Source of the DNA: an uncultured delta proteobacterium
GTDB taxonomy: Bacteria > Desulfobacterota > Binatia > UBA9968
Length of the DNA stretch: 64,000 bases
Assembly (NCBI GenBank): GCA_963847445.1
Contig: CAWJZV010000030.1
Location: forward strand, 160,001 to 224,000
Reading direction: 5' to 3'
Below the pieces are notes generated by a model. That model was not told the origin of the DNA, did not search any database, and saw only the letters and a program-made list of their open reading frames with translations. Shown here in pieces: positions 1 to 64,000 of the stretch. Each line of letters starts with the position of its first letter. Position 1 is the first letter of the stretch. The position numbers and the translations under genes were made by a program.

Positions 1-410
1 CCTTCCACGGCTTCGATAACCGTACCGTTGACCCGGCCATTGAAGCCCCAACACTTCGCCCGCAGACCGGCATCGAAAAAATGGTCCACTTCTTCGGTGA
101 TGAGATGAAAGACCTTGACGCCGTCAACCACTTTAAAAGAAAGCGCACCGCCGTTTGGAACCACGACAGGTTTATAACCCTTGCCGGGTAAAACCGCTGG
201 CAACGCTTTTACGTCGATCGGCCCGCCGCTGTAACTCTTCTCCCAGTAGGCCCGGTTAACCGACTTCGATTGCCCTGGTGACGGCTGATACGACGACGGG
301 TCGCTGGCATGAGATTTCGCCTGGCCGTCTTTTCCCAAGAGCGCAACGCCGCCGGCTAGGGTAGCCGCGCCGATAGTCAGTATGTGCCGCCGTGAGATCT
401 TTTTATCCAT
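1..410 (-). CDS. Multicopper oxidase, N-terminal part (runs off window), Tat signal
   Basis: Manual translation from ATG 410: MDKKISRRHILTIGAATLAGG...VVDGVKVFHLITEEVDH...CWGFNGRVNGTVIEAVE; twin-Arg leader and Cu-oxidase N-domain WGFNG motif; follows TolC/CusF genes. Confidence 0.8.
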   Translation of the reverse strand, partial: MDKKISRRHILTIGAATLAGGVALLGKDGQAKSHASDPSSYQPSPGQSKSVNRAYWEKSYSGGPIDVKALPAVLPGKGYKPVVVPNGGALSFKVVDGVKVFHLITEEVDHFFDAGLRAKCWGFNGRVNGTVIEAVE

Positions 411-425
411 GACACGCCCCTTCGG

Positions 426-1862
426 TTAATGGCCTTCGGGATTACGCCCTGGTGTACGAGCGCCCGGCATTGCGCCACCGGCCTCGCCCGCCCGCGCACC
501 GTCGCCTACCAACAATCGACCGCTCAAGAGCTGCGCTAACTCCGTCCGAGCCAACCAATAGTCACGCAGCACTTCGACATAGGCAGCACCGGTCTCGATC
601 TGCTGCTCACGCGCGCGCAGCAATTGAATGGGTCCAAGTTGCATCGCGTTGTAGTGCAACTGCGTTTCGTGAACGATGCGCTCATGAAGTGGCAGCATGA
701 TGTCGCGATAATATAATGCGCGATCCCGCGTCCCCTGCACTCGGTCTCGCAGCGCCCGCGCGGTGGCGCGAATTTTCACGGCGAGGGAGTAGTATTCCTG
801 CTGGGCGCGTCTGAGCTCCGCGGCGGCACGGCCGGTGCGCGCCTGTCCCTGATCAAACAGCGGAATGGGAAACTCCAGCACTGGCCCGACTTCCCACGCT
901 CCATCGGTACGCTCTCCCAGCGCGCCGAGGTGCGATTCGGGAATCAGAGCTGTGGCTTTGTTCAGTCCTAGCTGCTCACCGGCGGATACGAGACGTTGCC
1001 GGGCATGCAAAAGATCGACACTGCGGCTCAGCGCGACACGTTCGATATCCTCCGTCTGGATCGGCTGCTGCGGTATTTCGGGTAATCGTTGGTCAGTTTG
1101 CCACTCGGTCTGTTTTCCCCAGAGACCCATCAGAATGTTCAGATCTTCACGGCTTCGCCGGACGGCGACCTCGACCGATCGGAGCGCCAATTTGCCGCCC
1201 TCCAGCAGCGCCCTTTCCCGGGCAAAGTCGAGGTCGCTGATATTGCCCGCTTCATGAAGCCGTCGCGCGACGTCAAATGACCCGGTCAGCCCCTGTACTA
1301 TCGTCCGCCGCAGGTCGAGCATTTGCTCATTTGCCTGATGCACATAGAAGGCGGTTCGAACTCGTACCGCAAAGTCCAGCACCAATCCGCCTACCCGGGT
1401 TTTCGCCGCCTCGAAGCGGGCGGTCGCCACGCGCCGGCGCAGCGGCAAATAAAGAATATCGAGAAAATTCATGACCGCGGCGAGTTCCAGGTCCGGCCGG
1501 CCACCGTCGGGTATGGGCCATTTTATCGACGCATCGAAGATCGGATTACTGAGCAGTCCGGCTTGTACCAGGTCTGCCTGTGCGACACCTAGATCCGAAT
1601 AAATGGCTTGGAGCTCGCGATTGTTGAGCAAGGCGATCTGGGCGGCGTCATCGACCGTTAGTCTGTTTTTAAGTAACAAACCAAGTTTCTCAGTGGCTTC
1701 TTTATCTAAATCAGTGCCGTTGTGCCAAAAGACTTGGAGTCCGCTCCGTTCTTCGACCAAAGCGCCGACCTCGGGAAAGCCGGCATTGAGGCTTATCGTC
1801 GTACAGCCGCTGAGAAAAACCAGCGAAGAAAACAGTATTGTTGCGTTGCTTAGCCAAAGCAT
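426..1862 (-). CDS. TolC-family outer-membrane efflux lipoprotein (copper cluster)
   Basis: ORF 426..1952; start moved to ATG 1862 after GAGGAG; lipobox FLSGC; OEP motifs (ALLNNRELQA, GLLSNP, PIPLFDQGQ). Confidence 0.85.
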   Translation of the reverse strand: MLWLSNATILFSSLVFLSGCTTISLNAGFPEVGALVEERSGLQVFWHNGTDLDKEATEKLGLLLKNRLTVDDAAQIALLNNRELQAIYSDLGVAQADLVQAGLLSNPIFDASIKWPIPDGGRPDLELAAVMNFLDILYLPLRRRVATARFEAAKTRVGGLVLDFAVRVRTAFYVHQANEQMLDLRRTIVQGLTGSFDVARRLHEAGNISDLDFARERALLEGGKLALRSVEVAVRRSREDLNILMGLWGKQTEWQTDQRLPEIPQQPIQTEDIERVALSRSVDLLHARQRLVSAGEQLGLNKATALIPESHLGALGERTDGAWEVGPVLEFPIPLFDQGQARTGRAAAELRRAQQEYYSLAVKIRATARALRDRVQGTRDRALYYRDIMLPLHERIVHETQLHYNAMQLGPIQLLRAREQQIETGAAYVEVLRDYWLARTELAQLLSGRLLVGDGARAGEAGGAMPGARTPGRNPEGH

Positions 1863-1881
1863 TCCTGCGGTCTCCTCATGT

Positions 1882-2343
1882 CTACTTGATCTTTTCGATC
1901 TTGATAATGGCCTTGTTCGGCACGTCGATGGTAAAACGAATTCTGTCACCAAACTTAAGTCCCTCTAAAAGACTGGATGGTTCCGCCCGATAGCCCATCG
2001 TCATAGCTTCCATGAAGCCCTTTATTTCGCCGTGCTCGACGACGATCTGGCTGGCGTTTGGCACGGTCGTGACAACTTTACCCTCGCCCTCTACGGTCTG
2101 CTGTGCTGCCGCTGCGGCTGACGCACCATCCCGGCCTTCCTGCTTAACTGCCTTAGCTGTCGCGGGTCGTTGCGTTGGCATATCCGCCTGGGTGTATGCC
2201 AGCGTCAGCGAAGGCGCCTGGCGTGGCGCTGGCGCAGCGTCTCCATGAGCGGGATGGTTTTGGCTCAAGGATTGCGGCTGATACGCCGCACAGGCTGGAA
2301 ACGTGAACACACCCAGTAATAGTTTTAATATCTGTCGCTTCAT
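1882..2343 (-). CDS. CusF-like periplasmic copper-binding protein
   Basis: Lipoprotein-like leader; C-terminal HGEIKGFMEAMTMGY...GDRIRF (CusF His/Met motif). Confidence 0.8.
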   Translation of the reverse strand: MKRQILKLLLGVFTFPACAAYQPQSLSQNHPAHGDAAPAPRQAPSLTLAYTQADMPTQRPATAKAVKQEGRDGASAAAAAQQTVEGEGKVVTTVPNASQIVVEHGEIKGFMEAMTMGYRAEPSSLLEGLKFGDRIRFTIDVPNKAIIKIEKIK

Positions 2344-2359
2344 GATTGACCTCAAAATT

Positions 2360-3046
2360 TCATTTCTTAGATTTTTCGATCTTGGTAATCACCCGTTTGC
2401 CGGTATCGATGGAGAAATTCACGAGGTCGCCCGGTCGCAATCCTTGAAGTTGCGTGGGCGATTCCAGCTTGTAGGCCATGGTCATCGCGTCCATGAAGCC
2501 TTTGATCTCTTCATGGTCGATGACCACTTCCTGTGACTGCCGCACCACGGCCACGATCTTGCCGAAACCGTTCACCGACTTGGCCAACGTCGGCGGTTTG
2601 AGTCCGGCCAAATAACTCGATAGATCGATCAACTCGCGCAGCGTCATACGCTCTAGATGATCCTTCGACATCGGCGAACTACCGTCGCGGTTGCGCAGAT
2701 TTCGTGGCACCACCGCGTTAGGATGGATCACCGACTCGGTGAAATATTCTAGCGGATGGAGCTGTCCCATTTGGCTCAACTCCGGCGCGCTGTCAGTGGG
2801 TTCCGGAAACGCCTCGCCATTGATCCGATGGCAGTAGTAGCACTCGAACTTTTCAAACACGGTGCGCCCTTTGGCTGTATCGCCCTTAGGCATAGTAAAG
2901 CGCCAATTGCGCGGATGATGCTGTTCAGCGGCCTGCGCGGCGCCTTGCCTCTTCGGTGCGCCAAGCTCGGCTGAATCGACGGTTGCCGCGCTGACAAAGA
3001 CCGCGAGCACCCAGCCAAAGCCCAGCGCCAATAATTTGTTCGACAT
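2360..3046 (-). CDS. Cytochrome c domain fused to CusF-like copper-binding domain
   Basis: Signal peptide; CYYCH haem motif plus distal SPM; C-terminal HEEIKGFMDAMTMAY...GDLVNF. Confidence 0.8.
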   Translation of the reverse strand: MSNKLLALGFGWVLAVFVSAATVDSAELGAPKRQGAAQAAEQHHPRNWRFTMPKGDTAKGRTVFEKFECYYCHRINGEAFPEPTDSAPELSQMGQLHPLEYFTESVIHPNAVVPRNLRNRDGSSPMSKDHLERMTLRELIDLSSYLAGLKPPTLAKSVNGFGKIVAVVRQSQEVVIDHEEIKGFMDAMTMAYKLESPTQLQGLRPGDLVNFSIDTGKRVITKIEKSKK

Positions 3047-3146
3047 AGTTCTTCCCCAAAATCGCTAGGAGAAACGACTGGTCGGACACGACCAATCGGT
3101 CGTGTGACACGAAAAATTGACTGAAAAAATTACCGCGAGCGCGGTA

Positions 3147-3557
3147 TTAGATGCGGATTACGGAAAGCAACAGATGACGCGAATTATGGGCTGAAACAAT
3201 CGGACCGGGCGGTCCGAGATCGAATCGAGAAGCGGAAGCGCCGAGTCCCTGGACTAACGGCGAGCACCGAAAGGATTCGTAACCGACAGATACACTGACA
3301 CGCGAGTTGGGGTCGATGGAGATACGCGGCCCGACGAGAAATTCACCGAACAGATTTGGGCAGTGGATTCTCCCTGCATCGGCATCGGCGGGTTGATGGT
3401 CGTGAGCGCTATCGTGACGATGTCCAACGGTACTGTCACCATGGTCGTGCCCCGCTGACGCTGTGAACAGATTCTCGCATCCGGCATAGGCCCAGACCGC
3501 CCCGGCGTAGAGAATCGAAAAGCAAACAGCGATGACAAACGCGCGTTTCATATCCAA
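3147..3557 (-). CDS. Secreted His-rich hypothetical protein, probable metal binding
   Basis: Signal peptide, GHDHGD..HRHDSAHDH tract, HCP motif; first gene of the copper cluster. Confidence 0.55.
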   Translation of the reverse strand: MDMKRAFVIAVCFSILYAGAVWAYAGCENLFTASAGHDHGDSTVGHRHDSAHDHQPADADAGRIHCPNLFGEFLVGPRISIDPNSRVSVSVGYESFRCSPLVQGLGASASRFDLGPPGPIVSAHNSRHLLLSVIRI

Positions 3558-3592
3558 GTGCGATCAAAGCTAGCAAGCGCACCACGCCTGTT

Positions 3593-4375
3593 TCAAGTTG
3601 CCAACCGCGCCGGACGAAAGACCAGCATAACGACTCCGACGGCGACGAGTAAAAGACTGAACCACTGCGCCTCGGAAAAGCCAAATCCAACCGCGGGATT
3701 GATGCGCCAGAACTCGACCAAGAAGCGCATCAGGCCGGCGAGAATTAAATAGAGCCAAGCGATGGTACCCGGCACCAGCGCTTTTTTGCGCAGCGACCAG
3801 AGCACTGCGAAGACAAATACGCCTTGGAGAAATTCATAAATGGGCGTCGGATGGACCAGCACGCCGGGCGCATAAGGAACACCGGTGTAGGGATTGGCCC
3901 AACCGACAATCGCCTTAGTATAAGCCACGCCCCAGGGCATGTCGGTTACCGCGCCCCAATCGCCGTCGCCGGCGAAGTGACAGCCGACCCGGCCGACGCC
4001 GTAGGCCAGCGCCAACGCCGGCGCGCCGATATCGACGCCAGCCAGCCATGGGATTTTGTTTTTCCGAACCACCCAACTCGCCGCCAGGGCGCCGCCAAAG
4101 AATCCGCCGTACCAGGTAAATCCCGCGCCGGTGAGGATGTAATTCATCGGCGCAGCAAGAAAACCCTGCCACTCTTCAATGATAAACAGCAAACGCGCGC
4201 CGACCAGACCGCCGATAGCCGCCGCGAACACCATGGTCGAAGCGATCTCAGGATTGTGGCCGCGCCGCTTGAGTTCGACACTGACCAGCCAGACCGCGGT
4301 CAACGCGGCTAGCGCCATGAATGCGCCGAAACTGTAAATGGTCAGCGGGCCAAGTTGGAAAATAATTGGATACAT
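3593..4375 (-). CDS. lgt: Prolipoprotein diacylglyceryl transferase
   Basis: MYPIIFQLGPLTIYSFG start, GARL, GRVGC..GD, HPTPIYE, RFLVEFWR. Confidence 0.93.
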   Translation of the reverse strand: MYPIIFQLGPLTIYSFGAFMALAALTAVWLVSVELKRRGHNPEIASTMVFAAAIGGLVGARLLFIIEEWQGFLAAPMNYILTGAGFTWYGGFFGGALAASWVVRKNKIPWLAGVDIGAPALALAYGVGRVGCHFAGDGDWGAVTDMPWGVAYTKAIVGWANPYTGVPYAPGVLVHPTPIYEFLQGVFVFAVLWSLRKKALVPGTIAWLYLILAGLMRFLVEFWRINPAVGFGFSEAQWFSLLLVAVGVVMLVFRPARLAT

Positions 4376-4421
4376 GAAGACGCCTCGGCAAAACTAACAG
4401 ATTGTTTGGGTAAAAGCAGCA

Positions 4422-5141
4422 CTACCGCTTCTTTTCCAGTGACAAGATCACTTCGACAGCCGTCGTGCCATTGTCACGGACAACGATGCGTTGCGACTGC
4501 CGACCCAGCCGTTCGTGCCAGATTACTAATTCGTAGCTGCCGTCTGGTATGTCATCGAATTGAAACTCGCCTTTTTCGTTGCTCACGTAGGAGTAAGGAC
4601 TGTCAGTGACAATAATCACCGCGCTCATCCAGGTATGCAGCACGTCGCAGTCGATCCTGATGACTCCGGCGCGGTCGAGCCGCTTGGTTACCTGGCGCCA
4701 TTTCGGCAGTCCGACATTGAACAGCGTCTCCCGTCCCAAGCGTGCGTGCACGGTGTGGAGGATCGGATCGCTATTCTTGAGCAAGAGCTCGCTGCCAAGC
4801 GGGGCAACTTGAACATGGGGGGTAAAGGCGCAATGTTGATTGTCGAGAACAAGTTTTTTCGGCTGCGCCACGGTGCCACCACTGAGCGGTCTTAGAATCA
4901 CTGCGGCGTTACGCAAGCGCCCGTCAGCGCCAACCAGCAAAGTCTCGTTGGCCACCGTCGCGCCGCAAAATGAGCGGCTTTTGAACACCGGCAGCGGCTT
5001 GGGCTTGTCCGCTACTCCGGCGACGCTGACGATGCCGACAACCTTACCCCGGGCCATGCTATCCGCCGCCGCGGCAAGGATCGCGCCGTTGAACAGGAGC
5101 CACGCGAGCGAACAGAAGACGATAAATCTAGTTGTGATCAT
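4422..5141 (-). CDS. Exported cupredoxin-like / carboxypeptidase-regulatory-like domain protein
   Basis: Signal peptide; CAFTPHV, NSDPILHTVH, CDVLHTWM, GSYELVIWHE motifs. Confidence 0.65.
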   Translation of the reverse strand: MITTRFIVFCSLAWLLFNGAILAAAADSMARGKVVGIVSVAGVADKPKPLPVFKSRSFCGATVANETLLVGADGRLRNAAVILRPLSGGTVAQPKKLVLDNQHCAFTPHVQVAPLGSELLLKNSDPILHTVHARLGRETLFNVGLPKWRQVTKRLDRAGVIRIDCDVLHTWMSAVIIVTDSPYSYVSNEKGEFQFDDIPDGSYELVIWHERLGRQSQRIVVRDNGTTAVEVILSLEKKR

Positions 5142-5216
5142 TAATCTAATTGTTGAGACCAGAACGCTTCTCTGTTAACAATTTCGATTCTACGTCAAGG
5201 CTCGATCGAAACACCA

Positions 5217-5654
5217 GTGCGCACGGTAATTCAAAGAGTCAGCGAGGCGAGCGTCACCGTGGGCGGCCAATCCGTCGGCGGCATCGGTGCCGGGTTATGC
5301 ATTTTTCTTGGCGTCGGCAAAGACGATAATTCAGAAAAGGCCGCAGGCCTCGCCGACAAGGTGATCAATCTGCGCATTTTCGAAGACGAGTTGGGCAAAA
5401 TGAATCGCTCAGTGTCGGATATCGGCGGCGCGGTCCTGGTGGTTTCCCAGTTCACTCTGTATGCCGACTGTCGCAAAGGCAATCGGCCATCGTTTACCGA
5501 CGCCGCGCCACCACGACTGGCGCAGGAGCTCTACCAGGAGTTCGCCAATCGTCTGCGCGCTGCCGGCCTAAGCGTTGCCACCGGCCAATTTCAAGCCCAT
5601 ATGAAAGTGACCCTGGTCAACGACGGGCCGGTGACCTTGGTTTTGGAAAACTAA
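5217..5654 (+). CDS. dtd: D-aminoacyl-tRNA deacylase
   Basis: [25 protein letters not shown] motifs. Confidence 0.95.
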
Positions 5655-5656
5655 CC

Positions 5657-6109
5657 ATGCAGGTCGTGCTCTTCGAACCGGAGATTCCGCCCAACACCGG
5701 CAGTGTCGCGCGCCTATGCGCCGCGACGCTGACGCCGCTGCATTTGATCGAGCCCCTGGGCTTCAAGATCGACGACAAGCATCTCAAACGGGCCGGTCTC
5801 GACTATTGGCCCTTCGTCGATCTTCATGTGCATAAGGACTGGCAGCAGTTTCTCGACCAGGTGAAACCGGCAAGGCTGCTCTATTTCACCAAGAAGGCGG
5901 AACAGTCTTACACCTCTATACGATATCGCGAAGGTGACTTTCTCGTCTTCGGTCCGGAGACCCGCGGCTTGCCGGCGCAGCTGTGGCAGGACCTGGCCGC
6001 GTGCGCGCTGCGCATCCCGATGAGCGGCACAGGAGTGCGCAGTTTGAATTTATCCAACGCGGTTTCCATCGTGCTCTATGAAGGGTTGCGCCAGTTAGGC
6101 AGAACTTAA
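5657..6109 (+). CDS. trmL: tRNA (cytidine/uridine34-2'-O)-methyltransferase
   Basis: EPEIPPNTG, KRAGLDYW, FGPETRGL, RSLNLSN SPOUT motifs. Confidence 0.93.
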   Translation: MQVVLFEPEIPPNTGSVARLCAATLTPLHLIEPLGFKIDDKHLKRAGLDYWPFVDLHVHKDWQQFLDQVKPARLLYFTKKAEQSYTSIRYREGDFLVFGPETRGLPAQLWQDLAACALRIPMSGTGVRSLNLSNAVSIVLYEGLRQLGRT

Positions 6110-6187
6110 TTTATCTTAAGGCCTTGACGGTGAAACTGAGAATGGTTAATTATCGGCAACAAATTTGTCCCGGAGGGGGTTGAATAT

Positions 6188-7417
6188 ATGAGGGTTTGGG
6201 CTGTCAGAAGTCGCCCGTCGATGGTCTTCGCGTCGCTTGCGCTGGTTTGGTTCGCCGCGGCCGGTTTTCTTGCCAACGGATACGCCGCTGAAGCGGACAC
6301 ATCTCCCCCGCCAAAGGAAACTTTCAATCTGATCTTGCCGTTCAAGAATCTCACGGTCGGCCAAGGCCAAGAAGTGACGATGGATACCGAGATCGTCAAC
6401 CGGCGCAAGGATCCCGTCGAGGTTTCATTAACTCTAGATTCCGTGCCCAAGGGATGGGACGCTGCCTTCAATTCGCGCTATCCAAGCTTTCCGATCCGCT
6501 CGGTACAGGTCCAGGGCGAAAAGTCGACCACCGTTGAATTTAAAGGCAAAATCCCCGAAGCGACTAAGCCCGGCGTTTACCAAATCAAAGTTACTGCCAA
6601 GGACAACAATGGTTCAACCCAGTATGTCGAGAGTCTAAATATCACCGTCACTTCGAAGAAAGTTGATACCGGCGGCCTCAAGCTAACCAGCCAGTATCCG
6701 GTGCTCAGCACCGGCTCCGGCCAGACGCTCAAGTTCACCGTCGACCTTAAGAACGAAACCAACAAACCGCTGACCACATCGCTGGCGGCTCAGACCCCGC
6801 CAGGTTGGACGCTGCGCTTCAAACCGCAGTTCGGCGACCAGCAAATCTCGTCGATCCAACTTAAAGAGAGCGGCTCGGAAACCCTTAGCGTCGAGATCGA
6901 CACACCGATAAAAGCCGATGCCAAAGAACAACCGATCACGGTAACCGCGCGCTCCGGTGCGTTTGAGGCTTCGGCAACTGTCAAAGTCAGCCTCAAGGGC
7001 ACCCAGGATTTGAAGATGGGCTCTCTGGCCGGCACCTTGAACACTTCCGTCACCTCAGGCAAGAAATCTCCCGTCGATTTCGTTGTCGGCAATGCCGGCA
7101 CTGCGCCGATTCGTAACTTGAGCTTCGTCACCAAAAAGCCCAGCGACAAGTGGACCGTCGAGTTCAAGCCCGATAAGATCGACCTCATCGAGCCCGGCCA
7201 GGTGCGAGAGATCAAGATGGAAGTCCTGGCGCCGGACCGCACCATCGCCGGCGATTACCTGATGACGCTGACCGCCAACTCGCCGGAAGTCACCAAGTCG
7301 GTGGAGTTCCGCGTCACCGTATCGACACCGACGATCTGGGGCTGGATCGGCTTCGGCATCGTTGGCTTGGTCGTGCTTGGACTCGCCATCGTATTTTTCC
7401 GCTTAGGGCGTAGATGA
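6188..7417 (+). CDS. Exported Ig-like/NEW3-repeat membrane-anchored protein of ABC system
   Basis: Signal peptide, repeated beta-rich domains (PKGW, PPGW, AGDY), C-terminal TM ending RLGRR; overlaps ATPase start. Confidence 0.7.
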   Translation: MRVWAVRSRPSMVFASLALVWFAAAGFLANGYAAEADTSPPPKETFNLILPFKNLTVGQGQEVTMDTEIVNRRKDPVEVSLTLDSVPKGWDAAFNSRYPSFPIRSVQVQGEKSTTVEFKGKIPEATKPGVYQIKVTAKDNNGSTQYVESLNITVTSKKVDTGGLKLTSQYPVLSTGSGQTLKFTVDLKNETNKPLTTSLAAQTPPGWTLRFKPQFGDQQISSIQLKESGSETLSVEIDTPIKADAKEQPITVTARSGAFEASATVKVSLKGTQDLKMGSLAGTLNTSVTSGKKSPVDFVVGNAGTAPIRNLSFVTKKPSDKWTVEFKPDKIDLIEPGQVREIKMEVLAPDRTIAGDYLMTLTANSPEVTKSVEFRVTVSTPTIWGWIGFGIVGLVVLGLAIVFFRLGRR

Positions 7418-8347
7418 GCACGGTTGTCGACACCAAAAATCTCAGCAAGCGCTACCGCGAAAAGCTCGCGGTCAACGCGCTCAATCTGACCATTGAGGAG
7501 GGTGAAGTCTTCGGCTTCCTCGGCCCCAATGGCGCGGGCAAGACCACAACCATCTTGATGCTTCTGGGCTTGACGGAACCGACATCCGGCGAAGTCTCGG
7601 TGTGCGGTTTCAACCCGACCAGCCAGTCCCTCGAAGTCAAAAAGCGCGTCGGCTATTTGCCGGAGAGTCCCGGCTTCTACGACGATCTCAGCGCGCGCGA
7701 AAACTTGCTCTACATGGCTCGGCTCAACCGCATTCCGGAAGAGGAAGCGCGCCGCCGCACCGCCGAGGTCTTAGACCAGGTCGGGTTGCCGGATGATGGC
7801 CGCCGCCTGGTTAAAGAGTTCTCACGCGGCATGAAACAGCGCTTGGGCATCGCCGAGGTACTGGTAAAAAAACCCACGGCGATTATTCTCGATGAACCGA
7901 CCCTGGGGATCGACCCCGACGGTGCGATCAGAATCCTCGAATTAATCAGGGATCTGAATCGCGATCACGGCTTGACCGTCATGCTCTCGTCGCACCACCT
8001 CCAGCAAGTCCAGCAAATCTGTAGTCGCGTCGGCATCATCGTCAAAGGCAAGCTGATCGTCCAAGGCGCGATGGACACGCTCGGCAGAGCGATCTTGAAA
8101 GGCCGGGAATGGAACTTCCTGCTCGAAGTGACCGGCAACACCGACGGCCTAGAGCGGGATCTGCAGAGCATTAACGGCGTCGATGAAATCGAAAAACGCA
8201 GCCCATGGATGGTTTCTCCGCTGCACCGACGACGTTCGGCGCGAAGTGCTATCCGTGGTTACGCGGCGGGGACTGAACTTGTTGCAGCTTCGCTCCGAAG
8301 ACCCGACCCTGGAAGAGATTTACCTAAAATATTTTCGCGAGGCGTAA
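7414..8347 (+). CDS. ABC transporter ATP-binding protein (frameshift near 8200)
   Basis: GPNGAGKT, FSRGMKQR, ILDEPT; alternative frame gives PTLEEIYLKYFREA* ending 8347. Confidence 0.9.
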
Positions 8348-8351
8348 ATAA

Positions 8352-9275
8352 ATGAGCGTGGTGTTTTGGAAAGAGCTTGCTGACCACTTTAGCAGCCGAC
8401 GTTTCATGATCCTGCTGATCCTCATCGTCTTTTCCGGGCTTTGGGCGGCTTACGCCACTGGACAAGCGATCCGGGCTAACACCGATACCGTGCCGACGCA
8501 GTATGTTTTTTTGTTGCTGCTGACCTCCAGCGGCGACACGTTATTTTCGCTGGCGACCTTCTTGGGTTTCTTCGGCCCTCTGGTCGGCATCACTCTGGGC
8601 TTCGATTCGATCAGCGGCGAATACGCCCGCGGCACCCTGAGCCGGGTGCTGTCGCAGCCGATCTACCGTGACAGTTTGATCAATGGCAAATTCTTCGCCG
8701 GCTTGACCACCGTCGGGGTGTTATGGGGATCGATTTTACTCCTGGTGATCGGCCTGGGCATAACCCTACTGGGCTTCCCACCCAATGCCGAAGAGCTCTG
8801 GCGCATGATCATCTTCACCATCGTCGGCGTCTTTTACGTCGGCTTCTGGCTGGCGCTGGCAATGCTGTTTTCGTTGCTATTTCAGAAAACCGTCACCGCG
8901 GCGTTAGCTTCGATGGCGGTTTGGCTGTTTCTTTCGCTGTTCATCGCCGTGATCAGCGGCGCCGTCGCCAGCATGGTGGTGCCTGACGCCACCACGCCGG
9001 AAGCGCTGGCGCGTAAATCGGATATTGAAAACATCGTCGGGCGTATCTCGCCCAGCACTTTGTTCAATGAAAGCGTCGGCATTCTGCTCAATCCGGCGGC
9101 GCGGGTATTCGGTATGGCCCTGCAAAGCCAGGCCGAAGGCATCTTGCCGACGCCGCTGGCTCTCGAACAGAGCTTGACCTTGATCTGGCCCCATATCACC
9201 ACGATGTTCGCGCTCGTCGCGGTGTGCTTCGGCATTTCCTACATCATCTTCATGCGCGCCGAGATTCGCGCCTAA
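8352..9275 (+). CDS. ABC-2 type permease
   Basis: WKELADHF, GFDSISGE..RGTL.RVLSQPI; multiple TM helices. Confidence 0.88.
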   Translation: MSVVFWKELADHFSSRRFMILLILIVFSGLWAAYATGQAIRANTDTVPTQYVFLLLLTSSGDTLFSLATFLGFFGPLVGITLGFDSISGEYARGTLSRVLSQPIYRDSLINGKFFAGLTTVGVLWGSILLLVIGLGITLLGFPPNAEELWRMIIFTIVGVFYVGFWLALAMLFSLLFQKTVTAALASMAVWLFLSLFIAVISGAVASMVVPDATTPEALARKSDIENIVGRISPSTLFNESVGILLNPAARVFGMALQSQAEGILPTPLALEQSLTLIWPHITTMFALVAVCFGISYIIFMRAEIRA

Positions 9276-9438
9276 AAAGATCCCACGTTCCCGCCGCAAG
9301 TATTTCCAGCGCACAGCTCGTATGTGAGCTTCTACGCAACCATAGCAAATCATTTCATATTGGAATCGTTGATAGTTAAACGATTTTCTGTCTAGTATAC
9401 GAAAAATCTTTTTCACGTTAGTTTCGTACGGAGGATTC

Positions 9439-10866
9439 ATGGCTTACACCGATCTGCGCGAGTATGTCTCGGCGCTTGAGAAACATGGCAAGTTGAAGCG
9501 CGTCACCAAGGAAGTCGACAAAGACTGGGAAATCGCCGCGGTCTGCCGCCAGCTATTCAAGAGAATTCCACCGAACAAACGGCCGGCGCTGGTCTTCGAG
9601 AACGTTAAAGGCTTCGATATTCCCGTCGTCGCCGGCGTGCTCGGCGCGTCACGCGAGATTTATGCTCTGGGCCTGCAATCCGAAACGGTCGAAGGCATCA
9701 ACCGTAAATGGGACCACGCCCTGGGCAATCCCATTCCGCCGCGCATGGTTTCAGCCAAGGATGCGCCCTGCAAAGAAAACATCCTGCACGGCAAAGATGT
9801 CGACATCACCAAACTGCCGGTGCCAACCTGGACCGTCGGCGAAGATCCCGCGCCGTTTTTCACTTCACCCTATCTGATCACCAAGGATCCCGAAACCGGC
9901 GTGCGTAACGTCGGCACCTATCGTATGCAAGTCAAAGGGCCGAACAAAACCGGACTACTGATCGGCAAGCGCCAGGATATGGCTTGGCATATGTACAAGA
10001 ACAACGACAAAAACCAACCGACTCCGGTGGCCGTCGTCATCGGCGCCGATCCATCCATCGGCTACGTTTCGGTTTCCAAAATGTCCGACGCATTGGATGA
10101 ATTCGCCGTCGCCGGCGCGCTGCGCGGTGCTGCCGTCGACCTGGTGCCCTGCGAGACCGTGCCTCTCGAAGTTCCGGCCACGGCAGAGATCGTCTTGGAA
10201 GGCGAGATTCCGGCCAATGCATTCGAACACGAAGGACCGTTCGGCGAATACACCGGCTACATGGGACCGGCCGGTAACGAACCGTACTTCAACATCAAAT
10301 GTATGACCTACCGCAACCAACCGCTTTATCAGGCGTTCATCAGCCAGATGCCGCCGTCGGAATCCAGTTGCATCCGCGGTATCGGCCGCGAGTGGCCGTT
10401 GTTCAAGCATCTCAAAGACACGCTGCGAATTCCGATCAAAGATCTGCGCCTAAAAGAAGCCGGCGGCAGCGGCGCCTTTCTGGTCATTTCTCTAAAGAAA
10501 GAGTTCGCCGGCCAAGTGCGTCAGCTGATGTACGGCGCATGGTCGCAACGTACCGGCTTCGGCAAGATTACGGTGATCGTCGACGACGATATCGACGTGT
10601 GGGATGATTTCGCGGTGGATTGGGCGATGAGCTGGCATGTCCGGCCCGACAAAGATGTCTATATCGAACGCGACGTCCAGGCCGTCGGCCTCGACCCATC
10701 CCAGGCCCCCGCCGATGTACTGCAGCATCATCCGAGTCGTTACCTTGGCTCGCGCGTCGCCATCGACGCCACGCGCAAACACAAATATCCGGCGATATCG
10801 CTACCGCCCAAGGAGCATTTGGATTTAGTCGCGAGCCGGTGGAAAGAATATGGGATAGAAGATTAA
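9439..10866 (+). CDS. UbiD-family (prFMN-dependent) decarboxylase
   Basis: DLREYV..LE, RNVGTYRMQ, VPATAEIVLEG, EGPFGEYTGY, IVDDDIDV, IDAT. Confidence 0.92.
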   Translation: MAYTDLREYVSALEKHGKLKRVTKEVDKDWEIAAVCRQLFKRIPPNKRPALVFENVKGFDIPVVAGVLGASREIYALGLQSETVEGINRKWDHALGNPIPPRMVSAKDAPCKENILHGKDVDITKLPVPTWTVGEDPAPFFTSPYLITKDPETGVRNVGTYRMQVKGPNKTGLLIGKRQDMAWHMYKNNDKNQPTPVAVVIGADPSIGYVSVSKMSDALDEFAVAGALRGAAVDLVPCETVPLEVPATAEIVLEGEIPANAFEHEGPFGEYTGYMGPAGNEPYFNIKCMTYRNQPLYQAFISQMPPSESSCIRGIGREWPLFKHLKDTLRIPIKDLRLKEAGGSGAFLVISLKKEFAGQVRQLMYGAWSQRTGFGKITVIVDDDIDVWDDFAVDWAMSWHVRPDKDVYIERDVQAVGLDPSQAPADVLQHHPSRYLGSRVAIDATRKHKYPAISLPPKEHLDLVASRWKEYGIED

Positions 10867-10874
10867 ACAGCTTC

Positions 10875-10974
10875 GCGGTTCCAACAGTTCCAAACGTTCC
10901 AGCGGTTCCAGTCGTTGTCCGGCCGGTTCCGAAAACGGTTTGAACGGCTTGAACGTTTGGAACGACTGGAACGC
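10875..10974. repeat. Palindromic element built of 9-bp GTTCNANNC units (family A)
   Basis: gttccaaca-gttccaaac-gttccagcg-gttccagtc...aacggtttg-aacggcttg-aacgtttgg-aacgactgg between convergent genes. Confidence 0.8.
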
Positions 10975-11488
10975 TTATGCGCGGTTTCCGCGCATAAGCT
11001 TGGCCGCGGCCATGATCGACTCGATAATCTTCTTATAGCCGGTGCAACGGCAAAGGTTGCCGTGCATGAAGTGCTTCAGCTCTTCTTCAGTCGGGTTGGG
11101 ATTTTCATCCAACAACGCCTTCGACGCTAACAGCATTCCCGGAGTGCAAAAGCCGCACTGAAAGCCGCCATGCTCGATGAACGCTTCCTGGAGCGGATGG
11201 AGCTTGCCGTCGTCGAGCGAGTCCCTCGATCGTCATAACCGAACGGCCGCGTACTTCAAAGGCCAAAGTCGTGCAAGCGCTCACCGGCCGGCCGTCAACC
11301 AATAAGGTGCAGGCACCGCACACCTGCACGTCGCAGGAGCGCTTGGCACCGGTCAGACCTAAACGATCGCGCACAACATCGAGCAATAGCTCGTTGGGTT
11401 CGACCTCGATTTCTTGCAATCTGCCGTTGACGGTAAAGGACACCGGAATGGTTTGCGCCTCGGCATGCCGGGTCATGGATTTGGACAT
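10975..11488 (-). CDS. (2Fe-2S)-binding small subunit, CoxS/xanthine dehydrogenase family (frameshift near 11217)
   Basis: KRSCDVQVCGACT, SACT; second frame HPLQEAF...QCGFCTPG...GNLCRCTGY. Confidence 0.88.
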
Positions 11489-11534
11489 GAGGAGATCTCC
11501 TGATTCTATTCACTCGGCAATCGCCAAGCATTAA

Positions 11535-12386
11535 TCAGCTGACGATGCTGTTAAACGCGCGCTTCAACAATACGCCGACGATATGCTCTTTGTAATCTTG
11601 CGCGCCATGCAGGTCGCTGATCGCCTCTGAAGCACGACCAGCGATGGCCCCGGCCTGCGGCAACAGAGCCACCGCCTCATCCTTGCTCTTGCCGGTCAGT
11701 AAAGCTTCAGCTTCGGCGACGCGCTTAGGCGCCGGACCGGCGCAGCCAACGGCGATCTTGACATCGTCCACCGTCGTGCCGTTGAACGTTAACGCCACTG
11801 CAACACCGACACTAGGCCGTTCCAAATAGCCGAATTTGAGGTAGGCGCTACGGCTGTTGGCACTGGGCGCGGGCAGGTGGATTTCGGTAAGAAATTCATC
11901 GCCTTGCAGTGAAGTCTCATAAGCGTCGACAAAAAAATTCTCGGCAGCGATCTCGCGCTTGCCGGCGGACTTCTCGGCGATCATTTTAGCGCCCAGCGCC
12001 ATCAACAAGGTTCCCGGATCGGCGTGGGGCTCGGCAAAGCACAGATTGCCGCCGATCGAGCCGGCTTGGCGCACGCGCACGTTGGCAACGTTTTGCTCGA
12101 GCTTGACCAGCGACGGCAATTTCTCTTGCAACAGCGATGAGGTTTCCAGCTGGTGGTGGGTGCATAAGGCGCCGATCTTGATCGAACCGTTATCTCCGGC
12201 CACTTCGCCGAAGCCCTTGAGCTGCTTGACGTTGATCAACCGTTCGTAGTGAACCAGTCCTTCCTTCATCGCCAACAAGAGCTCGGTGCCGCCGGCGTAG
12301 ATCTTCGCACTGTCGCCGAAGCGGCCGAGCAGTTCGGAGACTTCCGCGGCACTTTCGGGTTCTTCCAATCGAAACCTTCTGAGCAT
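11535..12386 (-). CDS. FAD-binding medium subunit, CoxM family
   Basis: AGGTELL, IGAL, ANVRVRQAGSIGGNL, ISDLHG..DYK. Confidence 0.9.
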   Translation of the reverse strand: MLRRFRLEEPESAAEVSELLGRFGDSAKIYAGGTELLLAMKEGLVHYERLINVKQLKGFGEVAGDNGSIKIGALCTHHQLETSSLLQEKLPSLVKLEQNVANVRVRQAGSIGGNLCFAEPHADPGTLLMALGAKMIAEKSAGKREIAAENFFVDAYETSLQGDEFLTEIHLPAPSANSRSAYLKFGYLERPSVGVAVALTFNGTTVDDVKIAVGCAGPAPKRVAEAEALLTGKSKDEAVALLPQAGAIAGRASEAISDLHGAQDYKEHIVGVLLKRAFNSIVS

Positions 12387-12387
12387 G

Positions 12388-12840
12388 TCACTTGTCTCCC
12401 TCTAAGGTCGATTTAACCGCCTGAGCGAACTCATCGAGGACTTGATCGGCCTTTCGTTTGATAATGCCATGGCCGAGGGCGGCGAGCTTGCCCAAGATAT
12501 CCACTCCGGCGATAAAACTCACCACGGTCTTGTTGTCTTCCTCGCGCAGATTGACGTCGAGAGCGATTTTCATACGGCTGCCGATCTTGTTGTCGGCACC
12601 GGAGGCCTGAGCTTTGATGTGGGTCAGTTCTTCGCGCTCCAAGACTTCGATGGTCGTCGGAAACTCGACCTTGAAAGGTCCGACCCGCTCGACCATGGTC
12701 GCCGAATAGCGTTTGCCCTCTTCGACGGTTTTCGCGTCTTTACAGCCCGGCACGCAGGCGATAAAGCGGTCGATATCCCAGATAAAGTTCCAAACCTTTT
12801 GGCGCGGCGCGAGAATTTCTACTTGTTTTTCAAACTGCAA
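12388..12840 (-). CDS. CoxG / SRPBCC domain protein
   Basis: ORF 12388..12951; TTG 12840 after GGAGG; VWNFI.D...ACVPGC, VGPFK, GKLAALG. Confidence 0.8.
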   Translation of the reverse strand: MQFEKQVEILAPRQKVWNFIWDIDRFIACVPGCKDAKTVEEGKRYSATMVERVGPFKVEFPTTIEVLEREELTHIKAQASGADNKIGSRMKIALDVNLREEDNKTVVSFIAGVDILGKLAALGHGIIKRKADQVLDEFAQAVKSTLEGDK

Positions 12841-12962
12841 ATACGTTCCTCCGAATGACGATCTAATTTTGCTATCAAATGGCGCCGATCCACGCAAGCG
12901 AACCGGACAAATTTCACGCACAGGGTCGATAGATTGTGGCAGGCGGAGCAAGTTTGCTACCG

Positions 12963-13946
12963 TCAGCTCGCGCCGCTGATGTCGGTGGCATCTTTGAGTT
13001 CCTTGCTCAGATAAGTCTTTAATTTTTTCTTGACGCGCTCTTCGATTTGGCGCACGCGCTCGCGGCTGATGCCATATTTATCGCCGATTTCGCGCAGGGT
13101 ACGCGGGTCTTCGTTGAGCAAACGCTCGCGGTAAATCATCAGCTCCTTGTCTTTCAAACCCTTGGCGAACTGTTCCATTTTTTCGCGCAGCATCTGCTGG
13201 TACTGGTTTTCGGCGTATTCTTCTTCCGGATTCTGCTTATTGTCGGGTAGGAAGTGCAGCAGCGTCGCTTCGCCCTCGTCGCCGACGGGCATGTCCACCG
13301 ACAGGTCCCGGCTGGCCAAACGCTGCTCCATCTCGATGACTTCGTCTTCCTTGACGTTCAAGCGCTCGGCTATCAGCTTCGGTCCCACCGTCAAGCCCTC
13401 GGCCTCGATACGGGTTTTTTCCTTCTGCAGATTGAAAAACAGTTTACGCTGGGCTTGCGTGGTGCCAATCTTGACCATGCGCCAATCGTTCATGATGTAG
13501 CGGATCATGTAGGCGCGAATCCACCAGACCGCATAGGATGGGAAGCGCACGCCGCGGTAAGGATCGAAGTTCTTCACCGCTTCCATGAGCCCCATGTTGC
13601 CTTCCTGCACCAAGTCGAGCAGCGTCTTGAAGGATTTTTGGTACTCGCGGGCGATCATGACGACCAGGCGCAGGTTGGCGGTGACAAGTTTGTAGGCCGC
13701 TTCAATATTACCAAACTCTTTGTATTCGACCGCAAGCTTATGCTCTTCCTCACGGCTGAGCACCGCAAAGCGGCGGATCTCGGCGAGATAACGTTGCAGA
13801 GGGTCGAACGGCACCAGCGCCTTGCGGCTGCTGTCCGGTTCTTCCTCGTCGACGATTTTGGGCAGGTCGAATTCGGCGAAGGAGAGCTCGTTTTGGGGAG
13901 TTTTATCTTCTTCGACCATGAGCGGCGTCAATGCCCTCCCCACCAA
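12963..13946 (-). CDS. rpoH: RNA polymerase sigma factor, RpoH/sigma-32 type
   Basis: DLVQEGNMGL, YAVWWIRA, RpoH box TTQAQRKLFFNL, SRERVRQIE. Confidence 0.85.
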   Translation of the reverse strand: MVGRALTPLMVEEDKTPQNELSFAEFDLPKIVDEEEPDSSRKALVPFDPLQRYLAEIRRFAVLSREEEHKLAVEYKEFGNIEAAYKLVTANLRLVVMIAREYQKSFKTLLDLVQEGNMGLMEAVKNFDPYRGVRFPSYAVWWIRAYMIRYIMNDWRMVKIGTTQAQRKLFFNLQKEKTRIEAEGLTVGPKLIAERLNVKEDEVIEMEQRLASRDLSVDMPVGDEGEATLLHFLPDNKQNPEEEYAENQYQQMLREKMEQFAKGLKDKELMIYRERLLNEDPRTLREIGDKYGISRERVRQIEERVKKKLKTYLSKELKDATDISGAS

Positions 13947-14045
13947 AGACCGTGATCTAGTGGCTCACGCCAAGGCCTCGATTCGATCTAGGCAAATAGA
14001 TCTCAAGTCCGGCTCGACCGCGGTGGTTGAGGTAGGTTTTGGGAA

Positions 14046-14240
14046 CTAGGGGTTTTCCGGCACCTTGCGTACTTTGCCGGCGGCGATTTCACGTAGAGCG
14101 ACGACGACTTCGCGATTCTCGGAATCGATCAGCGGCCTAGCACCTTTGAGTAGATGGCGAGCCCGCTTCGAAGCCAACAACACCAACTCAAACCGATTCG
14201 TGACCTTTTCCAAACAGTCTTCGACGGTGATCCGTGACAT
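14046..14240 (-). CDS. rpoZ: RNA polymerase omega subunit
   Basis: MSRITVEDC...[14 protein letters not shown]...ALREIAAG. Confidence 0.95.
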
Positions 14241-14411
14241 TAGAATCTCCTAATCAAACACCAGGAGATTCAAACAGATTTTTGCGCCAAAATCAATGAA
14301 GTTGGCCGTGAAAGGGTCCAGGACCGCCCACTGCAACGCATTGTAGAAGCGGCCATGCGCGGAACTCGAGGTGCTAGATGACTCGGAGAGGGACAACGCT
14401 AAATCGATAAT

Positions 14412-14618
14412 CTAATGCTCAGTTAGGGCGTAGCACTTGCTCTTGGCAAAGGCCATGTCGAGGGCCATTCCGGTCACCACGGCTTGCCAGGCTTCGTCCT
14501 CGGAAAGGCCCCGACCCTTGATCGACCGCCAGAGATAAATGATCTCTTCCTCGGTTACGTTGTCAAATAGATCCGGATCCCGCTGGTTCAGTAAGGCAAT
14601 CTCATCGGTACGTAACAT
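14412..14618 (-). CDS. Small hypothetical protein
   Basis: 68-aa ATG ORF with protein-like composition; no recognised motif. Confidence 0.45.
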   Translation of the reverse strand: MLRTDEIALLNQRDPDLFDNVTEEEIIYLWRSIKGRGLSEDEAWQAVVTGMALDMAFAKSKCYALTEH

Positions 14619-14809
14619 GACAGTATGGAACCACCTTTGGAATATGATGGCTCGATCTAAGGAGCAATTGGCGGGCCAATCAACTAACTAGCTGAAACTG
14701 CGTAGTTTGGCTACAAAACGGTTGACTAACGCCGTCTGAATGGGCATAGTTTTGTTTAATCGGAGCGCAAAACATGTCAAACCGGCAGGGAAACTTCAGC
14801 TGTCACGAG

Positions 14810-15212
14810 TCAATCGATCACCGCGATCGCGGAAATCTCCAAGCATGCAATCGGGATTGTACAGGCGCTTGACTTCGACCAGCGTAATAGCTGGAAAGTA
14901 TTTACCGAACACCGCGCGATAGGCCCTACCTAAAGGCTTGTTGTTATTCCAATAGGCTTCCAGTTGCGTCACATAAATAGTCAACACGGCGTATTGATTG
15001 GGTTTGCCGCCTACCGACTCTATAGCGGTCTTGAGATTACTCATGACCTGGGTGAATTGCGCAACGAAATCGCCCTTCCCTACCACCTGGCCATGGACAT
15101 CGAAGGGCGCTTGGCCGGCGATATGGACCACGGTGCCGCCGGTGATCTTAGCGACATGAGCGTATCCGACAGGGGGTTCCAGTCCGGCTGGGTTGATCAG
15201 TTCGAAGGGCAT
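14810..15212 (-). CDS. RidA/YjgF-family protein (frameshift near 14842)
   Basis: NPAGL.PPVGYAHV, IAGQ, FPAITLVEV; alternative frame ends EISAIAVID*. Confidence 0.85.
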
Positions 15213-15235
15213 GGGTCACTCCGTGATTAGCTAGC

Positions 15236-16251
15236 CTAGCCGAGAGCAGTTGTCACAGCCGGGCTCCAGTAGTCGATAAAACTCTTCATCTCGCTGACGA
15301 CATCATCTGAAGCCGCGACATAGGGTAAGATCACACGAGTCGCGCCGGCTTCGACATAAGGCTTAATTTGCTCGACTACTTGCGGCGCCGAGGTCGCGGC
15401 GATCAACGGCAAGCTCGCGAACATGCGGTCGGAAACCAGCTTGCGCGCGGCGTGAAATCCGCCGGACTTCCAGGCCCCGCGCATGGCTTCGACTTCACCA
15501 GCAAAACCCATCCGGCGAAAAGATCGCGATAATAGTCGGCGAGCGCGTAGTAGGTCAGCGCATGGCTCAGCGCTTCGCGGGCGGTGTCATAGTTGGGCGC
15601 GATCGAGCAGCGAATCTTGCAGATGATCTCCATCTGCGCCGGATCCTTGCCGGCTTCCATCGCTCCTGCCCGCACCTCAGCGGCGATGCGGCGAATCTCC
15701 GTCGGATTCGCCATGTTGATCAAGACCCCATCGGCGATGCGGCCGGCAAGCCGAGTCATCTGCGAACCGAACGCGGCCAGATAAATCGGTATGGTTCGGC
15801 CCGAAGGCTTGAACGCCATCTTGAAGTTCTGCGCCGTGAAATACTTGCCGTCGAAGGCGAGTTTTTCGCCGCGCATCGCCGCCCGAACAATTTCGATGTA
15901 CTCGCGCACGCGCCCAAGCGGATGATCGAAGGTTTGGCCATGCCATTTAGCGATGGTTGGATTGGACGAGCCGATGCCCAGTAAAAATCGCCCGCCGGTC
16001 AGTTCGTCGAGCCCCATCGCCTGCAACGCCAAGGTCGCCGGCGTGCGGCCGAGAATATGATAAATCGCCGAGCCGACTTTCAGTTGCCGGGTCACCGCCG
16101 CCATCGCCGACAGCATCACCGTCGGATCCTTGTTATTCGCTTCACCGCCCCAGGCACAGTCAAAGCCATGCGCTTCAGCTCGGCGTGCCAGCTCAGGGAT
16201 GGCGTCCATCGGCAGTTGGGCGCCGGAATTGAATTCGATATCGATCTTCAT
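15236..16251 (-). CDS. LLM-class flavin-dependent oxidoreductase (frameshift near 15515)
   Basis: AEAHGFD..W.GE, GRFLLGIG, PIYLAA.G..M.RLAG.IADGV; ORFs 15403..16251 and 15236..15511. Confidence 0.88.
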
Positions 16252-16272
16252 GATGCTGTCAACAAGGCCAGA

Positions 16273-16879
16273 TTAGCTGTAGCTCGCCGGCAGATTGGTC
16301 CTGAAGATCTCGATCTTCTCCGACTTCTCGATATGGCGCATGAAGCGGTATTTATTTTCGACCTCGTCGATGGGAAACGGCGGCACCGCGGTTCTTTCGG
16401 TGCTGACTTTAGCGCCGATGAAGCAGAGTTCGTTGCCACGTAACCCGGCTGCCGCCGCCTTGGCGAACTCGTCAATTGTATTCGCCCATCGAGAATTCTT
16501 GATCCCCGCGGCGCGCGCGATGGCGACGAGATCGGTGCCCGCGCCGGTGGCGGTTGTCTTATTGCCCGATGCTTCGTAGACTTCATTGTCGAAGACAATG
16601 TGAACAAGATTGGTTGGCCGCATCCGCGCGATCGTCGGCAGCGAACAAAGATTCATCAACAATGAGCCATCGCCGTCGAGCGCGACCACTTTACGATGCG
16701 GCAATCCCAGCGCCATGCCTAGGGCGATCGATGAGCACAGTCCTAACGTGCGCACACGGAAATTGCCGTCACTCGGATGGAGCGCAGTTCCATTCCAACG
16801 TCATGGCGCCGGCGGAACTCACCACCAGGGCATCTTTCACTTCAGCCGCGAGAGCAATTAGGCAATCGTATCGTTTCAT
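16273..16879 (-). CDS. ThDP-dependent decarboxylase beta subunit (sulfopyruvate/phosphonopyruvate decarboxylase-like; frameshift near 16790)
   Basis: MKRYDCL start; DGDGSLLMNL...DN ThDP motif. Confidence 0.8.
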
Positions 16880-16895
16880 GGTCGTGACAAAATCT

Positions 16896-17417
16896 TTACA
16901 GCGACTTTAACGCCGGGCGCCGTCCCAGCACTTCTTTGGTCAGTAACAGAGCGATCGGTTTTTTGCCGTCTTCGGCGAGGATCTGCGCACGCTTGATTAG
17001 CTCCGGCGCATCGCCAATGTCGCGCATGACATAGTAGCGAATCCCCAGCGCTTGCAGCACCGGCTCGGTCATACTGCCGGTGCTGGCGAACGTCCGGTCG
17101 CCGATATCGCCGGCGTAATAAATCAACAGCAATACCGGGATTTGATACTGCAAAAGAGTGCTGACGATGGCGTTATTGCTGTTGAAAAAACCGCCGTTCT
17201 GCATGATCGCGGCGCATTTCTTACCGACCAAATAGCCGCCGGCGCAGATGCCCATGCCCTCTTCCTCGCGGCAAAGCGGCACGTGAATCACATCCTTGGC
17301 GTCTTCAACTTCGCGCAACAAATCGGACAGATTGATATCGGGCAACGTGGCGATGAGGCCGATGCCCGCGTCTTTCAATCCGTTGACGAGTATTTTTGCC
17401 GATTCCGCAGCAGTCAT
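16896..17417 (-). CDS. ThDP-dependent decarboxylase alpha subunit (ComD-like)
   Basis: LPD, REEEGMGICAG, MQNGG, TEPVL.ALGI; adjacent to beta subunit. Confidence 0.8.
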   Translation of the reverse strand: MTAAESAKILVNGLKDAGIGLIATLPDINLSDLLREVEDAKDVIHVPLCREEEGMGICAGGYLVGKKCAAIMQNGGFFNSNNAIVSTLLQYQIPVLLLIYYAGDIGDRTFASTGSMTEPVLQALGIRYYVMRDIGDAPELIKRAQILAEDGKKPIALLLTKEVLGRRPALKSL

Positions 17418-17580
17418 TGAAGCAAGTTCCTCTATTTCACCGAGCCGTTCTCCGCTTAACATCAATGGTAGAGTACTTCAAGCAAGCGCGCTGGTTGAGA
17501 CGGCACTTTTCCTTTGGCCGGTTTCCTAGTATAAGTGCGGCGTGTCGAACCAACTATTCTAACCTGCGAGGAGCCTAACC

Positions 17581-18183
17581 ATGATCAAGCTTTACGATTT
17601 CAAGTCATCGCCCAACTGCCAACGCGTCAAAGTCGTTTTGGCGGAAAAGAATCTGCCCTACGAAATTGTCCCGGTGGATTTGACGAAAAAGGAACAGAAG
17701 AATCCCGAATATTTGAAAATGAACCCCTACGGCAAAGTGCCGGTGCTGACCGACGATAGCACGGTGCTGTACGAGTCGCTGATCATCAATGAGTACTTGG
17801 AGGAAAAATATCCGGCGACCTCGCTGCTGCCCAAGGACCCAGCCAAGAAAGCCAAGGCGCGCATCCTAACCGACTACGGCATGGCCCATTTCGACAGCCC
17901 CTATCAGAAACTGCGCATGGAGCTGATGAAAGAAGCCAAGGAGCAGAGCCAGCCGATCATCGACGGCGCCAAGGCGGATTTGAAAAAACTCTTGCAGCGG
18001 TTCGAAGACGAGCTCGGCGAGCAACAGTATCTGCTCGGCGACTTCTCACTGGTCGACGCCAACCTGATCCCGCGCTTCACCCGCTTGGAAGGTTTCGGCA
18101 TCCTGCCCGACGCGTCGCTGCCGCGGCTGGGCAAATACATGGAACGCATGAAAGCGCGTCCCTCGGTCAAAGCGCTACTGTAA
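17581..18183 (+). CDS. Glutathione S-transferase family protein (SPNC type)
   Basis: SPNCQRV, NPYGKVPVL, YES.II.EYL, FSLVD, RPSVK. Confidence 0.92.
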   Translation: MIKLYDFKSSPNCQRVKVVLAEKNLPYEIVPVDLTKKEQKNPEYLKMNPYGKVPVLTDDSTVLYESLIINEYLEEKYPATSLLPKDPAKKAKARILTDYGMAHFDSPYQKLRMELMKEAKEQSQPIIDGAKADLKKLLQRFEDELGEQQYLLGDFSLVDANLIPRFTRLEGFGILPDASLPRLGKYMERMKARPSVKALL

Positions 18184-18217
18184 AACCAGGAAGTTTGCCA
18201 GCGATCTAGACCTCCAC

Positions 18218-20636
18218 ATGGAAGCGCCGAAAAGCGGTTTGTTCGCGACCGTCTTTTCGGCGCTGCTTCTTCCCGTCCTTAATTTTTTCGACAAACCGTC
18301 CCAGCCGCGCTACCGCGGCGAAATCACTCTCGCCGGATTGCAGCGCGCGGTTAACGTCGCATTTGACCGCTACGCGGTTCCTCATGTCCAAGCGGCCGAC
18401 GAACAAGATATGTTCTTTGCCCAAGGCTATCTGCACGCCCAAGAGCGGCTATGGCAGATGGAGATGAGCCGGCGCTTTCTCAGCGGCCGGATGGCTGAGC
18501 TGTTCGGTGACTTCCCTCTGCCCTGGCGTGAACTCTCCGGCCAATTTCGCGGCCACAAGACCAGCGATCTCGATTTTTTTATCCGCCTGTTGGGGATTCG
18601 CCAGTCGGCGATTCAATCCGTGCAGCTGCTGTCCGACAGTGACATGGGCAGGCTCAACGCCTATAGCCAGGGTATCAATCGCTACATCGAGAGCTGCGGC
18701 AAAAAATTCCCGTGGGAATTTCGCTTGCTGCGCTTTGCGCCGGAACCATGGACTGCCGAAGACAGCCTAACCATCGGCAAAGGGCTATCGTTCCTGCTCT
18801 CCACCGCGCTTTACACGAGGCTCAACTTGATACGGCTCGCGGCAAGGCTTCAGCATGACCCGGAGAAACTCCGATCACTACTACCCACTTACCCGATCGA
18901 CGCGCCGACCATCAGTCGCGCGATCATCCAGCAGGCAACCGGCCTTAGCCGCTTCACCAATGGGATTCTCGCCGACACCGATTGGCATGGCGCCGGACAT
19001 GGCAGTAACAACTGGGTGGTCGGTCCGGAGAAAGCCAAATCCGGCGGAGCGATGCTGTGCAACGATCCCCACCTGCGCATGACTCTGCCGTCGATGTTTT
19101 ATCTGATGCGTCTTGCGGCCGGGGAAGAAAGCGCTGGGCACAGTTTCGATACTTGGGGTGCGTCGATACCGGGGCTGCCTTGCATTCAATTGGGACAGAA
19201 CCGCAGTATCGCCTGGGGCATCACCGCGGCGCTCTGCGACGATGTCGAACTTTATAGTGAGCGGATTCACCGCATCGAACGCGACCGTTATCTTGCCGGC
19301 CAGGAGTGGCACAAGTTTGCCGAACGGCGGGAGCGGATAGTCATCCGGGGCGGTAAAGCAATTGAAAGAATCATCCGCTCCAGCCGCCATGGGCCGATCA
19401 TCGGCGATTTTGTTGGCACCGAACCCTCAGGAGAAGTGTTAGCCCTAAGTTGGTGCGCCACCGAACCGAGCCGGGAAATCCATTCGGTCTATCGGCTGAA
19501 CCAAGCGCGTGACTGGCAGGAATTCTTAACCGCGCTGCAATCACCACAGCGCGCCCAGTTTGAATTTCCTCTACGCCGACCGGTTCGGCAATATCGGTTA
19601 CGCCCTCGGCGGCAAAATCCCCAAACGCAGCGCCGAACCCTCGATCCTGCCGCTCGCCGGTTGGGATGAATGTAACGACTGGCGCGGCTATATTCCATTC
19701 GAAGAACTGCCGCGGCTGTACAATCCGCCAAGCGGTTTCATCGCCACGGCTAATAACCAGATCGTTGACTCGGCGTACCCCTATTATCTTTCCAACTTTT
19801 TCGAGCCGCCACAGCGGGTTCGCCGGATATACCAGCTGTTACAGTCACAGGAGCATTTTACTGCCGACGATATGGCAAAGCTCCAGCTTGACCAGGTTTC
19901 GCTGCATGCCGTGGAACTGATCCAAGCGCTCAACGCCGATCTGCGCGCCGTGCCAGACCGCGGCGGGATTGTTAATCACGCCGTGGCAAAATTGCTCGCA
20001 TGGGATGGCGACTGCACCGCGGCGAGCATCCCGGCGGCGATCTTCCATGTCTTTCATCAGCATCTATTGGCAAATTTGTTGCGCAGCGCGCTGGGCGACG
20101 AAGTGTTCGGCGCCTATACCGAGATTCTCAATCAGTGCATCGTTCCCACCGACAAAATCTTGCGCGATGAGAAATCCTGTTGGTTTGCCCAACGGTCGAG
20201 AAAAGCGCTGGTCGCCCAATCGCTAGAGGACGCTTGCGCCGAGCTGCGCCAATCCCTGGGTACGGACTGTGAGCGCTGGCAGTGGGGCAAGCTGCACCAA
20301 CTATCTCTTAATCATGCCTTGAGTCGTCTCGCTATACTGAAACCGGCAGTCTGCATTGGACCCACGCCGGTCGGCGGCGACGGCATGACTGTTAATTTTG
20401 GCTTTTATCGCCACTCCAATCCCTATTCACAGTCCGCTGGCGCGGCACTGCGCTATGTCATCGACTTTAACGATCCGGCGCACTCCGGTTACGTTCTAGC
20501 ATCGGGGCAATCCGGCCACCCTGGGTCGCCCCATTATGGGGATCAAACCGAGGCCTGGCAGAGCGGCGCAAAAATCCAACTTTCGTCGCACCTTGGCGAT
20601 TCCGATGACCATTGTTTAGTTATGAAGCCATGCTAA
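18218..20636 (+). CDS. Penicillin acylase / Ntn-hydrolase family (frameshift near 19545)
   Basis: QGYLHAQERLWQME, GSNNWVV, NDPHL; second ORF NFLYAD..GNIGY, GQSGHPGSPHY.DQ. Confidence 0.9.
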
Positions 20637-20705
20637 GCTGATTTGGGTCAATAGAACCAAACACTGGCGCCATCAATGCCGTCATCCAATAACGCAGGCA
20701 AAAAC

Positions 20706-21368
20706 ATGCCGATTAATCTATTGATCGCCGACGACGAAAGACTGTTTCGTCAGAGCTTGAAAATCCTCCTGGAGAGCGGCACCAACATCAAAGTCGTCGT
20801 CGAAGCCGCCGATGGCCAAGAGGCGGTGCTCGGCGCACGCGAGACCCAACCTCACCTCGCTCTGCTCGATGTCGACATGCCCAAGATGGACGGCATCAAG
20901 GCCGCTAAACTCATCACTACGGTTTCACCCAAGACTAAAGTGCTCATGCTATCGGTGCATCATGAAGACGACAAGATTCGTTCGGCGCTGCGTGCCGGTG
21001 CCATCGGATATATTTTAAAGGACACCGACCGCGATGAATTCATCGATATATTACAAAAAATCCACGCCGGCAAAACATCGTCGTCGCCCTACCTAGCGCA
21101 CTTGGCGCTCGATGGCGACATGTCGGTTAGGCCGCACTACGACAGCAGCCGTCACCCGGGTGATGTCGCTGACAAATTCGCGCTCACCGAGTTGGAGCTC
21201 AAGATACTCAAGTTAGTTACCGAGGGCTTGAGCAATGACGAGATCGGTCAAATCACCCAGCTCGCGCGCGAGACCATCAAAGGCCATCTGAAAGCGCTAT
21301 TTCGCAAACTCGAGGTGAAGAACCGCACGGAAGCGGCGGTCTTAGCCATCCGAGAGGGCTTAAGTTAA
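20706..21368 (+). CDS. NarL/LuxR-family response regulator
   Basis: IADD, LLDVDMPKMDG, GYILK, HTH GLSNDEI...KNRTEA. Confidence 0.92.
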   Translation: MPINLLIADDERLFRQSLKILLESGTNIKVVVEAADGQEAVLGARETQPHLALLDVDMPKMDGIKAAKLITTVSPKTKVLMLSVHHEDDKIRSALRAGAIGYILKDTDRDEFIDILQKIHAGKTSSSPYLAHLALDGDMSVRPHYDSSRHPGDVADKFALTELELKILKLVTEGLSNDEIGQITQLARETIKGHLKALFRKLEVKNRTEAAVLAIREGLS

Positions 21369-21395
21369 CCGGTCCCCGAAGGAGTGAGATAATAG

Positions 21396-21441
21396 TGCCC
21401 CATATGTGGGCATTGACAGATCACGGGTTCTAAGACATAAA
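21396..21441 (+). promoter_or_regulatory. Putative sigma70 promoter with upstream inverted repeat
   Basis: TTGACA 21413-21418, 17 nt, CATAAA; imperfect palindrome tgccc-catatgt-gggca abutting the -35. Confidence 0.4.
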
Positions 21442-21493
21442 ACTGCAACTTCATAGAATAATTTCGAGTCGGAAACGTCCAATTAAGGAGTCA

Positions 21494-22045
21494 ATGTTTA
21501 TGCGCAGCAAAATTGCAATTGGCACTCTCCTGGTCGCTATATCAATCGTTTTCGGCTCCTCTGGAACCGCCCGAGCCATTGGCGTAGGCGACAAAGCCCC
21601 GGATTTCGAACTCGACAGCAGCAAGGGCGGCAAGCTCAAGCTCAGCAGCCTCAAAGGCAAAAATGTCCTGATCAATTTCTATGTGCTCGACTTCAGCCCC
21701 ACTTGAATCAAGGACCTGCAAGCGTCCGGTTCGGACCACTATTCCCTCTTTCAGGCACAAAACACCGAAGTTGTTGGAATTAGCATGAATGCGCCGTTCT
21801 CTCAAAAAGCCTTCGCGGACTTCGCTAAGATCGTCTATCCCCTGCTCAGCGATCGCGATGGCAAAGTCATGCAGGCCTTCGGGGTTTACGACGAACCCAG
21901 ACGTTTGGCCAAACGGTCATACATCATCGTCGATAAGGAAGGCGTGATTAAGTATTACGACATTCGCCCCAGCAACACAGAAAAGGATCTGCTCTCCACC
22001 GAGCAATTGTTGAACGCGGTGAAAAAAGTCAATCAAGGCAGTTAA
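21494..22045 (+). CDS. Selenocysteine-containing peroxiredoxin (AhpC/TSA family) with signal peptide
   Basis: ORFs 21494..21706 and 21785..22045 are in one frame; in-frame TGA 21704-21706 at the peroxidatic Cys position (FYVLDFSPT-U); read-through gives EVVGIS, YPLLSD, AKRSYIIVDKEG. Confidence 0.88.
21707..21736 (+). promoter_or_regulatory. Putative bacterial SECIS element
   Basis: Hairpin gtccg-gtt-cggac 21724-21736, G-starting loop about 22 nt after the UGA. Confidence 0.65.
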
Positions 22046-22085
22046 ACTGATAACGGTGACAAGATTTGAAAGGAGAAAATAAATA

Positions 22086-22535
22086 ATGGTTCGAAAAATT
22101 TTAGTTAGTGCGTTGTTTGGATTTTTGGCGGTGGGTGTTAGCACCCAAGCGTTTGCTCAAGCCGACGTCAATGAGAAGCGGCAGCAACTGATGCAAGGTC
22201 AAAGTGCAGCAGTCAAGGCGATCAAAGGAGCGATTGAAAGCAAGGACTACGTAACCATAGAAACCAAGGCAAAAGATTTGATGGGCTCGTCGGATCGGAT
22301 CGTCGGGTCGTTCCCGAAAGGGAGCACCACGGGAAAGACCAGAGCTACCGAGGCGATTTGGGACAAGTCCGAGGAATTCGCCAAACACGCCAAGGCTTTG
22401 GGTGCTGCAGCAGGTGAATTAGCCGATGCCGCCAAAGCCAAGAATGATGACGCGATCGCCGCGAAAATGAAATCCATCGGCGCGACCTGCGATACTTGCC
22501 ACAAGGTTTTTCGTGCCGCTAAGTACAGCGAATAA
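22086..22535 (+). CDS. Class II cytochrome c (cytochrome c'/c556)
   Basis: Signal peptide, RQQLM, FPKGS, AIWDK.EEF, C-terminal CDTCHKVFR. Confidence 0.88.
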   Translation: MVRKILVSALFGFLAVGVSTQAFAQADVNEKRQQLMQGQSAAVKAIKGAIESKDYVTIETKAKDLMGSSDRIVGSFPKGSTTGKTRATEAIWDKSEEFAKHAKALGAAAGELADAAKAKNDDAIAAKMKSIGATCDTCHKVFRAAKYSE

Positions 22536-22564
22536 CGTTAGCTAGCGTCAACTTGGTGGGTTTC

Positions 22565-22600
22565 GAAAGCCTCTGCCCCGCGGCAGGGGCTTTCTTGTTT
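22565..22600 (+). terminator. Rho-independent terminator
   Basis: gaaagcctctgcc-ccgc-ggcaggggctttc followed by T-rich tract. Confidence 0.7.
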
Positions 22601-22655
22601 CTATCCCCGCCCTCCTGTAGAGTTTACCTCGCAAATTCAATTGAGGTGAAAGCCC

Positions 22656-23680
22656 ATGCCAATTAGACATTTCTTATACGTCGCGCTCGTCCTGCTTCTA
22701 GCGCAGTTATTTCTCGCACCAAAAGCTCCGGCGCAAATGACCCGGCTAAACGTCGGCTACAGCGCCATCAGCGCGCGATCAGTTACCGGCTTGGGTCGCC
22801 AAGGACGCCGGAATCTTTGCCAAGCATGGTTTAGATGTCGCAGCTGATCTTCTTTACCGGCGGTACAACCGCGATACTCGCTCTGGTATCCGGCGATGTG
22901 CCAATCACACAAGTATCGGGGCCGGGTCTGGTGAGCAGCGGTCTCGGCGGTTCCGACGCGGTCTTCGTCGCCGCTGGCATAACCTCGCTAAATTACGTGT
23001 TGATGGGCAAACCCGGGGTAAAATCCATCGAGCAGTTGAAGGGCGGTACGCTCGCAATCAGCCGGTTCGGTTCCGCCACCGATTCAATCGCCCGTTTCGC
23101 CTTGAAAAAGGTCGGACTCACCGTTGGCAAGGATGTCACGCTGATTCAGGTTGGCAGCGGACCGGAGCGCCTGGGCGCTTTACAGACCGGCAGGGTAACC
23201 GCCGCGGTGATCAATCCCCCGTCGAGCTTTCATCGCCGAAAAGCGCGGCATGGCGGTGATCGCCGATGTCGCGCAAATGGGTCTGGTGTTTCAGCACACC
23301 GGCGCGGTGACCACCAAGAAGTTTATTCGCGAACACAACGACGTGGTACGGCGCTACGTCAGAGCCCATGTCGAAGCGGTGCACAAAATGTGGACCGACA
23401 AAGAAGCGACGATCGGGCCCTCGGCAAATATATGGGCAGCGGTCTGGATCGCGAGATTCTCGAAAAGAGCTGGGCGAACGTCATGCACGAATCGCTCTAT
23501 CCTAAAAAACAGTATCCCAGCGTCGAAGGGCTTAAGACCGTCATCGACGACATCGCCGAACGCGATCCGCGGGCGAAGACCGTCAAGCCGGAACAGTTCA
23601 TCGATGCGTCGTTTATCCGCGAGCTCGATCAAAGCGGCTTCATCGATGGTCTGTACAAAAGAAATAGCCCGCGCCCATGA
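22656..23680 (+). CDS. ABC substrate-binding protein, SsuA/NMT1 type (about 3 frameshifts)
   Basis: Pieces: LNVGYSAIS; LKGGTLAISRFGS; KPEQFIDASFIRELDQSGFIDGLY. Confidence 0.82.
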
Positions 23681-23944
23681 ATAAATGCTAAGCAGCCAGC
23701 GCGGCAACGCCGCGACGCGGACTTGCAAGCCTGGGCTCAAGAGGTTAGTCAGCGCGCCGATCCGGCGGTCGAAACCCAAGTCATCTTCGAAGAAGACTCC
23801 AACACCTTCATCCTGCGTCTGGCCAAGGACGCTCGGGTGCTGGTTTTTCGCCTCTCCGCGTCGCAGATCTATACCGACGGCCGAGAATCCGAATGCGAGC
23901 GAACCCTCAATCGTAAAATCAAAGATCTGTGGAATTTGCTTTAA
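23677..23944 (+). CDS. Small hypothetical protein (start uncertain, probable 5' frameshift)
   Basis: ORF 23723..23944 with protein-like sequence; upstream ATG overlaps the previous stop. Confidence 0.45.
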
Positions 23945-23956
23945 AGAGACCTGGCG

Positions 23957-24056
23957 CGTTCAAACCGTTCAAATCGTTCAAGTGGTTCAAATCGTCTCGG
24001 TTCCTTCCGAATCGAACGGTTTGATCGTATTGAACGGCTTGAACTATTTGAACGGC
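23957..24056. repeat. Family A 9-bp-unit palindrome
   Basis: gttcaaacc-gttcaaatc-gttcaagtg-gttcaaatc...ttgaacggc-ttgaactat-ttgaacggc. Confidence 0.8.
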
Positions 24057-25033
24057 TATTTTCCGTGAAGAAACCGCGCTGCGTCTTTGGCGAAGTACGT
24101 CAGAATCATGTCAGCGCCGGCGCGGCGGATCGCGTACAGCACTTCCATCATGATTCTTTCTTCATCGATCCAACCGTTCTGACCGGCCGCCTTGATCATC
24201 GAGTACTCGCCGCTGACATTGTAGGCCGCCACCGGATAGCCGAACTTCTGTTTCACCCGGTAGACCACATCTAAGTAGGCCATCGCCGGTTTGACCATGA
24301 CGATGTCGGCGCCCTCGCGGATATCCTGCTCGACTTCGCGCAGCGCTTCGTCCGAGTTCGCCGGGTCCATCTGATAGGAACGGCGGTCACCGAACTGCGG
24401 CGTTGATTCAGCAGCTTCACGAAACGGCCCATAGAAACCCGAAGCATACTTGGCCGCGTAGGCCATGATCGCCGTCTGCGCAAAGCCATTTTCGTCCAAC
24501 GCTTTGCGGATTGCGCCGACCCGGCCGTCCATCATATCCGACGGCGCGACGATATCGGCGCCGGCGCGGGCATGGGACAACGACTCTCTTGCCAGCAGCT
24601 CCAAAGTGCTGTCGTTGTCGACATCGCCGTTCTTAATCACGCCGCAATGGCCATGATCGGTGTATTCGCAGAGACAAACATCGGTGATGACGAGAAGCTC
24701 GGGCAGCTGGCTTTTAATCTCGCCAATCGCCTGCTGAACGATGCCGTCGTCGTCGTAAGCCTCGCTGCCGACCGCGTCCTTATGCTCGGGCAATCCGAAT
24801 AAGATCACCGCGGGAATGCCCAGCGAATGAGCCTCTTCACATTCGCGCACCGCACGATCCACCGACAGCTGCGCCACCCCCGGCATCGACGAAACCGGTT
24901 GCACTCTGTCCTTGCCGGGGCCAACGAACAAGGGATAGATCAAATTGGCCGGTGCCAACGAAGTTTCACGCACCATCGCCCGCAGTTTGTCGTTGCGCCG
25001 CAACCGGCGCGGCCGATATCTTGGAAAGTCCAT
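24056..25033 (-). CDS. hemB: Porphobilinogen synthase
   Basis: [40 protein letters not shown]. Confidence 0.96.
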
Positions 25034-25047
25034 GGGGTTCTCCCGAG

Positions 25048-25844
25048 TCAATGCTTGATGGCGCTAAAATACTCGATCATTGCTGTCGACCAATCCGTCG
25101 ATGGTGGACTCACGCGCCATGACCGTCACAGCGCCGCCCAACTCTTCAATCGTTTTCGCCGTAATCGGGCCGATGCTGGCGATCGCCGCCCCGCGGACAA
25201 TCGAATCAAGAGAGTTGCCGCCGCACAGCTGCACGAAATTACTCACCGTGCTCGAACTGGTAAACGTCACCATGTCGACGTCGCCACGCTCCAGCCGTTG
25301 GCGAACTTCTCTTGAGTCGAACGCCGGCGCGCTGGTTCGGTAAGCTTCGACAACATCGACCTTGGCACCCCACTGACGCAAGGTTTCAGGCAACAGATCG
25401 CGCGCTTTGGCGGCACAGGGAATCAAGACCCGCTTACCGGTGAGTTCCACGCCGTTCAAAGATTCCACCAGCCCCTCCGCTTGAAAACGGCTTGGCACCA
25501 CGGCGACGGTCAATTCCTGCGGCGGCCAGCCGCCTGGTGGTCTCGGAACCGATCGCCGCCACCTGCACGTCGGCCAAATCCGCCAGCGATTTCTTTGCGA
25601 TCTTCAAGCGCTCAAGAAATGGCTCGATGCTATTGACGCTGGTAAAAATAATCCACTGGTAGGCAGCGATTTGTTGCAGTGCTCTGTCCAATTCAGCAAA
25701 GCTCGCCGGCGCTTGAATCTCGATGGTCGGGAACTCGATCACCTCACCACCCAGCGCTTCGATGCGTTGAGCCAAACCACCGGCTTGTTTGCGCGCGCGA
25801 GTGACGACGATACGTCGCCCGGCGAACGGCTTTTCGCTCGACAT
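25048..25844 (-). CDS. hemD: Uroporphyrinogen-III synthase (frameshifts near 25513 and 25080)
   Basis: [31 protein letters not shown]; between hemC and hemB. Confidence 0.9.
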
Positions 25845-25869
25845 GGCGCCAGCCAAGTTCGTCATGGGA

Positions 25870-26781
25870 TCAACTCGCCGCCAATATCTTATCGGCTCCC
25901 TGCTGCAGCAGCTCCTCCGCCAGCCGCTCTCCAAGCTTCTCGGCCTCGCTGATATCGCCCGTGAGCTCGGCTTTACACAGAGTTGTGCCGTCGGGACTGG
26001 CGACGATGGCGATCATGGTCAAAACCTCGCCTGCCGCTCGGGCTCGCGCACCGATCGGCACATGGCAACCGCCGCTCAAACGGCGCAAGAGCGCGCGTTC
26101 AGCGACGGTCTCCGCCTCGGCCAAGGGATCATGGAGGAAGCCCAATAATTCTCCTAGCGCGCCGTCGGCGCGCGCTTCGATGGCTAAAGCGCCTTGAGCC
26201 ACGGCGCTGACACAGATTTCATCCGGCAAATATTCGCCGATCCGTTCGGCGCGGCCGATTCGTTTTAGCCCGGCAGCGGCCATGATTAGACCATCGGCCT
26301 CGCCGTCATCGAGCTTGCGCAAGCGGGTATCGACGTTGCCGCGCATCGGTGTAAGGACCAGATCGCCGCGATGACGCAACAGTTGCGCTTGGCGCCGCAG
26401 ACTGCCGGTGGCCAAGCGGGCGCCGCGCGGCAGATCGGCAAGTTTAAGCCCTCTCTTGGTCACCAGCACGTCCCGCGCGTCTTCCCGCGCCGGCACGGCG
26501 ACGATGGCTAGACCATCGGGTAACTCGGTGGGCAGATCCTTCATCGAGTGTACCGCCAGGTCAATGGATTGGTTGAACAGTGCATCCTCGATTTCCTTGG
26601 TGAACACGCCCTTGCCGCCCACCGCCGCGATCGGCCGGTCGACAAAGCGATCGCCGCTGGTCTTGATGATCGACAATTTCACCTGAAGATCCGGATAGCG
26701 CGACTCGAGCTGTTGCTTCACCCAGGTGGATTGGGCGAGGGCGAGCGGGCTGCCCCGGCTGCCGATGCGCAGCCGGTTCAT
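25870..26781 (-). CDS. hemC: Hydroxymethylbilane synthase
   Basis: GSRGSPLALAQ, GKGVFTKE, VHSMKD, RGNVDTRL, GGCHVP. Confidence 0.96.
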   Translation of the reverse strand: MNRLRIGSRGSPLALAQSTWVKQQLESRYPDLQVKLSIIKTSGDRFVDRPIAAVGGKGVFTKEIEDALFNQSIDLAVHSMKDLPTELPDGLAIVAVPAREDARDVLVTKRGLKLADLPRGARLATGSLRRQAQLLRHRGDLVLTPMRGNVDTRLRKLDDGEADGLIMAAAGLKRIGRAERIGEYLPDEICVSAVAQGALAIEARADGALGELLGFLHDPLAEAETVAERALLRRLSGGCHVPIGARARAAGEVLTMIAIVASPDGTTLCKAELTGDISEAEKLGERLAEELLQQGADKILAAS

Positions 26782-28061
26782 TTACCCTCCAGATCGAAGA
26801 GCTTCTTGAGGGCGGCGACGTAGAGCGCGGCTTCATCATCATTGTCATCGCGGCTCTTGAGTTGGGCAATCGGCGCGTGAAGCAGTTTGTTGATCATCGC
26901 CGTGGTCATGTCCTCCAACGCCGCGCGCTGTTCAGGCGAAAGATTTTTTAGCCCGCCGCCGAGGGATTTCTCAATCTCGCCGCGGCGAATATCATCGAAC
27001 CGTTGGCGTAAAGCGGTGATCGTCGGCACCTGCTCCAAGGAGCCGATCCAGCGCACAAAGCTCTGCACTTCTTCGCCGACGATGGTTTCCGCTCGCGCCG
27101 CTTCGTTGGAACGCCCCTGGAGATTTTCCTCGGCAACATTTTTCAGATCGTCGATGTTGTACAGATAAACGTTGTCGAGATCGTTGATTTTGCCGTCGAA
27201 GTTGCGCCGGTCGCCGATATCGATGAAGAACATCGCCTTATGCTTGCGCTCGCGCAGCACCTTTTCCACTTGCGCGGCGTCGACCAGAACTTCCGGCGCG
27301 CCAGTGCAGCCGATCACCAGATCGGCCATTTTCAAATACTGGGGAAAATCTTCGAAACGAATCGGGCTGCCATGAATCTTCTCGGCCAGCTCCACCGCCC
27401 GCTCGAACGTGCGGTTGGTGACCATCACGCTGCGCACGCCGTGGCCCTGGAGATGGCGCGCCATTAGATCGCCCATCTTGCCGGCGCCGATCAGCATCAC
27501 GGTCTTGTCGTCGAAGCGATCGAATATCCGTTTCGCCAGATCCACCGCCACCGAGCTCACCGACACCGCGCCGCTGCCGATGCCGGTTTCGCTGCGCACC
27601 CGCTTGGCCACCGAGAACGAACGATGAAATAACCGGTGCAGAATCGTCCCCACCGAGCCGGCTTGCTGGGCGGCGTCATAGTGCTGTTTCAATTGCCCGA
27701 GGATCTGCGGCTCGCCGACCACCATGGAATCGAGACTGGCGGCGACGCGAAACAGATGGCGCACCGCTTCAGCGCCGCGGTACTGATAAGTATGCTCCGA
27801 CCACGCCATGCCGTTACGATGAACCCGTTGCTCGCCGAGAAAGCTATCGATGTCGTTGTACGCTGTGGCACAATCCGAAGCCGCGGCGACCACTTCGACG
27901 CGATTGCAAGTGGACAGGATCACGCCTTCCTCGATGGACGGATAGTTGTGTAGACGCGTCAGAGCCTCGTGCAAGTACTCACTTGCGAACGCCACGCTCT
28001 CGCGCACCTCGATGGGCGCGCTGCGATGGTTCAGACCGACGATGACGATTTCTTTTTGCAC
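26778..28061 (-). CDS. hemA: Glutamyl-tRNA reductase
   Basis: GLNHRSAP, STCNRVE, SLDSMVVGEPQILGQ, GAGKMG. Confidence 0.96.
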   Translation of the reverse strand: MQKEIVIVGLNHRSAPIEVRESVAFASEYLHEALTRLHNYPSIEEGVILSTCNRVEVVAAASDCATAYNDIDSFLGEQRVHRNGMAWSEHTYQYRGAEAVRHLFRVAASLDSMVVGEPQILGQLKQHYDAAQQAGSVGTILHRLFHRSFSVAKRVRSETGIGSGAVSVSSVAVDLAKRIFDRFDDKTVMLIGAGKMGDLMARHLQGHGVRSVMVTNRTFERAVELAEKIHGSPIRFEDFPQYLKMADLVIGCTGAPEVLVDAAQVEKVLRERKHKAMFFIDIGDRRNFDGKINDLDNVYLYNIDDLKNVAEENLQGRSNEAARAETIVGEEVQSFVRWIGSLEQVPTITALRQRFDDIRRGEIEKSLGGGLKNLSPEQRAALEDMTTAMINKLLHAPIAQLKSRDDNDDEAALYVAALKKLFDLEGK

Positions 28062-28149
28062 GGCTTATCTACAATTGGCCACGCTGCTCGCAGCGTGGAA
28101 ATTTATCGTGGAATTTGCCAAGGGGGCGACCATTCCCGGTTGGTTATGA

Positions 28150-28970
28150 TTACTGGAACCGGCCTCCATGCCGGCTGGGGAATACCGTATCGCCCCAGAG
28201 GAAATATCCCAGCACGACACAGAACCCGACCATGGTCAGCAGCGCCGCTTTCTTGCCGCGCAGGCCAGCGGTGATCCGGCCATGCAAGAATCGCGCCGTA
28301 GAATAACCAGGCGATGCCCCGAAGAAATCTGCCGCGGCTCCCAGGACCAATAATCGCCCCAATGAATCCCCGCCCACAGACTACCAGTGAGAATGCCGAG
28401 TGTCATCAAGGGAAAACCCCAGACCAAAAGCATAAGGTTGAGCCGGTCGAGGGACTCCAGCGGCGGGAATCGCTTTAACAGCGCGGTCATTTTCTTGTGC
28501 TTGAGATGGCGCTCCTGCAGCAGGTAGATCAGACTGACGCCGAAAGCCAAGGCAAATACCGCGTTGCCGAGAAACGCCAACGTGACATGCAACGGCAACC
28601 AGAAGGACTCCAGTCCCGGAGGAATCTCCGCGCCCGCCTTGCCGAAGGCCAACGCCGCCAAGCACATCAGAAACGCCAGCGGCGCGACGATGCCGCCCAA
28701 TACCGTGAGCCGGTACTTGAGTTGGATCAGCAGATAAACGCCGACCATTAACCAGCTCTTGAACAAGAGCGCTTCGCCGATCAGCGCCACCGCGGCAAAG
28801 CCTTCGTTGGCAAAGCGCACGAGCAGCGCGGCAGTATGGAAGCCCAAACCGCTCGCCAAGGCCAGCGCCGGCAACTTGGACGCCGTGTCCTTGCGAAAGA
28901 CGAAATAGAAATAGCTCGCAGCGGTGACGAGATAAATCACCGCAGTCAGTTTGATCAAGGTTATTTCCAT
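28150..28970 (-). CDS. ccsA: Cytochrome c biogenesis protein CcsA/CcsB-like (frameshift near 28300)
   Basis: TM-rich; WLPLHV, WWD motif GSLWAGIHWGDYWSWEPR; upstream of hemA. Confidence 0.85.
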
Positions 28971-29087
28971 AAGGCCGGGATCATTATAGGCTAACCTTGT
29001 CTGCCTTCAAGCCAATTGACGGCGGCAATTGCAACGTACGCTATTGAACTCGACTTGCTCTCATTCGTCAGTGCCGTGAAGGCAGGA

Positions 29088-29268
29088 AGGGCGGACCCAT
29101 TGGTCCGCCCCTACGCCAAAAATCTGGATGCCGGCGTGCGCCGGCATGACGGAACTTCTCTGCGCCTGAGAGACTGCGTCGCGATTGTCATTCCGAGGTG
29201 AAACGAGGAATCTCGTCTTGGTAAGTGGCTGACAAGCCGAGATTCTTCGCTAACGCTCAGAATGACAA
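29088..29268. repeat. Composite of REP-like palindromes
   Basis: GTAG-type hairpin (rc gtaggggcggacc-aatg-ggtccgccct), ctggatgccggcgtgcgccggcatgac, and gtcattccgag...gaatctc / gagattc...gaatgac. Confidence 0.75.
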
Positions 29269-29309
29269 AAAGGACATGAACGTAGTAGCAATTGCAGCCG
29301 CTGCGCGAC

Positions 29310-30561
29310 TCACCGAACCGCCAGGTTGGCGGCTTGCCGAGCCGTCAGATCTTTAACGACTCGCTCCTTCGTTCGTACGCTTACCCGGTCTTTGGCAACG
29401 GACGTAACCGCGGCGCCAACGGTCTTGGCGGAACCGGCATGAGAAACCGGCTTGCCTGCGAATTGCCCCGATACTGGCTGCGCTGCCGCCTTTCGCACAC
29501 CACCGCCGGCCAGAGCTTTCACCGGGATCGCAGCGGCACGAGCTTGGGCCGCCGAAAACGGTTGGACCTTCTGCGCCGGCAGATTCACCCGGTAACCGGC
29601 GGGAATTACTTTCGTGCCCGCTTCCAGCGCCGGGTTCCATTGGAAAAAGTCGCCCTGGGAAATCGCCGCGGGCCTGAGGACGGCGGCCAGCGCGGTTGTT
29701 TTCTTGACTTCGACCTCGCGCAGGAGCACCGGCTGATGCAGCCGCAAGAATGGAAAGTGTTTCTCCGGCTGGCTGGCGATCTCGACCACGGCAAGAAACT
29801 CGGCGTAAAAATTCTTCGACGCGAAGCCAAAGGTCGGCGATCGATAGCGGCGAATCAGTTCGACCAAATCGCGCGAGCCGACGCTCTCGATGCCGCGAAA
29901 GATCCCTTCGGTGCCGTGATTATAGGCGGTGATCGCCAACGGCCAACTGCCGAGGATGCGATAGTTCTCTTTCAACAACCGCGCCGCCGCTCGGGTCGAC
30001 GCCATCGGATCGCGCCGCTCGTCCACCAGGTCGTCGATGCGCATGAATTTCTTGCCGGTCTCGGGGATGAACTGCCACATGCCGACAGCGCCGGCGCCGG
30101 AACGGGCGCGAACGTTGAACGAAGACTCCACCAGCGGCAAGTACGCCAGCTCGGCCGGCAGCCCCTCAGCGCGAAAGATTTTCTGCATCTGCGCGATATA
30201 GCGGCCGGAGATCCTCAGCCCTTCGCTGAAATGTTCCTTGGCGCCGCGTTGGCTTCGCACCCGGCTCTCGTCGTCGACGAGATCGTATTCCGCGGCGATG
30301 CGCGCGCGTTCGTTGCCAACCAAGGCGCGGCCCTGCTCGGTCTCACCGACACGCAAAACCCGGTAAATCGTTGCCGGATCGATTGGATCGAACAGCAGGA
30401 CTTCGCCATTGCCATGGCGGGTGAAAACTTGCTTCCAGAAATCCACCGCGCCCTGCAGCCCAGCCGGCACCGGGAAGGGACCTTGCTGAGCGCCAAGCGC
30501 AAAAGGGCGAGAAAGCATCAAGCAGCGAAATGACCAGTAAAGAGATTACGTGACGAGACAT
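29310..30561 (-). CDS. Lytic transglycosylase, SLT/MltD-like (5' frameshift)
   Basis: LPLVESSF, GAVGMWQF, DERRDP, AITAYNHG. Confidence 0.88.
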
Positions 30562-30633
30562 GGTTGCGCGCGGAAAATTGATTGATACTAGCAAACAGGT
30601 TAGAGTCAGTCAAAATTTCTTTCGAGATTTGGC

Positions 30634-32164
30634 TTGCCGCGTTACTTTCATCGCTCCTGCTGGCTGCTCCTGCTGATTTGCCTCGCCGCTGGTTGTCGCT
30701 CGTCCGGTCAGCGAGCGGCCGTCCAACTATCTGGTCCTCGGCATCGAAGCCAATCCGGCGCAGCTCGATCCGCGTTACGCCACCGACGCCAACGCCGTGC
30801 GCATCGGCAATCTGATCTACAATTCGCTGCTGCGCGCCGACGAGAAGATGCAGTTGCAAGCCGAGCTGGCCGAGAGCTGGCGCAGGCTCGATGAGCGCAC
30901 TTTTCAATTCGATCTGCGCGACAACGTCAAGTTTCACGACGGCCGGCCGCTCACCGCCGCCGATGTCAAATTTACTTTTGAGTCGATCCTCGATCCCGCC
31001 AACCGTTCGCCCAAGCGGGCGTTGCTCAAACAACTCCGAGCCATCGAACTAGCCGGCAGCCATCGGCTGCGCTTTCATCTAGAACGAACCCCATGCGCCC
31101 TTCGTCGAACACTTCACGCTCGGCATCGTGCCCCAGGGATCGCCTGCGGACCATCGCCCACCGCCCGGCTCCGGGCCGTTCATCCTAGAGCAATACGAGT
31201 CCGGCGAGAAAGTTGCTCTTGAAAGCGAACCCACACTACTGGGAAAACAAACCGGCGCTGGACGGCTTGGTATTCAAAATCGTCCCCGACGCCATGGTGC
31301 GAGCCTTGGAGTTTAAGCAAGGCGCCATCGATTTCATGCAAAACGATCTCGAGCCCGACATGCTGCCCTGGCTGAAGAACCAGACCAATGCCGAGGTCAC
31401 CGCCCATCAAGGCACGACTTTTCAATACATCGGCATCAACCTCACCCATCCGATCCTGCAAACAGCTCAAAGTCCGCCAAGCGCTCGCCCACGCCATCGA
31501 CCGCGCGCGCATCATTCGCCATTTGCTCAAAGACGCCGCGGTCGCCGCCAACGGCTTGATATCGCCGCTCAACCAAGCCTACGACAATAGCGTGATGGAA
31601 TGGCCCTACGATCCAGCCAAAGCCAAGCAGCTGCTCGACGACGCCGGCTTCAAAGACCCCGACGGCGACGGTCCAAGAGCGCGCTTTCGGCTTTCCTACA
31701 AGACGACCAATATCGATCTGCGCCGGCGCATCGCCGAAGCGTTAAAGGAGCAACTGCTGCAAGTCGGCATCGAGCTGGAGATCCGCAGCTACGAGTGGGG
31801 CACGTTTTTCAGCGACGTGAAAAAAGGCAACTTCCATCTTTACTCGCTCGCCTGGGTCGGCATCCGCGACCCGGATGTTCAGCATCAAATCTTTCATTCG
31901 GCCAGCGTGCCGCCCAACGGCGACAACCGCGGCCGTTACGCCAACCCGCAAGTCGATCGCTTGCTCGATCGCGGCCGCGTCGCCATGGAGCCGGCGGAAC
32001 GCAAGCGCATCTATGGTGCAGCGCAACGGCTGATCGCCGATGATCTGCCCTATGTGCCGCTGTGGTGGCAGAAAAATGTCATCGCCAAGAAGACCAACGT
32101 CCAAGGCTTTGTTCCCTATCCCGACGGCGATCTCATATCGCTGAAACAAGTCTCACTGCGCTGA
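30634..32164 (+). CDS. ABC peptide/nickel substrate-binding protein, family 5 (several frameshifts)
   Basis: LDPRYA, LAESW, VKFHDGRPLTAADVKFT, GSGPF, VRQALAHAIDR, YDPAKAKQLL. Confidence 0.85.
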
Positions 32165-32176
32165 GCTCCGACGCCC

Positions 32177-33101
32177 GTGAAAACATTTATCTGGCGCCGC
32201 CTGCTGCTCCTGCTGCCGACTCTCTTCGGCGCGTTGTCATTGGTCTTTCTGCTGGTTCACTTGATTCCCGGCGACCCCGTCGAGGTCATGCTCGGCGAGA
32301 CCGCCAGCGGCGCCGATAAACTGGAACTGCGCCGCGCCCTCGGATTGGATCAACCGCTGGCGACGCAGTATCGAAACTTTCTGACCAAGCTCGCCGCCGG
32401 CGATCTCGGCCGTTCGCTCTTCGAGCAGGCAAGCGTCAGTGCAATCATCGGCCAACGGCTGCCGGCGACTCTCGAACTGGCGTTGTGCGCCATGATCGCC
32501 GCGCTGGCCATCTCGTTTCCACTGGCGTTTCTCGCGGCGCGCCGGCCCGGCAGCCTGATGGATCGCTGCGCTCTATTATTCTCTCTGCTCGGCCTGTCGC
32601 TGCCGAATTTTTGGCTCGGGCCGCTGTTGATGATTCTGTTTTCGATTCAGCTCGGCTGGACGCCGGTGTCGGGCCGCGGCGGACTAGCTCCATGTCATTC
32701 TGCCCTCGCTCACGTTGGGATTGGGCATGGCCGCGATCCTGACGCGCATTTTGCGCGCCAGTTTGATTCAGGTCGCCCGCGCCGAATTCGTCCAAACCGC
32801 CCGCGCCAAAGGCTTAAGCGAACAATCGGTCTGGCTCAAACATATGCTGCGCAACGCGCTGTTATCGGTGGTGACGATCATGAGTCTGCAATTCGGCGCC
32901 CTGCTCGCCGGCTCGTTGATCACCGAAACCGTATTCAGTTGGCCTGGCATCGGCAGACTGACCGTGCAGGCGATCCAGACTCGCGACTATCCGCTGGTGC
33001 AAGGTTGTGTGTTGGTCATCGCGGTCGCCTATGTGCTGGTGAATTTCTTTACCGACATCCTTTACAAACTTGTCGACCCGCGGGTGAGCTATGGCGACTA
33101 G
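32177..33101 (+). CDS. ABC peptide permease, DppB/OppB type (frameshift near 32690)
   Basis: PGDP, GDLGRS, PNFWLG; TARAKGL, ETVFSWPGIG, RDYPLVQG. Confidence 0.9.
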
Positions 33102-33891
33102 AGTCTGGTTCAACACCGGCGTGGCGATCTTGCTGGTCCTGTTAGTCTCGGCGCTACTGGCACCGGTCATAGCGCCGCATAATCCATTACGGCAAAATTT
33201 AGAAAACGACCTGATCGCTTACAGCGCCGCTCATCCGCTCGGCACCGATAAACTCGGCCGCGATATCTTGAGCCGGACGCTTTACGGCACGCGCATCTCG
33301 CTCTCGGTCGGCTTCGCCACCGTGGCGCTCTCCCTCGCCATCGGCTTCGTCGTCGGCGCGCTCGCCGGTTACTTCGGCGGCTGGATCGATTTACTGCTCA
33401 TGCGCCTGGTCGATATCCTGCTGGCGTTTCCCGGCATTCTCCTGGCCATCGCCTTCACCGCCGTGCTCGGGCCCGGGCTCGATCACGTCATCCTCGCGCT
33501 TTGCCTGATCGGCTGGACCGGCTATGCCCGTCTGGTGCGCGGCGAGATCATCGCCCTGCGCGAACGAGAATTCGTCCAAGCCGCCCGCGCCCTCGGCGGC
33601 AGTCCCAAGCGCGTTGTTTTGCGCCATCTGTTACCCAATCTCCTGGCACCGTTATTGATCCAAGCGACTTTCGGCCTCGCCGCCGCGATCATCGCCGAAG
33701 GCAGCTTGAGCTTCCTCGGCCTTGGCGTCGAACCGCCGACACCGTCCTGGGGATCGATGCTGAACGACGGCCGGCAATTTCTCCTGGTCGCGCCGCATCT
33801 CACCACCTATCCCGGGCTGGCGATCATGATCACGGTCTTCGCGCTCAATCTCGTCGGGGACGGATTACAAGAACGGCTTAGAAGGCGATAG
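33091..33891 (+). CDS. ABC peptide permease, DppC/OppC type
   Basis: HPLGTDKLGRDILSR, EFVQAARALG, LSFLGLG..PPTPSWG. Confidence 0.92.
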   Translation: MATRVWFNTGVAILLVLLVSALLAPVIAPHNPLRQNLENDLIAYSAAHPLGTDKLGRDILSRTLYGTRISLSVGFATVALSLAIGFVVGALAGYFGGWIDLLLMRLVDILLAFPGILLAIAFTAVLGPGLDHVILALCLIGWTGYARLVRGEIIALREREFVQAARALGGSPKRVVLRHLLPNLLAPLLIQATFGLAAAIIAEGSLSFLGLGVEPPTPSWGSMLNDGRQFLLVAPHLTTYPGLAIMITVFALNLVGDGLQERLRRR

Positions 33892-34003
33892 TTCAAGCCG
33901 TTCAAATCGTTCAATCGCTGCGCTCCGTTCAAAGCGTTTTCGCATCGAGAGTTTTCCGATCTGAGATTTGAACGACTTGAACGTTTTGAACGACTTGAAC
34001 GAG
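33891..34003. repeat. Family A 9-bp-unit palindrome
   Basis: gttcaagcc-gttcaaatc-gttcaatc...ttgaacgac-ttgaacgtt-ttgaacgac-ttgaacgag. Confidence 0.8.
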
Positions 34004-34069
34004 TTCGTACTAGATTGCCTAACCCCGGCCACGATGGTAATTAGTCTCAGAACCAAGGAGGGCTCCGCG

Positions 34070-34631
34070 ATGAAATTATACACCAGCCGCACCTGACCCT
34101 ACGCCCACAGGACAAGGATTGTCCTGGCCGAAAAGAACATCCCTTACCAAACGATCGAAGTCGATCTCAAGAACAAACCGGAAGATCTGGTTAAGCAAAA
34201 TCCCTACGGCAAGGTGCCGGTGTTGGTCGACGGCGATGGCGTCATCTACGAGTCGGCCGTGATCAACGAGTATCTCGACGAGAAATTCGCCGACGCGCCG
34301 CTCATGCCGCGCAATCAACTCGACCGCGCCAAGGTGAGGATTTGGGTGGATTTCTTCAACACCCGCGTGCATCCGACGGGAAGCGATCTGCAAAAAAAAC
34401 GTGACCCGGAGAAAGCCCAAGCGCGCATGGATCAACACCTGCGCACTCTCGACGACGCCTTGGCCGGCAATGATTATCTGGTCGGCAATCAGTTCTCGCT
34501 GGCGGATGTCACGTTCATCCCCTTCTACACCCGGCGCGAACGCTACACCGTCGACATTCGACAACTACCCCAACATCAAACGTTGGGCGGAGAAGCTGAT
34601 CGCGCGTCCGCAGGTGGCGCCGACGCTATAA
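34070..34631 (+). CDS. Selenocysteine-containing glutathione S-transferase (C-terminal frameshift near 34558)
   Basis: AAGGAGG RBS, ATG 34070: MKLYTSRT-U(TGA 34094)-PYAHRTRIVLAEK...NPYGKVPVL in frame with ORF 34214; UPYA matches the CPYA/CPFA active site; alternative frame ends YPNIKRWAEKLIARP. Confidence 0.88.
34097..34126 (+). promoter_or_regulatory. Putative bacterial SECIS element
   Basis: Perfect 8-bp stem caggacaa-gga-ttgtcctg 34108-34126, loop 19 nt after the UGA. Confidence 0.72.
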
Positions 34632-34640
34632 CACACCAAT

Positions 34641-34712
34641 TGGAGTGATGGAGTATTGGAGTGTTGGGAACGAATCCCATTACTCCCACCACTCCAATAC
34701 TCCATCTACTCC
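34641..34712. repeat. Family B palindrome of 8-bp GGAGTNNT units
   Basis: ggagtgat-ggagtatt-ggagtgtt...tactccca-ccactcca-atactcca. Confidence 0.75.
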
Positions 34713-34723
34713 AGGAGCTATTT

Positions 34724-35779
34724 ATGCAACCCATCCTCGTCAGTCCCCAAGAGATTCGCGGCATTGTCACCATGAACGAAGCGGTCGAAGCCGTGCGCTT
34801 CGGCTTTCGCGAGTGGGGTGAGAGACCCCAGCTCAACGCGCCGCGCCGGCGCATTCACATTCCCACCGGCGTGCGCGTGAGCGTGCACCAGGGCGGCGTG
34901 CCGGCAGCCAAAGCCACCGGCCTGATGACCCATTGCGAGTGGGTCAAGCCGATGGCCAGCGAGCAAGTCTATCCGCGCCTCAATCATCCGGTCATCGTGC
35001 TCTACGACGCCGCCGAAGGCGAATTGAAAGGCATCATCGTCGGCGAGATCACCTGCTCGGAGTTGCCGGATAACATCGCCGTCACCGGCCTGCGCACCGC
35101 CGCCACCAGCGCCGTCGGCACCGACCTGCTGGCGCGGCCCGACGCTTCGAGCCTGGGAATCTTCGGCGCCGCCGGCCAGGCGAAAAATCATCTGCTCGCC
35201 TTGATGCAAGTGCGCAAGTTGAAAACGGTCAAGGTCTACAGCCGCAACCCGGAGAACCGCAAACAGTTCTGCGACGAGATGGGACCGCTCACCAATCTCA
35301 ACATCACGCCGGTGGCAACCCCGGCCGAAGCGGTGCGCGGCGTCGACATCGTCCTGACGGCGACCAACTCCAGCGTGCCGGTATTCGACGGCAACCTGTT
35401 GGAACCGGGGCAACATGTGACGACCATCGTCGGCAGCAACGTCGGCCTGGTCAAAGGCGGCTTCACCGCCGCCAAGCGGCGCGAGATCGACGACGCCACG
35501 TTGTCGCGCAGCCATGTCCACGGCATCGTGTCGATACAACAGGCGGTGCAAGACGAGCAGGCGGATATTTTCGATCCGGTCAACCGCGGCGTCATCAAGT
35601 GGGAACAGCTGATCGAGATCGGCTCGATCCTCGCCGGCAACAGCGAAGGCCGCACCCGCCTCGACCAGATCACATTTTACAAAAACAACGCCGGCCAAGG
35701 CGTCGCCGACGTGGCGCTGGGAGCGAAGGTGCTGGAGAACATCAAAGCAAAAAAATCCGGACTGGTCCTCGACTATTGA
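34724..35779 (+). CDS. Ornithine cyclodeaminase / mu-crystallin family protein
   Basis: TGLRTAATSAVG, GAAGQAK.H, DIVLTATNS, ITFYKN..GQG..DVA. Confidence 0.85.
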   Translation: MQPILVSPQEIRGIVTMNEAVEAVRFGFREWGERPQLNAPRRRIHIPTGVRVSVHQGGVPAAKATGLMTHCEWVKPMASEQVYPRLNHPVIVLYDAAEGELKGIIVGEITCSELPDNIAVTGLRTAATSAVGTDLLARPDASSLGIFGAAGQAKNHLLALMQVRKLKTVKVYSRNPENRKQFCDEMGPLTNLNITPVATPAEAVRGVDIVLTATNSSVPVFDGNLLEPGQHVTTIVGSNVGLVKGGFTAAKRREIDDATLSRSHVHGIVSIQQAVQDEQADIFDPVNRGVIKWEQLIEIGSILAGNSEGRTRLDQITFYKNNAGQGVADVALGAKVLENIKAKKSGLVLDY

Positions 35780-35942
35780 ATTGGATTGGTGGATTGCAGA
35801 GGTTTAGCGATCAACACACCGTCACATCTAGTTTTCCCTTACCGCTCCAGGCTGCTACCTGTTGAGAAAACAACATTCATCAATGACAACCATAGACTAA
35901 TTTACAAAATATTTATGAATGAGAGGCGCCTGTCTAATCCAG

Positions 35943-36001
35943 GCTCAACGTTTGGGTGAGAGGCGCGGTCTGCCGCGACCTTCTCAACCCGATGGTTATC
36001 C
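35943..36001 (-). other. attC site (59 bp) closing the TA cassette
   Basis: Minus strand: R'' GGATAAC - catcg - GG(T)TGAGA ... TCTCACC - caaac - R' GTTGAGC, with one extrahelical base. Confidence 0.82.
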
Positions 36002-36029
36002 GGGATCAATCCCCGCACTCCCGCCGAAG

Positions 36030-36368
36030 CTAGTTCGCTATCCCCATCCAGAGTGCTAAAGCTCGGCTCACCCGCAGCACTAAATCATCCTCCAATCGTC
36101 CAATGCTCTGCGCAATGCGAGTGCGAGATACGGTTGTGACTTTGTCAATCATGAGCTGGGACAAGGAACGCAGGCCGTTGACAGGCGACGGTTCCAGAGT
36201 AAGTCGGAAGAGTGGGGCGTCCACAAGCGTACTCGTCACCGGAACAACAGTTACGCTCGCGTGCGTCTCGTTGAACAGGTCTGACTGTACAATCAGCGCG
36301 GGACGGGGCTTGCCATAGTCACCAGGTAGAGCGACTATCACAAGATCGCCGCGCTTCAACCGGTCCAC
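36030..36368 (-). CDS. PemK/MazF-family type II toxin
   Basis: KRGDLV...GDYGKPRPALIVQSD, VPVTS, NGL..SQLMIDK, IGRL. Confidence 0.92.
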   Translation of the reverse strand: MDRLKRGDLVIVALPGDYGKPRPALIVQSDLFNETHASVTVVPVTSTLVDAPLFRLTLEPSPVNGLRSLSQLMIDKVTTVSRTRIAQSIGRLEDDLVLRVSRALALWMGIAN

Positions 36369-36580
36369 CCTTCGGTATCCCGGGTCTCGTCGAGCCAGTT
36401 CAATACCTGTGCCTCAGCGCGCCGATGCTTTGACGCAGCCCGGCTTTGACGGCGGCACTCCTCAGCGAAACCTCGAGCCCTTGTATCTGGGATCCACAGC
36501 TGCACGAGTCGCAGTCCTGCACGTCTCATGCGGGTACGATAACGCTGCACGCTTCGAGCAGGCGAACTTTCCTTTTTCAT
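36356..36580 (-). CDS. MazE-like antitoxin (DUF3018 type)
   Basis: VQRYR.RMRRAGLRLVQLWIPDTRA.GFAEECRRQS; overlaps toxin start. Confidence 0.88.
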   Translation of the reverse strand: MKKESSPARSVQRYRTRMRRAGLRLVQLWIPDTRARGFAEECRRQSRAASKHRRAEAQVLNWLDETRDTEGWTG

Positions 36581-36681
36581 GACATGTAATATGGCATGCT
36601 ATGCAGCGGTGCGCCAGCACGCGCCCCCGAGCAACCAAAAGCTTGGGCGGTCGTCAGACGCGCCCGCCCGATCCCTCATGT

Positions 36682-36759
36682 GGATAACGCCCCGCATCAC
36701 CTGCCGACGGAAGCGGGCGAAGCCTGCTGTAGCCGGTCAGGTGCATGCGGATGTTCAAG
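36682..36759 (-). other. attC site whose R'' box is interrupted by the mobile element
   Basis: Minus: AAC-atccg-CATGCACC...GGTGATG-cggggc-GTTATCC; R' GTTATCC complements R'' GGATAAC of the downstream TA cassette. Confidence 0.82.
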
Positions 36760-36859
36760 TAAGCCGCTGCGCGGCAGTTAATCCGTCCTGACAATCGATT
36801 CTGTCCCACACCATCGATCTTCGATAAAAGTCTCCTATCTTTTCAGAAGGAGAACGTTT

Positions 36860-37750
36860 ATGAACGATTGGTATCAACGCATGGTCGCTACTCTGCAACT
36901 CAATGGGAAAGGAGAACGAACTCAACAAGCCTACACCCGCGCGGTCCGTATGCTCTCTGAGTTCTACGGCAAAACACCGGATCTGGTCTCGGAACCCGAG
37001 CTCCAAGAATACTTCCTCCACCGAAAAAACGTCAACCGCTGGTCACCCAAGACCATGCGCATCTGTTACTGCGGAATTCGCTTCTTCTACGTCAACGTTC
37101 TCGCGCGCGATTGGCACATCCTCTCGATCCTGCGCGCTCAGAACGAACACCGCCTACCGGCCGTCCTGAGCGTCGAAGAGGTCCGAAGCATTTTGGCCCA
37201 CGTCAAAACCTTCCACAACCACGTCTATCTTTCCACCGTCTACTCCTGCGGCCTGCGCCTCCACGAAGGCCTTCATCTCGAAGTCACCGACATCGACAGC
37301 CAGCGCATGATGATCCATGTCCATCGCGGCAAGGGCGCCAAGGACCGCTATGTCCCGCTGCCTCAGTCGACTCTTCATTTGCTGCGCCAATACTGGCGCA
37401 CGCACCACCATCCCCAGTCTTCTCTTCCCAGCTCTTGGCCGCAAGCGGCACAGGCGCCAAAGCAGGCGCTCCATCCCATGGCGAAAAGCAGCGTCCAGGG
37501 CGCCTTCCGCCGTGCCAAGTGGGAGGCCGGCGTTCACAAAAAAGGCGTTTCGATCCACACCCTGCGCCATTCCTACGCCACCCATCTCCTCGAAGCTGGC
37601 GTCAACCTGCGCGTCATCCAACGCTACATGGGCCACGCTCGACTGGAAACCACCATGCTCTATCTCCACTTGACCCAGAAGGGACAAGAAGATGCCTGTC
37701 AGCTGATCAATCACGTGATGGAGGGACTCGATCATGACCTCCATCCGTGA
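36860..37750 (+). CDS. Tyrosine recombinase with IntI-like N-terminal SAM-like domain, lacking the IntI-specific insertion
   Basis: LPAVLSVEEV, YSCGLR, GKGAKDR, HTLRHSYATHLLE, MGH, TMLY; probable compensating indels near 37418-37452. Confidence 0.92.
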   Translation: MNDWYQRMVATLQLNGKGERTQQAYTRAVRMLSEFYGKTPDLVSEPELQEYFLHRKNVNRWSPKTMRICYCGIRFFYVNVLARDWHILSILRAQNEHRLPAVLSVEEVRSILAHVKTFHNHVYLSTVYSCGLRLHEGLHLEVTDIDSQRMMIHVHRGKGAKDRYVPLPQSTLHLLRQYWRTHHHPQSSLPSSWPQAAQAPKQALHPMAKSSVQGAFRRAKWEAGVHKKGVSIHTLRHSYATHLLEAGVNLRVIQRYMGHARLETTMLYLHLTQKGQEDACQLINHVMEGLDHDLHP

Positions 37751-38827
37751 AATCTTCACCACCTTCGGCCCCGAGTATCTGCAACGCTACGCGACGACCA
37801 TGCCCAAGCACCCATCGCAAAGTCATCGATGCCATCATGGCTTGTCGCACCGAGGCCTGCGGCATCGCTTTCTATCAGTGCGATGGCTGTGCTGAGCCGC
37901 AACAGTTCTTCGTTTCTTGCGGCAATCGCCATTGCCCTACCTGCCAGTACACTAAAGCTCAGCAGTGGCTCCAAACCCGGATCCAGCGCCAACTGCCGGG
38001 GCATCACTTCCTGCTCACGTTTACCGTTCCAGAACAACTGCGTTCTTTCATGCGCCAACACCAGCGCGTCGGTTACTCGGCTCTGTTCAAAGCTTCTTCC
38101 GATGCCATCAAAAAACTAGCCACCGATCCAAAGCACATCGGTGGTGATCTGCCGGGCTTCTTCGGTGTGCTGCACACCTGGGGTCGAACTCTGCAGTACC
38201 ATCCCCACATCCACTACGTCGTTTCCGGTGGCGCTATGCATTCCTCCGATGGCTCCTGGCATCCCTCCAAAATCGATTTCTTTCTGCCGGTCCAAGCGCT
38301 CTCGATCATCTTCAGGGCTAAGTTCCGCGATCTGATGAAACAAGCAAAACTGTTCGATCAAATCCCACCCGAGCTCTGGCAGATTGCCTGGAACGTCAAC
38401 TGCCAAGCGGTGGGCTCCAGTCAAGCCACGCTAAAATATCTCGCCCCTTACGTCTTCAAAGTCGCCATCTCCAACTCGCGCATCGTTGGTGCCCGCGATC
38501 GCACCGTGCTGATTCGGTATCGCAAATCTCACAGCCAGCGCTCTCGAATCCTGGCTCTTGATGTTATCGAGTTCATCCGCCGCTTCCTCCAGCACGTGCT
38601 GCCCACCGGCTTTATGAAAATCCGCTACTACGGCTTTATGAACGCGCAACTGTAAGATTGCGCTCGAACGGATTCGTGGCCTGATCGAATTGAGCTACGG
38701 CTTCGCTATCGATCTCCCCGTCCCTGAGATCGAGCCCCCTCGCCGCAGTACCTGCCCAAGTTGCGGCGGGCTGCTCAAATTCCGCTCGGTCCTGCCATCG
38801 ATGAAGATTCTGCGCCGCTCGGGCTAG
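37734..38827 (+). CDS. IS91-family (Y2 HUH) transposase with Zn-binding domain (frameshifts near 37808 and 38650)
   Basis: CRT..CG, SCGNRHCPTCQ, FTVP, LHTWG..L.YHPHIH, YLAPY, EFIRRFLQHVLP.GF.KIRYYG, C-terminal CPSCGG. Confidence 0.9.
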
Positions 38828-39180
38828 CCGCCCATTCCCTTCAACCAATTCTGTTGGATTTCCAAATTGTTGCCCTGCTCGCTGCGGCCTGAAGGAGGCA
38901 GACGCCGAGCTGCGCTGACTTTACCGATGGCGGAGTTCCGATTCACTCTAGCTGCGGCAAATTCGAGCAGAACAAATAAATCTAAACACTCTCTACCCTG
39001 ACCATTTTCGCCGCGCACCGCAGTTCACCATGTGATTGGACCGCCACCCCCTTCGGCGCAAATCACCGACCACAACCTTTTCCCTTATATTGTTCCTGCC
39101 CGCCTTCATCACGGGCTTCTTGAACACCGGATTGAAACGACTCGGAAGTCGTCTCAATCCTTACGGGTTAGGCCACGTCT

Positions 39181-39489
39181 TCATGTCTTCAAAACTCGAC
39201 CTCGTCCGACAACTCGCGGGCCTTCGCGAACTGTAAACTCCGCTCCTGGCACGAGAGGAGAATAATCAACGTTCGGATGATAAACCAAACCCAGAGTCGC
39301 CGTGAATGAACTCTGCGCTTGGACAGACTTTGGCGCGGACAAAAACATTACACCAAGATACTCGCCCTCGCCAACAACGAGATGAGGACGATACAAAGTA
39401 GGCGTGGTCAAAACAGGCGGCTGCTCTCTCCCGCCTTCCGCCTTGGTGAAGAACGCCATCTCAACTTCAATCTTGGGAACGTCGTGCAT
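39181..39489 (-). CDS. Cassette ORF, EF-Tu C-terminal-domain-like protein
   Basis: TKAEGGR..P, YRPHL, FTVREGPRVVGRG.V resemble EF-Tu domain 3; bounded by GTTAGGC (39509-39503) and GCCTAAC (39173-39167). Confidence 0.72.
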   Translation of the reverse strand: MHDVPKIEVEMAFFTKAEGGREQPPVLTTPTLYRPHLVVGEGEYLGVMFLSAPKSVQAQSSFTATLGLVYHPNVDYSPLVPGAEFTVREGPRVVGRGRVLKT

Positions 39490-39502
39490 GGCGCGTGAAG
39501 TG

Positions 39503-39560
39503 GCCTAACTATTAAGTATACTGCCGGCATTTCCGGCGGGTTATCCAAGCGTGTAAATTG
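39503..39560 (-). other. attI-like site at the head of the array
   Basis: Minus: ...cagtatacttaata-GTTAGGC; AT-rich, no attC palindrome upstream; core matches R'' of the first cassette. Confidence 0.55.
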
Positions 39561-39800
39561 CTAAGAACAAAATCGACTGTAATATCGGTCAACAAGTCGC
39601 AGCTTGTCAATCTCTTCTCCGGGCAAACGCTGGCCGTGCGGCGGGGTATCCAGATACCAGCCCGCGGTATAGCTCGCTCGAAACCTTTCGGTCGGCCGAC
39701 AAGCACACGAATCACCGGTAACAAGCCGCGTAGTCCACTTTTCCTCAAATTCACCTCGTATCGTGCAGCTCGTCATGGTGACGTTATCCAATTGTCTCGC

Positions 39801-41258
39801 TTACTCCACCGTCCTATCCCGCCGATCCGCGCCGCGCAGCGCTGAAGTGACGATGGCGATCGCCGCCAACCCGGCGATGACCGTCCACGAACCCTGAAAC
39901 GCATTGACGAACAATCTCGGCATTGCCGCCCCACTGGGTATGCGGCGGCACCACGGCGCTCGCCATGCCGTAGATAGTTCAGCCAGCGCATGAACAGCAC
40001 GCTGCCGACGGCCACGCCCATCGCGTTGGCGATGTTGGCCGAGGTCAACGACAGGCCGCTCACCGAGCCGATGTGGCGCGGTTCGACGGCGTTGAACATG
40101 CCGCTCAGATTGGGCGACTGAAACAGCGACCAGCCCAAGCCCAACAACATCAGCGGCGCCATCACCGCGGTCTGGCTGCTACCCGATCCGAGGAGCGCGA
40201 AGCCGACCATGCTGGCAGCGGTCAGTGTCGAGCCGACGGTGCAAAGCATGCGCGATCCCAATCGATCCGCCAGCCAGCCGCCGATGGGGGCAAGACAAAC
40301 GATCACCAGGGAAAAGAAGATCACCGTCAATCCCACCTGGGTCGGCGTGTAGTGGAGAATCCCCTGCAAGTAAAACGGCAAGAGAAAAAACGTCGAGGTA
40401 TGCGACAGCGAGACGAAGAAATGGCTCAACATGCCCGGCGGTAAGCAAGCGGACTTTGAAAAGCGAGAGATCGAGCAACGGCGCCGGATTGCGCCGCTCG
40501 AAGTAGAGCAACAAACTCACCGAGATCAATGACACCACGACTGCCAGCGCCGGAAGAGACCGAAGCCGCTCTTGGCCACCTGCTGCAGGCCGACGATCAA
40601 AGCGACTACGGTCGTGAGCAACGTAATCATGCCAAGCGGATCGATAGAGTAATCGCGCTTCTCGGTGACGGTTTCCGGGAGAATTTTCCACGCCATCATT
40701 GCCGCCGCCAGCGCCACCGGCAGGTTCATGAAAAAGATCCAGCGCCAGCCGATGGTATCGACCAAGAACCCGCCCACCGACGGGCCGGTGATGTAGCCCA
40801 GATGAAACGACATCGACATCATGCCCAGGGCGCGGCCGCGCCCTTCTCTGGCGTAGAGCGCCGAGGCGATGGCCCGGCCGTTGGCCAGTACCAGCGCGCC
40901 GCCGATGCCTTCGATCGCGCGAAAGCAGACGATCAACCATAGATACGGACTCAGACCGCAAGCCGCCGAGCCGATGCCGAGCATGACGAAGCCGAGAGTA
41001 TAGAGCCCCTTGCGGCCGAGCTTGTCGCCCAGGCGCGCCATGCTCAAGACCAGACCGACGATGGTCAATTGATACGCCAGCGGAATCCACTGCACCGCCG
41101 CCATCGAAGTGTCGAAATGCAGCGAGATCGTCGGCAAGGCGACGTTGACCGAGCGCGAATCGAGCGCGCTCAAGAAACTGCCCGAGGCAAACATTCGCCA
41201 GAGCGAGCCGTTGGAGATTCGGAGTTAAAGTTGTTTGCGCCATGTCGTTGCTTGCCAT
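39801..41258 (-). CDS. MFS transporter, DHA2/EmrB-like (several frameshifts)
   Basis: VNVALPTI, RLGDKLGRK, GPSVGGFL..GWRWIFF.N.P, PLLDLSLF, GWLADRLG, QSPN. Confidence 0.87.
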
Positions 41259-41334
41259 CCCGAACGTCCAGGAACTCGTCTATCGAGTAGTGGTTCAGTT
41301 CACAGTGATCTCTGTTCGGATCAGCGAATCGAAT

Positions 41335-41402
41335 AGATTTCTCGCTTCGCTCGAAATGACAAATCTCGACTAGCCGTCATCCCGAACGGAGAGAGGGATC
41401 TC
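41335..41402. repeat. GTCAT-type REP-like palindromes
   Basis: agatttctcgcttcgctcgaaatgac...gtcatcccgaacggagagagggatct. Confidence 0.65.
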
Positions 41403-41495
41403 ATGAACAGAACCAGCTCCCGTCTACCGATTGACGCTAGCTAACTTACTTGGATAGCTTGACTCGCAAAGATAATCCAGGCTGAAAGATAAACC

Positions 41496-42306
41496 ATGAG
41501 AAAAATCGCCATCGCGCAATGCCAATCCAGCACCGACAAGGCCGCCAATCTGAAGAACGCGTTGCGACTCATCGACGAAGCCAAAAGCCAAGGCGCCGAA
41601 CTTGGTCGCCTTTCCGGAATTCCTCATGGCGTTTTCACCGGCGAGCCAGAGCGCGGCAGAGTTAACCGCGGTGGCCGAGTCCGTCGACGGCCCGTTTATC
41701 GCCGCGCTCCGTGATCGTGCCAAAGCGGCCAAGCTCGGCGTCCTGGCGGCGATCTATGAATCGAGTCCGATAGCCAATCGAGTGTACGACAGCGCGGTTT
41801 GGATCGACGCCGCGGGCGACATCGCGTCGGTCTACCGCAAGCTCCACCTCTACGACGCCTTCGGCTTCAAAGAGTCGGACAAGTTTCATCCCGGCAATGA
41901 CATCGCGCCGCTGGTCAGCTTCGGCGATGCACACTGCGGCACGATGATCTGCTACGACCTGCGCTTTCCCGAGCTGGCGCGAATGCTCACGCTGACGGGC
42001 GCCAATGTCTTATTCGCGCCATCCGGCTGGGTCCAAGGCGATCTCAAAGTCGAACACTGGCAGACGATGATTAAAGCGCGCGCCCTGGAGAACGGCTGCT
42101 TCGTCATCGCGCCCAATCAAGTCGGCAACATTTACACCGGCCACAGCATGGCGGTGGACCCGCTCGGACGCACGTTGGTCGATCTGCAAGAAAAAGAAGA
42201 ATTGGCGGTAATCGAAATTGACCTTGCCTTGGTCAATGAAGTGCGGAACAAACTACCGCTATTGCAAAACCGCCGCACCGACGTCTATGCAAAGCATGGC
42301 GGGTAA
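41496..42306 (+). CDS. Carbon-nitrogen hydrolase, Nit family (frameshift near 41601)
   Basis: FPE, YRKLHLYD, ICYDLRFPE, ARALENG, GHSMAVDPLG. Confidence 0.9.
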
Positions 42307-42319
42307 AACTCCAAGAGAT

Positions 42320-42720
42320 TTCACCACGAAGGCACGAAGGACACGAAGGTTTCGGAGGATAAACGTTCCGAACTTCGTGCTCTTCGTGTCCTCCTTCGAA
42401 AATGCATGCGAGGGATGATACGCATAACGAAGAGCCTGCGGGGCTCCGTCTTGCCGGCGCAGGCCGGCATCCAGACCCATCATCCTCCTGGATACCGTTT
42501 TTCAACGGTATGACGAACTCTGTCCGTCACCTGGATTCCGGCCCTTCGGCTTTGCTCAGGACAGGCGTGCGCGGGAATGACGAATCGAGGAGGGGAGCAT
42601 GTTCTGGGAATACAAACCATTTTCATGCTCTGTAGGCGAGCGCAAGCTCATGAAACACTTCGTGGTGAAAACATCTTTCCCACTTGGTTGCGGATGAGCC
42701 GCCATAGGCTCTCTGCGGTT
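42320..42720. repeat. Nested composite of palindromic repeats
   Basis: cacgaag-unit palindrome whose right arm is split by several GTC/GGAT palindromes and resumes at cttcgtggtgaaa near 42658. Confidence 0.75.
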
Positions 42721-42898
42721 AAGCCTTCCGTTCGATCGAGATGAAAGCGTTACCGGGGTATAAGTTCCCCTATTTAAGGCGCGCTACATTAACCGTCAGT
42801 GAAGATTTTCAAACCGGAGATTTATTGCCAGGAAGAGAGCGGCGATTGGACAATCCGAACGGCGGAGCCGCGCAGCGCCGACAAGCCACTTCGCCTGC

Positions 42899-44107
42899 TC
42901 ACGGTTGAACTGGATCAACTGGTATCCCGATAGCGACTCCGCGACTAGGAATTTTTACCGACAAGTAGTCGAGCTTCTTACCGTCGAGGGCAAACTCGAA
43001 GTGAAGATGGGGGCCGGTGGCATAACCGGTCTGGCCGACTGCACCAATGGCTTCGCCTACATTGACCCGCCGGCCCTCTTCTACTCCCTCGGCAATGCGC
43101 GACAAATGCGAATAACTGGAGGTGTAACCGCCGGCATGCTTGAGCTCTACCATGAGGCCATTACCGGGGCGCGAACCGGCAAACTCGACAGTGCCGGCGC
43201 CGATCGCCATCACCGGCGTTCCATGAGCGGCCTGATAATCGATCGCTTCATGGGGTCGCAGCGCACCCGTCGCCGGATCGGGGCGCGCCAAATCGAAGGT
43301 CGAAGAGATCCGCTCGAATTTTAACGGCGCCGCCAGAAACGGCCGCGGCAACAAGTGACCGTCGCTATCGTAGTAGTGCAACACACCATCGTCGCCGCGC
43401 AAACCGAACGCATCCATAAACCGTCCGCCATGCACCACGCGCACCGCGGCCATCGCCCCCAAGGCGACATGTCCATTCAGATACTGTTTTTGCGGCACAA
43501 CTAACAACACTTCATCACCGGCAGTTAACGCAGCCTGCAAATCGAGCTCGGCGCTAAAAACCCGCTGCAACCCGGCTATCTGCGCCGCCGAGACACCGGC
43601 CCGTGCCGCGCTTTGCGCGAAACTATCGGTGATCCGTACCCGAACGATATTCGATCCCGCGACATGGGCAAGCTCCTGCCGCTCCACCGACCAGCCAACC
43701 AGATTGAAACTGGCGCGCACAAGATGCTCTTGCATGACGAACTCTACCGCGCGAACATTTCTATCCTGTCGGTCGACGACCAAACTGATGGTCTGGTCCC
43801 GCGGCATGCGCCGTAAATCCACCGAGGAATATAGTTTCTGCGACAACTCCTGCGCCGAGCCAGGACCAAGACCGAAACGATTCAGTAATCCTTGGAGAGT
43901 TTCATTGCGGCCGAGTTTTACCGCGATCCGTTCCTCCGAACGGTGTTCAATACGTTGCCAAGCAGATGCTTTCTCATCACTACCCGACGGATTCAGTGCC
44001 GGCACAAAAGCGAAGACTAACGCCAGCACCACGGCACAAAATGCCGCGCCGATCGGCAGACCGGCGAATATTTCGGTTATAAAAGTGCGTAGCAGTTTGT
44101 GAAGCAT
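42899..44107 (-). CDS. M23-family peptidase (C-terminus probably frameshifted)
   Basis: ISSTF, HEAIDY, YSHLS, VGQTGYATGPHLHFE. Confidence 0.88.
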   Translation of the reverse strand: MLHKLLRTFITEIFAGLPIGAAFCAVVLALVFAFVPALNPSGSDEKASAWQRIEHRSEERIAVKLGRNETLQGLLNRFGLGPGSAQELSQKLYSSVDLRRMPRDQTISLVVDRQDRNVRAVEFVMQEHLVRASFNLVGWSVERQELAHVAGSNIVRVRITDSFAQSAARAGVSAAQIAGLQRVFSAELDLQAALTAGDEVLLVVPQKQYLNGHVALGAMAAVRVVHGGRFMDAFGLRGDDGVLHYYDSDGHLLPRPFLAAPLKFERISSTFDLARPDPATGALRPHEAIDYQAAHGTPVMAIGAGTVEFAGSRPGNGLMVELKHAGGYTSSYSHLSRIAEGVEEGRRVNVGEAIGAVGQTGYATGPHLHFEFALDGKKLDYLSVKIPSRGVAIGIPVDPVQP

Positions 44108-44290
44108 TAGGGAGTAGATCGAAAGAGTTTCGCAGTTTTGTATGCGAAACTCTCCAAGAGCGCAAGCGTTTTTTGTCTAAAATCGATCTACTCTTTAAAA
44201 CGAAAACAATTAAGAGTCCTAATTCCAGGCAGATACAATACCGCAAGTCGCGAAATAATTTTTCACCAAGGCGACTATTTTTCGAATCGG

Positions 44291-44803
44291 TCAGCTACAC
44301 AGCGCGAAAGCTGGATGATAAGCAGCCTGTGCCATGCGGATAATCGTTAGAAAAAGAACTGCGCTAAAAAATATTCCGGCGGAACATTTTCAAGCAATAA
44401 ATTTTCCCGAGCCACGAAACCCGAAACGCTCATAATATTCGGGCTCGCCGAGTAACACACAGCCTTGCGCATGCAGCGCGCATAGAGACTCCAACCCGGC
44501 AATTACCAAACGCGAGCCGATGCCGTTTCTCTGATAAGTCGGGAATACCGCCAGCGGCGCCAATCCGTACCAATCACAGAAACGCCCGGCGATCGTCACC
44601 GGCGAGAAAGCGACATGACCGACCACGCGACCTTCGACTTCGGCAACCAGCGAAACCGCCAGCGCACCGCTCTCACGCAATCGGTCGACCAGCAAGTGCT
44701 CCTTTTGATTGCTCTGGGCTACGCTAGCGAATGCCGCACTAACAACCTTACGGATCGCGGTAACGTCAGCATCTCGTTCGGCGCGAATCAGCAACTCAGC
44801 CAT
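44291..44803 (-). CDS. GNAT N-acetyltransferase, YhbS-like (C-terminal frameshifts)
   Basis: IRAE, VGHVAFSPV, LAPLAV.P.YQRNGIG, VLLGEPEYYERFGF; later frames give VPPEYFL and YHPAF. Confidence 0.82.
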
Positions 44804-44823
44804 TGTCTCGCTGGGTTGGGCAC

Positions 44824-45768
44824 TCAGGAGAGAACCGCTCGGCAAATCGCGTCGATATGCCGATGGTCGGTGCCGCAACAACCACCGAACACATTGAGTT
44901 GACTCAACCTGGCTTTACACTCGCGGTAGCGCTTGGCTAGATCGATAGGATCGCCGGCATCCAAAGATGTCGCTTCATCGAGTTCCTTGTGGCTCTTGGT
45001 CGACGCGTTGGCTCGGATTCCATGGATGCGCGACCGCCAGGCGCCGCCATTGTCGAGCACATCGGCAAAATGGCTCGGGTGCGCACAGTTAATCATGTAG
45101 TAAACCGGAGCATTGCCGGTGGCGCCATCGACTTGCGCGATCGCATCACCAAGCGCTTGGCCGTTGGGCAACTTGCCGTCGGTTTCCACGGTAAAGGAAA
45201 TCGCCACCGGCATGCCGGCCCCCTGCCCAGCGCGCACGATACCGATCGCCTCCTCCGGATAGGTCATGGTTATCGCCGTAACCATGTCCGCGTCGGCGTC
45301 GCGAAAGGCTTGTGCTTGCATGCGATGATAGTCCTGCGCCTCGGTTTCATTCATAAAGTTTGCTGGACTGTAACCGTCGCCCCGTGGGCCGATGCAGCCG
45401 CTGATCACCATCGGTGTGCGCTCGCTTTCAAAGTCATCGCGAATTTCATGCAGCAGCGCGATCGCCTGGCGATTCGCTGCGGCAAGAGCGTCAATCGAGT
45501 AACCCAGCTTCGCGCCCCAATCGGCGCTCGCCCGCCAGGTGGCGCTTTCGAGGATAAACCCAACGGCATATTTTTGCGCGATCTCGGCGTATGTCCGAAA
45601 ATACTTGCGAAGCGCTGCTTGGCCGGCGGCGTGTTTAAGCAGGTCGAAGGCAGCGAAGTAAGGCAGATCCAGGCCTTCGTGAAAAATCAACGTGGTCTCG
45701 ATACCACCGTCGGTAAGAAACAGCTCGTTGCTTAATTGCGGCAATGTTTCGCGATACTTGGCCATCAC
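44824..45768 (-). CDS. Homocysteine S-methyltransferase family protein
   Basis: TDGGIET, GPRGDGY, INCAHP, GGCCGT. Confidence 0.9.
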   Translation of the reverse strand: MMAKYRETLPQLSNELFLTDGGIETTLIFHEGLDLPYFAAFDLLKHAAGQAALRKYFRTYAEIAQKYAVGFILESATWRASADWGAKLGYSIDALAAANRQAIALLHEIRDDFESERTPMVISGCIGPRGDGYSPANFMNETEAQDYHRMQAQAFRDADADMVTAITMTYPEEAIGIVRAGQGAGMPVAISFTVETDGKLPNGQALGDAIAQVDGATGNAPVYYMINCAHPSHFADVLDNGGAWRSRIHGIRANASTKSHKELDEATSLDAGDPIDLAKRYRECKARLSQLNVFGGCCGTDHRHIDAICRAVLS

Positions 45769-45783
45769 TGTTCTCCCAGCATT

Positions 45784-46773
45784 TTATTTGAGCCGTTCGA
45801 AAAACTTCTCCTTTTCCAATTCCTGCAGCAAGCTCAAATCGATAAACTGTTCAGGTTTGGCATTAACCGCCTGCGGCATGCTCTTGTACTCGTCGAGCAC
45901 CGCGCGCACTTCGTCGAGGGTTGGATAGGGACGCGCTTGAAAGAATTTGACGGCGTATCGATAGCCGTCTTCGAGGACGTCGGTATCGTTGATGCGCATG
46001 TACTTTTTCAACACGTTGATAGCGAGGCCTTTTTGCGTGCGGATGGCGTGAATGCCTTCGATCTCGCCCCGAATGAAATTCAGCGCCGTGGCGCGTTGGC
46101 GTTGAATGAAGCTTTTAGTCGAGGCTATCGCCACCGCCGGATACTTGTAGTCGAGAGTTTCGAAATCCGACAGTTCTCTAAAGCCGGCCTTCTTCGCGAC
46201 CGTGAGCGCCGGCGGAGAAATCGACCCGCCGGAAATCGCGCCCGCCTTCATCGCCGTCACCAATTCGGGTATGCCGCCGATCTGCACGATGGTGACATCC
46301 TTGGCGGGATCGAGACCGAGCTTGCGCAGATAGCGCCGGATCACCAGATCGCTCAAGGCGCCGAAGCGGCTGACACCCACCCGCTTGCCGCGCAGATCGT
46401 CGGCTGTCTTTATATCCGGCGTCACCACCAAGCTCTGCGGGATGATCGGCACCAGGGTCAACACATTGACGGTGTCGGCCCCCTGCAACGCCGCCTGAAT
46501 GGTGCCGTTGCCGCCGAGCTGGATCATCGGCGCTTCGCCGGCGATCAACGCCGAGGTGATTGTCGACGCGCTGCGAATCAAAACCAAGTCGACATCCAGA
46601 CCATACTTTTTGTACAGGCCGCCGTCATGAGCGATCCAAGTCGCCAGCGACCAGGAGCTTTCAGCCGAATAAGCGGCGCGCAGTTTGGTCAACTGCGCCG
46701 AAACGCCAGACGCCACGGCGAGTGATAAGACAAGGAAAAGGCCCGTCAACCGACTTATGCCGCTGAATCTCAT
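45784..46773 (-). CDS. ABC substrate-binding protein, SsuA/NMT1 type
   Basis: Signal peptide, KKYGLDV, DLRGKRVGVSRFG, KPEQFID. Confidence 0.88.
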   Translation of the reverse strand: MRFSGISRLTGLFLVLSLAVASGVSAQLTKLRAAYSAESSWSLATWIAHDGGLYKKYGLDVDLVLIRSASTITSALIAGEAPMIQLGGNGTIQAALQGADTVNVLTLVPIIPQSLVVTPDIKTADDLRGKRVGVSRFGALSDLVIRRYLRKLGLDPAKDVTIVQIGGIPELVTAMKAGAISGGSISPPALTVAKKAGFRELSDFETLDYKYPAVAIASTKSFIQRQRATALNFIRGEIEGIHAIRTQKGLAINVLKKYMRINDTDVLEDGYRYAVKFFQARPYPTLDEVRAVLDEYKSMPQAVNAKPEQFIDLSLLQELEKEKFFERLK

Positions 46774-47042
46774 ATTCCCTCCTGGCCAATAGCCGTCAAG
46801 CACCTTGCATCGAACTGCAATGTTGCCACCCTGCAGATCAATTCACAACCCAACTCGTTAGCGCCCAGTCAACCAGCCCTGCAACTTTGTCCAGTTGTCA
46901 TTTGCGGAACACCTCGCCGAACACGATCTTGCTCTAACGCAACGCCTCTTCGACAAAACTGTTATTGAAAGTTAGCTTGGGATCGAGTTGTTTAGCTTTT
47001 GGGTGATCGAGAAACATGATCGCATCGGCCGGATCGCCTTCG

Positions 47043-48009
47043 TCAAGCTCGGTCCGTAAACTCGCTGGGACAATAGCGACGTTGCTGCCGAGAAGAATTC
47101 AAAGGTGCTCTGCAATGCTGCCTCGTCCTGAACTCGCGGTATAGCGGCGCAGAGCTATTCTTGCTCGATCGCGTTGACGTCGGTCTTGGACAATGTGGAG
47201 TAACGCGCCAGCCTTCGGCAAGTTCGATCGTCCCGGGTCGGCAGAAAACCATCACTGCGTTTGCGGTTCGCGTCTCCTTCAGGCCAGAATGATTCGCCCC
47301 GCGCCGAGCCGATGGTCGCAGTTCGGGTATCGTTCGACCATATTCGGTGTCGACGGCGGATCGAAGCAGTCAAGACTGAAGTGCGCAGGCCAGCCTGCTT
47401 GTTAAACCGCAACGGGTCGATGACCGATCATCGCCGCGGCCACCGCTCCCATTGAAGCCATCGATGAGCGGCTGCATGAGGATTCACCGACTCCGCCGCT
47501 GACGGCAAGATCTCGCTCGAGCGTAGGCGTTCATGCCGCGCGACGGCAGGGCCGCGGCATGGAAAGACCGGCGAAATAAGTCGACGCGCCAATGCGGCTG
47601 ACGGCAACTTTTTTCGCCTTTCAAATCCTCGATGGATTTGATGCCAGGCCTTGGCCATAGCCGTCGATCGTGAGCACCTGTCAAGTAGCTACCGATGACC
47701 GTGAGATCGCTACCAGCGAGCTGACTGGAGATAATCCCCGCGCCGCCGGTCAGACCAATGGGAAACTTCCCCCGCCATCATCGCCGCATTGATCAACGGC
47801 GAGCCGCCGAAGAATACCGGCACGACCTCCAGGCCATGTTTTTGAAACAGGCGCTCTTCAGACGGCGATGAAAAACGGCAGTGTCGCGGCCGAGATCGGC
47901 GGAGAGTAGCCAACGGTGAGCTTGATCGGATCGGCTTGACCCCGCGTACGCGGTCGCGGAGAAAGCCAGCAGCGCCACGAGGCAAGCTAATCTCATGAGC
48001 CGGCGCATA
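47043..48009 (-). pseudogene. Heavily degraded SsuA/NMT1-type binding-protein gene
   Basis: Fragments in shifting frames: signal peptide MRRLMRLACL, KHGLEVVPVFFGGSPLINAAMMAGE, ARPGIKSIEDLKG. Confidence 0.6.
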
Positions 48010-48013
48010 ACCA

Positions 48014-49109
48014 TCAATTCACACCGTAGAGTCGCCGCGGATTGTCGCATAGATATTTTTTCATCATAGCCGGCGCGACATCCTCCCGCGCGCGCATGTT
48101 CTTGACGAAATCCGGCTCCTTGGACGGATCGTTGTGGCCGTAGTCGGAGCCGATGACGATATGATCTTCGCCGATGTAGTTGAGCAGATGCGGCAGTTCC
48201 TCGTCGGCTTCGCAGGCGATCCAGAAGCGGTACTCGCGGAACAGATCCTGGGGATTCTTGGTCTTGAAATCCGGCCGCGCCGACCGGCGCAGCACATGCC
48301 AGATATAGGGCACCCAGCTCGCCGCCGCTTCGATGAAACCGAAGCGCAGCTTGGGAAACAGTTCGGGAATCCGGTTGGCCACCAGATCGCGGAACGCGAC
48401 CACCGGCAGGACTCGATTGTGGGCGAAGGTGTGATTGCGCTCGACATCGAAGGGCTGCATCAAGTGCCGGCTGCCCGAGCCGGTATGAATGCAAATGGTC
48501 AGATCGAGTTGCTGCGCCAACGCATAGATTGGATGAAGCTGTGGATTATCGAGGGTCAGATTGCCTTCCATGCCGCGAAAAAACACGCCCACCGCGCCCT
48601 GCTGCTTGGCCCACTTCATCTCTTCCAGCGACGCAGCGATATCGCGTAGCGGCAAGATCACCACCCACTTGAGCCGATCCGGCGCTTTCGCGCAGGCGTT
48701 GGCGATAAAGCGGTTGTAGGCACGGCACAGCGCCACATCCAGCTGCGGCATCGTCGGTGAGATAGACCAGAAACAAGGTCGGATAAATCACCTGGACCTC
48801 GACGCCGATCTTATCCATGTCTTTCAACCGCGCCAAAGGATCGGTCAACTCGCGCACGGCCAGATGGATATCGCCGCGGCCGGACTCTTTCTTCTGCGCC
48901 GACGGCGTTATCAAACTGAAGCTCGCCTTGCCGGCGGGCTTGGGAAAAATTTCGCCGTCGATCAGCCAGAAGGCATTGCGCTCATGGTACCAAGTATCGT
49001 CCGGGATGCGCGCCAACACCGGCCGGCGCGGATACATTTCTTTGTCGATAAAACTCCACATCGCCTCGGACTCGGCGATATGGGTGTCGGCGTCGAAAAC
49101 TCCGGGCAT
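48014..49109 (-). CDS. Amidohydrolase_2 family protein (frameshift near 48750)
   Basis: DADTHI, QVIYPT, AYNRF, CIHTG, GFIEA, GSDYGHND. Confidence 0.87.
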
Positions 49110-49126
49110 CTTTAACTCTCCTCAAA

Positions 49127-49280
49127 CATTCAGTTCCAACAGTTTCAATTGTTCCAGTGGTTCCAGTCGTTCAGAAGACGGACACGAATCAGCTCTTAAA
49201 CTTTGCGACCTTTGCGTTCTCTGCGGCCAATCCTTCCGATTCCGACTTCTTCTCTCTGCGAACTCCGCGTCTCAGCGGTG
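49127..49280. repeat. Tandem 9-bp-unit repeats (family A half element plus CTCTGCG units)
   Basis: gttccaaca..gttccagtg-gttccagtc; ctttgcgac-ctttgcgtt-ctctgcgg; ctctgcgaa-ctccgcgt-ctcagcgg. Confidence 0.65.
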
Positions 49281-49289
49281 TATCCGTTC

Positions 49290-50286
49290 CTACTTCTTAA
49301 ACTTGTCGATAAATCCACTCTTGCGGATTTCATCGAGCACGCTGCTGTCCAGCAAACGCAGGCTTTCAGGCGTCTGCCCTTTGGCTTTCGGATTTTCTTT
49401 CGCCACCTGGCCGAGGATGAACTCGATACCTTTGCGGTCTGGCATGACCATCACGCCGTCGCCGTACTTGGCGAGATAGTAATCGTAGCCGATGGCGGCG
49501 TCTTCGTCGCTGACGCGGATGTATTTCTTGATCATTTGTATCGCCAGCGGTTTGTCGTTCTTCAACGTGATAATACCCTTCGATCACGCCCTTCATGAAG
49601 TTGACCACCTTGGCGCGGTTAGCTTCCAAGTAGCTGCGCCGCACCAGAAAGGCATTTTGCGGGAACGGCACGCCGCTTTCGGCGAGATCGATCAGTGAGT
49701 TCATCTTATGGTCGCGCAGCGCCATGGTCGTCAGTGGTTCGGACAATAGCGTCGCGTGAATGCTACCGCCGACGATAGCCGAGAAGCGCGTCGAATTGCC
49801 GCCCGCTTGGATGATCGTGACATCCTTGGGGTTGACGTTGAGTTTTTCCAACGCCAACTGGGTGGCGTAATCGGACGCCGAGCCGAATCGGCTGATGGCG
49901 ATGCGTTTGCCCTTCAAGTCCTCAGGCCGTTTGATGTCCGGCCGGGTCACCAACTTGTTGGGGATAAAATTGATCCCGCCGGCGATGATCGTCGAGTCGC
50001 CGCCCTGCAAATTGGCGGTCACCGCCAAGGCGCCGGTGGTAAACGCCGCCTGAGTTTCATTGGCCAACAACGTCTGCATCGACACCGTGCCGTTCTCGAT
50101 GGCGAGATATTCCATGTCGAGGCCGTATTTTTGGAATATCTTTTTCTCGTAGCCGACCCACAACACCGCATGGATCGCCGTGCCAAAACCACCGCTGACG
50201 GCGCGGAAGCGATTCTGCGCCGCTGCTGGCGCAACAGATAAACTGAAAAACAGCAGGAGCAATGGTATCCAAATGATTCTTTTCAC
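49290..50286 (-). CDS. ABC substrate-binding protein, SsuA/NMT1 type (frameshift near 49572)
   Basis: KYGLDME, DLKGKRIAISRFGS; C-terminal SGFIDK. Confidence 0.86.
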
Positions 50287-50350
50287 GATCGTCTCCCCAT
50301 GAAATTGCCGGCGAATCCCTCTTTCGGGATATCTACGATGCTTTTACGCT

Positions 50351-51445
50351 GTGATCAGGCTGCGAGCAAGACGTATAAAGGCCTTGATCGATGGTCAGAT
50401 TGCGATATTCTCCAGGGCGATGAAGTCTGATCGAGCTTGCCGCAGAAACTTAACACATTGTCGCTGGCTTTTTTGTCTCATGATTGGGTCGGCCGCGATG
50501 TTCCACAGCCCCGGCTCGAGCCACGCGCAAGAGCCGGAGAAACTCGTCATCGGTCACTCCAACCTACGCAACGACATCGCCGCACTCTGGGTGCCGAAAG
50601 AACTCGGCCTGTTCCGTAAGCATGGGGTCGAGGCCACGGTGGTGCTGATCACCGGCGGCGCGCGCATGACCCAAGCCATGTTGTCCGGCTCCTCCCCAAT
50701 GGCGTTTACCGGTGCAACCCCGGTGGTAAGCGCTGTCGGCGGCGGCGCCGATAGTGTGCTGATTCTCGGCATCAACAATAAACTCACTTACGACATCTGG
50801 GCCAAGGCCGAGATCAAAAAGCCCGAGGAACTCAAAGGTAAGACCATCGGCATCAGCGGCTTCGGCAGCTCCTCCCATGTCGCGTCCTTTTTGATGCTGC
50901 AACATTTCAACTTGGACGAGAAACGCGACCGAATAACCTTTGTCTCTATCGGCGACGAACCCACGCGCGCCCAAGCGGTCTTAGCCGGGCGCATCGACGC
51001 CACCTTGATGGACGCATCGATTTCCGGTCAGATCAAAGGCCGGGGACCGACTTATCTCGGCAATCTTGAGCAACTTGGCGTACCATTCGTCAACAACGCA
51101 CTGGTCACCACTCGCTCATTCCTCAAGGATCGAGCGAAGACTTCCGAGGCGGTGGTCAAGGCGATAGTCGAAGGTAATGCTTTCATCCTCAATCCCGCGA
51201 ATCGCTCGACGGTCACAAATATCGTTGCCAGATACCTGCGGCTTTCCGCCGAAGATGCCAAGCACGCCTACGACGACTTGATCCCCAAAGTTGAGCGTCG
51301 CCCTTATCCCAACCTCGACGCGGTCAAGGCCGCCATCCAGATCATGGGCGCGCGAAATCCTAAAATCGCTCAGCTGAAAACCGAAGATATCGTCGACACG
51401 AGTATTCTCCGGCGTCTCGAACAGAGCGGTTTTATTCGCCAGTAA
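50351..51445 (+). CDS. ABC substrate-binding protein, SsuA/NMT1 type (true start probably downstream)
   Basis: GLFRKHGVE, ELKGKTIGISGFGS, RPYP, SGFI. Confidence 0.86.
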   Translation: MIRLRARRIKALIDGQIAIFSRAMKSDRACRRNLTHCRWLFCLMIGSAAMFHSPGSSHAQEPEKLVIGHSNLRNDIAALWVPKELGLFRKHGVEATVVLITGGARMTQAMLSGSSPMAFTGATPVVSAVGGGADSVLILGINNKLTYDIWAKAEIKKPEELKGKTIGISGFGSSSHVASFLMLQHFNLDEKRDRITFVSIGDEPTRAQAVLAGRIDATLMDASISGQIKGRGPTYLGNLEQLGVPFVNNALVTTRSFLKDRAKTSEAVVKAIVEGNAFILNPANRSTVTNIVARYLRLSAEDAKHAYDDLIPKVERRPYPNLDAVKAAIQIMGARNPKIAQLKTEDIVDTSILRRLEQSGFIRQ

Positions 51446-51473
51446 CAACTGCTGCATCGACGAAAGGATAATC

Positions 51474-52572
51474 ATGATTTTTCTCACCAACGAACAGATC
51501 GAGCAGGTCTTGGACATGAAAACCTGCATCGACGCCATGGAAGACGCCTATCGCGAGCTCAACGAGCTCAAAGCCGGCTATCGCCCGCGCATCGACTTCT
51601 ACGTGCCCAACGAGCCGCATTACTACCGCTGGGGCACCATGGAGGGCGCGTCGCGCAAGCTGGGCATGTTCGCGATTCGCATGAAGTCGGACATGCTCGC
51701 CTGGGAAAATCAGGACGGCTTCATGGTCGAAGACAAGTATTGCATGGAGCGCGGCACCTACTGCGGCTTGATCTTTCTCACCAGCACGCGCAACGGCGAG
51801 CCGCTGGCGATCATGAACGACGGCTATTTGCAGCATATGCGCGTCGGCGCCTGCGCCGGCCTTGGGACAAAATATCTCGCCCGCAAAGACGCCAAAGTCA
51901 TGGCCATGATCGGCTCCGGCGGCATGGCGCGAACCTATGCCGAAGCGATCAAACATGTCCGGCCGCTCGAAGTCATGCGCGTGTTCAGCCCGACGAAAAA
52001 GAACCGCGAAGCCTTCGCCGCCGAGATGACCGAGAAACTCGATATCGAAGTGATCGCCGTCGACTCGCCGGAGAAAGCGCTCAAAGGCGCCGATATCGTG
52101 TCGCTGACCACCGATTCGCTCGATCCCGGTGATCAAGGCCGAATGGCTGGAGCCCGGCATGCATATCAACAACGTGCGCAACAACGAAGCCGGTCCCGAC
52201 GTGCTCGCCCGCGCCGACGTGCGCGCGCGCTTGGGCACATCGACGCTGTACGCCGACCGCAACGCGCCCGAGGTCGTCACCGGCAGCGACGGTATGTTCG
52301 GCTTCATCGCCGGCAGCCCGGATGAAAAGCAGAAAATCCCTTCGTCGCCGCACCATGAGATCGACAACCCCAACATCGGCACGGTCCCCGACATCATGGC
52401 CGGCAAATGGATCGGCCGCGCCAACGACCAACAAGTCACCTTCTTGAACAACCAAGGCACCCAGGGGTTGCAATTTGCCGCCGTCGGCGGCACGGCGTAT
52501 AACTTAGCCAAGGCCAAAGGGTTAGGCCATCCGATGCCTTTGGAATGGTTCACGCAAAACATACGAGATTGA
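51474..52572 (+). CDS. Ornithine cyclodeaminase / mu-crystallin family (frameshift near 52128)
   Basis: GEPLAIM, MRVGA, IGSGGMAR, GADIV; WLEPGMH, QGLQFAAVG. Confidence 0.83.
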
Positions 52573-52661
52573 GAATAATGGAGTGATGGAGTACTGGAGT
52601 GTTGGGTAGATTCGGAATACCGACCCACTACTCCATTACTCCACTGACTCCATGACTCCAA
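52570..52661. repeat. Family B 8-bp-unit palindrome
   Basis: ggagtgat-ggagtact-ggagtgtt...ctactcca-ttactcca-ctgactcca-tgactcca. Confidence 0.75.
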
Positions 52662-52681
52662 TCCCGACCCGGAGGACTCCC

Positions 52682-53477
52682 ATGGCAACACTACGCTACG
52701 TCGCTTATCTCGCCGAAGATCCCGCGAAGCTGGTCGATTTTTACCAGCGCTTTCTCGGCACCGAAGAACTGGGGCGAACCCCCGAAGGCGACATCACCAT
52801 CACCGACGGCTTTTATAATTTAACCTTTTTCAAGAACCGCCCGGAGCTGGGCGAGATGCAAATGAACAACGGCCTGCACCATATCGGCGTGCAGGTCGAC
52901 GATCTCGAAGAAGTGAAAGGGCGATTTTTAAGATTGAATCCCGCGCGGCATGATCATCCAGGAGGCGAACGATTTGCAGCATGGCCAAATTCGCTTGCAC
53001 GACCCGGAATGCCGGCCGGTCACGGTGTCGACGACGAGCTTCGGCGTGCCGGCGAGCAAAGAGAAGAAATTTCCGCGCGTGCGTCACATCGCCTACAACG
53101 CCCTCGATCCCGAAACCATGTTGCAGTTCTACACTCAGGTGCTGGGACTGCGCGAAGTGCCGTCGAGCTATCTGCGCCGCCAGCAGGGACGCGGCAATCG
53201 CTTCTGCGCCGACGGCCAAACCAATCTGGCGATTCATCCCTTTTACAGCCAGGTCGAAGGCCACGAAGCCAAGTACGGCATCAACCATATCGGCTTTTTG
53301 ACCAACACCATGCAAGCGACGATGGCGGAGCTCAGCAGCGTCCTGAAAATCGCCCCGCGCCCGTCGACGCGGCCCTACGCCGAGTTTCGTTTCCGCGATC
53401 TCGAAGGCAATGCGCTGGATTTATCGCAAACCAAGGGTTGGGAAGTGGACGTCGATAAGTGGGAGAGCGCGGCGTAA
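52682..53477 (+). CDS. Two-domain VOC/glyoxalase family protein (frameshift near 52948)
   Basis: FYQRFLG, GLHHIG.QVDD; RHIA, GINHIGF, FRDLEGNALDLS. Confidence 0.83.
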
Positions 53478-53582
53478 AAGATTTGTTCAAGGTTCAAGGG
53501 TTCAAAAGTTCAAGGTAAGACTCGTATCGGATGGGTGGAGCGCTGCGGTACCGATCGATTCGAAGGGTAACGGTTTAGCATT

Positions 53583-54602
53583 ATGCGGAATTTAAAAACT
53601 GTGGTTTCAATTGTTTTAGCGACTATGGTGTTCATCGCCGGCGTCGCCACAGCACAGGCATTAGCGGCATCGGCGCCGCTGGAAAAACTCACCATCGGCT
53701 GGAGCGCCATCGCCGGCTCGCAAGCGCCATTTTGGATCACCAAGGAAGCTGGGCTGTTCGAGAAGAACGGCCTCGACGTGATCATGATCTACCTCGACGG
53801 CGGGTCACGGGCCACTCAAGCGATGATGTCCGGCGATCTGCCGATCGCTCAGGTCGGCGGCAATGCGCCGGTGGTTGCCAAACTGCGCGGCGCCGATGTC
53901 ACGCTGATCGCCGGCTTACTCAATATCCTCGCCTACAGCATGGTGGTTTCACCGGAGATCAAAAAACCGGAAGACCTCCGGGGTAAAAAACTTACCGTCA
54001 GCCGCTTCGGCTCCAACTCCGATTACGCCACGCGCAAAATATTGCTTAAGTGGGGTTTGAAACCCGATGTCGACGTTGCGGTGCTACAGATACCGGGCGG
54101 CCAACCCACCCGCCTGGCAGCGATTCAATCAAAACAAGTGCATGGCATGGTGGCCCAGCCGCCGGTGACCAATCTGGCGCGCAAGTTCAATATGAATATC
54201 ATCGCCGAGCCGGAAGACTTTGGCGGCGCCTACCCGACCACGCCCGTGGCCGCGCGGATTTCGTTCATCAAGGACAAACGCGACACCGTGCGCAAATTTA
54301 CCCGTGCCCTGCTCGAAGGCATCCACCTGTACAAGACCAACAAGGAGTTCAGCAAAAAGGTCATCGGCAAATACGTCAAGACCGACGATAACGACGCCTT
54401 GGAAGACAGCTACCAGTTTTTCTCCCGCCTGGTACCGCAAAAGCCCTACCCGTCTCTCGACTCGATCAAAGAAGCCCTCGCCGAACTCGGCGAAAAAGAT
54501 CCCAAGGTGCGCGCGGCAAAAGCAGAAGACTTCGCCGACATGAGCTTGATTAAAGAATTTGACGACAATGGGTTTATCGATGGGTTGTACAAGAAGCGAT
54601 AA
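53583..54602 (+). CDS. ABC substrate-binding protein, SsuA/NMT1 type
   Basis: Signal peptide, GLFEKNGLDV, DLRGKKL.VSRFGS, KPYPS, GFIDGLY. Confidence 0.9.
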   Translation: MRNLKTVVSIVLATMVFIAGVATAQALAASAPLEKLTIGWSAIAGSQAPFWITKEAGLFEKNGLDVIMIYLDGGSRATQAMMSGDLPIAQVGGNAPVVAKLRGADVTLIAGLLNILAYSMVVSPEIKKPEDLRGKKLTVSRFGSNSDYATRKILLKWGLKPDVDVAVLQIPGGQPTRLAAIQSKQVHGMVAQPPVTNLARKFNMNIIAEPEDFGGAYPTTPVAARISFIKDKRDTVRKFTRALLEGIHLYKTNKEFSKKVIGKYVKTDDNDALEDSYQFFSRLVPQKPYPSLDSIKEALAELGEKDPKVRAAKAEDFADMSLIKEFDDNGFIDGLYKKR

Positions 54603-54640
54603 ATAATTCAATGCTTTTCCAACCGCAGGGATCACCTATC

Positions 54641-55590
54641 ATGGAGACTACGAGGCGATCTGCCAAGTGCGCTCGACGAACGAGCGCGATTCTCCGTATT
54701 ATCGGCCTCATCGCTGGCTTGGCAACGCTCGACATCGGTACTATCGGATCGGCTTACGCGCAAACATCGTCAATCCGATGAAACCCACTCCCCTCCCCGT
54801 GCAGGCTCCGGCCAAGGACGGCGTAGCGCAGCTTGACGACACCCGTCTCTGGTACTGGGACACGGGCGGACAGGGCGTGCCGATCGTGCTTCTGCATCCG
54901 GCCACAGGCAGCGCGCTGATTTGGGGCTACCAGCAGCCGGTATTCGCCAAGGCCGGCTACCGTGTCATCGCCTATTCGCGGCGCGGCTACTACAACTCCG
55001 CGCCCTTCGACCCGGAAAGTCCTGGTATCGGCTCCGAGGACCTTCGGCACCTAGCGGACACTCTGGGCCTTGGACGATTTCATATAGTCGCCTCGGCGGC
55101 TGGCGGCAGCATCGCGTCAGACTTCGCGTTCTCCTACCAGGACCGGCTCCTGAGCCTGACCATTTCCAGCAATTCCTTCGGCGTGCGCGATGGCGAGATC
55201 GCCAAGGCGGCGGCCTTCATTCGTCCTAAAGGCTGGGAGCAAATGCCGGCAGAGTTTCGCGAGCTCGGTCCGTCCTACCGTGCAGTCAACCCCGAAGGCG
55301 TCAAGGCGTGGATGGAGCTCGAACACAAGGCGCTGATCGGTAGCGAATACCGGCAAACGCTCAAGAACGAGATCACCCAGGCAAGGCTCAAGGAGCTGAA
55401 GCTGCCGACCCTGCTGATCTCCGGCGCTGCCGACATGTCGACGCCGCCGTCGATTTCGCGCATGATCGCTGCCGAGATTCCGAACAGCCGCGTGGCTCTG
55501 CTGCCCGAGGCCGGCCACTCGACCTACTGGGAACAGCCGGAGCTCTTCAATCGCGCCGTGCTCGACTTCATCACCGACCAGTCCAAATAA
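54641..55590 (+). CDS. Alpha/beta hydrolase (5' end uncertain)
   Basis: ORF 54667..55590: LLHP, YSRRGY, nucleophile elbow ASAAGG, PTLLISG..D, AGHSTYWEQP. Confidence 0.82.
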
Positions 55591-55727
55591 CCCGCGGGAG
55601 CAAACGATTAGAATCTAGCCGCCGGATTGACTCACCTTCTCGCGCGTGGCAGCGCGCAAAGCGATACTCGCCCGGATTGAGAACTAAAACCCGCAGTTAC
55701 GAATAAAGACTTCTGGTGAGATATAGC

Positions 55728-56801
55728 ATGACAACCATTGAGAACATTGAAGTTTTGGTGATGCAGCAAATGCCGGATGCGGTCCTCGACCGCATTGCCA
55801 AGGTCGATCCGCGCGTCAAAGTTGTCGATGCCAGAGGATGGTTCGACGTTGAGCTGCGCGCTACTTGGCCGCAGTGGACCGTCGACCGTTATCTTGGCTC
55901 CCGGAAATATCCTGCAACCACGTTGCGACCAGCGCAACCAAGCGCTGGCGTCGGCCGAGATCATGCTCGTGGGCTGGCCGCCGGTCAAAGATATCCGCGT
56001 TCGCGCGCCCCGACTGAAATGGGTCCATGAACTGCCAGCCGGAGCCAGCAACTTTCTCGACACCGATCTGTGGGGTTCAGATGTTATCGTGACGACTTCG
56101 CGCGGCCTTACGAATCGCCGCCCGATGGCTGAGTATGTGTTGGCTAGCTTTCTCCACTTCTCTCGCGGGCTTCATTTGAGCTACCGCGATCAACGGCGGC
56201 ACCAACTCGATCATCGACACCTACGATCCGATAATTATTCGGGACAAGACCGTTTGCGTCGTCGGCACCGGCGGTATCGGCCAGGAAGTGGCTAAACTCT
56301 GTGCTGCAGCCGGCATGCGCGTGGTCGGCACGCGGCGGGCAGTTTCCTCGGGATCTGCAGCTGCCGCCAGGCTTTGCGCCGATTGGAACCGCTCGACGCA
56401 TTGCATGAGCTGCTGCGCGAAAGTGAGTTTCGTTGCAATTTGTTGTCCATGGACGACGGAGACCACACATCTGATCGGTGCCGAAGCCTTTGCCGCAATG
56501 AAACCGGGAACAGTTTTGGTCAACATCGCGCGCGGCGAGATCATCGATGAAGAAGCTTTGATCATCGCTCTAGACCAGGGCAAACTGCGCGGCTTTGCCA
56601 CCGACGTTTACGACGGTGAATTCGAGCGCCCGCCTGATATTCGCCTGTGGGACGATGAACGCGTCGTCATCACGCCCCATGTTTCCGCGGCAACCGATAT
56701 CTCCGAGCATCGGTGGTGTGAAGTTATTCTGCGAAAACTTGCGCCGTTATCTCGCAGGACAGCCGTTGGAAAACGTCATCGACTGGCAGCGTGGCTATTG
56801 A
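55728..56801 (+). CDS. D-2-hydroxyacid dehydrogenase family (several frameshifts)
   Basis: APRLKWVH, MAEY, VVGTGGIG, TTET, LVNIARG.IIDE.AL, DV, ITPHVS. Confidence 0.83.
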
Positions 56802-56948
56802 AATTCATGCCGTAACCGGTGACGATCACCAACGAGATTCCTGCGTGAATTGGCAAGTGGTATAAAATGTCAATGGCCTGCGTCTGCCGAATGGCGAATG
56901 CAATTCGCCCCTTATCCCTTTACGCTTTACGCCTTTGGACCATGTATT

Positions 56949-57699
56949 TTACCCGACAAAATGAAACCCGCCGTCGACGTTCAGCAACTGTCCGGTCATA
57001 AAGTCGCTCTCGCTCGACGACAAAAACAGCACGGTCCCCACTAGATCGCTTTCCACCTGGGTCTTTTTCAGGCTGCGCTGCTGGGCGCGGATCTTTTCGT
57101 ACTCGGGATCGACTTGGCGGCCTTCGGTGACGACGAAGCCAGGACTCACCGAGTTGACGCAGATGTTCCAGTCGCCCAACTCTTTCGCCATCGCCCGGGT
57201 CATGGCGATGAGCGCGCCTTTTGATGTGACGTAATGAATGTAGTTCGGATTGCCGGTGAGGGCGACGTTGGAGGAGATGTTGATGATCTTGCCGCTCTTT
57301 TGCTTCATCATGTACGGCGCTGCAGCTTTGGCGCAGAGCCAGGAGCCGCGCACGTTGACCGCCATCGCTTTGTCGAACTCCTCAACGGTCATTTCCCAGA
57401 ACGGCCCCTTCCATACGCGACATGAAATAGGCCGCGTTGTTGATCAGGATATCGACGGTGCCGAACTGCTTCACGGTTTCGCGCACCATCGCCTTCACGC
57501 TCTGCTCGTTAGACACATCGCAGGCCATGCTGATCGCCGTGCCGCCCATGTCTTTGATCGTATTAACGATCTGATCCGCACTGGCGATATCGGGCAAGCT
57601 ACAACTTCGCGCCCTTCTTTGGCAAACGCCAGCGCATACGCCTTGGCGATCTTGCCGCCGCCGCCGGTGATGATCTACGGATTTATCTTTGAAACGCAT
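56949..57699 (-). CDS. Short-chain dehydrogenase/reductase, copy 2 (frameshifts)
   Basis: TGGGGKIA, NNAA, NISS, YVTSKG, MTGQLLNVDGG. Confidence 0.87.
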
Positions 57700-57711
57700 C
57701 GGAGCTCCATG

Positions 57712-57785
57712 AAGGTAAGGAGTAAGGAGTGAGGAGTGAAGAAGTTCGGATCGGAACCCCTTACTCCTTACTATTTACTCCTAAC
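57712..57785. repeat. Palindrome of 7-bp AGGAGTN units (family C)
   Basis: aggagta-aggagtg-aggagtg...ttactcc-ttactat-ttactcc-taact. Confidence 0.7.
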
Positions 57786-57791
57786 TGTTCT

Positions 57792-58538
57792 TCATCCGAC
57801 AAAATGGGCGCCGCCGTCGACGTTGAGCAGCTGGCCGGTCATGAAGTCGCTCTCCGGCGATGACAAAAACATCACGGTGCCGACCAGATCGTTCTCGACC
57901 TGGACGCGCTTGATAGCGCGATTGGCGACGCGGCTGGCATTGAACGCCGGATCGACCGCCCGACCTTCGGTGACGACGAAACCGGGACTGACCGTGTTGA
58001 CGCAGATGTTATAGTCGCCGACTTCCTTCGCCATCGCCCGGGTCATGGCGATCAGCGCGCCTTTGGAGGTCACGTAGTGGATGTAATTCTGCCCGCCGTT
58101 GAGCGCGGTGCCGGATGAGATATTGATGATCTTGCCCTTGCCCTGCTGCTTCATGTACGGGAACGCCGCCTTGGCGCACAGCCACGAGCCGCGCACGTTG
58201 ACCGCCATCGCCTTGTCGAACTCATCGACTTCCATCTCCCAGAACGGGCTTTTCTTGACGGTCATGAAATATGCAGCGTTGTTGACCAGGACATCGACGC
58301 TGCCAAATTGTTTGGCGACGTTGTCGACCATCGCCTTGACGCTCTTTTCGTCGGAAACATCGCAGGCCATGCTGATCGCCGTGCCGCCCATGTCCTGAAT
58401 CGCTTTGACGACGTGATCGGCGCTGGCGATATCCGGTAGCGCCACTTTCGCGCCTTCTTTGGCAAATCCCATCGCATAGGCTTTGCCGATCTTGCCGCCG
58501 CCGCCCGTAATAATCACCGACTTGCCTCGAAAGCGCAT
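57792..58538 (-). CDS. Short-chain dehydrogenase/reductase, copy 1
   Basis: TGGGGKIG, NNAA, NISS, YVTSKG, MTGQLLNVDGG. Confidence 0.92.
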   Translation of the reverse strand: MRFRGKSVIITGGGGKIGKAYAMGFAKEGAKVALPDIASADHVVKAIQDMGGTAISMACDVSDEKSVKAMVDNVAKQFGSVDVLVNNAAYFMTVKKSPFWEMEVDEFDKAMAVNVRGSWLCAKAAFPYMKQQGKGKIINISSGTALNGGQNYIHYVTSKGALIAMTRAMAKEVGDYNICVNTVSPGFVVTEGRAVDPAFNASRVANRAIKRVQVENDLVGTVMFLSSPESDFMTGQLLNVDGGAHFVG

Positions 58539-58559
58539 AAAGTTCTCCTTTAGCTTAGT

Positions 58560-58596
58560 TTAAGTGTCACTTAACACCCGGTCCCAAGTGTGTCAA
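58560..58596 (-). promoter_or_regulatory. Putative promoter with operator palindrome upstream of the SDR pair
   Basis: Perfect palindrome TTAAGTG-T-CACTTAA 58560-58574; TTGACA on minus strand 58596-58591. Confidence 0.45.
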
Positions 58597-58699
58597 CGAA
58601 ATCAGCCACAATCAGCCAATTGATTGACAGCAACACCACTGACTTTTATGATCGCCCCACATGTACCGATCACGCTTAGTTGATTGTTTGGCGTTGTCT

Positions 58700-58842
58700 C
58701 GAGCAAAGATATACCTGCAAGATCTCGATCGCTCCAAGCCCGGCACGCGGAATTGAACCCGCTGAGATTTGCCGGTATGGATTTGGTCAAAGAACTGGAG
58801 ACCAGCGGTTTTATCGATCGCGTCTTCGGCAAGAAATCCTGA
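58700..58842 (+). pseudogene. Relic C-terminus of an SsuA/NMT1-type binding protein
   Basis: ELNPLRFAGMDLVKELETSGFIDRVFGKKS* resembles the C-termini of intact paralogues here; no upstream coding part. Confidence 0.5.
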
Positions 58843-58861
58843 GAGAACGAGGCTGACATCC

Positions 58862-59821
58862 ATGGCTAAACTGAAACTCACCATCGCATTCGACAAGTAC
58901 GATTACCTGCAACCCTGCGCGACGGCCAGATCGAAGCCCAAGGCCTCGACTTGAACGTCATCACCGTCGAGAGCGGCATCCGCCATGAACGGATGTTCCA
59001 CTACGGCGAGTATGACGCCTGCGAGTTTTCCATGTCGTCCTATCTGGTCGCGCGCGGCCAGAGACATCGACCGGCTGCAAGCGATCCCGTTTTTCCCGCG
59101 GCGCATGTGGGGCCATAAGTTTTGCTTCATCAAGGCCGGCTCCGGCATCAAGAAGCCGTCCGATCTCAAAGGCGGCCGCATCGGCCTGCGCAGTTACGAA
59201 AACACTCTGGCTCTGGTCAGCAAAGGCATGTTGATGAACAGCTACGATCTCGGCGTCGGCGATGTCACCTGGGTGATCGTCAACAAAGAGCATGTCGGCT
59301 TCAAGCTGCCGCCTCATATCAAGGTCGAATTCGTCGAAGGCAATCGCAAGCTCGAAGATCTGCTGGTCGAAGGCAAGGTCGACGCCGAAGTCGAACCCGA
59401 CTTGCCGCAGCGCTGGATTCGCGGCGATGGCACCGTCGAGCGGCTGTTCCCGGATTTCGAGAATGAAGAACGCGCCTATTACAAAAAGACCGGCATCTTC
59501 CCGATCATGCACCCGGTCGTGATCAAGAAAGAAATCCTCGACCGCGACCCTTGGGTCGCCACGAGTTTGTACGAAGCGCTGCTCGCATCGCGCAAAGCCT
59601 ACAACGAGTTCATGGAACAGCCGCACCGGCTGAGCTTCGCCTGGGGCCGGTCATATTTGGAAGAGGAACGAAAGTTTTTTGGCAAAGATCCATTCTATCA
59701 GGGCCTGAAGGAAAACTATAACGACGTGGAGAATTTGATAAAATTCGCCGGCCAGCAAGGCATGCTCGGGCGGGACTTGAGCGTGGAAGAATTGTTTACG
59801 GAAAATACCAGAAGCACTTAG
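58862..59821 (+). CDS. 4,5-dihydroxyphthalate decarboxylase-like / periplasmic-binding-fold protein (5' frameshifts)
   Basis: LTIAFDKYD, YDACEFSMSSY, AIPFFPRR, RLFPDF, TGIFPIMHPVVI, VEELF. Confidence 0.75.
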
Positions 59822-59959
59822 ATACCACTCCATGACGATGCGAGGATGCGAAGCATTTCGACCGAATGTCGAGATGTCTCATCGCTCCACTCCTCGGAAT
59901 GACTCAATGAAGCCGATACCGACGAGTTATTTGAGACATCGAACGCATAGGAGGAAGCC

Positions 59960-61055
59960 ATGGCCGATTACCGAATCATCGACGCTGACGGGCATGTAAT
60001 GGAGCTTGACTCCGAACTGCGCGAGTTTATCGGCGCCCCTTATAACGACTTGGAGTGGCATCACAGCTATTCATTTTGGCCTGGCCTTACCATGGACGGC
60101 TTTCTCCGCTCGCTGCGCAAGAAAGGCGGCTGGGCTGGCGGCGGCACCGGGCCAAACGCTCAAGACTGGCTGCGCTTCCTCGACATCAACAAGATCGAAC
60201 TCACGGTGCTTTATCCGACTCAGGGGCTGACCCATGGAGCGATTCAGGATCATGACTGGGCGATCTGTATGGCGAGAGCCTACAACGATTGGCTTTACAA
60301 CAAGTTCATGGCGGTAAGCCCGCGGTTAGTCGGCGTCGCACTGCTACCGATTCAGGATATTGGCGAAGCAGTAAAAGAATTGCGCCGCGCCGTAACCGAA
60401 CTGGGCATGGTGGGTGCCGTGCTGCCGGCCGTCGCGCCTGGGGGCCGACTCTACAGCGGACCGGAGTTTTATCCGCTCTGGGAAGAAGCGCAGAAACTCG
60501 ACGTGCCGGTGTCGACCCACGGCGGCCTCAGCATGCCGTCCCTCGGCCTGGATGCGGTCAACAACTTTACCATCGGCCACACACTCGAACATCCCTTCGC
60601 GCAGATTCGCCAATTCACCGCGTTGATGTTCGAAGGGGTTTTCGAGCTGTTCCCCAATTTCAGATTCGGCTGCATCGAGTGCGGCGTCGGCTGGGTGCCC
60701 TACATGATGGACCGCATGGATGAAGAACAGGAACGCAAAGGCCACTACTCGCCGCGCTGCAAGTTAAAACCCAGCGAGTACGTCAAGCAAGGGCAATATC
60801 TACTTCGCCGTCGAAGTCGAAGAGTCGGCATTGCCGCTGGCCGCGCAAGTCGCCAACGACAACGCGCTCATCTGGGCCTCCGATTACCCGCACGAACGCG
60901 ACCAACGCGACTTCAGCCACGACATCCCGAACTTGATCAACCGCAAAGACGTCAGCGATGAACTGAAGCGGAAGATTTTCTGGGACAACCCGCTGCGCTT
61001 TTATCCGCGGCTGAAAGCGCGAATCGAGAGGAGTGAAAAGAAGGCCGTTGCGTAA
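59960..61055 (+). CDS. Amidohydrolase_2 family protein (frameshift near 60790)
   Basis: IDADGHVME, VLYPT, RAYNDWL, ECGVGWVP, WASDYPH. Confidence 0.87.
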
Positions 61056-61071
61056 TTTTGCGAAATTCTAT

Positions 61072-61185
61072 TTCACAACGAAGGGCACGAAGAGCACGAA
61101 GTTCGGAGTATTAAATTTCCGAACCCTTCGTGTCTTTCGTGAGCTTCGTGGTGAATAATCTTTGGTTGCGGCTCTGCTGCGCTAG
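61072..61185. repeat. cacgaag-unit palindrome (family D), uninterrupted copy
   Basis: caacgaaggg-cacgaagag-cacgaag...cttcgtgtc-tttcgtgag-cttcgtggtgaa, then ttggttgcgg tail as at 42683. Confidence 0.78.
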
Positions 61186-61204
61186 CCCTTTGCGGCTAAT
61201 TTTC

Positions 61205-64000
61205 TTAATGAAAATCCCGGCTGCGCGCACTCGTCGGCTGCAGCTCTACTCTCGGCTCCCAGAGTCGTTCAGCCACTAGATGCACCACGCCGTCCTCCGC
61301 TTGCAGTTTGCCGCTGATGCCGAGAAAGCTCACCGTCTTCGCCAAGACTGCGTAGCGCTGGAACACACTCTCCCAGACAACCACGTTGACGAAACCGGTT
61401 TCATCCTCCAGCGTCATAAACACCACGCCGCCGGCGGTGCCCGGCCGTTGCCGGCAGATCACCAAGCCGGCGTAGTGAATCTTTTCACCATTCCTCATCG
61501 TTGCCACAGTGCCGGCGTCCGGCAGCCCCTGGCGGTTTAAATCTCCCCGCAGCGGCTCCAACGGGTGACGCCGGGCGCTATGCGCCGTGCGCCGATAGTC
61601 CCAGCCGACTTCTTCGAAGTCAGTGAGTGGCGCGAAGTCCGGGATTGGCTTCCTCTACCGACATCGTCAACGACTGTTCTCGGGCTTGAACCAGGCGGCG
61701 CACATCCCAAAGAGCGTTGCGCCGAGCCACACTTAAACCATCGAAAGCACCTGCCTCCGCTAGCGCACATAAACTCCCCTCGTCGAGTCCGGTACGCCGA
61801 ACGAAATCCGCCAATGAGACGAACGGCCTCACCCGCCGTACGGCTTCGACTCTCTGCCAATTACCTTCGCCCATGCTTTTGACATAGCGCAACCCCATGC
61901 GCACGGCGAAGCCCCCAGCGCTTTCACTGCAACACTCCAGCGTGCAATCCCAGTCGCTCGCTTGCACGTCGATGGAGCGAACCGCGACGCGATGCCGCTT
62001 GGCATCTTCGACGATCGTCGCCGGCGTGTAAAAGCCCATGGGTTGGGCGTTGAGCAACGAGCATGAGTATTCGGCATGGTAGTGGCACTTCAACCATGCG
62101 GTCGCATAAGCGATCAGCGCAAAGCTCGCCGCGTGGCTTTCCGGAAAACCATATTCGCCGAAGCCGCGAATCTGCTCGAAGACCCGCTCGGCGAACTCGG
62201 CGGCGATGCCTTTGGCCTGCATGCGCGTGATCAAGCGCTCGCGGTGGCGCTCCATCCGTCCGGTGCGGTGCCAGGCCGCCATGTCGCGGCGCAGTTGATC
62301 CGCTTCGCCGGGCGTGTAATCGGCGGCGATCATCGCCAAGCGCATCACCTGTTCTTGAAACAGCGGCACGCCGAGGGTTTTTTTCAACACCGGCTCTAGC
62401 GACGGATGCGGATACGCCACTGTCTTCCTTGCCCTGGCGTCGCCGCAGATAGGGATGCACCATGCCGCCGGTGATCGGCCCAGGGCGAACGATGCTGATC
62501 TCGATGACCAGATCGTAGAAGTTACGCGGCCGCAGCCGCGGCAGCATCGCCATCTGGGCGCGGCTTTCGATTTGGAACACGCCCACCGTGTCGCCTTTAC
62601 AGATCATATCGAAGGTCGCTTCATCGCGCGCTGGGATCGTCGCCATCGACAGCTCGACGCCGCGCTGTTCGCGCAGGAGCTTGAAGCAGAGATCGAGCTG
62701 GGTGAGCCCGCCCAGGCCGAGCAGGTCGACTTTAAACAGGCCGAGAGCTTCGACGTCTTCTTTGTCCCACTGGATCACCGTGCGCTCGGCCATCGTGGCG
62801 TTTTCGATCGGCACCATGTCGTGCACCGGTTCGTGGCCGAGCAGAAACCCGCCGGGGTGGATCGACAGATGGCGTGGAAAATCTAAAATCTCGTTGGCGA
62901 GCTGCAGCAGATGCTCATGCAGCCCGGTGGCCGGATCGACACCCAACGTCTGCCAACACTTCCGGCCGGACGTTTTCGTAGGATGATAAAAACTTCGCCA
63001 CCCGATCGAGCGCAGTCTCGGAAATCCCCAAAGCCTTGCCGACATCGCGCAGCGCCGAGCGCGACCGGTAGCGCACCACGTTGGCAACCATGGCGGCGCG
63101 GTCGCGGCCGTATTTCTGATAAACATGCTGGATCACTTCCTCGCGCCGGCCATGCTGGATGTCGAGATCGATGTCCGGCGGCTCGGCGCGCTCCATGGAA
63201 ATGAAGCGCTCGAAGAGCAAATCCATACGCACCGGATCGATAGCCGTGATGCCGAGGCAATAACAGACAACCGAATTCGCCGCCGAGCCGCGTCCCTGGC
63301 AAAGTATGCCGTTGGCCCGGCAGAACTCGACGATCTCCCACATGGTGAGGAAGTAGCCGGGATAGTCGAGCGCTTCGATGATCTCCAGCTCTTTCTCCAA
63401 CTGCGCCGCCACCGTTTCCGGAAGGCGCTCGCCGTAACGCCCACGCGCGCCGTCGAACACTTGCCGGCGCAACCACTCCGCCGAAGTCATGCCACCGGGC
63501 AATTGTTCCGATGGATAGCGATAGTGAATTTCCGCGAGAGAGAAGTTGCAGCGCTCGGCTATCTCCAGCGTCCTCTCCATCGCCGCCGGATCGTCGGCGA
63601 AAAGCCTGGCGAAAGCGTAGGGCGGCTTTAAAGCAAACTCGGCGTTGGGTTTTAATTTTCGCCCACAGGCAGCAACGGGAACGCCATGGCGAATCGCCGT
63701 CAAGACATCCTGCAAACGGCGCCGCGACGGATTGTGATAGAGCACTTCGTTGGCCGCGATCGATGGAATATCGAAGCGCTTCATGCGCTCACGCCAATCC
63801 CTTTCCAGCGCCGACCTCCTCCTCACAACGATGGCGCGCGATCATGCCATAAAGCCGATCGCCGAAGGCGTCGTGCAATCGGCCTGTGACTTTGTCCAAA
63901 GCCGCCTTGCCCACGGCGCGTTCTTTTCCGTCATTCCCGCGCACGCGGGAATCCAGGTCTGTTTTTTTCCCTGCGTAGCCATTCGTCTGAATGCCCGCTT
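61205..64000 (-). CDS. dnaE2: Error-prone DNA polymerase DnaE2 (5' end off window; several frameshifts)
   Basis: [67 protein letters not shown], terminal SRDFH. Confidence 0.93.

Follow-up and report, generated by a model that had tools for sequence, protein, structure and literature searches.

An IS91-type element with an integron-integrase-like recombinase splits an attC site and belongs to a family that very probably favours such sites

The window, that is, the whole 64-kb stretch of DNA that was analysed, contains a small cassette array with two attC sites, the second of which is interrupted by an element carrying a tyrosine recombinase gene and an IS91-family transposase gene. The attC sites were assessed with two home-made tools: a scorer, which needs only AAC/GTT plus the L stem and for which 9 or more was taken as a high score, and a covariance model, R1, built from 23 uninterrupted attCs, none of which touches any element. 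The features are the following.

35943..36001, plus strand: intact attC 'A', closing the MazEF cassette; bottom strand GCTCAAC ... GTTATCC; scorer 12.3; R1 seed, 49.8 bits.
36030-36368, minus strand: MazF toxin gene (Pfam PemK_toxin, 8.2e-24).
36356-36580, minus strand: MazE antitoxin gene (Pfam MazE-like, 1.1e-22); MazEF is a toxin-antitoxin cassette, 36030..36580.
36682..36755, plus strand: left, larger part of interrupted attC 'B', bottom strand, with R' GGATAAC (36682-36688), L' CATCACC, loop, L'' GGTGCATG (36740-36747), spacer CGGAT and GTT.
36756..39169, plus strand: inserted IS91-type element, 2414 bp, with ends set from within-genome copies of relatives and 55 conserved end pairs.
36756..36777, plus strand: element left end, oriIS-like, CAAGTAAGCC and then hairpin GCCGC-TGC-GCGGC, kept in relatives to about 50% transposase identity.
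36860..37750, plus strand: tyrosine recombinase gene, 296 aa as read (Pfam Phage_integrase, 1.7e-34; Phage_int_SAM_4, 3.8e-20).
37734..38827, plus strand: IS91-family Y2 (HUH) transposase gene (Pfam Y2_Tnp, PF04986, 7.2e-55; Zn_Tnp_IS91, PF14319, 8.2e-23).
39113..39169, plus strand: element right end, terIS-like/attC-like, with box GGGCTTCTTGAAC (39113-39125), hairpin arms (39129-39141 and 39148-39160), spacer TTACGG and GTT.
39170..39173, plus strand: rest of the attC 'B' R'' box, AGGC; the right-flank consensus over 130 junctions is A-G-R-C.
39181..39489, minus strand: ORF102 cassette gene, 102 aa, without a Pfam family; stop codon 7 nt ahead of R''.
39503..39546, minus strand: 'site C', with the GTTAGGC (39509-39503) that opens the ORF102 cassette; not a canonical attC and without an R1 match.

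Once 36756-39169 is removed, the plus strand reads GGATAAC, a 6-nt spacer, CATCACC, a loop, GGTGCATG, CGGAT, GTT and AGGC; the spacers measure 6 and 5 nt, CATCACC pairs with GGTGCATG, and an unpaired T and C are set apart by CAGGTG. Passages of PMC5027507 give as marks of an attC the R' box RYYYAAC, the R'' box GTTRRRY, unpaired spacers of 5-6 nt and an L box, with extrahelical bases on the arm opposite AAC, 6 bp apart, and by this definition the site in the window is an attC. The initial annotation had claimed that deletion of the element rebuilds a canonical minus-strand attC, and the rebuilt site indeed carries all the boxes, with a scorer value of 11.0 and two bulges on the 3' arm of the folded site. 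Only two R1 matches at E<=0.1 were obtained in the window, namely 35943-36001, itself a seed of the model, and 36682-36759, which ends at the first bases of the element and reaches 23.6 bits (E 0.012 in a search of 563,509 bases), a score that the home-made model gives to a site whose last four bases are element sequence. The attC call at the insertion site is more than chance, and it is at the R'' GTT that the element interrupts this canonical attC. A strict attC scan needing 6/7 R''/R' pairs found nothing in the window; such pairing is not required, because the two R boxes of one array site come from different cassettes.

The cassette geometry described earlier, with a stop codon 7 nt from R'' and a GTTAGGC that opens the same cassette, was found in both respects. 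An intact attC of the same type as 'B', continuing through ...GCATGCGGATGTTAGGCC, is present in a same-genus genome (locus L174, 1498-1576; R1 32.9 bits), paralogous intact attCs occur within the same array at locus L080, and members of the attC 'A' class also stand next to genuine intI in genomes of the genus (L180, L183). The 40 relatives searched besides the genome itself did not contain the exact ORF102 or MazEF cassettes and matched only the attC itself and 'site C'. With two attCs but no integrase, the array lacks the adjoining intI of a complete integron, and no integron integrase above the TIGR02249 cut-off was found in its own genome (91.8% complete); such an intI is present in 9 of 31 genomes of the genus (8 of 30 without the unpublished G005).

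The junctions read as the initial annotation quoted them, ...GGTGCATGCGGAT-GTT-CAAGTAAGCC on the left (GTT at 36753-36755) and ...CAATCCTTACGG-GTT-AGGCCACG on the right (GTT at 39167-39169). GTT is the sole sequence common to both, with no longer duplication, as had been claimed, and the element includes one or other of the GTTs that flank it. The element genes also face against the array as described, both being on the plus strand whereas MazE, MazF and ORF102 are on the minus strand, so that the element is antisense to the cassettes. The integron crossover triplet, with which the struck GTT had been equated, is the GTT in R', and to that extent the comparison holds; here, however, the struck triplet is the R'' GTT read on the bottom strand, and therefore it is not the canonical IntI crossover point. 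Two other readings of the boundaries were rejected. The attC-like left flank was not taken as part of the element, because copies have flanks of different sequence and length, what is left of R'' is found beyond the element's other side and intact homologues exist; nor was the GTT pair taken as a 3-bp duplication, given the unequal triplets of locus L026 and the single GTT of locus L108.

The element is present once in its own genome. Relative to near-identical contigs the recombinase gene has three one-base extras (at ~37416, 37443 and 37464), and the transposase gene, which encodes 363 aa in intact relatives, is split over three frames, with one-base extras at ~37806 and 38646. Among the contigs of four runs there are variants that lack 313-317 nt within the non-coding stretch 38790-39110. 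It is possible that the window copy is broken or that the assembly is noisy. In 15 relatives, the transposase keeps its histidines and the tyrosines Y235 and Y239 without exception. The closest solved structure to the recombinase is the integron integrase IntI4 (2a3v, E 4.2e-33), with catalytic motifs visible in the alignment; this alignment skips residues 174-241, and so the recombinase is without the IntI-specific insert. Its TIGR02249 match falls in two stretches, skipping model positions ~180-230, and amounts to 174.8 bits in the window and 169-181 bits in four copies, where the cut-off is 265. Judged by its sequence, the recombinase falls outside IntI as delimited by this cut-off and by the insert. 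In passages of bioRxiv 10.1101/542381, IS91-borne recombinases are assigned to the 'Integron-like' subgroup and are the closest homologues of IntI; the IntI4 kinship together with the missing insert is new here.

The boundaries recur among the relatives. Across the family, the left end begins with CAAGTAAGCCGC... directly after GTT and the right end closes with ...TCAATCCTTAnnGGTT; the same two ends are found in 55 end pairs (80 genome loci plus the window), and identical copies in five genomes stop between GTT and CAAGTAAGCC on the left and after ...GGTT on the right. The target triplet equals the right-end triplet (GTT, or ATT) throughout. L026 carries ATT on the left but GTT on the right; unequal pairs differ at the first base only, so that a cut after base 1 fits as well as one after base 3. 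In L108 a right-end unit precedes the left end, with a single GTT between them. Right-end units also occur alone or in tandem (L034, L050, L108), and among 98 unique left junctions only that of L108 is preceded by such a unit.

Together with the opening bases of the left end, the right end makes up an attC-like hairpin in which compensatory changes are found. The box GGGCTTCTTGAAC has perfect 7-bp complementarity to the left end, extended over 12-13 nt, and the right-end hairpin covaries, with 88.3% of cells paired, 7/14 pairs changed on both sides and 0/500 shuffles as high. Its 3' arm resembles the natural attC class adjoining intI genes in this genus. When joined, the element ends remake an AAC...hairpin...GTT site with R box and unpaired spacers, and this attC-like hairpin is new here; none of the 122 R1 matches tallied at E<=0.1 lies inside any element, the right end included. 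Four runs, available as contigs only, showed no junction of right end to left end and no empty site, and contigs drop rare forms; all 24 runs available were Logan contigs, in which no more than 0.38 of the sampled words occurred.

Relatives were gathered by transposase protein alone (80 loci kept of 530 relatives, plus 80 kept of 583), and 116 left ends were located, with 98 unique left junctions, 84 of them of GTT type. A recombinase-sized ORF (at least 250 aa) follows 110 of the 116 left ends. Scorer values of 9 or more were reached by 17/43 rebuilt sites and 40/98 unique left junctions, versus 23 of 3000 GTT sites drawn at random from the same genome (0.77%). The R1 search, over 835,388 bases at E<=0.1, gave 125 matches, of which 122 were tallied (three in L173 and L174 were left out); 45 of these end exactly at a left end, which corresponds to 41 of the 98 unique junctions. 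By scorer or R1, 48 of the 98 junctions are attC, all within the 84 of GTT type, and, judged by record titles, they come from several phylum-level groups. Neither method calls an attC at the other 50, which include some that resemble weak attCs by eye and some that are clearly not attC (L070, L024-L026); two Nitrospirota genomes have their copies in unremarkable AT-rich sequence. As about half of the junctions are not attC, the attC is a preference and not a requirement.

The orientation is equally constrained. The bottom-strand type, with unpaired bases on the arm opposite AAC, accounts for 39 of the 40 high-scoring sites, and extrahelical bases opposite AAC are the mark of the bottom strand in passages of PMC5027507. 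The remaining R1 matches lie on the element's strand in 73/77 cases. An opposite-strand ORF of at least 60 aa stops within 45 nt at 16/27 sites, versus 443/3000 controls, and the right flank reads RRRY in 42/130 junctions. Insertion into attCs thus has one orientation and falls, as the bottom strand is read, behind the GTT of R'', between the cassette stop codon and the attC body. The initial annotation had proposed an attC-targeting element of rolling-circle type and a comparison of homologous recombinase and Y2 pairs at rebuilt sites; these relatives display the same boundaries and, with the home-made scorer and R1, a strong attC/GTT enrichment, which sustains the proposal. The family very probably inserts preferentially into integron attC sites as such.

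One lineage (L029, L038-L045) is informative in another way. Its AAC upstream of the hairpin has become AAT and its right-end triplet ATT; its targets are likewise ATT, none of them attC-like and all lacking hairpins, and the recombinase is kept. In IS608 (IS200/IS605), the HUH enzyme recognises a subterminal hairpin, and the cleavage site, which is also the target site, is read by pairing with bases 5' of the hairpin foot. Such a linked change of AAT, ATT and target would be expected if the cleavage triplet were read by pairing, and together with the AAC...hairpin...GTT geometry it would fit the IS608 scheme; the enzyme of IS608 is, in contrast, a Y1 enzyme of another family, and we know of no pairing-based reading of the cleavage site shown for IS91-type enzymes.

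By its transposase, which combines Y2_Tnp with an N-terminal zinc-binding domain, the element belongs with IS91, IS801 and IS1294, and like them it lacks terminal inverted repeats of the usual kind and a target-site duplication (its ends are unlike; see also L026 and L108). In the classical IS91 layout, as construct names have it, tnpA is preceded by terIS. In this family the ter-like end follows the transposase gene, and ori and ter were assigned by structure, not gene order. Passages of PMC13181058 describe IS91 members as making no target duplication and as using a tetranucleotide target that is related to the cleavage site at terIS. A subterminal palindrome adjoins this site, a hairpin is present at the other end, and target choice was unchanged when TnpA acted alone; in the family described here the short target motif (GTT/ATT) is likewise that of the ter-like end, which carries the covarying hairpin. 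The family differs from IS91 in that its target is a GTT triplet in the structured attC bottom strand and not a bare tetranucleotide, in that an IntI-like recombinase is always upstream, and in that the element ends pair with each other over 12-13 nt. We regard it as a widespread IS91-family clade, every member of which has an integron-integrase-like tyrosine recombinase upstream of the Y2 transposase.

The gene pair and its order are shared with annotated pairs of 'integrase' and 'IS91 family transposase', such as ISShvi3, named in passages of PMC9229058. These passages place IS91-like elements (n = 3) within integron variable regions and ISShvi3 'adjacent to an attC site'; they report no IS interrupting attC sites and propose no targeting. 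Plasmid pairs from Herpetosiphon and Dinoroseobacter (36-41% identity) have a related left-end hairpin motif and lack the right-end motif, and the plasmid collection holds no close relatives, the best among 3713 matching records being 40.8% identical. The IS1111-attC group (ISPa21, ISPst6) also targets attC sites, but with a DEDD transposase and, according to PMC11187229, guide-RNA target choice in that family. The genes of the present element carry Phage_integrase and Y2_Tnp domains and not an IS110/IS1111-type DEDD transposase. For group IIC-attC introns too, the folded hairpin serves as a landmark. These are, unlike the element, retroelements with a ribozyme and a reverse transcriptase; the 64-kb window has 0 Rfam families at gathering score and no reverse transcriptase ORF. 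Integron cassettes are approached in the joined ends and in a recombinase nearest to IntI among solved structures; the differences are that crossover is at the target R'' and not R', that the recombinase is without the IntI insert and that the element encodes its own enzymes. A gene cassette is moved by IntI and bounded between G and TT of R', whereas here the junction is at R'' and the right-end hairpin is unpermuted.

As to mechanism, our leading explanation, to which we give about an even chance, is that the Y2 transposase carries out the integration chemistry. It would nick the plus strand after GTT at the oriIS-like left end; this strand would be peeled off or replicated, with terIS-like termination after the GTT behind the right-end hairpin, and would be passed to a single-stranded target in which AAC is followed by a short unpaired stretch, a hairpin, 5-7 nt of spacer and GTT. 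In this geometry the folded attC bottom strand would imitate the right end of the element itself. An accessory part would be left to the recombinase, such as binding to the folded site, resolution of tandems or circles at the attC-like junction, or a second route. On the one hand, the end position and polarity fit the IS91 scheme with transposase alone setting the target (passages of PMC13181058). On the other hand, the complementarity between GGGCTTCTTGAAC and the left end suits an IntI-like enzyme on a folded site and matches no known need of an IS91 transposase, and the recombinase is kept in essentially every copy, the ATT lineage included, which argues for an essential role that this model leaves vague.

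A possible but somewhat doubtful alternative, the one put forward in the initial annotation, is that the element's own IntI-like recombinase integrates, by crossing the attC-like circle junction with the host attC at the R'' AAC/GTT, the Y2 enzyme only making the circle. The IntI4 kinship, the TIGR02249 scores, the visible catalytic motifs and the placing of IS91-borne recombinases closest to IntI speak for it, as do the full attC-like site given by the ends (R box, unpaired spacers, covarying stem), the compensated AAT/ATT change of the R box in one lineage, and the target triplet that always equals the element triplet, which is a need of any crossover that depends on homology; right-end units found alone or in tandem and the recombinase in 110/116 copies point the same way. 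However, passages of PMC5027507 have an IntI-like enzyme cut 5'-AAC between AA and C on the 5' arm of the folded strand, so that the junctions would need the element minus strand and the attC top strand, whereas a rolling-circle copy from the left end is the plus strand. The protein also lacks the IntI-specific insert and stays below the TIGR02249 cut-off, the ATT lineage retains it yet has targets without hairpins, and classical IS91 picks such short targets by transposase alone in passages of PMC13181058.

A wider reading, which we consider unlikely, would see the elements as autonomous cassette-like transposons whose two ends restore a folded site of attC type, whose IntI-nearest recombinase acts on the 'wrong' (top-type) attC strands and which share a common origin with integrons, either because IntI and attC were domesticated from an IS91-borne recombinase and a terIS hairpin or because an early integron module was captured by a transposon. 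It is very unlikely that a host integron integrase moves the element passively as a giant cassette, with the attC-like end serving as a true attC. The right-end architecture, its 3' arm like the attC class beside intI in the genus, and the frequency of integron integrases there (the 9/31 genomes given above, or 8/30) would agree with this, but the junction is off the canonical crossover (between AA and C of R', bottom strand), units moved by IntI would be permuted with the hairpin on the left (only L108 of 98 is preceded by a right-end unit), and R1 misses the element right end at E<=0.1; the initial annotation's suggestion of a host IntI as integrating enzyme is improbable, the genome having no integrase above the cut-off and the site not being IntI's crossover point. 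Finally, the idea that GTT suffices and attCs are struck by chance or arrays tolerate insertions, to which the half of junctions that are not attC-like and the Nitrospirota copies in AT-rich DNA would lend themselves, is strongly disfavoured and almost certainly wrong in view of the 40/98 junctions against 0.77% of random GTT sites, the 45/122 R1 matches ending on a left end, and the one position and one orientation in 39/40 sites, since tolerance of insertions would not fix one triplet and one strand.

To our knowledge, only two kinds of attC specialists have been described, IS1111-attC insertion sequences and group IIC-attC introns. The initial annotation had called the targeting undescribed, and we found no account of IS91-type elements targeting attC in the literature searched, where ISfinder, TnPedia, subscription journals and supplements (e.g. 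PMC9229058 Figure S2, PMC13181058 supplementary tables) lay outside the search; it is not described in passages of 10.1101/542381, PMC7923331, PMC9229058, PMC11023631, PMC10288648, PMC9345347, PMC5027507, PMC3001079, PMC13181058 and PMC8876359. The family would be a third attC specialist and a new kind of integron parasite, with unrelated enzymes, that uses the same attC end, the same strand and the same orientation. This convergence of three specialists suggests that, in living cells, the bottom strand of attC in its folded form is a landmark open to exploitation in general. Transposase relatives have thousands of close protein matches in metagenomes, and because the family is abundant across several phylum-level groups, it must affect the transcription, splitting and decay of cassette arrays in environmental bacteria. 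An intact copy (L069) is found in the complete genome of a cultured strain, Syntrophus buswellii DM-2, which makes experiments feasible, and the attC-like ends with an IntI-like recombinase provide an experimental handle on single-stranded hairpin recognition and on integron origin. If the common-origin reading were true, the family would provide a concrete and testable candidate for the long-sought source of attC sites and of the way in which IntI recombines single strands.

Both junctions quoted in the initial annotation are present in the window sequence exactly as written there, ...GGTGCATGCGGAT GTT CAAGTAAGCC on the left (GTT at 36753-36755) and ...CAATCCTTACGG GTT AGGCCACG on the right (GTT at 39167-39169). 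The canonical minus-strand attC that it expected on removal of the 2414-bp element is indeed rebuilt: the + strand then reads GGATAAC, 6 nt, CATCACC, a loop, GGTGCATG, CGGAT, GTT, AGGC, with AAC on the 5' arm and an unpaired T and C on the 3' arm, 6 paired bases apart. This is the layout of the attC bottom strand in the published description, where AAC is on the 5' arm and the unpaired 3'-arm bases are separated by 6 bp (PMC5027507). The target of the element is a genuine attC of the bottom-strand type, and our covariance model R1 gives the interrupted site 23.6 bits (E 0.012), despite its final four bases being element sequence. The genes and sites concerned are as follows.

35943-36001: second, intact attC, which closes MazE/MazF
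next after the 102-aa ORF cassette, strand opposite to the element: MazE/MazF (Pfam)
36860-37750, + strand: tyrosine recombinase gene (Pfam Phage_integrase 1.7e-34, Phage_int_SAM_4 3.8e-20)
37734-38827, + strand: IS91-type transposase gene (Y2_Tnp 7.2e-55, Zn_Tnp_IS91 8.2e-23)

The cassette genes are on the strand opposite to the element, and the stop codon of the 102-aa ORF lies 7 nt before R'', a spacing already given in the initial annotation. A same-genus genome (locus L174) has an attC of this type that is intact: it shares 88% identity with the interrupted one over 71 nt and runs straight through ...GCATGCGGATGTTAGGCC. In genome G014 (L173 1501-1566) a same-type attC departs after ...GCATGCGG, without GTT; R'' may have undergone a deletion there, or an insertion of a different kind. 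The attC class of 35943-36001 also adjoins true intI genes elsewhere in the genus (L180, L183). Integron integrases above the curated cut-off are found in 9 of 31 genus genomes (8 of 30 without the unpublished G005), and none was found in the window's own genome (91.8% complete); the array is therefore a small attC cluster without integrase. The GTTAGGC that opens the first cassette is provided by 'site C', which forms, with roughly 100 nt on its right side (window 39503-39650; L176-L179), a repeated module with four copies in three same-genus genomes. Site C has both an AAC and a GTT box, but its stem is limited to 7 bp and one side lacks a spacer, and it has no match with R1; it may be the terminus of another element, or else an attI-like or secondary site. 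Arrays of inverted 9-nt units built on TTGAACG / CGTTCAA, which fold as long hairpins, are present at window 33880-34001, 10879-10990 and, more weakly, 49142-49173. A like array adjoins intI in G005 (L185 12-84), and such arrays are false positives of our attC scorer.

The element is present in one copy in the window's genome. Its transposase reading is split over three frames, versus 363 aa in relatives. Contigs of 90-99% identity from four other metagenome runs have one base fewer at 37416/18, 37443, 37463/64, 37806/07 and 38646, and these five bases are considered extra in the window copy because they are missing singly from such near-identical contigs. Neither a transposition intermediate nor an empty site appeared in the contigs of these four runs. 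Several ordinary genes near the element also look frame-broken (34071-34648, 39776-41258 and 32177-33145): the N-terminus of a GST sits in another frame, the single-frame reading of an MFS transporter covers only its C-terminal half, and the domain of a permease is partial. The pattern points to one-base indels being common in the assembly, which bears on the reality of the five extra bases. The window copy may represent a decayed element or a noisy assembly, and it may be inactive. The non-coding part that lies after the transposase gene and before the hairpin of the right end (38790-39110) is dispensable or variable, since 313-317 nt of it are skipped in near-identical elements of metagenome run X1.

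Across the family, the position and orientation of insertion, the enrichment at attC and the structure of the ends are shown. Relatives were gathered via the transposase protein alone, so the flanks could not bias the choice of loci, which are the best-scoring 160 of more than 1100 confirmed relatives (the best 80 of 530 from genomes and the best 80 of 583 from metagenomes). Related copies are partly non-independent; nevertheless, every counted junction has a different flank. The boundaries of homologous pairs agree with those in the window, as identical within-genome copies end exactly at GTT/CAAGTAAGCC and ...GGTT/, and the ends are kept down to about 50% protein identity. Two home-made measures of attC were used: a scorer of the bottom-strand type (AAC, spacer, stem with bulges on the 3' arm only, spacer, GTT), and, as an independent check, R1, built from 23 uninterrupted attCs without element contact, some of them adjoining intI genes. 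Rebuilding and scoring the sites of homologues, as the initial annotation had proposed, gives a clear excess of attC on these home-made measures: scores of at least 9 were reached by 17 of 43 rebuilt sites and by 40 of 98 unique left junctions (flank of at least 110 nt), compared with 23 of 3000 random GTT sites in the window's genome. R1 has 125 matches at E<=0.1 in 835,388 bases; of the 122 tallied, outside L173 and L174, 45 stop exactly at a left end, corresponding to 41 of the 98 junctions. One or other measure flags 48 of the 98, every one among the 84 GTT-triplet junctions, and the remaining 50 received an attC call from neither. In two Nitrospirota genomes element copies sit in plain AT-rich DNA. 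The attC-positive loci are labelled Thermodesulfobacteriota or delta-proteobacteria, Nitrospirota, Gammaproteobacteria, Rokubacteria and SAR324, and one of them is in the complete genome of a cultured Syntrophus.

Orientation relative to attC is uniform. The bottom-strand pattern fits better than its mirror in 39 of the 40 high scorers, the single exception being an insertion behind another right-end unit, and 73 of the 77 other R1 matches (20 seeds included) are on the element's strand. An opposite-strand ORF of at least 60 aa stops within 45 nt at 16 of 27 sites (control 443 of 3000). The right-flank bases are A-G-R-C, and RRRY fits 42 of 130 junctions in a set that includes loosely matched ends.

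Within the final 57 nt of the element come, in this order, a conserved box GGGCTTCTTGAAC, 3-4 nt, a hairpin of 12-14 bp, 6-7 nt and GTT. The hairpin is supported by covariation (88.3% of 727 cells paired; both-side changes in 7 of 14 pairs); its score was matched by none of 500 shuffles, and slid controls were all lower. The box complements the triplet and the ten bases with which the left end begins, and carries one additional base; the match is perfect in 47 of the 68 distinct end sets. Brought together in circular form or on a single strand, the two ends would thus recreate an attC-like site, complete with R box, unpaired spacers and stem. Solo or tandem right-end units of 49-58 nt occur in three loci (L034 5407-5458, L050 4236-4289, L108 ~290-347), and in L108 the AAC box of the unit is a deviant one (ACATAAC), with a complete element inserted behind the unit. 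One natural attC class, of the form GGTGAGAGG...CCTTCTCAA(C/T)CC (window 35943-36001, L180 639-698, L183 3754-3813, L110 1480-1539), closely resembles the right-end arm of the element (GTCGTCTCAATCC) in its 3' arm and spacer, and the right end may be derived from this class or mimic it.

We infer all of the insertion chemistry, and whether integration is carried out by the Y2 transposase we judge to be evenly balanced. According to a published account, insertion of IS91 members causes no duplication and takes place beside a tetranucleotide akin to the cleavage motif of terIS, which in terIS adjoins a palindrome; TnpA alone gave the same choice of target, and circles in which the ends are joined occur in both single- and double-stranded form (PMC13181058). 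In the element the target GTT flanks the left end, and at the right end GTT comes directly after a palindrome, so that the + strand fits the IS91 scheme point by point. From AAC through a spacer, a hairpin and a 5-nt spacer to GTT, the folded bottom strand of attC has the geometry of the right end, and on this ground the transposase would take it as a pseudo-end. In one lineage (L029 and L038-L045) the box has changed from AAC to AAT, and the right-end triplet and the targets to ATT; no attC-like targets were found in that lineage. The linked change suggests that the cleavage or target triplet is read by pairing. Such reading is known for IS608.

The initial annotation had instead proposed that a tyrosine recombinase, the element's own or a host IntI, integrates a circle at attC; for the element's own enzyme this is possible but rather doubtful. 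On the one hand, the junction is a complete attC-like site and the recombinase gene is universally retained, with an ORF of at least 250 aa after 110 of the 116 left ends found. On the other hand, an IntI-like enzyme cuts 5'-AA/C on the 5' arm (PMC5027507), and the recombinase would therefore need to use the minus strand of the element and the top strand of attC. Among proteins of solved structure, the closest to it by sequence is IntI4, an integron integrase of Vibrio (2a3v, E 4.2e-33); the alignment falls into two segments and omits IntI4 residues 174-241. The TIGR02249 score of the recombinase (169-181 bits) is under the cut-off of 265 and about equal to that with the archaeal XerA model. 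A preprint on tyrosine recombinases places IS91-borne enzymes in an 'Integron-like' subgroup, the closest homologues of IntI, without the IntI insert (10.1101/542381). From its sequence the recombinase is classified as IntI-like, not as an IntI. Movement by a host IntI, of which the window's genome has no gene above cut-off, is very improbable, and a lack of attC specificity, with the AT-rich Nitrospirota sites on one side and the junction counts on the other, is scarcely credible.

Full-text literature searches, which did not extend to ISfinder, TnPedia, subscription journals or supplements, gave no account of IS91-type elements that target attC. A study of Shewanella integrons reports three IS91-like elements in variable regions, with ISShvi3 'adjacent to an attC site', and no attC interrupted by an IS (PMC9229058). 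Distant recombinase and IS91-transposase pairs of 36-41% identity are present on plasmids (L190, Herpetosiphon pHAU01; L191, Dinoroseobacter pDSHI06); they have a related hairpin motif (GAAGC..GC..) 5' of the recombinase gene and are without the right-end motif of the element's clade. Every tested feature places the element in the IS91 family. Its working is similar to that of the two known kinds of attC parasite, IS1111-attC elements and group IIC-attC introns, and it has no enzyme in common with either.

What the first reader, a model, noticed from the sequence alone, without database searches (positions are those of the whole stretch)
39112..39173. Joined ends of the element fold into an attC-like single-strand hairpin that also carries IS91-type tetranucleotides
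Seen: right end GGCTT-CTTGAAC-acc-GGATTGAAACGACT-cgga-AGTCGTCTCAATCC-ttacgg-GTT; left end GTTCAAG-T-AAGCC plus hairpin gccgc-tgc-gcggc (36763-36775). In a circle this gives a 12-bp outer stem with one bulged T, an unpaired 3/6-nt spacer and a 14-bp inner stem whose single mismatch is a G.T pair on the bottom strand. Known: attC and CTX-phage attP are folded ssDNA substrates with this stem-spacer-stem layout; CAAG and GAAC are IS91 target tetranucleotides and occur here at 36756 and 39122. Inference: a dual nicking/recombination site. Alternative readings (the element as an ordinary minus-strand cassette, or a plain IS91 insertion before GAAC) leave a non-canonical attC for the EF-Tu-like cassette.
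Basis: partly seen in the sequence, partly recalled or inferred. Interest (0 to 1): 0.75.

Follow-up and report, generated by a model that had tools for sequence, protein, structure and literature searches.

The report
IS91-type element end mimicking attC
The flagged hairpin is the conserved right end of a decayed jumping gene that carries both a rolling-circle transposase and an integron-like recombinase; when its two ends are joined they fold like an integron cassette site, and the element has landed inside such a site.

Summary
Window 36753-39166 is one decayed copy of an IS91-family element of the subgroup that carries a tyrosine recombinase (Int) upstream of the Y2 transposase. Homologues, same-genome copies, contigs that equal the element and metagenome empty sites all place the right end after the hairpin (39166/39169), not at 39121. 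The module is arm ending AAC, 0-4 nt, imperfect hairpin, 4-7 nt, GTT. It recurs in 40 distinct right ends from several phyla, with many different but paired stem sequences. The arm co-varies with the left terminus. The element splits a resident minus-strand attC directly after its R'' AAC, in the opposite orientation to the cassettes. The same geometry scores 11-12 of 12 at 7 of 44 left junctions, against 25 of 3720 control sites. Int's best family and structure matches are integron integrases without their extra domain, a kinship already in print. That the fold serves both the transposase and Int is plausible but untested. I found no printed description of the attC-like junction or of the attC R'' targeting.

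The parts
36682..36752 (-). Distal 71 nt of the resident attC split by the element: spacer, L'' with two extra bases, loop, L', spacer, R' GTTATCC at 36688->36682
   Evidence: attC-geometry scan scores 12 of 12 at 36759->36682. A related uninterrupted attC in G008:C7 reads ...GCATGCGGAT|GTTAGGCC.
36753..36765 (+). Left (terIS-type) terminus GTTCAAG-T-AAGCC; it pairs with 39114-39125 when the ends are joined
   Evidence: Conserved at the left boundary of homologues. Same-genome copy comparisons start here.
36763..36775 (+). Subterminal ter hairpin GCCGC-tgc-GCGGC
   Evidence: Kept with compensatory variants ACCGC/GCGGT, GCTGC/GCAGC and AGCTCC/GGAGCT in other subgroups. It matches the IS91-family description of a single palindrome next to the ter cleavage site (PMC13181058, introduction read).
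36860..37750 (+). Tyrosine recombinase (Int), 296-aa ORF whose conserved LIFPALGR segment is out of frame between about 37412 and 37480
   Evidence: Pfam PF13495 + PF00589. Three-frame comparison with the G008 copy.
37734..38827 (+). IS91-family Y2 transposase pseudogene: frame change near 37808 (an extra C) and another near 38645
   Evidence: Pfam PF14319 + PF04986. tblastn pieces in different frames. Frames shown.
39114..39125 (+). Internal arm GGCTTCTTGAAC, reverse complement of the left terminus apart from one bulged T
   Evidence: (I21). The arm co-varies with the left terminus between subgroups.
39126..39128 (+). Short 5' spacer (acc)
   Evidence: 0-4 nt in 40 of 40 parsed right ends, always shorter than the 3' spacer.
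39129..39160 (+). Imperfect hairpin, 14 + 4 + 14 nt; A.C mismatch at stem position 8 on the sense strand, which is G.T on the antisense strand
   Evidence: Identical in G008 although the flanks differ. Parsed in 40 distinct right ends; 20 different proximal-stem sequences among 28 two-ended elements.
39161..39166 (+). 3' spacer ttacgg, the last bases of the element
   Evidence: Homology with G008 runs to 39171. Copies and contigs end here plus GTT.
39167..39173 (-). R'' (GCCTAAC on the minus strand) of the resident attC; it is the target GTT on the plus strand
39181..39489 (-). Cassette ORF (102 aa) whose attC was split
   Evidence: no Pfam family.
39503..39546 (-). Short attC-like site upstream in the array (GGATAAC ... 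GTTAGGC)
   Evidence: (I3, I20). Read by eye only; not a canonical score.
35943..36580 (-). Next cassette: mazE (36580->36359), mazF (36368->36033) and its attC (36001->35943)
   Evidence: Pfam PF11455 and PF02452; sequence read.

Best explanation
39112-39173 is the oriIS-type right end of a decayed IS91-family element (36753-39166) of the subgroup that encodes a tyrosine recombinase upstream of the Y2 (HUH) transposase, together with the first bases of its target. Shown here: the end is a family-wide module made of an arm ending AAC, a short spacer, an imperfect hairpin with a variable tip, a longer spacer, and then the target GTT. The arm is the inverted copy of the left (terIS-type) terminus. 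Inferred mechanism, by analogy with IS91, where only the bottom-strand single-stranded circle inserts: the transposase nicks the antisense strand after AAC at the right boundary. Rolling-circle replication displaces that strand. A second cut after ...CTTGAAC at the left boundary closes a single-stranded circle. In the circle the ter and ori ends pair, so the junction folds into an attC-like stem-spacer-stem with the cut site at the edge of the outer stem. The circle then inserts after an AAC at the 5' foot of a hairpin in single-stranded target DNA. Here and in several relatives that hairpin is the top strand of an integron attC, directly after R''. My preferred and least certain step is that the integron-integrase-like Int binds this fold and helps or carries out the insertion. 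The window copy can no longer move by itself.
For: Identity: Pfam and NCBIfam name the two genes. The transposase matches NF033538 at 343.9 bits, over its cut-off. Int lies directly upstream of the transposase in 76 of 80 loci from genome contigs; three of the other four are cut by a contig start.

Ends: the G008 homologue (78% identity) is collinear from 36753 to 39171 with unrelated flanks. Two G304 copies are 99.8% alike from GTTCAAGG to ...TTATGGGTTG, and two copies on one acidobacterial contig (L068/L069) are 100% alike from (C)GTTTGAAC to ...ACCTAACGTTTT. Contig L055 runs exactly from GTT to GTT, and contig L051 has its right end joined to its left end with a 24-nt overlap. Contigs of three metagenome runs from three studies join the G304 flanks and skip 2507 nt, while other contigs carry the element in other flanks that break at the same two places.

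Structure: 40 distinct right ends were parsed. In 26 of 40 the proximal stem is 7-8 bp and is then interrupted. In 40 of 40 the 3' spacer is longer than the 5' spacer. Twenty different proximal-stem sequences occur among 28 two-ended elements. In the close clade, 5 of 12 named pairs change on both sides, and 81.9% of cells pair against at most 44.5% when the partner is slid. A covariance model finds 24 sense-strand ends among 99 sources.

Outer arms: GTTCAAG/CTTGAAC, GTTGAAC/GTTCAAC, GTTTGAA/TTCAAAC, GTTGGAC/GTCCAAC.

The fold across the junction is specific to this subgroup among those tested: joined ends of IS91 and of an IS1294-type element fold only locally.

Strand: 13 of 18 one-by-one loops are A.C or C.A on the sense strand, which is G.T on the antisense strand. 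The antisense hairpin is the more stable in 29 of 41 ends.

Target: an attC with R'' at the junction scores 12 of 12 in 5 and 11 in 2 of 44 left-junction hits. Random GTT sites in this genome give 0 of 3720 at 12 and 25 of 3720 at 11 or more. A related uninterrupted attC reads as the window's two flanks joined.

Int: its best NCBIfam model is the integron integrase TIGR02249 and its best solved relative is VchIntIA 2a3v, each matched in two stretches. In a quick tree IntI and IS91-Int separate from XerC/D with SH-aLRT 100. A preprint passage places IS91 recombinases in an 'Integron-like subgroup'.
Against: No experiment or read shows a circle of this element, a nick, or Int binding. No 'go-back' joint appeared in the four runs laid.

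Covariation of a palindrome and of terminal inverted arms is also expected if proteins read them as duplex DNA. The arm statistics and the 100% proximal pairing are partly circular, because my detection demanded at most one mismatch and a stem of 7 bp or more.

The fold fails canonical attC details (3/6 spacer, no regular extrahelical bases). Extra bases sit on the 5' arm in only 11 of 40 ends; 24 are symmetric and 5 are the reverse.

Most insertions are not in attC. That includes all eight elements of the acidobacterial clade that were scored (L061, L062, L064, L068, L069, L078, L101, L105; the best scored 10 of 12) and both G304 copies.

On the transposase-sense strand the classical elements read GAAC where this subgroup reads GTT, so the analogy with IS91 is one of topology, not of sequence.

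The strand preference is modest (mean -1.17 kcal/mol) and the sequences are related.

XerA scores almost as high as IntI (164.5 against 165.7 bits). Only Xer proteins were used as the outside group in the tree, and its careful search did not finish.
Confidence: 0.6

Rival explanations
1. This is a plain IS91-type ori/ter pair used by the Y2 transposase alone. The ter-ori pairing only brings the two cut sites together so that termination is accurate, the job Orf121 helps with in IS91. Int does something unrelated to this site, such as resolving multimers, or acts as a regulator.
For: The left end fits the published terIS description (GTTC plus one palindrome) and the right end fits an oriIS with a palindrome next to a target that resembles the ter site (PMC13181058, introduction). 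There is no target duplication. Many insertions lie outside attC. HUH enzymes are known to read hairpins (recalled).
Against: Int is kept next to the transposase in 76 of 80 loci across phyla, and in the window its stop overlaps the transposase start. Its closest characterised relatives recombine folded single strands. The two Int-less elements tested lack the fold across the junction. The favoured structured target resembles the element's own junction.
Confidence: 0.3
2. The element behaves as an integron cassette. Its right-end module is a working attC recognised by the host's integron integrase, which moves the whole unit in and out of arrays.
For: On the + strand the unit has cassette boundaries (G|TT ... 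G|TT) with the attC-like site at its 3' end. Congeners and 90 of 251 genomes of the phylum carry IntI over the cut-off. Two copies lie within 0.2-2.2 kb of intI (G085:C34, G185:C94). [quoted passage not shown]
Against: In the attC cases the unit sits at R'' in the opposite orientation to the cassettes, not at R' as bottom-strand attC x attC exchange would give (the expectation is from recalled integron mechanism). The element also spreads outside integrons, with identical copies and many flanks. The site lacks canonical spacer lengths and extrahelical bases. No IntI was found in this genome at E <= 1e-30, though it is only 91.8% complete.
Confidence: 0.08
3. The hairpin is simply the attC of the neighbouring 102-aa cassette. 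The Int-transposase pair is then either an ordinary minus-strand cassette or an insertion that ends at 39121.
For: Read on the minus strand, 39173->39119 looks like R''-spacer-stem-spacer-R'.
Against: The hairpin travels with the element into unrelated flanks and into sites outside integrons. The uninterrupted relative of the resident attC joins 36752 to 39167. The resident attC scores 12 of 12 only when 39173->39167 is joined to 36752->36682.
Confidence: 0.02

Closest known systems
IS91 family (IS91, IS801, IS1294/IS1294b)
   Same: Y2 HUH transposase. Two unlike ends: a left end carrying the cleavage motif and one GC-rich palindrome, and a right end carrying palindrome(s) next to a target that resembles the ter motif. 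No target duplication. A small gene overlaps the transposase start (orf121 in IS91, Int here). Sources.
   Different: The transposase is only 24-27% identical. The accessory gene is a tyrosine recombinase. The right end holds an inverted copy of the left terminus, so the joined ends pair across the junction; this is absent from the IS91 and IS1294-type copies tested. On the sense strand the boundary reads GTT instead of GAAC/CAAG/GGAC. Several insertions are in attC.
Integron attC sites with integron integrase IntI
   Same: Layout: outer stem with AAC/GTT, unpaired asymmetric spacer, inner stem with an imperfection, tip of variable length (about 10 to about 100 nt). The boundaries read G|TT at both junctions. 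The element's recombinase has IntI as its best family and structure match.
   Different: Spacers are 0-4 / 4-7 nt rather than about 5/6. There is a mismatch or small loop at stem position 7-8 rather than extrahelical bases at fixed places. The outer stem is 12-14 bp. Int lacks the IntI-specific insertion (two-stretch matches; preprint passage). The unit encodes its own transposase and also moves outside integrons.
IS1111-attC insertion sequences and group IIC-attC introns
   Same: Mobile elements that insert site- and orientation-specifically into attC. Their existence is noted in the PMC9229058 passage; details are recalled.
   Different: Different enzymes (a DEDD transposase; a ribozyme with reverse transcriptase). 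As far as I recall, neither carries an attC-like fold of its own.
ISShvi3, an IS91-like element in a Shewanella integron
   Same: [quoted passage not shown]
   Different: I could not see its sequence, figure or supplement, so I do not know whether it carries Int or the same ends. No mechanism or fold is described in the passage.
CTX-phage attP(+) used by XerCD, and IS200/IS605 (IS608)
   Same: Single-stranded DNA that folds to make the recombination or cleavage site. In IS608 the cut sites are found by pairing with bases next to a hairpin. Both points are recalled, not tested here.
   Different: CTX phage uses host Xer proteins and a dif-like forked hairpin. IS608 uses a Y1 HUH enzyme and has no recombinase.

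Membership tests
IS91 family insertion sequence | Y2 HUH transposase with N-terminal zinc-binding domain | tested here: met
   PF04986 (E 7.2e-55) and PF14319 (E 8.2e-23) on the window ORF. NF033538 at 343.9 bits against a cut-off of 125 on the G008 copy. The gene is broken in the window.
IS91 family insertion sequence | Two functionally distinct ends with subterminal palindromes, rather than classical terminal inverted repeats | tested here: inconclusive
   The ends differ: a ter hairpin on the left, a larger hairpin on the right. However, they also share a 12-14 nt inverted arm, which the classical members tested lack.
IS91 family insertion sequence | No target duplication; the target motif next to the ori end resembles the motif at the ter end | tested here: met
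   Empty sites hold a single GTT. The left end starts with GTT and the right flank starts with GTT in every parsed element.
IS91 family insertion sequence | Rolling-circle transposition through a single-stranded circle | not testable with these tools
   The only hints are one contig with the right end joined to the left end and the antisense-strand bias of mismatches. No circle joint was seen in the four runs laid.
Integron attC site | R''/R' boxes with conserved AAC...GTT that pair | tested here: met
   CTTGAAC at 39119-39125 pairs with GTTCAAG at 36753-36759 once the ends are joined.
Integron attC site | Unpaired central spacer of about 5 and 6 nt (recalled norm; seen in the resident attCs here) | tested here: not met
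   3 and 6 nt in the window. Across 40 ends the range is 0-4 and 4-7 nt.
Integron attC site | Extrahelical bases on one arm of the L box that set strand choice | tested here: not met
   The imperfection is mostly a 1x1 mismatch at position 8. Extra bases lie on the 5' arm in 11, on neither in 24 and on the 3' arm in 5 of 40 ends.
Integron attC site | Variable terminal structure | tested here: met
   Spacers plus hairpin span 41 to 112 nt in all. The distal stems all differ in sequence.
Integron attC site | Recombined by IntI on the folded bottom strand | not testable with these tools
The insertion geometry (at R'', inverted) is not what canonical bottom-strand exchange predicts (the prediction is recalled).
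Integron integrase (IntI) | Score over the family cut-off and presence of the IntI-specific extra domain | tested here: not met
   TIGR02249 scores 165.7 bits against a cut-off of 265, matched in two stretches. 2a3v is also matched in two stretches. The preprint passage says the insertion is absent from the IS91 recombinases.

The most novel reading that the evidence does not exclude
The integrase-carrying IS91 elements are a living relative of the system from which integrons arose. In this reading a HUH transposase supplies single-stranded circles. Their ter-ori junction is a proto-attC. An IntI-like recombinase that still lacks the extra domain exchanges one strand between that folded junction and another hairpin foot ending in AAC. 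attC sites and this junction would then be homologous or mutually mimicking substrates, which is why the element homes to the R'' side of attC.
Probability: 0.15. Interest if true: 0.9.

Novelty: new variant of a known kind. Interest (0 to 1): 0.7.

Why it matters
Three things are already known: the IS91 family itself, that some members carry a tyrosine recombinase (recalled from ISfinder/TnPedia), and that these recombinases group with integron integrases (preprint 10.1101/542381, one passage read). Two things turned up in none of my eight literature searches. First, the two ends of this subgroup pair across the circle junction into an attC-like fold. Second, members insert at one fixed place and orientation in attC sites.

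If the fold is a substrate for the recombinase, the element would join a rolling-circle source of single-stranded DNA to a recombinase akin to IntI. That would make the open question of how attC sites and the IntI extra domain could co-evolve testable; the question is raised in the discussion of PMC4792948 (passages read).

On the practical side, the right-end module can be mistaken for an attC, and the element for a cassette, when integrons are annotated. The family is a third kind of attC-invading element beside IS1111-attC and group IIC-attC introns. Near-identical copies of one member were held (half of the sampled words or more) by 14 DNA runs, of a named organism and of soil, sludge, biogas, landfill, sediment and aquatic metagenomes (four runs were laid).

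Tried and rejected
RNAalifold on a MAFFT alignment of 17 right ends predicted no pairs, because the distal stems are out of register. I then named the structure on a 13-row alignment and parsed each end on its own.

My first end-finder was too strict: it found ends in 24 of 76 loci, several of them false. Later versions still return chance pairs, so I picked 30 elements by eye, using length and the ter hairpin. This curation should be kept in mind when reading the counts.

A fuzzy scan of the whole genome for further ends gave only noise besides the known copy. blastn had already shown a single copy.

The first small tree put IntI inside the IS91 recombinases. With 86 rows this was no longer resolved (support 60), and the careful search did not finish in time, so only the split from XerC/D is claimed.

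Rfam gave no match at E <= 1 in 36500-39700. The hairpin is not terminator-like.

The runs laid showed no circle or tandem joint.

Not tried: structure prediction, complex prediction, the protein atlas and the large protein searches, because the family assignments were already clear.

Full report
**What is in the window.** The inner arms 39129-39142 and 39147-39160 are 14 nt long with one mismatch. The outer pair is 36753-36765 with 39114-39125 (I18 and I21). The 86-nt stretch folds better than all 200 shuffles on either strand (z -3.19 and -3.26), and only the minus strand pairs the inner stem fully.

Between the two ends lie two genes. The first is a tyrosine recombinase ORF at 36860-37750 (PF13495 + PF00589). 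The second is an IS91-family Y2 transposase from 37734 to 38827 (PF14319 + PF04986). The transposase has two frame changes. The recombinase ORF is open, but its conserved LIFPALGR segment is out of frame between about 37412 and 37480. The genome holds only this one copy, so the copy is decayed.

**Where the element ends.** Five independent lines agree.

- A congener (G008) has a 78% identical copy that is collinear from 36753 to 39171. Its hairpin is identical and its flanks are unrelated. Its transposase lacks 11 nt near the start, so it is not fully intact either.
- Two G304 copies are 99.8% alike over 2511 nt, from GTTCAAGG to ...TTATGGGTTG. Two copies on one acidobacterial contig (L068/L069) are identical from (C)GTTTGAAC to ...ACCTAACGTTTT.
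- Contig L055 (2514 nt) runs exactly from GTT to GTT. Contig L051 ends with 24 nt of its own start, so its right end is joined to its left end.
- A related uninterrupted attC in G008:C7 reads ...GCATGCGGAT|GTTAGGCC. That is the window's left flank joined to its right flank.
- When contigs of four metagenome runs were laid on the G304 locus, three runs from three studies joined the flanks and skipped 2507 nt, with 5 ambiguous letters. Other contigs carried the element in different flanks that break at the same two places.

The hairpin belongs to the element.

**How general the module is.** A search of 401 genomes of the phylum (G000 included) with the G008 transposase found relatives in 41. A scan of genome contigs kept 80 loci from Desulfobacterota-type MAGs, Planctomycetota, Acidobacteriota, Gemmatimonadota, Bacteroidota, Bacillota and Pseudomonadota. 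Int lies directly upstream in 76 of the 80. Rhizobial plasmids annotate the pair as 'tyrosine-type recombinase/integrase' and 'IS91 family transposase'.

Forty distinct right ends share one plan: an arm ending in AAC, 0-4 nt, a hairpin, 4-7 nt, then GTT. In 26 of 40 the proximal stem is 7-8 bp and is then interrupted. In 40 of 40 the 3' spacer is the longer one.

The proximal stems differ in sequence but stay paired. There are 20 types among 28 two-ended elements, for example GGATTGA/TCAATCC, GGATTAA/TTAATCC, GATTGTA/TACAATC and CCTATCG/CGATAGG. My parser required a stem of 7 bp or more, so the pairing itself is by construction. The finding is that such a stem exists at this place everywhere, with changing letters.

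In the close clade the tool count gives 5 of 12 pairs with changes on both sides. It gives 81.9% paired cells against 77.6% in shuffles (3 of 500 as high) and at most 44.5% when the partner is slid. A covariance model built from 13 ends found 24 sense-strand ends in 99 sources.

The arm co-varies with the left terminus between subgroups. The four variable positions are 92% paired against 59% in shuffles (0 of 2000), with the caveat that detection allowed at most one mismatch. The small left hairpin also keeps pairing through changes.

**Comparison with classical IS91.** The introduction of PMC13181058 describes the family as follows. The terIS has one palindrome next to its cleavage motif. The oriIS has one or two palindromes next to a target tetranucleotide. 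There is no target duplication. Transposition passes through single-stranded circles, of which only the bottom strand inserts. The present ends fit that outline.

I mapped IS91 and an IS1294-type element by comparing three plasmid copies of each and folded their joined ends. They form only local hairpins (-11.8/-9.0 and -19.2/-18.1 kcal/mol). The window element's junction forms the stem-spacer-stem across the joint (-28.7/-30.3, z about -6). On the sense strand the classical boundary reads GAAC, CAAG or GGAC, whereas here it reads GTT.

Mismatches favour the antisense strand. Thirteen of 18 one-by-one loops are A.C or C.A on the sense strand, and the antisense hairpin is the more stable in 29 of 41 ends.

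**The target.** The neighbours are minus-strand cassettes: a 102-aa ORF, then mazEF followed by its own attC. Joining 39173->39167 to 36752->36682 gives a 78-nt attC with 5/6 spacers and two extra bases on L''. It scores 12 of 12. The element therefore sits directly after the R'' AAC of that attC's top strand and is inverted relative to the array.

The same geometry scores 12 in L002, L043, L052 and L090, and 11 in L041 and L048, out of 44 left-junction pattern hits; some of those hits are echoes of right ends. The control was random GTT sites in this genome: 0 of 3720 scored 12 and 25 of 3720 scored 11 or more. Scored as the R' of an attC co-oriented with the element, the junction never exceeded 10 of 12 among the 30 elements. 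G022 carries the element in the same attC type (read by eye).

Most other insertions, including all eight acidobacterial elements scored and both G304 copies, are not in attC. No IntI was found in this genome (91.8% complete). Six of 26 relatives and 90 of 251 genomes of the phylum have one over the cut-off.

**The recombinase.** Its best NCBIfam model is the integron integrase (165.7 bits, under the cut-off of 265, in two stretches), with XerA almost equal at 164.5 bits. Its best solved relative is VchIntIA. In a quick 86-row tree, IntI (18 rows) and the IS91 recombinases (57 rows) separate from XerC/D (11 rows) with SH-aLRT 100. Whether IntI lies beside or within the IS91 group is not resolved. 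This kinship is already in print: a preprint passage places 'TRs found in IS91 and IS3 transposons' in an 'Integron-like subgroup' without the IntI insertion.

**Reading.** Shown: the identity of the element, its boundaries, the conserved module, the in-silico fold of the joined ends, the attC R'' insertion and the IntI-like recombinase.

Inferred: nicking after AAC on the antisense strand at both ends, a single-stranded circle whose junction folds, and insertion after an AAC at a hairpin foot. The step I favour but cannot test is that Int works on this fold. I put that at roughly four in ten, against three in ten for a transposase-only site.

**Novelty.** Eight searches found no description of the fold or of the R'' targeting. 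The nearest is a single sentence on ISShvi3 lying beside an attC. Supplements were closed.

Noticed in passing
window 35943-39546: A small cluster of minus-strand cassettes (a 102-aa ORF, and mazEF with its attC at 36001->35943) lies between chromosomal genes. No integron integrase was found in this genome at E <= 1e-30, so it looks like a cluster of attC sites without an integrase.
   Followed up: partly
L042:3835-3950: The right-end unit (TTGAAC-AAA-hairpin-TAAAGG) is present twice in tandem. A duplication bounded by TT on both sides is what exchange between the two TT/AA positions of the fold would give.
   Followed up: no
L052:3815-3870: A 13-nt unit AGAGAACTTGAAC is repeated three times directly after the right arm of a Pirellulaceae copy.
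   Followed up: no
L051 (whole 2458-nt contig): The contig's last 24 nt repeat its first 24 nt, so the assembly joins the right end to the left end. This indicates a circular or tandem form in that sample.
   Followed up: partly
L005 (G012:C166) and L009 (G003:C32): Solo right-end modules, with 12-70 nt of element interior but no genes, occur in congeners next to GTTAGCC. They are remnants or one-ended products.
   Followed up: no
G085:C34 43923-47142 and G185:C94 1226-5749: Copies of the element lie within about 0.2 kb and about 2.2 kb of a full-scoring integron integrase gene.
   Followed up: no
L048 (OY764894.2, second copy): This copy is rearranged. Its left-end segment (863 nt, 97% identical to the other copy) lies about 0.9 kb downstream of its right end instead of upstream.
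   Followed up: no
L018 (G304 element), runs X1-X14: 14 DNA runs held half or more of the sampled 31-letter words of this member; the highest shares were 0.88-0.97. They come from a named organism and from soil, biogas, sludge, landfill, sediment and aquatic metagenomes, which suggests recent wide spread.
   Followed up: partly
window 37556-37612: A 57-nt piece of the recombinase gene matches many genomes at 78-88%, including this genome's own xerD (C30:375336-375392). It is the conserved catalytic motif, not a sign of further copies.
   Followed up: yes
window 39100-39118: A further small hairpin (GCCCG...CGGGC) overlaps the start of the right arm and would compete with the outer stem.
   Followed up: no
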